In this document: one piece after another, positions 1-34,677 of the stretch
Numbering within the stretch: position 1 is the first letter of the stretch
Layout: the number at the start of each line of letters is the position of its first letter
DNA from: a virus
IMG/VR virus record: IMGVR_UViG_3300010260_000001
Strand: one strand, 5' to 3'
DNA: 34,677 nt
Made by a program: the position numbers and the translations under genes
Notes under the pieces: model-generated
Database searches by the model: none
What the model was told of the DNA's origin: nothing
The model's input: the letters and a program-made list of their open reading frames with translations, nothing else

Positions 1-406
1 GCAGACCAAAGCCAAAGAGGTAATGAACACAATGCTTACGAATATCGTAACGATTGTAAAAGAAACGCCTGCTAAAATCTGGAACAGCATAGTAGGAGCA
101 GTTACCAAAGTGGCTACGTGGGGTACGAATATGCTTACGAAAGCCAAAGAGGTAATGAATACAATGGTAACGGGCATTGTTACTATCGTAAAGGAAGTAC
201 CGCAGAAAATCTGGAACAGCATAGTAGGAGCAGTTACCAAAGTGGCTACGTGGGGTACGAATATGCTTACGAAAGCCAAAGAGGTAATGAATACAATGGT
301 AACGAGCATTGTTACGATTGTTAAGGAAATACCGCAAAAGATTTATAACAGCATTTCTGGTGCAATTACCAAAGTGGCTACATGGGGTACAGAAGTAAAG
401 AACAAA
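1..406 (+). repeat. 132-nt (44-aa) in-frame tandem repeats inside the tape measure gene
   Basis: gccaaagagg recurs at 11, 143 and 275 (period 132). Copies become degenerate after about 406. The array continues upstream across the junction (see 34374..34677). Confidence 0.85.
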
Positions 407-928
407 GCCGTAGAGGGCATGAAAAATGTAATTACTGGAATAACAGACGTATTTAAGGATATTGGCAGTACGTTTGCTGGGTTCGGTAAAAATATGGTAG
501 AGGGCATCTGGAATGGTATAAAAGGTGCGACACAGTGGATAAAGGACAAAATAAGCGGCTGGGTAGGAAATGTTACCGACTTCCTTAAGAATTTATTTGG
601 AATTGCCAGCCCGTCTAAGCTGATGCGTGACGAAATCGGCGTATATCTGGCGCAAGGTATCGGGGTTGGTTTTTCTGATGAAATCGGCGGCGTAAAGAAA
701 ATGATTGAGGATAGCGTACCGCAGGAGTTCGACGTAGGCGCAAAAGTAAATGTAAATAAAGACATTGATTTTAACGACGACGGAACGCCGAAGAAACCAA
801 AGCCAAAGGGCAGCGGTGCAGCAGGCGGCGTAACGGTTATTCAGAATATTTACGCAAATACCACAGATTATGCGAAACAGCAGAAAGAGGCAGCCCGCCA
901 GTTTAGAATGATTGCAAGGACGGTGTAG
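1..928 (+). CDS. tail tape measure protein, C-terminal part; continues 32563..34677 across the circular junction (codon phase starts at base 2)
   Basis: Same reading frame as 32563..34677 once the 88-bp terminal duplication is collapsed. It lies directly upstream of the distal tail protein. Joined ORF is 984 aa with repeated KIWNSIVGAVTKVATWG motifs. Confidence 0.85.
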   Translation, partial: QTKAKEVMNTMLTNIVTIVKETPAKIWNSIVGAVTKVATWGTNMLTKAKEVMNTMVTGIVTIVKEVPQKIWNSIVGAVTKVATWGTNMLTKAKEVMNTMVTSIVTIVKEIPQKIYNSISGAITKVATWGTEVKNKAVEGMKNVITGITDVFKDIGSTFAGFGKNMVEGIWNGIKGATQWIKDKISGWVGNVTDFLKNLFGIASPSKLMRDEIGVYLAQGIGVGFSDEIGGVKKMIEDSVPQEFDVGAKVNVNKDIDFNDDGTPKKPKPKGSGAAGGVTVIQNIYANTTDYAKQQKEAARQFRMIARTV

Positions 929-931
929 CGC

Positions 932-1819
932 ATGGAAAATGAAAAACTAACTTTTATAAATTCAAGGGGAGAAAGCGTAGAGCTGGGAACAGACAGCGTT
1001 TACCACTGCAATATAAGCAAGGACGTAGAGGGAATTTCTGGCGTTACGAGCGTAATTTACAGCACAAACAGCATGGGGCAGCACGGCGACACATACGTAG
1101 GGCAGCGCATAGAGGCGAGGGACATAGATATAGTGGGACATATCAATACACGGGACAAGGCGCAGGCATTGGAACTGCGCCGCCGTATGCTTAAGATATT
1201 TAACCCAGAGCTTAGCGCTACACTGGTTTATGAGTACGGCAGCTTTAAGCGTGTGATTGATTGCAGGGCGTATGGAGAACCTAAGATACTAAAGAAACAG
1301 GTACTTTATGAGTTTGATTTACAAATAGAGTGCCTTAACCCGTTCTGGCGGGAAGAGGAAGAAACAAAAGAGGATATAGCAAGCTGGGTGGCTGCGTGGC
1401 ATTTTCCTTGCGTTATCGAAAAGGATAGCACAAAGAGCATGATATACGGATACCGAGCAGAAAGCGTAATAGTGGACTGCTACAACGAGGGCGACGTATC
1501 AACAGGAATGAGGATAAGGTTTACAGCATTGGGGACAGTTTCAAACCCTATACTGCTTAATGTGGATACCGAGGAATTTATACAGATTAACGCCACCATG
1601 AAAACGGGCGACGTGATAGAAATTAACACGAAGTACGGCAGCAAGGGCGCTAAACTGATAAGGGACGGCGTAGAAAGTGACTATTTCCGCTATATCGACG
1701 TAGACAGTACATTTATGCAACTTGCCATAGGAGATAACAATTTTAGATATGATGCAGCCAGCGGCGTAAATTCTCTGGAAGTATCCATATTCTACAGTAA
1801 GGAATTTTTAGGAGTGTGA
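932..1819 (+). CDS. distal tail protein (Dit, siphovirus tail component family)
   Basis: 295-aa ORF immediately after the tape measure gene. N-terminal pattern is typical of Sipho_tail-type proteins. Assignment rests on synteny. Confidence 0.7.
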   Translation: MENEKLTFINSRGESVELGTDSVYHCNISKDVEGISGVTSVIYSTNSMGQHGDTYVGQRIEARDIDIVGHINTRDKAQALELRRRMLKIFNPELSATLVYEYGSFKRVIDCRAYGEPKILKKQVLYEFDLQIECLNPFWREEEETKEDIASWVAAWHFPCVIEKDSTKSMIYGYRAESVIVDCYNEGDVSTGMRIRFTALGTVSNPILLNVDTEEFIQINATMKTGDVIEINTKYGSKGAKLIRDGVESDYFRYIDVDSTFMQLAIGDNNFRYDAASGVNSLEVSIFYSKEFLGV

Positions 1820-1823
1820 CGGT

Positions 1824-2978
1824 ATGGAGCTTAGAGTATTCGATAAGACGGTACAGCCACTGGGGACTATTGACGAGCTGGCAAGCCTGCTATGGCATAC
1901 AAAGTATTTTGATGTGGGAACTTTTAGCCTGCTTGCACCGATTACAGACAATAACAGTAGTTTGCTGGTTGAGGGCAATATATTAACCAAACACGACGGA
2001 AGAAAAGAGGTAAAAACAGCAGACGGCGGCACATGGCGCAGGGCTGCACAGATTACATATGTACACATTACAAAAGACGAGAACGGGTTAGAGCAGTTAG
2101 AGGCACAGGGCTATATGCTTAGCTGGTGGCTTAATAAGCGCTGCATTTATCCGCAGATTATAGAAACGGGGACAAACCAGTATCTTATAAACCTTATGGT
2201 AAAAAACAACTGCGGCAGCGGGGCAAGCGCAAAGCGGCGTTTTCCGTTGTTTGTGTTTCTGGTACAGGAAACAATAGACGGCGTGGCGGTTGAGTATGCA
2301 AACGAGGTATACGCACAACTGGGGCAGGAAGTAAAGGCAAGGGCGCAGGCTGGTAAGTTGGGTTACGATATTCTGATTAACGAAAGAGAGCGAAAGTTTG
2401 GCTTTTATCTGTATAAGGGCAACGACCTTACAGCCACAAATACCGAGGGTAACACGCCTTGCATATTTTCAAGAGATTTTGATAATGTCAACGAGCAGGA
2501 ATATACAGCCAGTATAGAAAACTGCGGCAATTTTATTTATGTGCAGGGAGCAGCAGACGACGACGGCAGCCAGCCAGTAACGACAGTAGACGGAGAGGGA
2601 GCAACAGGGCTGGATTTAGTAGAGGTATTCTGCGACGCTACGGACATTGCCAGAAAGTACCAGCAGGGGGAAACAGAGGCAACAATACCACTGAATACCT
2701 ATATTGCAATGCTGAAAACGAGAGGCAGCGCAGAGCTGGAAAACTACGGAAAGAACATAAATTTTGTAAGTACCATAAATACAAATTCAAACTTGAAATT
2801 TAAGGCTGATTTTGATTTAGGCGACCGTATTACTTGTAAAGAAACCAAGTGGGGCATACAGATAGACGCACGTATTACAGAAGTAACAGAAACATACCAG
2901 AAAGGCGAGGAAACCATAGAGGCGACTTTTGGCGACAGCCTGCCGACACTGGTAGACCAGATTAGGAAAGTGAGGTAG
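1824..2978 (+). CDS. tail protein, Gp37-like / tail-associated (Tal position)
   Basis: 384-aa ORF after Dit. N-terminus MELRVFDK..G.IDE..SL.W...Y.DVG.FSL resembles siphovirus Gp37-like proteins. Confidence 0.55.
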   Translation: MELRVFDKTVQPLGTIDELASLLWHTKYFDVGTFSLLAPITDNNSSLLVEGNILTKHDGRKEVKTADGGTWRRAAQITYVHITKDENGLEQLEAQGYMLSWWLNKRCIYPQIIETGTNQYLINLMVKNNCGSGASAKRRFPLFVFLVQETIDGVAVEYANEVYAQLGQEVKARAQAGKLGYDILINERERKFGFYLYKGNDLTATNTEGNTPCIFSRDFDNVNEQEYTASIENCGNFIYVQGAADDDGSQPVTTVDGEGATGLDLVEVFCDATDIARKYQQGETEATIPLNTYIAMLKTRGSAELENYGKNINFVSTINTNSNLKFKADFDLGDRITCKETKWGIQIDARITEVTETYQKGEETIEATFGDSLPTLVDQIRKVR

Positions 2979-2983
2979 CAGAA

Positions 2984-4120
2984 ATGGCAAACAGCTTACC
3001 GTTTAATGCCGTGGCAGTAGACGGAGAGTACGACAGGGTATATAAAGCCGAGGATTGGGCGTGGTACTTTGCTACTTTCATTGCAAACGGCATTTTTCCA
3101 AAGCCGAGCGACGGGCTACAGGTGGTAGCTTACAGCGGCATGGAAATAAGAGTAAATGCAGGCTATGCCTTTATAAACGGCTACGCCTTTAGAAATCCTG
3201 CAACGCTTAGCGTAACACTGGATACGGCAGAGGGAGCGCTTAACAGGGTGGACAGGGTAGTAGTTCGCTGGGATTTGCCGCAAAGAGATATGTATATTGC
3301 GGTGCTGAAAGGCACACCGTCTGCAAAGCCGACAGCAACGGCAGTAACCCGCACTACGGAAATATGGGAGCTTGCGCTTGCAGATATTTACGTAGGCAAG
3401 GGCGTAACAAGGATACAGACGCAGAATATCACAGACCAGCGGTTTAATAGTGCAGTCTGCGGTATCGTGACGGGGACGGTGGAAGAGATAGACGCAAGCG
3501 TGCTTACAAAGCAGTTTACGGACTTTTTCAACACCTACAGCGCAGCCGTGCTGGACGAGTTCAGCGCATATAAGCAGAACATGGAAAAGTACCTTACAGA
3601 GATTGCGGGCGTATATGACAGCTACGTAAGCAAGACAGAGGGCTTATTTGCACAGTATGAGAGCCAGTTTAACGAAAGGTACAGCAGTTTTGAAAGCACG
3701 CTTGACAACTGGGACAAGGAACTTTTAAGCGCCTATACAGACTTTATGGCAAAAATTAAGCTATTCCAGTCGGACGCTGAAAACGAATTTAACACATGGT
3801 TTGAGAGTATCAAGGACAAGCTGGGCGAGGACATAGCAGGCAGCCTGCAACTGCAAATTGAAGAGCTGGCAGCAGCAATGCAGGAAGTGAAAAAGCAGGC
3901 AGAGGCAGGCACGAAAGAAACCAAAGAGGCAATAGCAGCGCTGGACGAGCGGCTTAAGAGAGTAGAAAGCGGCTGGGGCATTGACTATAAGCATGACGCT
4001 GTATTGGGTTTGTGCTATATGGGTGCAGCATACATGAGCCAGCATTACGAAAGAACAGTAGAAACGGCAGTGTTAGGGGCTACCTACGTGGGTAATTCCT
4101 ATCTTGCAAATACATTTTAG
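2984..4120 (+). CDS. tail fibre / baseplate structural protein with a coiled-coil region; family not securely recognised
   Basis: 378-aa ORF in the tail tip module. The central segment is rich in heptad-like E/K/Q/L stretches. It follows the recurring gaaagtgaggta ribosome-binding motif. Confidence 0.45.
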   Translation: MANSLPFNAVAVDGEYDRVYKAEDWAWYFATFIANGIFPKPSDGLQVVAYSGMEIRVNAGYAFINGYAFRNPATLSVTLDTAEGALNRVDRVVVRWDLPQRDMYIAVLKGTPSAKPTATAVTRTTEIWELALADIYVGKGVTRIQTQNITDQRFNSAVCGIVTGTVEEIDASVLTKQFTDFFNTYSAAVLDEFSAYKQNMEKYLTEIAGVYDSYVSKTEGLFAQYESQFNERYSSFESTLDNWDKELLSAYTDFMAKIKLFQSDAENEFNTWFESIKDKLGEDIAGSLQLQIEELAAAMQEVKKQAEAGTKETKEAIAALDERLKRVESGWGIDYKHDAVLGLCYMGAAYMSQHYERTVETAVLGATYVGNSYLANTF

Positions 4121-4134
4121 AAAGGCGGCAGACC

Positions 4135-4572
4135 ATGAAAGGATTTCCTAAAGTATTAAAGACAAAAGAGGACTATTACAACTGCCTTGCTATGGTAGCA
4201 AGCGGAGAACTGGCAGCAGCAGACTTACTGGCAAAAATCGAGAGTGCAGAGAACCAGCGCTATATTGAGTGCGGCGTAGCAGCTGTAGAGGAAGAGAAAA
4301 AGGCGGTTACGGTATATTACTGCGACGAGGCAACAGTAGGTATGAAATTTGTAGCAGGCGACGTATCCGGTACGGTGCAGGGAGTAACGCATATCCAGAC
4401 AGACGAGGCAGCGGCAGCAGGAGAGGCAGGAAACGACAGAACAGCCCTTACACTTTCCAAAGCGGTAAAAGCGGGCTGCAAGGTAATTGCGCTGGAACGC
4501 ACAGACACCGTGGCAGGAATGACAACAGACGACATTGCAGCACTGAAAGGAGTATTAAAGCAGTATGAGTAG
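4135..4572 (+). CDS. hypothetical tail-module protein
   Basis: 145-aa ORF. Its stop overlaps the start of the DGR target gene, which suggests translational coupling. Confidence 0.5.
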   Translation: MKGFPKVLKTKEDYYNCLAMVASGELAAADLLAKIESAENQRYIECGVAAVEEEKKAVTVYYCDEATVGMKFVAGDVSGTVQGVTHIQTDEAAAAGEAGNDRTALTLSKAVKAGCKVIALERTDTVAGMTTDDIAALKGVLKQYE

Positions 4573-5707
4573 ATTATTAGTGGACGACGTTACAAAGACC
4601 GACGCAAGGGCGCTTTTGAACGTAAATAAAATGGCTACAATCAGCGATATTGTAGCACCGAGTAATGAGTACATTTACGCCAGCGGAGCAAATGAGCTGA
4701 CCGTAGTAGAGGGTTGCGTAATTGCTGTGGGCGGCGCTGGAATTTTCAAGACAGCAAATACAATTCTTACGGCTGCTAATCTGGACGCAGGCAGCGCTTT
4801 TGCGGTAGGTAAAGACTATTACGTATATATCTGCGACAGCAGAATTGACAGCGCAGACGAGAAATACGTAATTTCCCTTAACTCTACATACCCGACAGGT
4901 TGGAACGCTACAAACAGCCGTAAAATTGGCGGCTTTCATTATGGACGCTGCCGCAAGGTGGACAGCAATTTGCAGCCGCTTAATGGCAGCAGTGTTATTT
5001 TTGGCACTGGCTGGGAAAGTGCAGTAAGCAACGGCATTGTACCACGTTCTGTATGGACACTGGGACACCGCCCGAAATGCAGCCCAGAGGGTATGGTATA
5101 TTTAGGCGGCGGTACATGGGTAGATATTTACCTTAATTCTGACGACGGGGCAAAGGGCTTGAAATCAGAGTACGGCTGCGCACCTATGACGGGTACAGAA
5201 AGCATGAACTGGTACAACTTTGTAGAGCGTCTGGCAAAGAGCGGTAAGCGTCTGCCGAACTATGCGGAGTTTTGCGCCTATGCTTTTGGCAGCCCTGCCG
5301 GACTGGATAACGCAAATACAAACGCATGGAGCGCCACCAGCAATACAGGCAGAGGCGTAACAGGCAGCGTGGTAAATGCCGTTTCTTCCGTGGGCGTTGT
5401 AGATGCCGTGGGGCGTGTCTGGGAGTGGCTGGACGAGCTTATTACAAGAGCAGAACACGCCACAAATGCAGACTACCACGCAAGCGTAGCGTGGGGCTGG
5501 GACAAGAAAAGCCCATTGAACACAGGCGAGAAGCCTTACGACGTTGGTAACATTTACCAGTATTACGCATATTCTCTGGCGGCGCTGATGGCGGGCGGCA
5601 ACTGGAGCAATGGGGCGAGTTGCGGCGCTCGTGCCGTGAGTTGCGCCAGCTACCCGTGGTATGTCGATGCGAGCGGTGGCGCTCGTGGGGCGTGTGACTC
5701 TCTGTAG
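4565..5707 (+). CDS. DGR target protein: putative receptor-binding tail protein with a C-terminal C-type lectin / FGE-sulfatase-like fold carrying the variable repeat
   Basis: 380 aa. Motifs RLPNYAEF and GRVWEWLDE are typical of the CLec/FGE fold. The last ~42 codons (5574..5699) match the template repeat with adenine-specific differences. Confidence 0.9.
   Translation: MSRLLVDDVTKTDARALLNVNKMATISDIVAPSNEYIYASGANELTVVEGCVIAVGGAGIFKTANTILTAANLDAGSAFAVGKDYYVYICDSRIDSADEKYVISLNSTYPTGWNATNSRKIGGFHYGRCRKVDSNLQPLNGSSVIFGTGWESAVSNGIVPRSVWTLGHRPKCSPEGMVYLGGGTWVDIYLNSDDGAKGLKSEYGCAPMTGTESMNWYNFVERLAKSGKRLPNYAEFCAYAFGSPAGLDNANTNAWSATSNTGRGVTGSVVNAVSSVGVVDAVGRVWEWLDELITRAEHATNADYHASVAWGWDKKSPLNTGEKPYDVGNIYQYYAYSLAALMAGGNWSNGASCGARAVSCASYPWYVDASGGARGACDSL
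5574..5699 (+). repeat. DGR variable repeat (VR), 126 nt, ending 5 nt before the target gene stop codon
   Basis: Ungapped alignment to 6135..6260 gives 113/126 identities. Twelve of the 13 mismatches fall at TR adenines. Confidence 0.92.
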
Positions 5708-5708
5708 A

Positions 5709-5729
5709 CGGCGGGCGAAAGCCCAGCCG
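5709..5729 (+). promoter_or_regulatory. GC-rich hairpin with a GAAA tetraloop just downstream of VR (candidate DGR target-recognition hairpin)
   Basis: cggcgggc-gaaa-gccc(a)gccg forms an 8-bp stem with one bulged A. It starts 10 nt after the end of VR homology. Confidence 0.6.
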
Positions 5730-5747
5730 GATAAACGGGGGTAAGGC

Positions 5748-6104
5748 ATGGACATACAGACAAAAACAGATATTATACACCAGAAAATATACGATTTTCT
5801 GCTATATATCTATCCTCTGCTTACGAAGTACCCGAAGTATGAGAAATTCAGCTTACAGACGGCGACCAGAAACGCAATTCTTGAAATGCTGCAAGAGGTT
5901 ATAAAGTGGGATAAGACGGCAACGAAAAGCCACTTATACACGGTAGATACGGCATTGCAGGAAAGTAAAGAATTGCTGCGGCTGGCGCATGATTTGGAAT
6001 ATAGCGCCATGAACGCACGGCACTACGGCGAGAGCTGCCGCAAGCTGAAAGAAATAGGCGTTATGCTGGGAGAACTGATAGAAGAGGTAAAGACCAGAAA
6101 ATAG
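5748..6104 (+). CDS. avd: DGR accessory variability determinant (Avd, four-helix-bundle family)
   Basis: 118-aa basic helical protein lying between VR and TR. The motif YPLLTKYPKYEKFSL is typical of Avd-type four-helix-bundle proteins. Confidence 0.8.
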   Translation: MDIQTKTDIIHQKIYDFLLYIYPLLTKYPKYEKFSLQTATRNAILEMLQEVIKWDKTATKSHLYTVDTALQESKELLRLAHDLEYSAMNARHYGESCRKLKEIGVMLGELIEEVKTRK

Positions 6105-6134
6105 CAGGATATGGGGCAGCTGCTTACTTACAGC

Positions 6135-6260
6135 CTCTGGCGGCGCTGATAGCGGGCGGCAACTGGAACAATGGGGCGAATTGCGGCGCTCGTGCCGTGA
6201 ATTGCAACAACTACCCGTGGAATGTCAATACGAACATTGGCGCTCGTGGGGCGTGTGACT
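6135..6260 (+). repeat. DGR template repeat (TR), non-coding
   Basis: 126-nt repeat of the VR containing 26 adenines. Read in the VR frame it is rich in AAC/AAT codons. It sits between avd and the RT gene. Confidence 0.92.
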
Positions 6261-6430
6261 TAGTGAGAACATTACAGGCACAGAGTTCTACGGAATACTG
6301 GCAAGGACTTAGAAAAGGATAAGACCGAGTGTTTAATATCCTATAGTCAGAGCGGCTGTCCCGCCGTGAGGCAAAGAGAAAAAATACGGCTGCTGGTTAG
6401 TAGCTACGGCGAAAGGCAGGAGCTTAATAC
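6261..6430 (+). ncRNA. TR-to-RT spacer, probably part of the DGR template RNA
   Basis: 170-nt non-coding interval between TR and the RT start with no credible ORF. Assignment rests on the analogous position in the Bordetella phage BPP-1 DGR. Confidence 0.4.
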
Positions 6431-7492
6431 TTGAAGAGAGTAGGATACATTACCGATAAGGACGGGCGGCACATTACGCTTTTAGAGGCTATGGGCGACT
6501 ATGGAAACGTACAGAAAGCCTATAACAAAGCCAGAAAGTGTAAGCGCCACAGAAAAGACGTACTGATTTTTACGAAAGACAAAGAGGAAAACTTAGACAA
6601 GGTGCGGGAAGATATTCTAAACCTTGCCTATGAGCCGAGCGAATACCATTACTTTAAGGTGTACGAACCGAAAGAGCGGCAGATAATGGCGCTGCCGTTC
6701 TATGACAGGGTGGTACAGCACGCCATAAACAACGTGTTAGAGCCTATATTTGATAAGCGGTTTATATCGCAGTCTTACGCCTGCCGGAAAGGTAAAGGTA
6801 TGCATGCTGCATCTGATACATTAAAAGAGTGGCTGTATGAGTGGAACAAATACCACCCAGACCAGCCGCTTTATGCTATCAAGGCAGACATACACCATTA
6901 TTTCCAGAGCATAGACCATGCGATATTAAAGGCTGAAATACGTAAAGTTATAAAAGACGCTGGGGTACTGGCATTGCTGGACAGGATAATAGACCACAAC
7001 GGCAATATGCCGGACGGCGTAGGGATACCAGTAGGAAACCTTACCAGTCAGTTATTTGCAAATATCTATCTGGACGCATTAGACCAGTTTATTAAGCATG
7101 AGCTGGGCGTAGAGGCGTACATACGTTATATGGACGACTTTGTAATATTAAGCCCAGACAAGGAACAGCTGCGCAGCTGGCTTGCACGGATAGAGCAATT
7201 TTTAAGGGAAGAGCTTAAGTTAGAGTTTAACCCGAAAACTACCATACTGGCAGCAAAGAACGGTATAGACTTTGTAGGCTACAAACACAGGGCGACGCAC
7301 AGGAAAGTACGAAGGGACAGCATAAAGCGTATAAAGCGTACTATCAAGAAGTGCGAGAGCGGGAAAATCACAAAAGAGCAGTTACAAAAGAGTATACAGA
7401 GCTGGACGGGACACGCAGGACACGCCGACAGCTATAACCTACGAAAGAAAATAGAAACGCTGGCAGAGGCAGCCATAGAAAAGGCTGCTTAA
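6431..7492 (+). CDS. DGR reverse transcriptase
   Basis: 353 aa with a TTG start. RT motifs present: YACRKGKG, IKADIHHYFQSIDH, GIPVGNLTSQLFANIYL (the GxxxSQ motif characteristic of DGR RTs) and RYMDDFV. Confidence 0.95.
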   Translation: MKRVGYITDKDGRHITLLEAMGDYGNVQKAYNKARKCKRHRKDVLIFTKDKEENLDKVREDILNLAYEPSEYHYFKVYEPKERQIMALPFYDRVVQHAINNVLEPIFDKRFISQSYACRKGKGMHAASDTLKEWLYEWNKYHPDQPLYAIKADIHHYFQSIDHAILKAEIRKVIKDAGVLALLDRIIDHNGNMPDGVGIPVGNLTSQLFANIYLDALDQFIKHELGVEAYIRYMDDFVILSPDKEQLRSWLARIEQFLREELKLEFNPKTTILAAKNGIDFVGYKHRATHRKVRRDSIKRIKRTIKKCESGKITKEQLQKSIQSWTGHAGHADSYNLRKKIETLAEAAIEKAA

Positions 7493-7516
7493 GCGGCAAA
7501 ATGCAGGAGCGAGTAC

Positions 7517-7696
7517 ATGAGTAGCAATTTATTAAGGGTGGTACAGGAGCAACAGGAAACCATAGAAAAGCAAAGCAGGCTTATTGCTGATTTAATAGCC
7601 ACTCTGGAAAGCTGGGAGCAGACAGCGGGCTACGACGGCGCAGAGCTGAAAGAGCGGGCAGAAAATTTGCAATTAAGAGAAAGGCAGGATTTATGA
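7517..7696 (+). CDS. small coiled-coil protein (59 aa), hypothetical
   Basis: ATG at 7517. Its stop overlaps the holin ATG in an ATGA arrangement. Too short for the supplied ORF track. Confidence 0.35.
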   Translation: MSSNLLRVVQEQQETIEKQSRLIADLIATLESWEQTAGYDGAELKERAENLQLRERQDL

Positions 7697-8181
7697 ACAT
7701 GACTATTACAGAATTTATTGAGGCGGCGGCGCATAACAAAATTATCCAGCTGGTAGTATTGGCGATTGTGTGCGACACGGTTTTTGGTGTGCTGCGTGCA
7801 ATCAAAGAGAAGAAATTTAACAGCTGCGCAGGCATTGACGGGGCTATCAGAAAAGTAGGTATGCTTATTTCTCTGGTATTCATGCTGGCAATCGACGTAC
7901 TGATTAAGATTAACTTAATCGGATTTATACCGGAGCAGGCACGTACATATTTAGGGCTTGATACCGTGGGCGTGGCTGAATTTTTCGCACTGCTTTACAT
8001 TGCCTATGAGGTAGTAAGTATTTTTAAGAATATGGCATTATGCGGGCTGCCCGTAAAAAAGGTATGGGAAAAGGTGCGGGAGTTTCTGGCAAAGTATACG
8101 GACGAGCTGCCGGACACGGACGAACTGGACGGGGACAGCACCACAGGCAGCGTAGAGGAACACAAGACACAGGAAAGATAA
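7693..8181 (+). CDS. holin (Phage_holin_4 / toxin secretion-phage lysis holin type)
   Basis: 162 aa with several hydrophobic helices. Pattern D..FG.LRAIKEKKFNS..G..G..RK matches this family. It lies directly upstream of the endolysin. Confidence 0.75.
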   Translation: MNMTITEFIEAAAHNKIIQLVVLAIVCDTVFGVLRAIKEKKFNSCAGIDGAIRKVGMLISLVFMLAIDVLIKINLIGFIPEQARTYLGLDTVGVAEFFALLYIAYEVVSIFKNMALCGLPVKKVWEKVREFLAKYTDELPDTDELDGDSTTGSVEEHKTQER

Positions 8182-8206
8182 GGACAATAAGAACATAGCA
8201 ACAAAA

Positions 8207-8238
8207 AGCGCTTGCGGGACACCGCAGGCGCTTATTTT
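8207..8238 (+). terminator. terminator-like hairpin between holin and endolysin
   Basis: agcgcttgcgg-gaca-ccgcaggcgct forms an 11-bp stem with one G.U pair, followed by tatttt. Confidence 0.45.
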
Positions 8239-8259
8239 GTATGTGGAAAGGCGGGAAAT

Positions 8260-9669
8260 ATGAACATTAACAGAAAGATAAGTAAGTACAATTTCAATAA
8301 GGGCAGCGTTTCCAGAATTAAGTATATTGTTATCCATTATGTAGGCGCACTGGGCGGCGCAGAGGACAACTGCCAATATTATGGCGGCGGCAATAGAAAT
8401 GCGTCGGCACATTACTTTGTAGGATTTAACGGCGAGGTATGGCAGTGCGTAGAGGACGCTAATATAGCGTGGCATTGCGGAGCGTCGAGCTATAAGCACG
8501 CAGAGTGCCGAAACGCTAACAGTATCGGTATTGAAATGTGCGTAAGAAAGAAAAATACAAAGAGCATGGGTGCAACAGATAAAGACTGGTATTTTGAGGA
8601 CGCAACAGTAGAGGCGGCGGCAGAGCTTACCCGTTACCTTATGAATAAATACGGCGTGCCTGCATCTCATGTAATCAGACATTACGACGTAACAGGTAAA
8701 ATCTGCCCTAACCCGTATGTATATAACACCAGCGCCCACACATGGGACGAGTTTAAGCGTAAAATCAGCGGACAGGCAGAAACACCGCAGGACAGCAATG
8801 AAAAAACAATCTGGAATTTTCTTACAGGCAAGGGCTTAAATGCTTATGCCGTGGCTGGTATTATGGGTAATCTGTACGCTGAAAGCGGGCTTATGCCGAA
8901 CAATTTACAGAACACATATAACAATAAGCTGGGTAAGACAGACGCAGAATATACAGCGGCAGTGGATAACGGTAGCTACGGTAATTTTGTAAAGGATGGC
9001 GCAGGCTATGGGCTGGCACAGTGGACATATTGGAGCAGAAAGCAGGCACTGCTTAACCATGCAAAGCAGGCGGGCGTATCCATTGCAGACCTTAATATGC
9101 AGCTGGGCTTTTTATGGGAAGAATTGCAGGGCTACACGGCAGTAATGGACGCACTGAAAAAGGCGGGTAGCGTGCGTGCTGCATCTGATGCCGTTCTTAC
9201 TGGATATGAAAAGCCAGCAGACCAGAGCGAAACAGTAAAGAAAAAGCGTGCAGAGTACGGCGAGGGATACTATAAAAAGTATGCAGCAGGAAACGGTACA
9301 AAGTATTACAGAGTGCGCAAGAGCTGGACGGACGCAGCAAGCCAGCTGGGGGCGTTTACGTCGCTGGAAAATGCAAAGAACGCTTGCAAGGCAGGCTATA
9401 CCGTATATGATGATAACGGCAAGGCGGTATATACCGCAGCGGTGCAGCAGGCAAGCGCAGGCGTTCCGTTTAGCGTACAGGTAGATATTTTAGACCTTAA
9501 TATTAGAACGGGAGCAGGCACGAACTATGCAAAGACGGGAGAAACCACAGGAAAGGGAGTATTTACCATTGTAGAAGTGAAAGCCGGACAGGGCGCAAGC
9601 GCTGGCTGGGGACGCTTAAAGAGTGGCGCAGGCTGGATTAGCTTAGATTATGCCACAAGATTAGCTTAA
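8260..9669 (+). CDS. multidomain endolysin: N-acetylmuramoyl-L-alanine amidase (Amidase_2/PGRP), a lysozyme-like domain, and SPOR-like and SH3b-like wall-binding domains
   Basis: Amidase motifs: IVIHYVG, SAHYFVG, NSIGIEMC and HYDVTGKICP. The central segment GIMGNLYAESG..GYGLAQWT resembles the phage tail-tip lysozyme-type domain. The C-terminus has a YYRVR..GAF..NA segment and an SH3b-like segment. The ATG at 8260 has a ggaaagg ribosome-binding site. Confidence 0.9.
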   Translation: MNINRKISKYNFNKGSVSRIKYIVIHYVGALGGAEDNCQYYGGGNRNASAHYFVGFNGEVWQCVEDANIAWHCGASSYKHAECRNANSIGIEMCVRKKNTKSMGATDKDWYFEDATVEAAAELTRYLMNKYGVPASHVIRHYDVTGKICPNPYVYNTSAHTWDEFKRKISGQAETPQDSNEKTIWNFLTGKGLNAYAVAGIMGNLYAESGLMPNNLQNTYNNKLGKTDAEYTAAVDNGSYGNFVKDGAGYGLAQWTYWSRKQALLNHAKQAGVSIADLNMQLGFLWEELQGYTAVMDALKKAGSVRAASDAVLTGYEKPADQSETVKKKRAEYGEGYYKKYAAGNGTKYYRVRKSWTDAASQLGAFTSLENAKNACKAGYTVYDDNGKAVYTAAVQQASAGVPFSVQVDILDLNIRTGAGTNYAKTGETTGKGVFTIVEVKAGQGASAGWGRLKSGAGWISLDYATRLA

Positions 9670-9675
9670 GTTTTT

Positions 9676-9713
9676 GAGGGTGGGCGGTTCGCTGTCTGCC
9701 CTCTATTTTTTTT
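9676..9713 (+). terminator. rho-independent terminator after the lysis cassette
   Basis: GC-rich hairpin gagggtgggcgg..ctgtctgccctc followed by a run of 8 T. Confidence 0.75.
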
Positions 9714-9744
9714 GCAGTTTTATAGGATTTTCTGCATAAAAGCG

Positions 9745-9773
9745 TTGACAATATACCAAAGTTGGTATATAAT
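9745..9773 (+). promoter_or_regulatory. sigma70-type consensus promoter
   Basis: TTGACA at 9745..9750, a 17-nt spacer, and TATAAT at 9768..9773. Confidence 0.7.
9751..9770. promoter_or_regulatory. 20-bp palindromic operator candidate embedded in the promoter spacer and -10 element
   Basis: atataccaa-ag-ttggtatat has perfect 9-bp inverted arms. Confidence 0.45.
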
Positions 9774-9837
9774 AAAATCATGGAAAGGAGATAAGAACAA
9801 ATAAGAGGCAAAGCCACTGGAAAGGAGAAACGGCACA

Positions 9838-9957
9838 ATGGGTAAGAAAAAGAAACAAAAGAAAAAGCCTATCGAATGGCGAGACCTGACAATCAACGCA
9901 TTGATAGACTTAATCATAGGCATAATACTTATCATAATCGGTAAGTACATAGGTTAG
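9838..9957 (+). CDS. small membrane peptide (39 aa; Lys-rich N-terminus plus one hydrophobic helix)
   Basis: ggaaaggag ribosome-binding site about 8 nt upstream of the ATG. It is the first ORF after the consensus promoter. Confidence 0.4.
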   Translation: MGKKKKQKKKPIEWRDLTINALIDLIIGIILIIIGKYIG

Positions 9958-9996
9958 GGCGAAAGCCCTAACCGACAGGCGGGCGATAAGCCCGCC
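9952..9996 (+). other. two tandem perfect hairpins
   Basis: ggttagggc-gaaa-gccctaacc (9952..9973) and ggcgggc-gataa-gcccgcc (9978..9996). Neither is followed by a T-tract. Confidence 0.5.
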
Positions 9997-10039
9997 GCCT
10001 ATAAAAAATATAACACAAACCCACAGCCGAGTAAAGAGT

Positions 10040-10138
10040 ATGCTTTTGAAATTAGGAGTATTTTTAGTAGTAGCAGGACTGGTAAAGCTGCTTATTGCTT
10101 TCATTTTGAGAGCAAAGGAAAAGAGAGGTAAGGCATGA
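10040..10138 (+). CDS. small membrane peptide (32 aa; hydrophobic helix plus a basic C-terminus)
   Basis: Its stop overlaps the xre-like ATG in an ATGA arrangement, suggesting translational coupling. Confidence 0.35.
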   Translation: MLLKLGVFLVVAGLVKLLIAFILRAKEKRGKA

Positions 10139-10332
10139 ATTTAGGCGAAAACATAAGGGAAGCACGAAAAGCGGCGGGCGTTTCACAGTCAGAACTTGCG
10201 GAACGCCTGCAAGTCCACCAGAAAGATATAAGCAGGTGGGAGAATGGGGCGCACGCACCGACTATAGAAATGTTTGCGAAAATTTGCAGAGAGCTTAACG
10301 CCTCTGCTGATGAAATTTTAGAATTGAAGTAG
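10135..10332 (+). CDS. Xre-family helix-turn-helix transcriptional regulator (Cro/CI-like)
   Basis: 65 aa with IREARKAAGVSQSELAERLQVHQKDISRWENG, the classic HTH_3 pattern. Confidence 0.85.
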   Translation: MNLGENIREARKAAGVSQSELAERLQVHQKDISRWENGAHAPTIEMFAKICRELNASADEILELK

Positions 10333-10353
10333 AAACGAAAGCGAGGGCTTACT

Positions 10354-11040
10354 ATGACAAAGAAAAAAGTGATTTTATTGGTAGTGGCTGCATTATTTGC
10401 AGTAAGCGGTTTAACGGCGCTGCCGTCTGGAAATATAACAGGTGGGGCGGGCTGTATTGTGGTTGCGGCAGTATGCGCCTATTTTGGACTGAAAAAGAAA
10501 AGCGCAGGAAAAGAGAACGGAAACAGAACGCCAGCGCCTGCCGCTGCATCTGGTGGCAGAGTTTTAGATACAATCAGAACGAAAGTAGTAGGCGTGACGT
10601 TCAATAATGAGGACGGAGAAAACAGGCAGGATATTTTAAGCAGAATGTCCGGCAGTGAAGATATTACAGTAGAAAAGTATACATACAACGGAGAGCCTGC
10701 CGCATACGTAAAGTGGGGCGATAAGGTAATAGGCAATCTATCGGCGGAGCTGGCGGGGGACTTAGCGAGAAAATACCCGAAAGCCCGCTACACCGCAGAA
10801 ATACTGGAAATTTCTGGGGGGGGGGGGGTACAGACGTTCGGGTGCAATATAGAGCTTGACGTAATCGAGGACGCAACGCCCGGCGTAAGCCAGCATACGG
10901 GAGAAACTACAGTATATATAGACCGTAGCAACAAAAAATACCATAGTAAGCCTAACTGTTCGGGAATGAAAAACCCAAAGAGTATACCGCTAAGCCAAGC
11001 AAAGAAGAAATACACCGCTTGTAAAAAGTGTTGTAAATAG
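10354..11040 (+). CDS. membrane-anchored protein with a HIRAN-like domain and a C-terminal Cys-rich motif
   Basis: N-terminal transmembrane segments. The segment VVGVTFNNEDGENRQDIL...IGNLSAELA...V..I matches the HIRAN pattern. The C-terminus reads YHSKPNCSG...CKKCC. The gene contains a 13-G tract. Confidence 0.6.
   Translation: MTKKKVILLVVAALFAVSGLTALPSGNITGGAGCIVVAAVCAYFGLKKKSAGKENGNRTPAPAAASGGRVLDTIRTKVVGVTFNNEDGENRQDILSRMSGSEDITVEKYTYNGEPAAYVKWGDKVIGNLSAELAGDLARKYPKARYTAEILEISGGGGVQTFGCNIELDVIEDATPGVSQHTGETTVYIDRSNKKYHSKPNCSGMKNPKSIPLSQAKKKYTACKKCCK
10816..10828 (+). repeat. poly-G homopolymer (13 G) inside a CDS
   Basis: Read directly; encodes the Gly4 run in EISGGGGV. Confidence 0.95.
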
Positions 11041-11050
11041 GTAAAGGCAT

Positions 11051-11084
11051 AAGCCGCAGACTTGTAAAAGAGTTTGCGGCTTTT
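11051..11084 (+). terminator. hairpin terminator candidate
   Basis: aagccgca and tgcggctt form a perfect 8-bp stem with a 16-nt loop, followed by tttt. Confidence 0.5.
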
Positions 11085-12322
11085 CGTCGTATATGGGGAA
11101 AGAACAGGAACGAAAGAGAGGTAGCAGAAATGGCGAATAAGAAAGGCAGCCACCAGCTGACGAGGGCAGACCGTATAAGTCTTGAGGCGTTGAAAAAAGC
11201 AGGGCATAGCGTGATAGAGATAGCGGAGCAGCTGGGCGTACACCGTAGCACTATATATAATGAGCTTAAGAGAGGGCAGTATATGCACCGAAACAGCGAC
11301 TATACGGAAGAACTGCGCTATAGTCCAGATATTGCACAGGAAAAGGCAGAGGAAAACTTAAAGGCGAGAGGTACACAGCTTAAAATAGGAAATGATATTG
11401 CATACGCAAATTACATAGAGGATAAAATAGTAAATGAAGATTACAGCCCAGCGGCGGTACTGGGAGAGCTGAAAGCGCAGGGAAAAGAGGGGGACTTTTC
11501 CGTAACGGTATGCGTAACGACCTTATACAGCTACATTGATAAGGGCATTTTCCTTAAGCTGTCTAACAAGGATTTGCCAGTAAAGAAGAATAAAAAGCGG
11601 AAATATAAGAAAGTGCAGCGGCAGCAGTCAAGGGCAGCAGCAGGCGAGAGTATAGAGAAACGCCCGAAAGAGATAGATACACGGGAAGAGTTCGGCAACT
11701 GGGAAATGGACAGCGTTTTAGGCAAGCGTGGAAAGTCAAAAAATACGCTGCTGGTGCTGACAGAGCGGAAAACCAGAAACGAGATTATATTTAAGCTGCC
11801 AGACCATACAGACGAGGCAGTAGTAGCGGCGCTGGATAGATTAGAAAGAAAATGGGGCGCTGATATGTTTAAGCGGGTATTTAAGACAATCACGGTAGAC
11901 AACGGCAGCGAGTTTGCAGACGCAGAGGGCTTGCAGCGTTCTATTATCAACGAGGGAGAAAAGCGTACAAAGGTATATTACTGCCACCCTTATAGTAGCT
12001 GGGAGCGTGGCACGAATGAGGTAACAAATAAGATGATACGCCGGAAGATACCGAAAGGCACAAATTTTGACGACAGGACAGAGGAAGAGGTAGAGAGTAT
12101 AGAGAACTGGATAAACGGATACCCACGCAAAATACATGGCTACCATTCAGCGGGGGAACTATTCAAGGAAGAGGTAAAGCAGCTTGCATAACAACGGATA
12201 CAGGGAGCGTGAGAGGCTGGCAGCAGTGGCAGCCTTACTACTGCGCTGCCTAAAAGTGAAAATATACAATAAAACAGGCTGCGTATTGTGCAAAATGGCA
12301 AAACGATAAAAACACGAAAAAA
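11085..12322 (+). mobile_element. IS30-family insertion sequence candidate; boundaries approximate and inverted repeats not confidently identified
   Basis: Contains an intact IS30-type transposase gene. Only a weak 7-9 nt inverted match (ttttcgt at 11081 against acgaaaa at about 12315) marks possible ends. Confidence 0.3.
11130..12191 (+). CDS. IS30-family DDE transposase
   Basis: 353 aa. N-terminal HTH IAEQLGVHRSTIYNELKR. DDE region NWEMDSV...ITVDNGSEF...HPYSSWERGTNEVTNKMIRR. Confidence 0.9.
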   Translation: MANKKGSHQLTRADRISLEALKKAGHSVIEIAEQLGVHRSTIYNELKRGQYMHRNSDYTEELRYSPDIAQEKAEENLKARGTQLKIGNDIAYANYIEDKIVNEDYSPAAVLGELKAQGKEGDFSVTVCVTTLYSYIDKGIFLKLSNKDLPVKKNKKRKYKKVQRQQSRAAAGESIEKRPKEIDTREEFGNWEMDSVLGKRGKSKNTLLVLTERKTRNEIIFKLPDHTDEAVVAALDRLERKWGADMFKRVFKTITVDNGSEFADAEGLQRSIINEGEKRTKVYYCHPYSSWERGTNEVTNKMIRRKIPKGTNFDDRTEEEVESIENWINGYPRKIHGYHSAGELFKEEVKQLA

Positions 12323-12336
12323 TGTCGATTTTAATG

Positions 12337-12365
12337 TTGACATTTTTAGTGATAAGTTTTAGAAT
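12337..12365 (+). promoter_or_regulatory. sigma70-type promoter candidate
   Basis: TTGACA at 12337..12342, a 17-nt spacer, and TAGAAT at 12360..12365. It is bracketed by the 10-bp inverted repeat tgtcgatttt (12323..12332) and aaaatcgaca (12367..12376). Confidence 0.5.
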
Positions 12366-12433
12366 GAAAATCGACAAGAGGTTATAAAGCCTCTGCCGAT
12401 TTTCTTTTTTTATAGGAAACAGCAGAAAAGAAG

Positions 12434-12473
12434 AGCGTGCAGAGCGTAAAAACTCTGACACGCTTATTTTTTT
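12434..12473 (+). terminator. rho-independent terminator
   Basis: agcgtgcagag-cgtaaaaa-ctctg(a)cacgct followed by tattttttt. Confidence 0.65.
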
Positions 12474-12511
12474 ACCATAAAAGCAAATGAGGACGGAAAG
12501 GAGCATAGAAC

Positions 12512-12706
12512 ATGGCGAAACGAAAGTACAAGCGCTTGCATTACGAGGATAGACAGACCATAGAGGCTATGAGCAAACAGGGCAGCAGCGTAAAAGATAT
12601 TGCAGAGGCGCTGGGAACACACAGAGATACGATTTATAGAGAGTTCAAACGCTGCGGGGCTACTCTGGAAACGTACACAGCGGCAGCAGGGCAGCAGGCA
12701 CTATAA
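12512..12706 (+). CDS. stand-alone HTH protein resembling the N-terminal HTH domain of IS30 transposases (possible transposase remnant or regulator)
   Basis: 64 aa. IAEALGTHRDTIYREFKRCG parallels IAEQLGVHRSTIYNELKRG of the transposase at 11130. An aaaggag ribosome-binding site lies upstream. Confidence 0.55.
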   Translation: MAKRKYKRLHYEDRQTIEAMSKQGSSVKDIAEALGTHRDTIYREFKRCGATLETYTAAAGQQAL

Positions 12707-12719
12707 AAAAGGGAAAATA

Positions 12720-12884
12720 ATGAAATTAGAGGACGCATTAAAGCAAAATCCATACGATAAAACCAGAGGCAGTAAAGGGGCGTACATAAGATATTTACGC
12801 TATACCGTGGACGGGTGGTATAGCAAGAAAAGCGAGGAAATAAGAAAGCAGATAGACTGGGATAAGATAACGAAAGAGAGGTAA
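12720..12884 (+). CDS. hypothetical small protein (54 aa)
   Basis: An internal ATG at 12720 is preferred over the track start at 12600, which would overlap the preceding gene. Confidence 0.4.
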   Translation: MKLEDALKQNPYDKTRGSKGAYIRYLRYTVDGWYSKKSEEIRKQIDWDKITKER

Positions 12885-12891
12885 AAGAGAT

Positions 12892-13119
12892 ATGACAAGA
12901 GAGGCACTTAAGAAATTAAATGAAAAGCAAATGAATTACTGTAAAACACTTTCAGCGCTGATTGATAGAGCAAAGATAAAAGGACTTAAAGAAGAGAACG
13001 AACGGAACAGAGGAAAACTTAGAGGGTTCTTAGAGTGCATGGAGCAAATGGAATTATTAAGCGGTTACGAAGTGAAAGCATTATATTTATGGTTCATATC
13101 TGGAAATAGAGGAGAATAA
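12892..13119 (+). CDS. hypothetical protein (75 aa)
   Basis: ORF preceded by gaaagagaggta. Confidence 0.5.
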   Translation: MTREALKKLNEKQMNYCKTLSALIDRAKIKGLKEENERNRGKLRGFLECMEQMELLSGYEVKALYLWFISGNRGE

Positions 13120-13141
13120 TAGGCGGCAGCAGTCGCCACCA

Positions 13142-13215
13142 GTGCCGTTAGTTCAGTTGGTTAGAGCAGCCGCCTCATAAGCGGCAAGTCGTGGGTTCAA
13201 GTCCCACACGGCACA
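13142..13215 (+). tRNA. tRNA with CAT anticodon (Met; Ile2-lysidine type cannot be excluded)
   Basis: Manual cloverleaf. Acceptor GTGCCGT/ACGGCAC, D-stem GTTC/GAGC, anticodon stem GCCGC/GCGGC with loop CTCATAA, variable loop AAGTC, T-arm GTGGG-TTCAAGT-CCCAC, discriminator A. No CCA is encoded. The G1-C72 pair argues against an initiator tRNA. Confidence 0.9.
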
Positions 13216-13451
13216 TTGCGTAGCAGGCATGGCGAGCCTGCGGCAGAGGGCAGCAGGCTAATAGCTGCAATCTGTATACCGTGGAAAAATAGCGGCGGTC
13301 ATACCAGCCAGAAAGTATGTGGACAGTCAACAGGTTTTCAGTTGCTTTTTAATGCGAAAAGCAGCCCGCACGGTAAAAACAAAACGCCAGAACAGGAGAG
13401 CGGCACACATGGAAAGACAGAGAGCGCCGCCGAAAGGAAGAGAGGCAGAGA

Positions 13452-13790
13452 ATGGCAGCAGAGGCATTGATAGTAGAGGACGCATACCAGAGAGGCTATG
13501 CAGATGCCATAGCAGATATGCGTAAGAAAAAAGAGCAGAGGCGGCAGCGGGAGCAGGCAAAGAAAGCCCGTCGCTGGTATTTCATTAAGCAGAAAGCCTA
13601 CGGGCTTGCAATGCTGGCAGTTACCGTGCTGGCAGTATGGGCGACAGAGGGCGACATAACAATAGCGGTTATTACCGTACCGCTGGGGCTTATGTGCCTT
13701 TTCAGTAAAAAAATGCTGATAGTGGACAACTACTATTTTGCTACAGAAGAGAGGGCAATACATGGACGAAAAAACAATACAGCGTATTAA
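13452..13790 (+). CDS. hypothetical membrane protein
   Basis: 112 aa with two hydrophobic segments and an agagagg ribosome-binding site. Confidence 0.5.
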   Translation: MAAEALIVEDAYQRGYADAIADMRKKKEQRRQREQAKKARRWYFIKQKAYGLAMLAVTVLAVWATEGDITIAVITVPLGLMCLFSKKMLIVDNYYFATEERAIHGRKNNTAY

Positions 13791-14316
13791 AAAGCTGCAA
13801 GCGTTGGCAGAGCGGGGCGTAGGTGGCGAGAAAACGACAGCGCAAAAGAAACTTGAAAAGTTGCTTAAGGATAACGGCATAAATTCCTTAGACGAGCTGC
13901 AAAAGGAAGAGTATGAATATACGTTATTTTCCTATAACGGAAAGCATGAGATAAAGCTACTGCGACAGTGTATGTATAAGGTTATGGGTGCAAAATCTGA
14001 CAGGACAGTATACAAGCCATACGGACGGCGGCAGAAAATCGGCATATATTGCACGAAAGCGCAGAAAATCGAAATAGAGTTAGAGTTTGAATTTTACAGA
14101 AATGTATTTTATGAGGAATTAGGTACATTTATGGACGCTTTCATACAGGCACAGAAGATTTTCCAAGAAGATGCACCAACAGCAGACTACGACGAATTTA
14201 ACGAAAGAGATATGAAAATAGCTTTTATGGCTACAGGAATAGAGCGGCGCAGCAGGGCTGCAATGATAGAGGAAAGCGAGGCGGGAAATGAGAAAACGAA
14301 AACGACAGGTAGTTAA
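13762..14316 (+). CDS. hypothetical protein with a DUF2786-like N-terminus
   Basis: IKKLQALAERGVGGEKTTAQKKLEKLL resembles the DUF2786 pattern. The ATG at 13762 is preferred over the TTG at 13738. Confidence 0.45.
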   Translation: MDEKTIQRIKKLQALAERGVGGEKTTAQKKLEKLLKDNGINSLDELQKEEYEYTLFSYNGKHEIKLLRQCMYKVMGAKSDRTVYKPYGRRQKIGIYCTKAQKIEIELEFEFYRNVFYEELGTFMDAFIQAQKIFQEDAPTADYDEFNERDMKIAFMATGIERRSRAAMIEESEAGNEKTKTTGS

Positions 14317-14659
14317 GAAACTGATACAGTGCGCAGCCATTATAGCAGCAGGCGTGACGGCAATTATTTTGTTTATGTGGGTTATCTGGTACAGAGGAAA
14401 GAACAGCGAGCCAGTGACGGACGAACAGGTAGCAGCGCAGATGCAGCAGGCAGAGCCACTGGTTATTGAAACGCCAGAGGCAGCCACAGAGGGCAGTATA
14501 AGAGTATACGACTATGACGGCTGCTGCATTTATTCCTACTACGGAAAAATTCGGATAAACAACGACGGTAAGAACGGCAAGGACATTGACGTAGAGGCAA
14601 TAGGCTACTTAGAGGGCTACCAAGAGCATAAGGACGAAAGCGAGGCAGGCAATGAGTGA
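14288..14659 (+). CDS. hypothetical membrane-anchored protein
   Basis: 123 aa with an N-terminal transmembrane helix, preceded by gaaagcgaggcg. Confidence 0.5.
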   Translation: MRKRKRQVVKKLIQCAAIIAAGVTAIILFMWVIWYRGKNSEPVTDEQVAAQMQQAEPLVIETPEAATEGSIRVYDYDGCCIYSYYGKIRINNDGKNGKDIDVEAIGYLEGYQEHKDESEAGNE

Positions 14660-14993
14660 GGTATACATACGCAGCCAGAATAAAGAAAAGCTGTATAGAC
14701 TGGGCGGTAATTACGCCTGCGTAGAGTACGGAGAGTATGAGGACGTAAAGAAAAAGAGAGGCGGCGCAGAGGCAGACAAAAAGCGCCACGTAATTTGCAT
14801 AAGTGACGGGTGTTTAGAGGAAATCGGAGAGTATGCCACAAAAGAGCGCTGCTTAGAGGTTCTGGACGAGATACAGAAAGCGTGCGTAAGCTATCTGTTT
14901 ACGGCTGGCGGTGCAGCCATAGTAAGGGGCGGCATGGACGTACAGCCATTTGCAGCAGTAATACCGAGGCTGTACGAAATGCCGGAGAAGTAG
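14652..14993 (+). CDS. hypothetical protein
   Basis: 113-aa ORF preceded by gaaagcgaggca. Confidence 0.5.
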   Translation: MSEVYIRSQNKEKLYRLGGNYACVEYGEYEDVKKKRGGAEADKKRHVICISDGCLEEIGEYATKERCLEVLDEIQKACVSYLFTAGGAAIVRGGMDVQPFAAVIPRLYEMPEK

Positions 14994-15005
14994 GAGAGGC
15001 AGACA

Positions 15006-15329
15006 GTGACAGTAAAGGAATTTATAGGCACGCTGGAAAGTTCAGACCGCCTGCGCATTATCGAGGGCAAAGCAGAGGTTTACGTAGGGTATCTGGCAGC
15101 GTTCAAACCGTTTGCAGACCATGAGATAAGCGAGGAATACCGAAAATACAGCGAGCATGAGGTAAAGAAGTTTAGGGCAGTGCCGGAGATAACGCATAGA
15201 CGCTGGAAAGAGCTGGGGCTTATGAAACCATTAGAGCCAGACCAGACAGCGCAGTATAAGTTTAGTGATTTGCAGATGTCACTTTACTACACCATATACA
15301 TACAGGAAAGGAAAGGGCAGGAAGTATGA
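15006..15329 (+). CDS. hypothetical protein (GTG start)
   Basis: 107-aa ORF with a ggagagg ribosome-binding site. Its end overlaps the next start. Confidence 0.45.
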   Translation: MTVKEFIGTLESSDRLRIIEGKAEVYVGYLAAFKPFADHEISEEYRKYSEHEVKKFRAVPEITHRRWKELGLMKPLEPDQTAQYKFSDLQMSLYYTIYIQERKGQEV

Positions 15330-16054
15330 CAAAGAAAAAGCCGGATTTTTTACGGGATTTAGATACTGCAATCATGGACGAGCTTACAGGCGGCGGTATC
15401 AAGGAAAATGCAGCGGGACTGGTAGGAACGCTTACACAGATTGAGGAAATTAAGCAGCTATGCGGGCTGCCGTTTTGTGGTTATATGGCAAAGCTGGAAA
15501 CGGTAAGACCAAGCGGCGTGCCGGACGAGGTAACGGTAGTATTTGCAGAGGACGTACCATACAGGGCTTGCAACGGCATAGAGTTTGACATTATGCAGGA
15601 ATTTGTAGAGAGCAGCAGGCTTTTACTGACAGGCAAGGCGCAGACACTTAAGGACTTCCAGAGCGGTAGACTGCTGGTATATATTCTGGCAGATTTTGTG
15701 GCGGTATCAGAAAAGGCAGTAGAGCAGGACGAGGTAGCAATAAGAGGCGTTATAGCGAATAAACCAACACACAGAGAAACGCCAAGAGGCAAGCGTATTA
15801 CTGATATTACGGTAAAAGTAAGAAATGAGCTTACAGGCGGCAGCTGCTATTTACCGTGCATCTGCTGGCAGGAACAGGCAGACGAGGCGGCGCAGTGGCA
15901 GCAGGGCGACACTGTAGAGCTGCTGGGACGGTATCAGAGCCGCCAGTATGAAAAGGTACTTGATGCAGCCACAGGAGAAAGAGAACAGCGTACAGCTTAT
16001 GAGGTATCGGTACGGCTGATTAGAAGAAAGGAAGAGGCAGAAAATGAGCGTTGA
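15326..16054 (+). CDS. hypothetical protein with an OB-fold/SSB-like C-terminal half
   Basis: ITDITVKV...LPCICW...GDTVELLGRYQSRQY...RTAYEVSV follows the SSB-type OB-fold pattern. This is a weak assignment made by eye. Confidence 0.4.
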   Translation: MTKKKPDFLRDLDTAIMDELTGGGIKENAAGLVGTLTQIEEIKQLCGLPFCGYMAKLETVRPSGVPDEVTVVFAEDVPYRACNGIEFDIMQEFVESSRLLLTGKAQTLKDFQSGRLLVYILADFVAVSEKAVEQDEVAIRGVIANKPTHRETPRGKRITDITVKVRNELTGGSCYLPCICWQEQADEAAQWQQGDTVELLGRYQSRQYEKVLDAATGEREQRTAYEVSVRLIRRKEEAENER

Positions 16055-16298
16055 ACGCATTGGTAAGGGCTATGTAAAAATCTGCGTGAGTGAGGAAGAG
16101 TTAGAGAACAGCATAGCTGGGCTTAGCCAGCTAAAACCTATTTTGCAAACGCAAGTAATGAAAGGGAATGGAAGAAACACAAAGCAGGGGCTTACTGACG
16201 CAGCGGAGCTGGGAAAACATTTTGATACGGCGATAGATGCAATGACTATGCTTTTGGCTGGGTTTAAGGAAGAAAGCGAGGTACAGAATGAAGAGTAA
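16044..16298 (+). CDS. hypothetical protein
   Basis: 84-aa ORF overlapping its neighbours by a few codons. Confidence 0.45.
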   Translation: MSVERIGKGYVKICVSEEELENSIAGLSQLKPILQTQVMKGNGRNTKQGLTDAAELGKHFDTAIDAMTMLLAGFKEESEVQNEE

Positions 16299-16761
16299 AA
16301 CAATTTTAGGAGCAGACGGCGCAACAAAAATGCGACAGATTACAGTAGGGATACACGGAAAGGGCGGCGAGGCAGGCATAAAGGCAATACAGCAGCTTGC
16401 AGGCATGGTGGACAGCTTAAAGCAGTGCCAGACACCGCAGGAAGTATACGACAGATATTTACAGATTACGGGGTACTGTAAATGCTGCGTTGATTGTAAT
16501 TTTATAGACCAAAAGGGAGCAGACGAGTTGATGTGCTTAGCAGCATATCTGGCAGGAAATAAACAGGCACGGGCAGAGGCACAACAGAAAGCGGTAAAAA
16601 GGCATGAGAAAAGTTTATATATGCAGCCCCTACAGGGCGAAAGACGGCGCAGAGCTGGACAGAAACATAGATTATGCGCAGCAGCTGACACGGCAGGCAT
16701 TAGAGGCGGGTTTAGCGCCCATTACGCCGCATTTATATATGACGCAGTGCATGGACGATAA
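16288..16761 (+). CDS. hypothetical protein; 3' end uncertain
   Basis: 157-aa ORF preceded by an exact gaaagcgaggta. Its last 158 nt overlap the next gene in another frame. Confidence 0.4.
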   Translation: MKSKTILGADGATKMRQITVGIHGKGGEAGIKAIQQLAGMVDSLKQCQTPQEVYDRYLQITGYCKCCVDCNFIDQKGADELMCLAAYLAGNKQARAEAQQKAVKRHEKSLYMQPLQGERRRRAGQKHRLCAAADTAGIRGGFSAHYAAFIYDAVHGR

Positions 16762-17131
16762 AAAGCCGGAAGAGCGGGCAAAAGGCATGGCTGCGGGGCT
16801 TGCACTGCTGAAAGGCTGCGATTTTGTTATTGCTGGCGTGAAATACGGCATAACAGAGGGAATGGACAGAGAAATACATACAGCAAATGCGCTAGGGATT
16901 GCGGTTATAGATGCGAACCAGATTAAAGCCTATATGCAATATGAGGAAAAGCGGCAGGAGCGGGCGGCGAGCGATTACGCAAAGCTGCATAAGTGCGAGT
17001 TTTGCTATGAACGCAGATTATATAGCGTTATGGGCTATGAGAAATACTGCACCGCCTGCGGTTGCACGGCAGCATATAAATTGGCTTATATGTGTGCGTT
17101 AGGCAGCGTAAGAGAGCGGCAGGAAACATGA
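16604..17131 (+). CDS. nucleoside 2-deoxyribosyltransferase-like (DUF4406-type) protein with a C-terminal Cys cluster
   Basis: N-terminus VYICSPYRA...ITPHLY is typical of DUF4406. The C-terminus carries CEFC...CTACGC. Confidence 0.5.
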   Translation: MRKVYICSPYRAKDGAELDRNIDYAQQLTRQALEAGLAPITPHLYMTQCMDDKKPEERAKGMAAGLALLKGCDFVIAGVKYGITEGMDREIHTANALGIAVIDANQIKAYMQYEEKRQERAASDYAKLHKCEFCYERRLYSVMGYEKYCTACGCTAAYKLAYMCALGSVRERQET

Positions 17132-17139
17132 AAAATAAA

Positions 17140-17171
17140 AGCGCCTACGGTGGGGAAACACCATAGGCGCT
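17140..17171. other. 13-bp-stem hairpin upstream of the Rep-like gene (origin or terminator candidate)
   Basis: agcgcctacggtg-gggaaa-caccataggcgct has one C.A mismatch. No T-tract follows on the + strand, and AT-rich sequence lies downstream. Confidence 0.4.
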
Positions 17172-17301
17172 AAGCTATACAGCTTTGAAATACTATAAAA
17201 ATTATAAGCTATGTATGGCGCAAAGTCAAGAAAATTAACGGGCGGGCAGCCAGTTTTAACACTTGATAAAAGTATTAACGAACCGACAGAGAGGTAGATA
17301 T

Positions 17302-18069
17302 ATGCCATACGTAGAGAGGGTAACAAAAGCGGGGAATACGATAGAGATAGAGAGGTACTTTACCAGCAGATACAAAAAGAAAGGTATCAGCAGAGGGGAT
17401 AAGGTAAAGCCAACAAAAGAAGAGCAGGAGAAAGTAAACACCAGACAGGCAGAGAGAAAGTTAAGGATACTCATAAATGCGAACTATGGTTATGGGGACT
17501 ACCATTTAGTGCTTGATTATATCCGCAGGAAAGGGCAGCCAGACAGAACGCCGGAACAGATGCGGTACGACATAGACGTATTTTTGAGGGAGTGCAGAAA
17601 GGAGTACAGAAAAGCAGGGTTAGAGTTCAAATACATACACGTTATGGAGATAGGCAAGAAAGGTGCGAGGCATCACCACCTTGTAGTAAATAAAATTGAC
17701 ACAGAGATTTTACAGCGCTGCTGGTATAAGGCATACGAGGGGCATAACAGGGTAAAGGTATTTCCTCTGGACGACAGCGGCAACTATGCAGAGCTGGCAA
17801 ATTATTTAATCAAATACACAGGAACGCACAAAAAGGGTACTGACGGAGCATTACAGGGCAAGCGCTGGAATTGCAGCAAGAATTTAGTAAGACCAGAGCC
17901 GGAGTATCACATAATTTCAGACCGTGAGTATTTCAAGAAAGAGCCAAAGGCAATAAAGGGCTATTACGTAGACAAGAACAGTGTGAGCATGGGAGTACAT
18001 AGCCCAGAGTATTACGGCTATGGGTATTTAAGATACACCTTAGTAAAAATAACGGATAAGGGGGGATGA
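17302..18069 (+). CDS. HUH-type replication initiator (Rep-like) candidate
   Basis: ARHHHLVVNK supplies the HUH motif and ANYLIKYTG a Y-x3-Y motif. The ATG at 17302 has a gagagg ribosome-binding site. Confidence 0.5.
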   Translation: MPYVERVTKAGNTIEIERYFTSRYKKKGISRGDKVKPTKEEQEKVNTRQAERKLRILINANYGYGDYHLVLDYIRRKGQPDRTPEQMRYDIDVFLRECRKEYRKAGLEFKYIHVMEIGKKGARHHHLVVNKIDTEILQRCWYKAYEGHNRVKVFPLDDSGNYAELANYLIKYTGTHKKGTDGALQGKRWNCSKNLVRPEPEYHIISDREYFKKEPKAIKGYYVDKNSVSMGVHSPEYYGYGYLRYTLVKITDKGG

Positions 18070-18070
18070 A

Positions 18071-18472
18071 ATGCAGATAATCAAGGGCATTGCCATTGTA
18101 GTAGTGTTGATAATAGCCGGACTGCTGGCGCTGATTGTGGCAGCATATCTGGCGCTTAGAATTGCGGCGACTATTTTTGAACAGCAGGAGAGCTGGAAAG
18201 ACAACGGCAGCAGAAAGGGCAGAAAACATGATAGAAAAATTAAATACTGGTTATTCCAGAAAGGCAAGGACTGTAAGCGCTGCTGCCTGCGGTGCAGATA
18301 CTACGATATATGCCGCTGGGATGTACTGGGAAATGCAGGACTACAAAGCGAGGAAACAATAACGCTTTTGGCGATAGAGAACAGCAAGCCGCATAAGGAC
18401 GGGCTGCTTTTCAGAATTTGCCAGTATGTAGAATTTAAGCAGAGAGCGAGGCGAGAAAATGAGAAACTTTAG
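18071..18472 (+). CDS. hypothetical membrane protein with a Cys-rich segment
   Basis: 133 aa with a strong aagggggg ribosome-binding site, an N-terminal transmembrane helix, and CKRCCLRCRYYDIC. Confidence 0.45.
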   Translation: MQIIKGIAIVVVLIIAGLLALIVAAYLALRIAATIFEQQESWKDNGSRKGRKHDRKIKYWLFQKGKDCKRCCLRCRYYDICRWDVLGNAGLQSEETITLLAIENSKPHKDGLLFRICQYVEFKQRARRENEKL

Positions 18473-18869
18473 ACTGGACGACGAAAGCGGGCATCAAGAG
18501 GCATTATTTAGCTGGGCTGCATACAGAACAGGGATTATGCCGGAACTGCAATATATGTATCATGTGCCAAACGGCGGCAAACGTGATAAAGCAACAGCAG
18601 CGGTGCTTAAGAGGCAGGGCGTAAAGGCTGGCGTGCCGGATATTATGCTACCAGCTGCAAGGGCTGGGTATCATGGGCTTTACATAGAGCTTAAGGCAGG
18701 CGAGAACACGACGACCAAGAAACAGAAAGAGTGGTTAGAGTATCTGCGGCAGCAGGGCTATTATACCGACGTCTGCTACGGCTGGCAGCCAGCAGCGCAG
18801 CTGATAGAGCAGTATTTATTACATTCAGACGAGCTTACAAAAGAGCAGGAAACAGTAACCATGCGTTAG
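18459..18869 (+). CDS. VRR-NUC domain nuclease
   Basis: GVPDIML...LYIELKAGEN..TKKQKEWLEYLRQQGY...VCYG is the classic VRR-NUC pattern. Confidence 0.85.
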   Translation: MRNFRLDDESGHQEALFSWAAYRTGIMPELQYMYHVPNGGKRDKATAAVLKRQGVKAGVPDIMLPAARAGYHGLYIELKAGENTTTKKQKEWLEYLRQQGYYTDVCYGWQPAAQLIEQYLLHSDELTKEQETVTMR

Positions 18870-18897
18870 AGGCGAACGCAGGAAAGAGAGGCAAAGA

Positions 18898-19671
18898 ATG
18901 AAAACAATAAGCATTTTGAATTTAAAAGGTGGCGTAGCCAAGACCTTTACAGCGGCAAACATGGCGTATGAGATTTACAGGAGAGGCTACAGGGTGCTGC
19001 TGATTGACAATGATAAGCAAGGGAATTTAAGCAAGGCGTATAGCAGATACGACGCAGAGAGCGTAGCACCAGTTACAAGGTTGCTGGCTGGGGACTGGCA
19101 GGGAGCAACAGAGCTGATACAGAATACAGATTACGTAGGGCAGCAGTGCTGCATAGATATTGTTACGTCGAATATGTCACTTTTTGGGGCTACGTGGAAT
19201 TTGACAAAAGAGGACAGCGAGAACCAGACAGAACGCTATAAGAGATTTGCAGACATTATGGGCGGCTTTTATGATTACTGTATCATTGATAACCCGCCGG
19301 ATATTGGGCTTAATGTCATAAATGCGCTGGCAATCACGGACGAGGTAATAGTACCCGTAAAGGTGGACGAGGACGCTTTAGAGGGGCTGGACATTGTGAC
19401 AGAGCAGATAGAGGACGCAAAGGCATTTAACCCAGCATTAAAGCTGGCAGGCGTACTGATTACGTCATACCAGAACACAGACGGCGAGGCAGCAGGCGTA
19501 GAGTGGCTGGAACAAAAGACAGATTTTAATATTCTGGGTATTATTCGGTATTCCAAGAAAGTAGCAGAAAATACTTTCATGCGTAAGCCGATTTATGAGT
19601 ATAGCCCATGCTGCGGAGCGGCGCAGGGGTACAAGAAATTTGTAACAGCGTATACAGGGAAAGCGAGGTAG
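18898..19671 (+). CDS. parA: ParA-family partition ATPase
   Basis: Deviant Walker A LKGGVAKT, together with LIDNDKQGN and IIDNPPD. Confidence 0.9.
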   Translation: MKTISILNLKGGVAKTFTAANMAYEIYRRGYRVLLIDNDKQGNLSKAYSRYDAESVAPVTRLLAGDWQGATELIQNTDYVGQQCCIDIVTSNMSLFGATWNLTKEDSENQTERYKRFADIMGGFYDYCIIDNPPDIGLNVINALAITDEVIVPVKVDEDALEGLDIVTEQIEDAKAFNPALKLAGVLITSYQNTDGEAAGVEWLEQKTDFNILGIIRYSKKVAENTFMRKPIYEYSPCCGAAQGYKKFVTAYTGKAR

Positions 19672-19676
19672 CAAGC

Positions 19677-19874
19677 GTGGCACATAAAGAGAGATTATGC
19701 GTTTACTGGCATTGCCGCAGGACTGGCGGTACGGAGTGCTGGAACTGGGGCGGCAAATTTGCAGGGCAGAAATGCCCGCAAAGCGACGCTTGCGAGCATT
19801 GGAGAACGTGCGAAATGTGCAACGGAGTAATGGGACAGTGTAAGAAAAAACAAAGGATTGAGAAAGCGAGGTAG
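19677..19874 (+). CDS. small Cys-rich protein (65 aa, GTG start)
   Basis: An exact gaaagcgaggta lies 6 nt upstream of the GTG. The protein has ten Cys residues. The track start at 19608 would overlap parA. Confidence 0.45.
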   Translation: MAHKERLCVYWHCRRTGGTECWNWGGKFAGQKCPQSDACEHWRTCEMCNGVMGQCKKKQRIEKAR

Positions 19875-19879
19875 AGAAT

Positions 19880-21148
19880 ATGGCAAAGTTTGGTATTAAC
19901 GACATTCTGAACGCAAAGACGAAAGCAGCAGGGCAGCAGGCACAGACGGACGGATACAAAGAGATTTATTTAAGCCCTTACGAGGTAAAGGCAGCGCAGG
20001 AGAATACGCACCAGAAATTAGAGAACATAGAAGAGCTGGCAGACAGCTTTTTACACGTAGGACAGGAACAGCCTACAGTATTGGCGAGAGTAAACGGGGA
20101 ATACCGTATAATCGACGGACACAGACGTAATGCGGCAAATATTTTGAACTTAGAGCGGGGGCATAAGGAGTATGAGAAAGTGCTTTACCGCTTTATGGAT
20201 ATGAGCGAGGCAATGTATGAGCTGCGCTTATTGGCTGGCAACGGATATACGCAGGAACTTACAGCCTATGAAAAAACCAGATTAGTAGAGCGCACCAAAG
20301 CTGCACTTATCAGAGCCAAGGAAGAGGACGGCTTAGAGATACAAGGCAAAATGCGTGATTTAGTGGCGGCTATGATAAACGAAAGCAGCACAAACGTAGC
20401 CAGAATGGACGCAATCAACAACAACGCAACGCCGGAGATTAAAGAGCAGCTGAAAGAGGGCAATTTAGGTATCACTGCTGCATACGAGGCAGCAAAGCTG
20501 GACGAGGACGAGCAGAAAGAAGTAGCGGAAAAAGCAGCAGCGGGCGAAAATGTGAGGGCAAAGGAAATAGCGGAAAAGGTAGCAGAGAAAAAGGCAGGGG
20601 ACGATTACGAAACACCGCACCCAGAAAGCATAACGTCTTTGTGCTATTCCTGCCAGAAATACAAGGACTGCAACGTAAAAACGGGAACGTGCCAGAAATG
20701 CGACCAGTACATAAACAAGGCAGAGGCTGAAAAGACAGACGAACAGCGATACAGCGAAGAGCAGGACGCTATAGACCGCCAGACAAAGAAGAAATTGCAG
20801 GAGCGGGCAGACGCAGAAAAAATGGAGCATCTGCCAAGCGAGGGAAACACAGAGCATAAGCAGCATGAGGTAAAAATAGTGGCATCTTATTACGAGGACG
20901 TAGTAAGCGGGAAAAAGAGCTTTGAGCTGCGGAAGAATGACAGAGGCTATAAACAGGGCGACAGCCTTAAAATGCTGGAATTTAAGGACGGTAAGCACAC
21001 AGGGCGCACGATTGATGCAGATATTATTTATATGCTGGAAGATTATACAGGGCTTACAGAGGGTTACTGTATTCTGGGTATCAGAGTAACAGACTATACG
21101 GGCAAGGTGTCCGAAACGGACACGGAAAGCGGGGCGGTAAATGTTTGA
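19880..21148 (+). CDS. ParB-like nuclease/partition domain protein fused to a C-terminal DUF3850 (ASCH-like) domain
   Basis: N-terminal QPTVLARVNGEYRIIDGHRRNAA (ParB/Srx). A central Cys cluster CYSCQKYKDCN..GTCQKC. C-terminal VKI...YYEDVVSGKKSFELRKNDRGYKQGD (DUF3850). Confidence 0.8.
   Translation: MAKFGINDILNAKTKAAGQQAQTDGYKEIYLSPYEVKAAQENTHQKLENIEELADSFLHVGQEQPTVLARVNGEYRIIDGHRRNAANILNLERGHKEYEKVLYRFMDMSEAMYELRLLAGNGYTQELTAYEKTRLVERTKAALIRAKEEDGLEIQGKMRDLVAAMINESSTNVARMDAINNNATPEIKEQLKEGNLGITAAYEAAKLDEDEQKEVAEKAAAGENVRAKEIAEKVAEKKAGDDYETPHPESITSLCYSCQKYKDCNVKTGTCQKCDQYINKAEAEKTDEQRYSEEQDAIDRQTKKKLQERADAEKMEHLPSEGNTEHKQHEVKIVASYYEDVVSGKKSFELRKNDRGYKQGDSLKMLEFKDGKHTGRTIDADIIYMLEDYTGLTEGYCILGIRVTDYTGKVSETDTESGAVNV
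21107..21123. repeat. 17-nt perfect palindrome GTGTCCGAAACGGACAC, copy 1
   Basis: Identical to 30235..30251. Lies in the 3' end of the parB-like gene. Confidence 0.95.
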
Positions 21149-21308
21149 GTTTATGGACGGCGTAGTAGATGCGCTGGAAGAATTTGGACAGGCAGCAGTA
21201 GACGGGGCGGTATATTGCCTGATATGCGTAGTCAAACTGGCGTTGATAATAACAGCGCCAGTATGGGCGCTGCCGTATGCGATATGGAGAAAGGGGCGTA
21301 AGCAGTGA
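21141..21308 (+). CDS. small hydrophobic protein (55 aa), hypothetical
   Basis: Its ATG overlaps the parB-like stop, and its stop overlaps the next GTG start. Confidence 0.3.
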   Translation: MFEFMDGVVDALEEFGQAAVDGAVYCLICVVKLALIITAPVWALPYAIWRKGRKQ

Positions 21309-21667
21309 AATACAGACAGTGGAAAAAGAACTACAAGAAAAAGTACGGAGTAAACCCGCCGTTAGAGCTGGACAAGCGAAAACAGCGCAGGCTTGCAAGA
21401 AAAATGGCAAGACAGATAAATAAAACCTTGCCAACAGCAGCAGAAACATTGACGGCAGCTATTAACAGCTGGGTAAAGAGCATAAAGCCAGTGCTGGCGA
21501 CATTCTGCGAGAGCGTAGCGGCGGCGTTTAGCAATGTGGCAGCTGGATTGAGAGAAGAAAGCGAGGCGGTAGAAAATGACAAGTATATTACTGGGAATAA
21601 TTGCGCTGGAATTGCTGGCGATATTTTCAAAGCTGGACAAACTGGAAGAGAGGGGCAGAGAGAATGA
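21305..21667 (+). CDS. hypothetical basic protein (GTG start)
   Basis: 120-aa ORF whose end overlaps the SSB start. Confidence 0.45.
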   Translation: MKYRQWKKNYKKKYGVNPPLELDKRKQRRLARKMARQINKTLPTAAETLTAAINSWVKSIKPVLATFCESVAAAFSNVAAGLREESEAVENDKYITGNNCAGIAGDIFKAGQTGREGQRE

Positions 21668-22059
21668 ATAATGTATCACTTACAGGGCGGCTTACAAGAG
21701 AGCCAGAGCTTAGATATGGCGGGCAGGATAACAGTACAGCTATTACCCGCTTTACGCTTGCAGTAGACGACGGGAAAGACACAGACTTTATAAATATTAA
21801 GTGTTTCGGGCGTACTGCGGAATGGGCGCAGAAATGGTTAAGCAAAGGCAGCAGGGCAGAGGTTACGGGCAAGATTAAAACGGGCAGCTACGAGAGCCAG
21901 CGCACGGGCGGCAAGGTATATTACACAGAGGTTGTGGCAAATAGCGTAGGATTTGGAGAGAGCAAAGCAGAGGCAGAGGCGAGAGGGCAGCAGCTGCCGG
22001 AGAGCGACGGGTTTATGAACATACCAGAGGGAGCAGACGAAGAGCTGCCGTTTAATTAA
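21664..22059 (+). CDS. ssb: single-stranded DNA-binding protein
   Basis: NNVSLTGRLTREPELRY, an OB-fold pattern, and the acidic tail DEELPFN. Confidence 0.9.
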   Translation: MNNVSLTGRLTREPELRYGGQDNSTAITRFTLAVDDGKDTDFINIKCFGRTAEWAQKWLSKGSRAEVTGKIKTGSYESQRTGGKVYYTEVVANSVGFGESKAEAEARGQQLPESDGFMNIPEGADEELPFN

Positions 22060-22079
22060 CAGAAAGCGAGGTACAGAAC

Positions 22080-22658
22080 ATGGAGCAGGAAGAAACAAAG
22101 ACAACAGCGGCGGCAGGGGTAGAAATGCCGCCAGAGGCTGAAAGCTGGGTACAGCTGCACGAAAGCGAATTAACGGAGCTGATGCAGAAACAGGCAAAGG
22201 CTGCAATAACGGAACTGAAACGACAGGAAAAGCAGGAGCGGAAGAAAGAGAAATACCACAATACTTTTACGCTTATGAAATGTTACCGTGATGCAGTTTT
22301 TCATATCGAGAACGCCATAAGCGACGGGCAGCAGTTAGAGCTTAAGGGTATGACGGACGAGCAGCAGCGTACATACTTAGAGAGTATCAGACGCACACGC
22401 TTTAAGACATTGATAATGACAGCGCATATAGACAAGGCGGTAGAAGAGATAGAACGCCGCAGAGAGGCAGCAGGCAGAGGCGTAGAGTACAAGGCGTTTG
22501 AAATGTATTTTATGCAGGGCATGGACTATGCGGAAATTGCCGAGGAACTGGACACGGGAAAGAACACACCGAGGCGCTGGGTAACGGGTATCATAAACGA
22601 GCTGTCAGTATTGCTGTGGGGGATTGATGAAGAGCGAACAGCTGGCGTGGTAAAGTAA
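22080..22658 (+). CDS. putative late-gene transcriptional activator (sigma70 region 4-like; ArpU/RinA-type position)
   Basis: C-terminal YKAFEMYFMQGMDYAEIAEELDTGKNTPRRWV is HTH-like. It lies immediately upstream of the packaging genes. Confidence 0.5.
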   Translation: MEQEETKTTAAAGVEMPPEAESWVQLHESELTELMQKQAKAAITELKRQEKQERKKEKYHNTFTLMKCYRDAVFHIENAISDGQQLELKGMTDEQQRTYLESIRRTRFKTLIMTAHIDKAVEEIERRREAAGRGVEYKAFEMYFMQGMDYAEIAEELDTGKNTPRRWVTGIINELSVLLWGIDEERTAGVVK

Positions 22659-22716
22659 TGGTAAAAACGTGGTGTTTACATGGGAAAACAAAAGAGATAC
22701 AATGATAGCATGAAAT

Positions 22717-22768
22717 GAGTAGGCGATAGCTTAAGCCATGTGCGGCAGCAGTTGCCTACTCTTTTTCT
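22717..22768 (+). terminator. hairpin plus T-tract between the early and late modules
   Basis: gagtaggc and gcctactc form a perfect 8-bp stem around a large loop, followed by tttttct. Confidence 0.45.
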
Positions 22769-22840
22769 ATTCATTCTTTAGCCTCCACCCAGCGCATGAA
22801 ACTTAGGGCGCTGGGGAATGAAGAAAGAGAGGGGGACAGT

Positions 22841-23140
22841 ATGAAAGCATGGGCTAAGAGTTTTTATTTATCAGCGGCATGGGAACAAACCAGAGCCGCT
22901 TATTTAATGTCACAAGATTATATTTGTGAACGCTGCGGGCAGCCCGCAAAGATAGTGCATCATAAGCGCTGGCTTAACAGAGAGAACATAAACGACATAA
23001 GCGTTACGTTGTGCTGGGATAACTTAGAGGCGTTGTGCCAAGACTGCCACAACAAGGAACACCACAAACAGGAGAGGCATAAGCGGTATCGGTTCGACGA
23101 GAACGGCGGCATACTCCCCCCATATCAGAAAAATAATTAA
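22841..23140 (+). CDS. HNH endonuclease (packaging-associated)
   Basis: CERCG...VHHK...LCQDCHNKEHH. The ATG at 22841 has a gagaggggg ribosome-binding site. It is adjacent to the terminase genes. Confidence 0.85.
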   Translation: MKAWAKSFYLSAAWEQTRAAYLMSQDYICERCGQPAKIVHHKRWLNRENINDISVTLCWDNLEALCQDCHNKEHHKQERHKRYRFDENGGILPPYQKNN

Positions 23141-23245
23141 AGGGGGCGAATACCGAGGGGGATACCCTAAAATTACCCTACGGGCGTGCGCACGGGTGGT
23201 GTAGGGGGTGTGGTGCGGCGCAGGAATGGAAAGCGGGGTAAAGGA

Positions 23246-23599
23246 ATGGCAACAAAGAAAGAGAAAACCAAAGAACAGAGGATAAAGACAGAAAAGACCA
23301 GACTTAAAGGAATTTTTAAGGACTTAGACGAAAACAAAAGAAAATTAGTAACGCCGCTGATAGAAAAGGCTGCATTTATGAGCGTTGAGCTGGACGACTT
23401 GCAGGCGACACTTGAAAAAGACGGCTGGACGAGTGAATACCAGAACGGGCAGAACCAGTGGGGAACAAAGAAAAGCCCAGAGGCAGAAACATACATAGCG
23501 CTTAGTAAGAACTATGCAGCAGTAATAAAGCAGCTGACGGAATTAGTACCAGCTGCAAAACGAAAGACAAGCAAGCTGGCAGCCTTGCGGGAAGAGTAA
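23246..23599 (+). CDS. terminase small subunit (P27 family-like)
   Basis: 117 aa directly upstream of the large terminase. The pattern ...LVTPLIEKAAF...L..D..G......NG....KK.P resembles the P27 family. The start codon is uncertain. Confidence 0.7.
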   Translation: MATKKEKTKEQRIKTEKTRLKGIFKDLDENKRKLVTPLIEKAAFMSVELDDLQATLEKDGWTSEYQNGQNQWGTKKSPEAETYIALSKNYAAVIKQLTELVPAAKRKTSKLAALREE

Positions 23600-23605
23600 G
23601 CAGGA

Positions 23606-25261
23606 TTGCCGCCATATCGAAATTATATCTATGAGTACCACGCAAAGATTACAAGCGGCGAAATCATAGCGGGAAAATGGATAAAAAAGATATACGAAAT
23701 CATTATAAACGGGCTGCAAAAGCAAGAGTATTTTTTTAATGCAAAGGCAGCAAACAAGGCTATAAAATTCATAGAGAATTTTTGCCACCACAGCAAAGGG
23801 CGTAATGATTTAATCAAATTGGAACTATGGCAAAAAGCCATAGTTTCTGTTATTTTTGGCATACAAGACGCAGAAAAAATACGTGTTTTCCGTGAAATTT
23901 TTATTGTTATTGGCAGAAAAAACGGAAAAAGTTTATTTGCATCTGCGATTATTGCATATATGGCATATTTAGAGCCAGAGTACGGGCAAGAGATATATTG
24001 CTTAGCACCAAAATTAGTCCAAGCCGCATTAGTGTATGACGGATTTTATCAAATGGTACAGGCAGAGGACGAATTAGCAGAGCTGGCAAAGAAAAGGCGC
24101 AGCGATATTTATATTGCAGAGAGCAACACGGTAATAAAACCGATTGCTTTTAACGCTAAGAAGTCCGACGGATTTAACCCGCAGCTTGTAGTATGCGACG
24201 AAATGGCAGCATGGAGCGGAGACGCTGGACTTAAGCAGTACGAGGTTATGAAATCTGCTTTAGGCGCACGTACTCAACCAATGATATTAAGCATAAGCAC
24301 TGCGGGATATATCAACGACAGTATTTATGATGAACTGATGAAACGTAGCACAAGTTTCTTGAAAGGAAACAGCAAAGAGCGCAGGCTATTACCATTCCTT
24401 TACATGATTGATGATATAGAGAAGTGGAACGACATAGACGAGCTTAAAAAGGCTAACCCTAACATGGGTGTATCTGTAAAAGAGAGCTTTTTTATAGACG
24501 AAATAGCCGTAGCAGAGGGCAGCTTAAGCAAAAAAGCAGAGTTCCTTACAAAGTATTGCAATATCAAACAGAACAGCTCTATTGCATGGCTGGAATATCA
24601 GACAGTAGAGAGCGCAGGCGTAGAAAAGACCTTAGAGGACTTTAGGGACTGCTACGCAGTGGGCGGCATTGATTTAAGCCAGACAACAGACTTGACGGCG
24701 GCAAGCGTGGTTATTCAGAAAGACGGCATACTGTATGCGTTTACACAGTTCTTTATGCCACGGGGCAGGCTGGAATATTTGCAGGCTACGGACGGTGTGC
24801 CGTATGACATTTTTGTAAAAAAAGGACTGATAACACTAAGCGGCGAGAACTACGTAGACTATCACGACGTTTACGGCTGGTTTACTATGCTGCTGGAAGA
24901 TTACGGCATACGACCTCTAAAAATTGGATACGACAGATACAGCGCCCAGTATCTTATTACCGATATGGCAAATTACGGTTTTCACATGGACGACGTTTAC
25001 CAAGGCGAAAACCTTACACCAGTTATACGGGAATTTGAGGGCATCATAAAAGACGGCGATTTTAAGATTGCCGACAACAATTTACTAAAGACACATTTCT
25101 TGAATGTTGCGCTTAAGCACAACATGGAAACAAGAAAATTCAGACCTATAAAGATTGAGCAGCGGGCGCATATCGACGGCTTTGTATCTGTCATAGATGC
25201 AATGACCGTGCGGCAGAAATACTGGGAAGAGTGCGGCGAGCTGCTTAAAAATGCCGCATAG
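23606..25261 (+). CDS. terminase large subunit
   Basis: 551 aa with Walker A-like GRKNGKS and Walker B VVCDEMAAW, in the expected syntenic position. The TTG start is uncertain. Confidence 0.9.
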   Translation: MPPYRNYIYEYHAKITSGEIIAGKWIKKIYEIIINGLQKQEYFFNAKAANKAIKFIENFCHHSKGRNDLIKLELWQKAIVSVIFGIQDAEKIRVFREIFIVIGRKNGKSLFASAIIAYMAYLEPEYGQEIYCLAPKLVQAALVYDGFYQMVQAEDELAELAKKRRSDIYIAESNTVIKPIAFNAKKSDGFNPQLVVCDEMAAWSGDAGLKQYEVMKSALGARTQPMILSISTAGYINDSIYDELMKRSTSFLKGNSKERRLLPFLYMIDDIEKWNDIDELKKANPNMGVSVKESFFIDEIAVAEGSLSKKAEFLTKYCNIKQNSSIAWLEYQTVESAGVEKTLEDFRDCYAVGGIDLSQTTDLTAASVVIQKDGILYAFTQFFMPRGRLEYLQATDGVPYDIFVKKGLITLSGENYVDYHDVYGWFTMLLEDYGIRPLKIGYDRYSAQYLITDMANYGFHMDDVYQGENLTPVIREFEGIIKDGDFKIADNNLLKTHFLNVALKHNMETRKFRPIKIEQRAHIDGFVSVIDAMTVRQKYWEECGELLKNAA

Positions 25262-25278
25262 AAAGGAGCGTAAACGGC

Positions 25279-26559
25279 ATGAAATTTTTAGATTACCTTT
25301 TTCATGGTAAAGAGCTGCGATATATCGACAGCTATTTTAAAATGCTGAACGGATACAGCCCGACGTTTACCAGCTACAACGGCGGCGTATATGAAATGGA
25401 CTTAACCAGAACAGCAGTAAATAGTTTTGCTACGCATTGCAGCAAATTAAAGCCAGAGATTGAGGGCAGCGCCCTTAAGTCGCTGGAAAAGACACTACAG
25501 CATAAGCCTAACTATTTCATGGATACAACAAAATTTATTAAACGTTTGGCAACGTATGTAGCGGTGGAACACACCGCTTTTATTATACCTATCGACGACG
25601 AATACGGACGGCTTTGCGGCTGGTATCCGTTGAGAGCGCAGCGTTGCGAGGTAGTAGAGGCAGCAGGGCAGGTATATTTACGTTATCTTTTTGCGAATGG
25701 AGAGCATGGAGCGATAGAGTTTGAGCGTGTAGGCATTATGACAGATTTTGAATACACAGACGACCTTTTCGGAGAAGATAACAGGACGCTTAAGCCGACA
25801 ATGCAGCTGATACATACGCAAAATGAGGGAATTATAAACGCTGTAAAAAATTCTGCAAATATTCGTTTTCTGGCAAAGGTAGCAAATATGTTAAAACCAG
25901 AGGACATAAAGAAAGAGCGGCAGCGTTTTACAGAGGATAACTTAAGCGCAGACAATGACAGCGGCATGATTATTTATGATAACAAGTTTAGTGAACTGAA
26001 ACAGGTAGAAAGCAAGCCGTATACACCAAACGCATTGCAGATGCAGCATATACAGGAAAATGTATGTACGCATTTTGGTACAAATATGGATATTCTGCAA
26101 AATAAGTTTGATGAAAATACGTGGAACGCTTACTACGAGGGAAAAATAGAACCGTTTGCAATACAGTTATCGCTTGTTATGACAAATATGAGCTTTACCG
26201 AAAGAGAAAGAGCCTGCGGTAACGCTATTTTCTTTTCTGCAAACCGTCTGCAATATGCCAGCAATGCAACAAAGCTAAGCGTAAGCACGCAGCTTTTCGA
26301 CCGTGCGCTACTGAACAGAAACGGCGTAATGGATATTTGGAATATGGCGCACGTAGAGGACGGGGAAAAGTATTATATCCGCAAGGAGTATACAGAGGTA
26401 AGCGAACTGCAAAAGAGCAATGAAAAACCGCAGATAATCATACAGCAAACGCCAGCAGCGACAGGACAAGCGACAGAGCCGCAGCAGACACCGCCAGCGG
26501 CAGCAGGAGAGCCGACAGGCGAGCTGAAAGAGAAAGAGGGTGTAAATAATGCCGATTAA
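25279..26559 (+). CDS. portal protein (HK97 family-like)
   Basis: 426 aa lying between the large terminase and the prohead protease. Confidence 0.85.
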   Translation: MKFLDYLFHGKELRYIDSYFKMLNGYSPTFTSYNGGVYEMDLTRTAVNSFATHCSKLKPEIEGSALKSLEKTLQHKPNYFMDTTKFIKRLATYVAVEHTAFIIPIDDEYGRLCGWYPLRAQRCEVVEAAGQVYLRYLFANGEHGAIEFERVGIMTDFEYTDDLFGEDNRTLKPTMQLIHTQNEGIINAVKNSANIRFLAKVANMLKPEDIKKERQRFTEDNLSADNDSGMIIYDNKFSELKQVESKPYTPNALQMQHIQENVCTHFGTNMDILQNKFDENTWNAYYEGKIEPFAIQLSLVMTNMSFTERERACGNAIFFSANRLQYASNATKLSVSTQLFDRALLNRNGVMDIWNMAHVEDGEKYYIRKEYTEVSELQKSNEKPQIIIQQTPAATGQATEPQQTPPAAAGEPTGELKEKEGVNNAD

Positions 26560-27145
26560 GAAAGAACGGGAATATAGGGCGCTGGCTGCGCCATTAACTG
26601 CACAGGCAGCAACAAAACTGATACAGACAGAGTATTACGTAGAGGGCTATGCAACTACGTTTGATACACCGTACTTATTATATGAATTTGAGGACGGTAC
26701 AAAGATTTACGAAAGAATAGACGCACACGCACTGGACGGCGCAGATATGAGCGACGTTATCATGCAGTACGACCATGAGGGCAGGGTATTTGCCAGACAA
26801 TCTAATAAGACGCTGATTTTACAGCCAGATTACAAAGGGCTTAAGGTGGCAGCTGATTTGGGTAAGACAGATTTAGCCCGTGGGTTGTACCAAGACATAG
26901 ACGCAGGCATGATAAATAAAATGTCGTGGGCGTTTACGGTAGCAAAGGAAAGCTACGACAGGGAAACACACACACGAAATATTTTGAGAATTAAAAAGGT
27001 TTATGATGTATCAGCCGTGAGTATTCCAGCAAACGGAGATACTGAAATAAGCGCCCGTGCTTTTGCGAATAGGAGATATGAGCAGGAGCGGCAGGAGTTG
27101 CTTAAAAGACGGGCAGCAATACTAAAGATTAGAGCGAGCTTATAA
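26549..27145 (+). CDS. prohead maturation protease (HK97 / S78 family)
   Basis: EGYATTFDTPY...MQYDHEG...GLKVAADL...MSWAF matches the family pattern. Confidence 0.85.
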   Translation: MPIKKEREYRALAAPLTAQAATKLIQTEYYVEGYATTFDTPYLLYEFEDGTKIYERIDAHALDGADMSDVIMQYDHEGRVFARQSNKTLILQPDYKGLKVAADLGKTDLARGLYQDIDAGMINKMSWAFTVAKESYDRETHTRNILRIKKVYDVSAVSIPANGDTEISARAFANRRYEQERQELLKRRAAILKIRASL

Positions 27146-27174
27146 AAAACAAAGACAAGAAAGGAAACATAACC

Positions 27175-28407
27175 ATGAGATTAAAAGAAATCGAGGAAAG
27201 ATTAGCAGCAATTAAAAACGAGCTTACCACAAGAGCAGCGGAGCTGAAAGAGGAAGAAATTACAGCGTTGGAAAATGAGGTAACGGCTTTACAGGAAGAG
27301 AGAGCAGCAATTAAGGCGGCGGCAGAAAAGCGTAGCGCATTGCTTGCAAGAATTGCAGCAGGAGAAAACGTAGGAGACGGCGAGGGCGACGGCAGCGGAC
27401 AGCAGAGAGTGCTTAGAAATTTTAAGGGAGCAGCTGGCGAGGGAGACAACGACGACAAATACGGCAGCATGGAATACCGCAAAGCATTTATGAAATACGT
27501 ATGCAGAGGCGAGGCACTGCCGAAAGAGTACAGACAGAGCGAAGTAAGCAAGAGTACAGACGTAGGCGCAGTAATTCCTACGACAGTGCTTAACCAGATT
27601 GTAGAAAAGCTGGAAAGCACAGGTATGATTTTGGCACTTGTAACCAGAACAGCATACAAAGGCGGCGTATCTATTCCCGTATCCACTGTAAAGCCTACTG
27701 CAACATGGGTAAATGAGGGAGCAGGCAGCGACAAGCAGAAAAAGAATATTGCAAAAGACGGCATGATTACTTTTGCATACCATAAGCTGCGCTGCGCAGT
27801 AGCTGTATCGCTGGAAGTAGATACAATGGCAATCAGCGCTTTTGAGACACTGCTTATTAACAATATCGTTGAGGCAATGACAAAGGCACTGGAACAGGCG
27901 ATTATTGACGGAAACGGAACAGGAAAGCCGAAAGGAATTTTAGCAGAGACACCAGCAGACGGGCAGACAATCGAAAGCGCCGCACCGTCTTACGCAGATT
28001 TGATTAAGGCAGAGGGTGCATTACCTATGGCTTATGAAAATGGCGCTGTATGGTGCATGAGCAAAAAAACCTTTATGGAATACGTAGGCATGACAGACAA
28101 GAACGGGCAGCCTATCGCAAAAGTGAACTACGGAACATCTGGAAAGCCCGAAAGAACGCTTTTAGGTAGAACCGTTGTACTTTGTGATTATGTAGCAAGC
28201 TACAGCGCAGCACTTGCGAAAGATACAATTTTTGCGTTCCTTTTCAATTTCAAGGACTACGTGCTTAATACCAACTACTCTATGGGAGTAAAGAAGTATG
28301 AGGACAACGACACAGACGACCAGATTACAAAGGGCATTATGCTTGTAGACGGCAAGGTAGTAGACAAAAACAGCCTTGTAGTTGTAAAGAAAATCGAGGC
28401 AGTGTAA
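27175..28407 (+). CDS. major capsid protein (HK97 fold) with an N-terminal coiled-coil delta domain
   Basis: 410 aa, N-terminus RLKEIEERLAAIKNEL..., in the position after the protease. Confidence 0.9.
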   Translation: MRLKEIEERLAAIKNELTTRAAELKEEEITALENEVTALQEERAAIKAAAEKRSALLARIAAGENVGDGEGDGSGQQRVLRNFKGAAGEGDNDDKYGSMEYRKAFMKYVCRGEALPKEYRQSEVSKSTDVGAVIPTTVLNQIVEKLESTGMILALVTRTAYKGGVSIPVSTVKPTATWVNEGAGSDKQKKNIAKDGMITFAYHKLRCAVAVSLEVDTMAISAFETLLINNIVEAMTKALEQAIIDGNGTGKPKGILAETPADGQTIESAAPSYADLIKAEGALPMAYENGAVWCMSKKTFMEYVGMTDKNGQPIAKVNYGTSGKPERTLLGRTVVLCDYVASYSAALAKDTIFAFLFNFKDYVLNTNYSMGVKKYEDNDTDDQITKGIMLVDGKVVDKNSLVVVKKIEAV

Positions 28408-28414
28408 TTAACAA

Positions 28415-28442
28415 GGCAGCTGGTGTATAAGCACTGGCTGCC
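28415..28442 (+). other. hairpin immediately after the capsid gene, with no T-tract
   Basis: ggcagctggtg-tataag-cactggctgcc forms an 11-bp stem that includes two G.U pairs. Confidence 0.35.
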
Positions 28443-28459
28443 AGAAAGCGAGGTAGACC

Positions 28460-28915
28460 ATGAAAGGGCATTTAGACGCTAAAGAGCTGGAAAGCTACAA
28501 GAAAGAAGATTTGCAGGAACTGGCAAAGCAGCTGGGAGTAGATGCAGAGGGAACAAAAAAAGAAATTGCCGCACGCTGCGCAGCAGTCGAGGTAGAGATA
28601 CCAGACGACAGCGAACTTACAGAAGAGGAAAAGAAAGCAGTGGAAGAGGCGGCGGCAGAGGCAGCAGCCAAAGCCGAGGAAGAGAGAAAGGCGGCAGAGG
28701 CAGCAGCCAAAGCCGAGGAAGAGAGAAAGGCGGCAGAGGCAGCAGCCAAAGCCGAGGAAGAAAAGAAAACAGCAGGACTGGTAAAAGTGAGAGTAAAGAA
28801 CCGTTTTCTTGATAAGGAATTGAACCAGATTAAGGATACAGGAGATACTTACACAGTAACCAGAGAACGTGCAGCAGTTCTGGTAAATGCAGGAGTAGCG
28901 GAAGAAACAGAGTAA
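28460..28915 (+). CDS. head-module protein with an N-terminal SAP/Rho_N-like motif and an Ala/Glu/Lys repeat
   Basis: KEDLQELAKQLGVDAEGTKKEIAARC is SAP-like. AAEAAAKAEEERK is repeated three times. Confidence 0.55.
   Translation: MKGHLDAKELESYKKEDLQELAKQLGVDAEGTKKEIAARCAAVEVEIPDDSELTEEEKKAVEEAAAEAAAKAEEERKAAEAAAKAEEERKAAEAAAKAEEEKKTAGLVKVRVKNRFLDKELNQIKDTGDTYTVTRERAAVLVNAGVAEETE
28652..28762 (+). repeat. 39-nt in-frame tandem repeat, about 2.8 copies
   Basis: Units gcggcagaggcagcagccaaagccgaggaagagagaaag start at 28652, 28691 and 28730. Confidence 0.9.
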
Positions 28916-28932
28916 GAAAGAGGGTGCAGGCT

Positions 28933-29283
28933 ATGGCAGCAACTGCCACAACATTAACCGAAAAGATGCGGGCGGCGCTGCGTATCAGCAGCACAAGCGA
29001 AAAAATCACGGAAGAAATAAACGACTGCATAGCCGCCTGCAAAATGGATTTGCAGGACGTAGGCGTAAAGAAACTGGAAGAAACAGACGCACTGATTATT
29101 AGAGCCATTACGCTATACTGCAAGGCAGAATTTGGATACTCTGATAAATCAGAGCAATTCTGGAAATCTTACGAGTGCCTTAAAATGCACTTAAGCCTAT
29201 CCAGTGAATACACAGGCGGCGTTACGCCAGATACTGCGGACGACGAAGTAGGAGAGCAGGATATTAAGGATTTGTTTGGATAG
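28933..29283 (+). CDS. head-tail connector protein (gp6-like, Phage_connect_1 type)
   Basis: Matches by size, position and the pattern ...LRISSTSE...I...I.AA...L. The ATG at 28933 is preferred over the GTG at 28924. Confidence 0.65.
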   Translation: MAATATTLTEKMRAALRISSTSEKITEEINDCIAACKMDLQDVGVKKLEETDALIIRAITLYCKAEFGYSDKSEQFWKSYECLKMHLSLSSEYTGGVTPDTADDEVGEQDIKDLFG

Positions 29284-29297
29284 GAGAAATAAGAGCA

Positions 29298-30014
29298 ATG
29301 GCAATTAAGAGAGTTACATACGATACCCTTAAATTTCTGGTAGCGGAAATTAAAGAACGCTATGCAGAAAAAGGCGACATAGGGGCGCTGGGGGGGGGGC
29401 TTGATAAGGTAGCTGTAGAAAATCTTACAGAAGATTTGAAAAGCCTTATAAACGGGAAAGCAGATGCAGCTACAACACTTGCAGGCTATGGAATTAAAGA
29501 CGGAATGACCGCAACAGAGGTAGCCGCCGCTATTTCCACAGCGATTGCAGGGACAGACCACTTAAGCCGTGTAATGGTAGACAGCACGGGAGACATTGAT
29601 ACAGTAGCGGACGACGCAGAAAAGAAAATTTACATGGTAAAAAATGCCAGTGGAGAGGCAGGAAACCTTTACAGCGAATACATGGTAATTAACGGTAAAC
29701 TGGAAAAGGTGGGAGACTGGAAAGTAGACTTAAGCAGTTATGCAAAGACTACGGAAGTAACGGCAGCCATTGCAAATGCACTGACAACATACGCAAAGAC
29801 CGCAGACGTGACAAAAGCAATCAACGAGGCAGTAGCGGGACTTATCCAACTGGACGACTTAAGCGTAACAGTTACGGGTGCAGGCAATGTGATTACAGGG
29901 CTTGCGTATGATAACAAAACAGGCAAATTTACAGCTACAAAAGGAATAACGGCACTGACAGCAGCAGACCTTACAGAAATTACGCAGCAGGAAATAAAAG
30001 CCTTGTTTGCATAA
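29298..30014 (+). CDS. fibre-like structural protein encoded in the head/neck module
   Basis: 238 aa. GKADAATTLAGYGIKDGMTATE resembles the tail-fibre repeat motif. The gene contains a 10-G tract. Confidence 0.45.
   Translation: MAIKRVTYDTLKFLVAEIKERYAEKGDIGALGGGLDKVAVENLTEDLKSLINGKADAATTLAGYGIKDGMTATEVAAAISTAIAGTDHLSRVMVDSTGDIDTVADDAEKKIYMVKNASGEAGNLYSEYMVINGKLEKVGDWKVDLSSYAKTTEVTAAIANALTTYAKTADVTKAINEAVAGLIQLDDLSVTVTGAGNVITGLAYDNKTGKFTATKGITALTAADLTEITQQEIKALFA
29390..29399 (+). repeat. poly-G homopolymer (10 G) inside a CDS
   Basis: Read directly; encodes LGGGL. Confidence 0.95.
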
Positions 30015-30027
30015 GTGAGGTGCTGGC

Positions 30028-30255
30028 ATGAGGTGGTTTAGCTTTACCAGCTTAAAGGCATTGATACAGGAAATGAAAGCCAGAGAAAGCAGCAATATGC
30101 AGGCTTTAAATAATACGTTTTCAGAAGTTTACGAAAACATGGAAACATTGGACGGGCGCATAGATGCCTTAGAGCATAAAACAGATGCTGCATATCTGGG
30201 TAACTGCTATTGCGGTAGCGTTTATTTGGGCTATGTGTCCGAAACGGACACCTAA
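30028..30255 (+). CDS. hypothetical coiled-coil protein (75 aa)
   Basis: ORF in the neck module. Its 3' end contains the second copy of the palindrome. Confidence 0.45.
   Translation: MRWFSFTSLKALIQEMKARESSNMQALNNTFSEVYENMETLDGRIDALEHKTDAAYLGNCYCGSVYLGYVSETDT
30235..30251. repeat. 17-nt perfect palindrome GTGTCCGAAACGGACAC, copy 2
   Basis: Identical to 21107..21123. Confidence 0.95.
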
Positions 30256-30269
30256 AAGAGAGGTAAGGT

Positions 30270-30593
30270 ATGGACTGGATAGACGAAATAACGCTGATAA
30301 GCGAGGTAAGCGAAAAAGACAGGGTAAACAAAAACGGATTTGCGACAAAGCCGAAAGAAAGAACCCGTACTGTATTTTGTAATAAAAAATCAGTGGGGTA
30401 TAGCGAGTATTTCAAGAGCCAGCAGACAGGAAAACTGGTAGAGGCAAAGTACGAGGTACACAAGGCAGATTATGACGGCGAGGACGTAGTAGAGGTAAAC
30501 GGGCGGCGTTATTTTGTGCTTAAGACCTATGAAACAGGAACAGACACCATAGAGCTTACGCTTACGGATTTACGGCACAGAAACGAGGGGTAA
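30270..30593 (+). CDS. head closure / head-tail adaptor protein (SPP1 gp16-like)
   Basis: 107 aa in the expected position, with an end pattern ...NGRRYFVLKTYE..TDTIELTL typical of the family. Confidence 0.65.
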   Translation: MDWIDEITLISEVSEKDRVNKNGFATKPKERTRTVFCNKKSVGYSEYFKSQQTGKLVEAKYEVHKADYDGEDVVEVNGRRYFVLKTYETGTDTIELTLTDLRHRNEG

Positions 30594-30595
30594 GC

Positions 30596-31027
30596 ATGGG
30601 AGAATTTAATACGGTTGGGCTGGAAGATATTATAGAGGCTTTCAGCAAGAGAGAAGCCGCCACGGTTGAGGCAGTACCCAAAATGCTAAAGGCAGGCGCT
30701 GACGTGCTGGTAGAGGCACAGAAAGCAGAGGCAATGGCAATGGGACTGAATGAAACGGGCGGCTTTATCAATTCCATAAAAGCAACGGACGTAAAGGGGA
30801 GCGATACGGAAAAGTACGTAGAGATATACCCGCAAGGACGGGCAGGGCATGGAAACGACAGAAAAGGCGATAAAAGCAAAGTACGATATGCAACAATCGG
30901 ATTTGTAGCAGAGTACGGGACAAGCAAGCAACAGGCACGCCCGTACATGACAACGGCGAACGAAAAAGCACACGAAAAAGTAGTAGAGGCGCAGCGCAAT
31001 ATATGGGAGAGTGAAACGGGCAAATGA
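30596..31027 (+). CDS. HK97 gp10-family neck/tail completion protein
   Basis: VLVEAQKAEA....TGGFINSIK...RYATIGFVAEYGTSKQQARPYM. Confidence 0.7.
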   Translation: MGEFNTVGLEDIIEAFSKREAATVEAVPKMLKAGADVLVEAQKAEAMAMGLNETGGFINSIKATDVKGSDTEKYVEIYPQGRAGHGNDRKGDKSKVRYATIGFVAEYGTSKQQARPYMTTANEKAHEKVVEAQRNIWESETGK

Positions 31028-31350
31028 GCATAAAAGAAATTTTAGAAAGTGCGGGGCTGCCAGCCCAGAGAGGCGTTTACACTGGACGAGATAAGCCAGA
31101 CGCTTATTATACATTTCTGCGACTGCTGGGTACGCCTGCATTAAATGCAGACGACGAAGAGAAAGACAGCAGGGAAATGTATAGAGTTACGCTTTTTCAC
31201 AAGGGCGATTTTGAGGCGCAGCTTGATAAAACAAAAGAAATATTAAAAGCAGCAGGCGTTTATATCAACAGTATAGATGCAGAGAGTTACGAAGTAGAAA
31301 CGGGGTACTGGTTAGTGCCTATAACAATCGAAATTTTGAAAGAGGAGTGA
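31024..31350 (+). CDS. tail terminator-like protein (assigned by position)
   Basis: 108-aa ORF lying between the gp10-like protein and the major tail protein. Confidence 0.45.
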   Translation: MSIKEILESAGLPAQRGVYTGRDKPDAYYTFLRLLGTPALNADDEEKDSREMYRVTLFHKGDFEAQLDKTKEILKAAGVYINSIDAESYEVETGYWLVPITIEILKEE

Positions 31351-31357
31351 TTAAACA

Positions 31358-31921
31358 ATGACACTGGGATTGAAAGATTTATACTACGCCGTATGCACAG
31401 AGGCAGACGGAGAGGAAAGCTACGGAACGCCTAAAAAAATGGCAGAGGCAATGACCGCCGATTTATCCGTAAAGACAGCAGACGGCAGTTTATATGCAGA
31501 TGATACGTTAAGCGAGAGCGTAACGGAATTTGCAAGCGGAACGCTTAAGCTGGGAATTAAAGACCTTACACCCGAAGTGCTGGCAGAACTGCTGGGGCAG
31601 CAGGTAGACCAGAACAGCGTAGTATGGGCTGGAAAAGAGGACGAGCCGCCGTATGTTGCTGTAGGGTTCAGAGCGAAGAAAACAGGTGGAAAGTACCGTT
31701 ATGTATGGCTGCTTAAAGCAAAATTTAAAGTGCCGTCTGAAAAGTACGAGACAAAGGGCGAGAGCATTAAGTTTAATACGCCAGATATTGAGGCAGATTT
31801 TACAGCCAGAAAGAAAGATAACCGCTGGAAAGCAGACTACGTGGGAACAGAGGACAGCACGGCGGCGAAATCGTGGTTTACAGCAGTACCAGAACCGACA
31901 GGAGCAATGCAGACAATCTAA
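31358..31921 (+). CDS. major tail protein (phi13 family-like)
   Basis: 187 aa, N-terminus GLKDLYYAV....YGTPKKMAEA, immediately upstream of the chaperone genes. Confidence 0.8.
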   Translation: MTLGLKDLYYAVCTEADGEESYGTPKKMAEAMTADLSVKTADGSLYADDTLSESVTEFASGTLKLGIKDLTPEVLAELLGQQVDQNSVVWAGKEDEPPYVAVGFRAKKTGGKYRYVWLLKAKFKVPSEKYETKGESIKFNTPDIEADFTARKKDNRWKADYVGTEDSTAAKSWFTAVPEPTGAMQTI

Positions 31922-31934
31922 AAGAGAAAGGAGA

Positions 31935-31965
31935 AAGGCGTAGCGCAGGCTGCGCCTTAATTTTA
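31935..31965 (+). terminator. hairpin terminator/attenuator after the major tail gene
   Basis: aaggcgtagc-gcag-gctgcgcctt forms a 10-bp stem with one G.U pair, followed by aatttta. Confidence 0.55.
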
Positions 31966-31969
31966 TAGC

Positions 31970-32356
31970 ATGAGCGCAATTAAAGACGGACGTATGCCAG
32001 TAGAACTGAATGGCAAGACCTATTATTTACTGTTTTCCTTAAATGCACTGGACGAGATGCAGGACAGATTTGGGGGGTACGACAAGCTGGACAAGGCTTT
32101 TGACCAGAGTAACCCGAACATGATTAAAGATTTACGCTGGTTGCTTACCCTTATTATCAACGAGGGCATGGAAGAGGGAGAAACACCGCTCACAGAATTA
32201 CAGGTAGGTAAGTTAATTCATATCGGCAATTTGCAGCAGATTAAGGACGCTATTTTCGCAGCTTTTGTATATTCCACAAATGGCGGCGAGGAAAAAGAGG
32301 CAGCAGACGAAGAAACAACAGAAGAGGGAAACAGAGTAGCCGTGCAGGACGAATAG
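31970..32356 (+). CDS. tail assembly chaperone (gpG analogue)
   Basis: 128-aa acidic protein between the major tail and tape measure genes. It contains the slippery site near its 3' end. Confidence 0.75.
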   Translation: MSAIKDGRMPVELNGKTYYLLFSLNALDEMQDRFGGYDKLDKAFDQSNPNMIKDLRWLLTLIINEGMEEGETPLTELQVGKLIHIGNLQQIKDAIFAAFVYSTNGGEEKEAADEETTEEGNRVAVQDE

Positions 32357-32559
32357 ACACCGCACGGCTGCTTTATATAGCAATGGCTATGCTGCATTAT
32401 CCAGAAAGCGAGGCATGGAAAAAGACACCTTACCAGATAATTAAATTATTTGGCTATCACAAGGAGTATAACCCGCACATTTTCGGGCAGGAAAGCGGCA
32501 CACCAGCACAGGCAACAGAGGGCATGGACGACATAGACATAGCGTTAGGGGGCTTGTAA
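31970..32559 (+). CDS. tail assembly chaperone -1 frameshift fusion (gpGT analogue): 31970..32332 joined to 32332..32559
   Basis: The -1 frame is open from 32245 to the TAA at 32557..32559, 3 nt before the tape measure ATG. GGGAAAC sits in the correct X_XXY_YYZ phase. Confidence 0.65.
32326..32332 (+). promoter_or_regulatory. -1 programmed ribosomal frameshift slippery heptamer G_GGA_AAC
   Basis: The zero-frame codons are gag gga aac. Phage lambda G/GT uses the closely related GGGAAAG. Confidence 0.65.
32339..32368 (+). promoter_or_regulatory. candidate frameshift-stimulating stem-loop
   Basis: gccgtgc and gcacggc form a perfect 7-bp stem starting 6 nt after the heptamer. Confidence 0.45.
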
Positions 32560-32562
32560 ATC

Positions 32563-34677
32563 ATGGCTGATAAAACAGACAATATTAAAACCAAACTTAG
32601 TTTTGACGGCGAGGCACAGTATAAAGCAGCCTGCAAAGAGATTAACAGCACCCTTAAGCTGCTTAACTCTGAAATGAAACTTGTAACAGCAGAATATAAG
32701 AGCAATGCAAGTGGTGCAGAGGCGCTGAAAGCCAAGCAGGAAGTATTAAAAAAGACCTACGACGAGCAAAAGAAAAAGGTAGAAGAAACAGAAAAAGCCC
32801 TTGCAAAATGCAAAGAGGCTACAGGAGAGAACAGCGAGGCAAGTAAGAAACTGGAAACACAGCTTAATTACCAGAAAACAGCACTTGCAAACACAGAAAC
32901 AGAATTAGGAAAGACAGCTACAGAGCTGGACAAAGCAGAAAAAGCCGCAGACGGAATGGGAAACGAGATAGAGGACAGCGGCAAACAGGCAAAAGAGGCA
33001 ACAAGTAAATTTAGTGGATTTACAGAGGTTGCAAAAAAAGTGGCGACAGCTACAGCGGCAGCAGTGGCAGCAATCGGCACAGCAGCCGTAGCAGCAGGCA
33101 AAGCACTTTACGATATGGCGAGTGATACGGCATCTGCGGGCGACCAGATAGACAAGGAAAGCCAGAAAATGCAGATAAGCGCAAGCCTATATCAACAATT
33201 AAGCTATGCGTGCGAGAGAAGCGGCAGCAGCGTAAGCGACTTAACCAAAGGTGTTAAGAACATTACTACAGAGCTGGGAAAAACGGCAGAGGGAGCGAAA
33301 GGCGCAGGGGCAAGTTTTGAGGCTATCGGCGTATCCCTTAAGAATACGGACGGGAGCGTAAAAAGCACAGAGCAAGTGCTTTTAGAGAGCATAGACGCAC
33401 TGGCGGGCATGGAAGATGAAACAAAGCGAAATGCAGCCGCACAGGATATTTTTGGTAAAAGCGCAGCAGAACTTTTACCGCTGCTTAATTCTGGTTCAGA
33501 CGGAATTAAGCAGCTTATGGACGAAACAGAAGAATACGGCATGATAATGTCAGACGAGGCAGTAGCAGCAAGTGCAGCGTTTGAGGACAGCTTAAGCCGT
33601 TTGCAGTGGACGTTTAGCGGCGTAAAAAATAGCATCACTGGGGAAATGCTGCCGTCTATAACAATGATTATGGACGGATTGAGCGACCTTATGGCAGGAC
33701 AGGACGACGCAGGCGAGAAGATAAAGCAGGGCGTTACTGGAATTATCAATAATATTACACAAATGATACCGCAGATACTGGAAGTAATAACAAATATTGC
33801 AGGGGCAGTGCTGGAAAGCGCACCCTCTATTATGCAGGCGCTGGCGCAGGGAATTATAACGGCATTGCCTACGTTATTGCCGACAATCACGAGCGTAATA
33901 ACCAGCATAGCAACTATGCTGATACAGTTACTGCCGCAGATTTTAGAGGCGGGTATGCAGATACTCATAAGCCTTGCGCAAGGTATCGCACAGGCATTAC
34001 CTACGTTATTGCCGACAATCGTAACAGTGATTACAAATATTGTAACCATGCTGATAGAAAATATACCGTTACTGATAACGGCAGCACTACAGCTGATTAC
34101 AGGACTGGCGCAGGGACTTGTAGCGGCATTACCCGTACTGATTGAGGCACTGCCAGAAATTATAACGGCTATCATCAATGCACTGGTTGAGGGCATACCG
34201 CTTATTATCGAAAGTGCGGGCGATATTATAGTTGCGCTGATTGACGGCATCATAGATGCAATACCGCTTTTGATTGCAGCAATGCCGCAGATTATAGCAG
34301 CCATTGTAACAGGGCTGATTACGGGACTGCCTAAGATTTTGACAGCCGCAGGAAAACTGGTAACAACAATCATAAATAAAATAAAAGAGCTGCCTACTCT
34401 GATACCGCAGGCAATCGCAGCGGGAGTGGAAAAAATAGCAGAGTGGGGCGCAAATATGCAGGAAAAAGGCGGAACAGTTATAACAGACTTTGTAACAAAG
34501 GTTATAGAGATTATAAAGGAGCTGCCGCAGAAAATCTGGAATGGTATAGTAGGCGCAGTTACCAAAGTGGCTACGTGGGGCGCAAATATGCAGACCAAAG
34601 CCAAAGAGGTAATGAACACAATGCTTACGAATATCGTAACGATTGTAAAAGAAACGCCTGCTAAAATCTGGAACAGC
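32563..34677 (+). CDS. tail tape measure protein, N-terminal part; open at the window end and continuing at base 89
   Basis: The track has no + ORF here because there is no stop before the window end. My translation gives MADKTDNIKTKLSFDGEAQYKAA..., a coiled-coil N-terminus, the core ASDTASAGDQIDKESQKM...FEAIGVSLKN...IFGKSAAELLPLL, then hydrophobic ALPTLLPTI repeats. Confidence 0.9.
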   Translation, partial: MADKTDNIKTKLSFDGEAQYKAACKEINSTLKLLNSEMKLVTAEYKSNASGAEALKAKQEVLKKTYDEQKKKVEETEKALAKCKEATGENSEASKKLETQLNYQKTALANTETELGKTATELDKAEKAADGMGNEIEDSGKQAKEATSKFSGFTEVAKKVATATAAAVAAIGTAAVAAGKALYDMASDTASAGDQIDKESQKMQISASLYQQLSYACERSGSSVSDLTKGVKNITTELGKTAEGAKGAGASFEAIGVSLKNTDGSVKSTEQVLLESIDALAGMEDETKRNAAAQDIFGKSAAELLPLLNSGSDGIKQLMDETEEYGMIMSDEAVAASAAFEDSLSRLQWTFSGVKNSITGEMLPSITMIMDGLSDLMAGQDDAGEKIKQGVTGIINNITQMIPQILEVITNIAGAVLESAPSIMQALAQGIITALPTLLPTITSVITSIATMLIQLLPQILEAGMQILISLAQGIAQALPTLLPTIVTVITNIVTMLIENIPLLITAALQLITGLAQGLVAALPVLIEALPEIITAIINALVEGIPLIIESAGDIIVALIDGIIDAIPLLIAAMPQIIAAIVTGLITGLPKILTAAGKLVTTIINKIKELPTLIPQAIAAGVEKIAEWGANMQEKGGTVITDFVTKVIEIIKELPQKIWNGIVGAVTKVATWGANMQTKAKEVMNTMLTNIVTIVKETPAKIWNS
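34374..34677 (+). repeat. upstream (more degenerate) copies of the 132-nt tape measure repeat; left boundary approximate
   Basis: KELP(T/Q)...WGANMQ(E/T)K units precede the junction with the same 132-nt period. Confidence 0.6.
34590..34677. repeat. 88-bp terminal duplication of bases 1..88 (circular assembly overlap)
   Basis: Base-for-base identity of 34590..34677 with 1..88. Confidence 0.95.

Follow-up and report, generated by a model that had tools for sequence, protein, structure and literature searches.

A BPP-1-like diversity-generating retroelement with an Mtd-like tail protein as its target in a phage lineage of gut Lachnospiraceae

Genes of the cassette and the phage that carries it

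The cassette occupies positions 4565-7492 of the window (the whole stretch of phage DNA analyzed, 34,677 nt) and contains three plus-strand ORFs, at 4565-5707 (380 aa), 5748-6104 (118 aa), and 6431-7492 (353 aa). Two repeats lie on the same strand, a variable repeat (VR; 5574..5699) that encodes the last ~42 residues of the first ORF product and a template repeat (TR; 6135..6260), noncoding here, between the second and third ORFs. A sequence-only reading of this DNA had seen in these features the four parts of a diversity-generating retroelement (DGR) in the order found in phage BPP-1, namely, target, avd, TR, and reverse transcriptase (RT), and all of its coordinates hold.

The product of the first ORF is related to Mtd of the Bordetella phage throughout its length. 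It matches the Pfam model mtd_2nd (3e-42) and a PHROG tail protein family (4e-102), phmmer aligned its residues 43 to 380 with the sequences of Mtd crystal structures (2.5e-23), and hhalign recovered it as a full-length homologue of Mtd (99.5%, 36% identity). Of the CLec/FGE-like motifs proposed earlier, the CLec assignment therefore stands by direct homology to Mtd, whereas Pfam and NCBIfam searches detected no FGE-sulfatase or lectin family in the protein and a match to OvoA was insignificant (E=0.13). Since an AlphaFold2 model built from 22 aligned sequences of 79 to 97% identity reached a pLDDT of only 29.5, with no usable fold, the CLec fold of the target rests on sequence homology to Mtd. 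The gene lies, as had been noted, at the end of the tail-fiber module; it is the last tail gene, preceded by genes for the tape measure, Dit, and minor tail proteins and followed on its 3' side by those for holin and endolysin. By analogy to the biochemistry of BPP-1, it probably encodes a receptor-binding protein.

The second ORF is the accessory variability determinant (avd). Its product scores 95.9 bits against the NCBIfam equivalog DivGenRetAVD (curated cutoff, 80), which bears out the earlier identification, and it also matches Pfam bAvd (1.6e-20) and the PHROG family "Avd protein of DGR" (9e-32). It shares 23% identity with the BPP-1 Avd in a pairwise BLASTP comparison, and a phmmer search of PDB with it returned no match.

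The third ORF begins with a TTG codon downstream of an AGGAG and encodes an RT. Its best PDB match is 8ub7_A (2.9e-56), a protein of 328 aa deposited as "Reverse transcriptase," which we take to be the BPP-1 bRT. Group II and "retron-type" RTs follow at 1e-17 to 1e-16 and defense RTs at 1e-17 or weaker, so that the assignment to the DGR type rather than to the group II intron or retron RTs is upheld. It is 37% identical to BPP-1 brt by tblastn and matches a PHROG RT family at 3e-141. The GNLTSQ and YMDD motifs reported earlier are both present, the former within the full signature VGNLTSQ, which is of the [I/V/L]GxxxSQ type that defines DGR RTs (PMC7826257), and the equivalent of R74 is conserved. 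This RT departs from the BPP-1 enzyme in its TTG start and in the first position of that motif, where V replaces I. The nearest RTs in the deposited phage collection, from Vibrio VP585, Aeromonas phiARM81mr, Bacillus BalMu-1, Clostridium phage Saumur, and Faecalibacterium FP_Lagaffe, share 39 to 46% identity over >90% of the length, and none is close.

The phage that harbors the cassette has a circular genome of 34.6 kb; it is temperate and siphovirus-like, has gut Lachnospiraceae as its hosts, and integrates beside an IS30 transposase (11130-12191; 236 bits against a cutoff of 80). In five integrated copies homology ends ~157 nt past this transposase gene, and the scanned ORFs yielded no other integrase. 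A megablast search of the deposited phages with the cassette returned no match, so no cultured representative of the lineage is present in that collection. In two related sequences, L005 and L014, the target and VR are missing and homology to the window starts inside avd, which we read as mosaicism or an effect of assembly. Scans for promoters and terminators gave no signal above chance.

Adenine-directed variation in the repeats

The VR and TR form a direct repeat of 126 nt, aligned without gaps at an offset of 561. They differ at 13 positions, 12 of which are among the 26 adenines of the TR (hypergeometric p=5.7e-9); the only other mismatch, TR T6237 to VR G5676, adjoins a changed A. In the reading frame of the VR, 25 of the 26 TR adenines occupy codon positions 1 or 2, and no substitution of any A can create a stop codon. 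The earlier account of this codon design is thereby supported, as are the peptides that it gave for the TR and VR. One refinement concerns the number of adenines available: because A6258 lies 3' of the predicted start of the cDNA (see below), it is not mutable, and 25 of the 26 are usable. Fourteen codons are mutable, which would allow ~1.9e14 protein variants. An A-masked search of both strands found no second VR in the window.

To judge whether VR heterogeneity is confined to positions matching TR adenines, for which the earlier reading had suggested mapping reads, we used related genomes. Across 80 unique related TR/VR pairs, the VR differs at 47% of the TR-adenine sites (893/1888) but at only 0.35% of the others (23/6582), an odds ratio of 256. 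Among 19 phages whose RTs are at least 97% identical there are 19 different VRs but nearly a single TR, which indicates that the lineage is actively diversifying; in this set, 25 of the 26 A-matched VR positions are polymorphic, and non-A SNPs in the TR reappear in the VR. A6258 is the sole TR adenine that never varies. The A-site changes are to G in 63%, T in 23%, and C in 14% of cases, and this predominance of A to G agrees with the predominant misincorporation of dC by bRT in vivo (PMC12875486). Between phages whose flanks have diverged by 1 to 2%, the VR A-sites are ~60% different, ~30 times the divergence of the flanks, pointing to very recent turnover. On the basis of these related genomes, the DGR is evidently active in nature at the level of the lineage.

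The same comparison revealed departures from this pattern. Four independent relatives lack 3 to 12 of the TR adenines and carry the same bases in the VR, while their remaining adenines are still diversifying, and one relative shows a VR/TR collapse. Assembly chimeras were considered as the source of the adenine-depleted TRs of L052 and L116 and rejected, the shared and unshared sites being interleaved within a few nucleotides. A-mutagenized sequence may thus occasionally be written back into the TR itself. Further, the rare non-adenine changes cluster right beside template adenines, which suggests errors of the RT at neighboring positions.

DNA and RNA elements around the repeats

The last 23 positions of the VR (5677..5699, TGGCGCTCGTGGGGCGTGTGACT) are G+C rich, identical in the VR and TR, and never varied in the relatives, the A at index 123 included. 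By comparison with BPP-1, this segment probably has an IMH-like function. Nine nucleotides after the VR lies a potential hairpin or cruciform, CGGCGGGC-GAAA-GCCC(A)GCCG (5709..5729), with a DNA fold of -9.9 kcal/mol (z=-2.5). It is kept in the relatives through compensatory changes in the stem and with a loop of G(A/G)AA or AAAA. Homing in BPP-1 requires a hairpin with a GC stem of 7 to 10 bp and a GRNA loop, located 4 to 34 bp after the VR, and the hairpin of the window agrees with this element (PMC3240598). The BPP-1 version likewise has a GAAA loop, but the window differs in the bulged A of its stem. A role in homing is therefore likely by analogy to the biochemistry of BPP-1.

Comparison of 55 spacer variants revealed a set of conserved RNA pairings around the TR. 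A long-range duplex, recovered in the minimum free energy fold and by RNAalifold and resembling the cPRT-stop, joins GGGGCAGCUGCU (6113..6124) to AGCGGCUGUCCC (6351..6362) through 12 pairs, 4 of them compensatory, with 97% of cells paired; its BPP-1 counterpart, read by eye, is the GGGCAG...CUGUCC pairing. Within it, the 3' end of the TR (6256-6263) pairs with the spacer strand CCUAUAGUCA (6341..6349) over 8 pairs (2 compensatory, 99.8% paired), and A6258 falls inside this predicted primer:template duplex. The predicted priming adenosine is A6349, and the first templated base would be G6255 (feature 6255..6263), the middle G of a conserved Cys codon, TGT, at the same position as G117 of the BPP-1 TR. 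All relatives keep the (A/G)UCA|G motif at the priming site, as does BPP-1 (Sp A56 in GGUCA|G); the two systems correspond in the GUCA|G motif and in the predicted start from the middle G of that Cys codon. Covariation of the primer strand with the 3' end of the TR was seen in the L103-L108 clade only (UGAUU:AAUCA) and possibly reflects a single event. The priming site is thus assigned by homology and covariation, with the biochemistry of BPP-1 as the model.

Two further RNAalifold elements occupy the spacer. A stem-loop 3' of the TR (6278..6302) has 9 bp with a bulge and a mismatch, capped by a UACG tetraloop; its pairs include 4 compensatory ones and are 99.6% paired. It fits the description of the Avd-binding stem-loop in bioRxiv 10.1101/2023.10.23.563531 and is a candidate for that role. 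The second (6388..6424) includes the ribosome-binding site of the RT (AGGAG) and comprises 11 pairs, 99.6 to 100% paired, with 1 compensatory. Together, the RNA elements amount to 40 pairs that are 99% paired, against at most 50% in slid controls, and their 11 compensatory pairs were reached by none of 500 shuffles. An Rfam scan of the window found tRNA only; Rfam holds no DGR RNA family.

Assignment, proposed mechanism, and significance

The features that characterize a DGR are found together at this locus: an Avd beside the TR (NCBIfam DivGenRetAVD, Pfam bAvd), an RT with [I/V/L]GxxxSQ and YxDD motifs (VGNLTSQ, YMDD), TR/VR differences nearly confined to TR adenines both in the window and in the related pairs, and a C-terminal VR in a ligand-binding protein whose C-type-lectin fold is predicted from homology to crystallized Mtd. 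To these are added the target-site elements, a G+C-rich IMH with a function assigned by analogy and a GC-stem hairpin with a GRNA loop, and the RNA elements around the TR, identified by covariation and positional homology to BPP-1, from which we infer their biochemical roles. Given this combination, a functional DGR of the BPP-1 type is the best explanation of 4565-7492, and we hold it to be very probably correct.

The resemblance to the BPP-1 DGR (mtd-avd-TR-brt) goes beyond gene order. Across 108 nt the TRs share 68% identity, and the same 11 positions hold Asn/Ile (AAY/ATY) codons in both. The differences lie in details: the window has 14 mutable codons (a mix of AAT and AAC, with extra ATA, TAC, and ACG) against 12 in BPP-1, a spacer of 170 nt against ~140, and a gap of 30 nt between avd and the TR that holds one strand of the long-range duplex, whereas the BPP-1 TR abuts avd. 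The setting differs as well: the host is a Gram-positive gut Lachnospiraceae instead of Bordetella, and the tape measure and Dit mark a siphovirus-like tail module, in contrast to the podovirus BPP-1. A second comparison, made by description only, is with DGR-bearing prophages of gut Bacillota, among them the IS30-bound "IScream" prophages, which end in an IS30-family transposase instead of a tyrosine or serine integrase. These prophages share with the window a DGR between the structural and lysis modules, a VR in a C-type-lectin-like tail protein, close relatives across Clostridia taxa, and, as it appears, an IS30-family transposase at the prophage end but are larger (39.5 to 47.2 kb against 34.6 kb) and have targets reported to show "no obvious homologs" or a BppU-like N terminus, in contrast to the clear Mtd homologue of the window (PMC12934698; PMC12247996).

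The RT could conceivably derive from a group II intron, a retron, or an Abi/DRT system, with the repeat an ordinary duplication diverging by selection or recombination. The top NCBIfam match of the RT is indeed the group II model TIGR04416 (146 bits), and weak matches to Drt and retron models accompany it; NCBIfam offered no DGR-RT model among the RT matches, and TIGR04416 falls under its cutoff of 300, just as the retron, Drt, and Abi matches fall far below theirs. The lead of 8ub7 over group II and "retron-type" RTs by ~40 orders of magnitude, the lack of any group II intron ribozyme or retron RNA in the window at the Rfam gathering score, and the neighboring Avd and tail protein genes all argue against such an origin, and ordinary divergence does not make mismatches so specific to A. 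We consider this explanation extremely improbable. That the DGR was active in the ancestry but is inert in the window genome, its VR differences being inherited, would be in line with the decay seen in some relatives, in the form of lost TR adenines and the one VR/TR collapse. Yet here all ORFs are intact with their catalytic motifs, no adenine has been lost from the TR, the RNA and DNA elements are all in place, and the VR A-sites differ far more than the flanks, making an inert element very unlikely.

A further possibility accepts the DGR as real but has the diversified protein bind a ligand other than the host receptor, for instance mucus, glycans from the diet, or a different component of phage or cell, leaving tropism unchanged. 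Most proteins targeted by gut DGRs are not known to have a proven function, and two tail-tip ORFs upstream (2984-4120 and 4135-4572) could carry receptor binding instead. Against this, the target is homologous over its full length to Mtd, whose receptor binding in BPP-1 is proven, and has the same layout of variable residues; its gene closes the tail module; and several bacterial species carry integrated phages that are nearly identical to one another and have different VRs. A target unconnected with host receptors is therefore very unlikely.

For the preferred reading, a functional BPP-1-type DGR, we propose the following mechanism. A transcript that runs from the avd 3' flank through the TR and spacer would fold into an RNP with the RT and Avd, the template being bracketed by the long-range duplex. 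A6349 would pair beside TR U6256 and prime the cDNA in cis, and synthesis would begin at G6255 and proceed 5' across the TR, with U, C, and G copied faithfully and misincorporation at roughly half of the 25 template adenines. The mutagenized cDNA would then replace the VR of the tail gene, with the G+C-rich 3' end common to both repeats and the GAAA hairpin as its guides. This would redraw 14 residues on the C-type-lectin face of the Mtd-like protein, and the progeny could thereby bind new host surface receptors. Tail diversification by the DGR combined with IS30-mediated integration may enable one ~94%-identical phage to lysogenize at least six species from different named genera. We found no earlier description of TR write-back, of errors at neighboring positions, or of host breadth through a DGR and IS30; that the lineage records all three is a tentative suggestion that we regard as somewhat doubtful.

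BPP-1-like DGRs acting on phage tail proteins are already well described, including in gut Bacillota prophages, and the DGR of the window reveals no new kind of system. What it adds is one more BPP-1-like DGR, clean and complete and, judging from its lineage, evidently active; this lineage of Lachnospiraceae phages is very common in the human gut. Isolates already in culture (Roseburia, Coprococcus, Pilosibacter, and others) harbor prophage copies, so that the system is open to experiment, and the ~80 natural TR/VR pairs and the spacer variants provide independent comparative support for RNA elements seen by cryo-EM in BPP-1, namely, the priming adenosine, the stop duplex, and the tetraloop stem-loop.

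Components of the retroelement

The three open reading frames delineated in the sequence-only reading, all on the plus strand, are exact: the tail gene that serves as target (4565-5707, 380 aa), avd (5748-6104, 118 aa), and the reverse transcriptase (RT) gene (6431-7492, 353 aa), which has a TTG start 8 nt downstream of an AGGAG motif. That reading also held that the 3' end of the target carries a variable repeat (VR, 5574-5699) matched by a template repeat (TR, 6135-6260) between avd and the RT gene. We found these to be direct, ungapped repeats of 126 nt at an offset of 561, with 13 mismatches, of which 12 are at sites where the downstream copy has one of its 26 adenines (hypergeometric p=5.7e-9); the sole non-adenine mismatch in the window (TR T6237 versus VR G5676) lies beside a changed A. 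The TR and VR peptides had been quoted correctly, and the codon design described for the TR is likewise borne out: 25 of its 26 adenines occupy codon position 1 or 2 of the target frame, mostly in AAC/AAT codons, and no substitution of a TR adenine can produce a stop. With 14 mutable codons, versus 12 variable codons in the reference diversity-generating retroelement (DGR) of Bordetella phage BPP-1, ~1.9e14 proteins are possible. An adenine-masked search of both strands of the window retrieved no further VR.

As had been noted, target, avd, TR, and RT are arranged in the BPP-1 order, and the RT displays both the DGR signature [I/V/L]GxxxSQ, in the form VGNLTSQ, and a YMDD motif; it also has the equivalent of Arg74 of bRT, the BPP-1 RT. 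Among solved structures, it best matches 8ub7_A (2.9e-56), a chain of 328 aa that bears the deposition name "Reverse transcriptase" and that we take to be bRT. Matches to RTs of group II introns and to chains labelled "retron-type" were at 1e-17 to 1e-16 and those to defence RTs weaker, and every match of the RT to the NCBIfam models of group II, retron, Drt, and Abi RTs fell below the cut-off of the model. The nearest RT from a deposited phage is only 46% identical and that of BPP-1 37%, and we found no close relative among deposited phages. The avd product is recognized by the NCBIfam DivGenRetAVD equivalog model (95.9 bits versus a curated cut-off of 80).

The target protein matches the Pfam "Mtd second domain" (3e-42), named for the diversified tail protein of BPP-1, and a PHROG tail family (4e-102). 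Its residues 43 to 380 align to Mtd crystal structure sequences (2.5e-23), and hhalign pairs it with Mtd at 99.5%, with 36% identity; an AlphaFold2 model built from a shallow alignment had a pLDDT of 29.5. The TRs of BPP-1 and the window are 68% identical across 108 nt, and Asn (AAY) and Ile (ATY) codons occupy the same 11 positions in both, on the basis of which the variable surface of the target is predicted to be homologous to that of Mtd.

Diversification among related loci

Scans with the RT recovered 80 IMG/VR loci and 79 genome loci. Across 80 unique TR/VR pairs, the repeats differ at 893 of 1888 TR-adenine sites (47%) versus 23 of 6582 non-adenine sites (0.35%), an odds ratio of 256. 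The 19 loci with RTs at least 97% identical have 19 distinct VRs and nearly one TR, and 25 of the 26 adenine-matched VR positions are polymorphic among them; the window differs from these close phages by 1-2% in the flanks versus ~60% at the VR adenine sites. Non-adenine TR single nucleotide polymorphisms recur in the cognate VR, which shows that information flows from TR to VR. At the lineage level, and from related genomes rather than reads, these comparisons answer in favour of a DGR the test proposed in the sequence-only reading, namely, that VR heterogeneity be tied to TR adenines. The changes at adenine sites, in sequences that have also been filtered by selection, are A to G in 63%, A to T in 23%, and A to C in 14% of cases. 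Their overall rate, near 50%, resembles the in vitro figure for bRT, and the A-to-G excess agrees with the dC misincorporation reported for bRT in vivo (PMC12875486).

The rare non-adenine differences are themselves not randomly placed, with 18 of the 23 abutting a TR adenine versus 30% expected (p=2e-6). They are found in the window (5676/6237) and at related loci recovered by RT similarity (L010, L013, L016, L027, L031, L034, L038, L045, L048, L050, L087, L095, L096, L101, and L114), with the recurrent forms AT to NG (e.g., ATA to GGA, seen at index 15 of the TR at seven loci) and GA to TN. Such changes may reflect errors of the RT at neighbouring positions, selection on the variable codons, or both; several are synonymous, and those at synonymous third positions argue for a mutational contribution rather than selection alone. 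A different departure is seen in four independent relatives whose TRs have lost adenines at AAY positions (3 in L015, 12 in L052, 5 in L088, and 9 in L116). At every such site the VR base equals the TR base in L015, L052, and L116 (the VR of L088 is not covered), a pattern suggesting that A-mutagenised sequence was written back into the TR, either through VR-to-TR conversion or through homing of cDNA into the TR, with further rounds of homing thereafter. Assembly error as the source of these TRs is hard to reconcile with L052 and L116, where additional VR-only changes are interspersed among the shared lost-adenine sites. In the literature searched, we found no description of write-back into the TR.

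Rearranged loci were also observed. In L024 (4446-6812 of that locus), VR and TR are merged into one repeat copy and avd is missing, by either a recombinational VR-TR deletion or an assembly collapse. In L005 and L014, the 3' half of avd, the TR, and the RT are 98-99% identical to the window, the sequence upstream of mid-avd is unrelated, and the available sequence contains neither target nor VR; the break may be due to mosaicism or misassembly.

Predicted nucleic acid structures flanking the repeats

A DNA hairpin, CGGCGGGC-GAAA-GCCC(A)GCCG (5709-5729; -9.9 kcal/mol, z=-2.5), lies 9 nt after the VR. Relatives retain a GC stem of 7-10 bp with a G(A/G)AA or AAAA loop, and the stem sequence shifts by compensatory substitutions. 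The predicted structure matches the hairpin/cruciform needed for BPP-1 homing (PMC3240598); its stem, unlike that of BPP-1, is bulged. Such a hairpin was already shown in 2011 for a phage-related DGR of Eubacterium rectale.

Candidate RNA helices around the TR were drawn from comparison with BPP-1 and the cryo-electron microscopy description of the bRT-Avd-RNA particle and were tested on 55 distinct relatives. Four elements are supported: a 12-bp long-range duplex of 6113-6124, in the avd-TR gap, with 6351-6362, whose GGGCAG/CUGUCC core is common to BPP-1 and the window; a template-primer duplex of TR 6256-6263 with 6341-6349 in the spacer between the TR and the RT gene, at the end of which a conserved motif, (A/G)UCA|G, has A6349 as its counterpart of BPP-1 Sp A56; a stem-loop of 9 bp, closed by a UACG tetraloop, immediately 3' of the TR (6278-6302); and, at the 3' end of the spacer, a further conserved stem-loop (6388-6424). 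Together, they are paired in 99% of cells in these relatives versus at most 50% when the partners are slid, and 11 pairs show compensatory change versus at most 3 in the slid controls; none of 500 shuffles reached the observed values. The 30-nt avd-TR gap bearing a duplex strand sets the window apart from BPP-1, as does its longer spacer. In the 6388-6424 stem-loop, the AGGAG that serves as ribosome-binding site of the RT is paired to sequence lying upstream; the structure could tie RNA folding or RNP assembly to translation of the RT.

Under the priming model, the first templated base would be G6255, the middle G of a conserved Cys codon at the position of BPP-1 TR G117. A6258, the sole TR adenine without variation in any VR, would then be invariant because its place within the primer duplex keeps it from being copied. 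Compensatory changes in this duplex are confined to one clade of related loci (L103 to L108), so that the putative helix is supported by homology and by what may be just one evolutionary event.

Phage genome, hosts, and relationship to known DGRs

Nucleotides 1-88 of the window are exactly repeated at 34590-34677 in direct orientation, which shows that the window is a circular assembly of 34,589 bp, with the tape measure gene running across the junction. Upstream of the target lie the tape measure, Dit, and minor tail protein genes and two more tail region ORFs, and after it come the DGR and then holin and endolysin genes; terminase, portal, major head, SSB, Rep-like, ParA, and ParB-like genes are also present, as is a tRNA-Met (CAT) gene (13142-13215, plus strand) ~800 nt past the predicted integration junction. 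The sole recombinase found is an IS30 family transposase (11130-12191, plus strand; NCBIfam 236 bits versus a cut-off of 80; HTH_38 and rve domains), and five integrated copies lose homology with the window ~157 nt past the transposase stop codon, with the junction near 12348-12352. Given these two observations, the phage appears to be an IS30-bound ("IScream"-type) prophage, represented in the window by its circular form. Separately, a cluster at 17263-21148 gives this integrating phage functions in replication and partition of the plasmid style, with genes for a Rep-like protein (REP_ORF2-G2P), a VRR-NUC nuclease, a ParA ATPase, and a ParB-like/DUF3850 protein.

Integrated copies (loci L082, L084, L085, L087, L091, and L120 and also L099) are ~94-96% identical to the window along ~12.3 kb. 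Their host isolates bear the names Pilosibacter fragilis (e.g., CSJ-4), Coprococcus ammoniilyticus (e.g., H1_22), Roseburia yibonii (e.g., BX0805), Clostridium sp. OF09-36, and others; species assignment and named genus vary among them, and the VR is different in each. Matches in Phascolarctobacterium and Segatella metagenome bins are to short contigs and are possible binning errors.

Every defining feature amenable to testing was found in the window system, which is a BPP-1-type DGR in both mechanism and membership, although the two differ in host phylum and tail type. In gut Bacillota prophages, DGRs located between the structural and lysis modules and diversifying C-type lectin tail proteins have been reported, as have such DGRs in IS30-bound prophages with a wide lysogenic distribution (PMC12934698, PMC12247996). 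Thus, with these prophage DGRs and the E. rectale hairpin as precedents, the system is of a kind already known.
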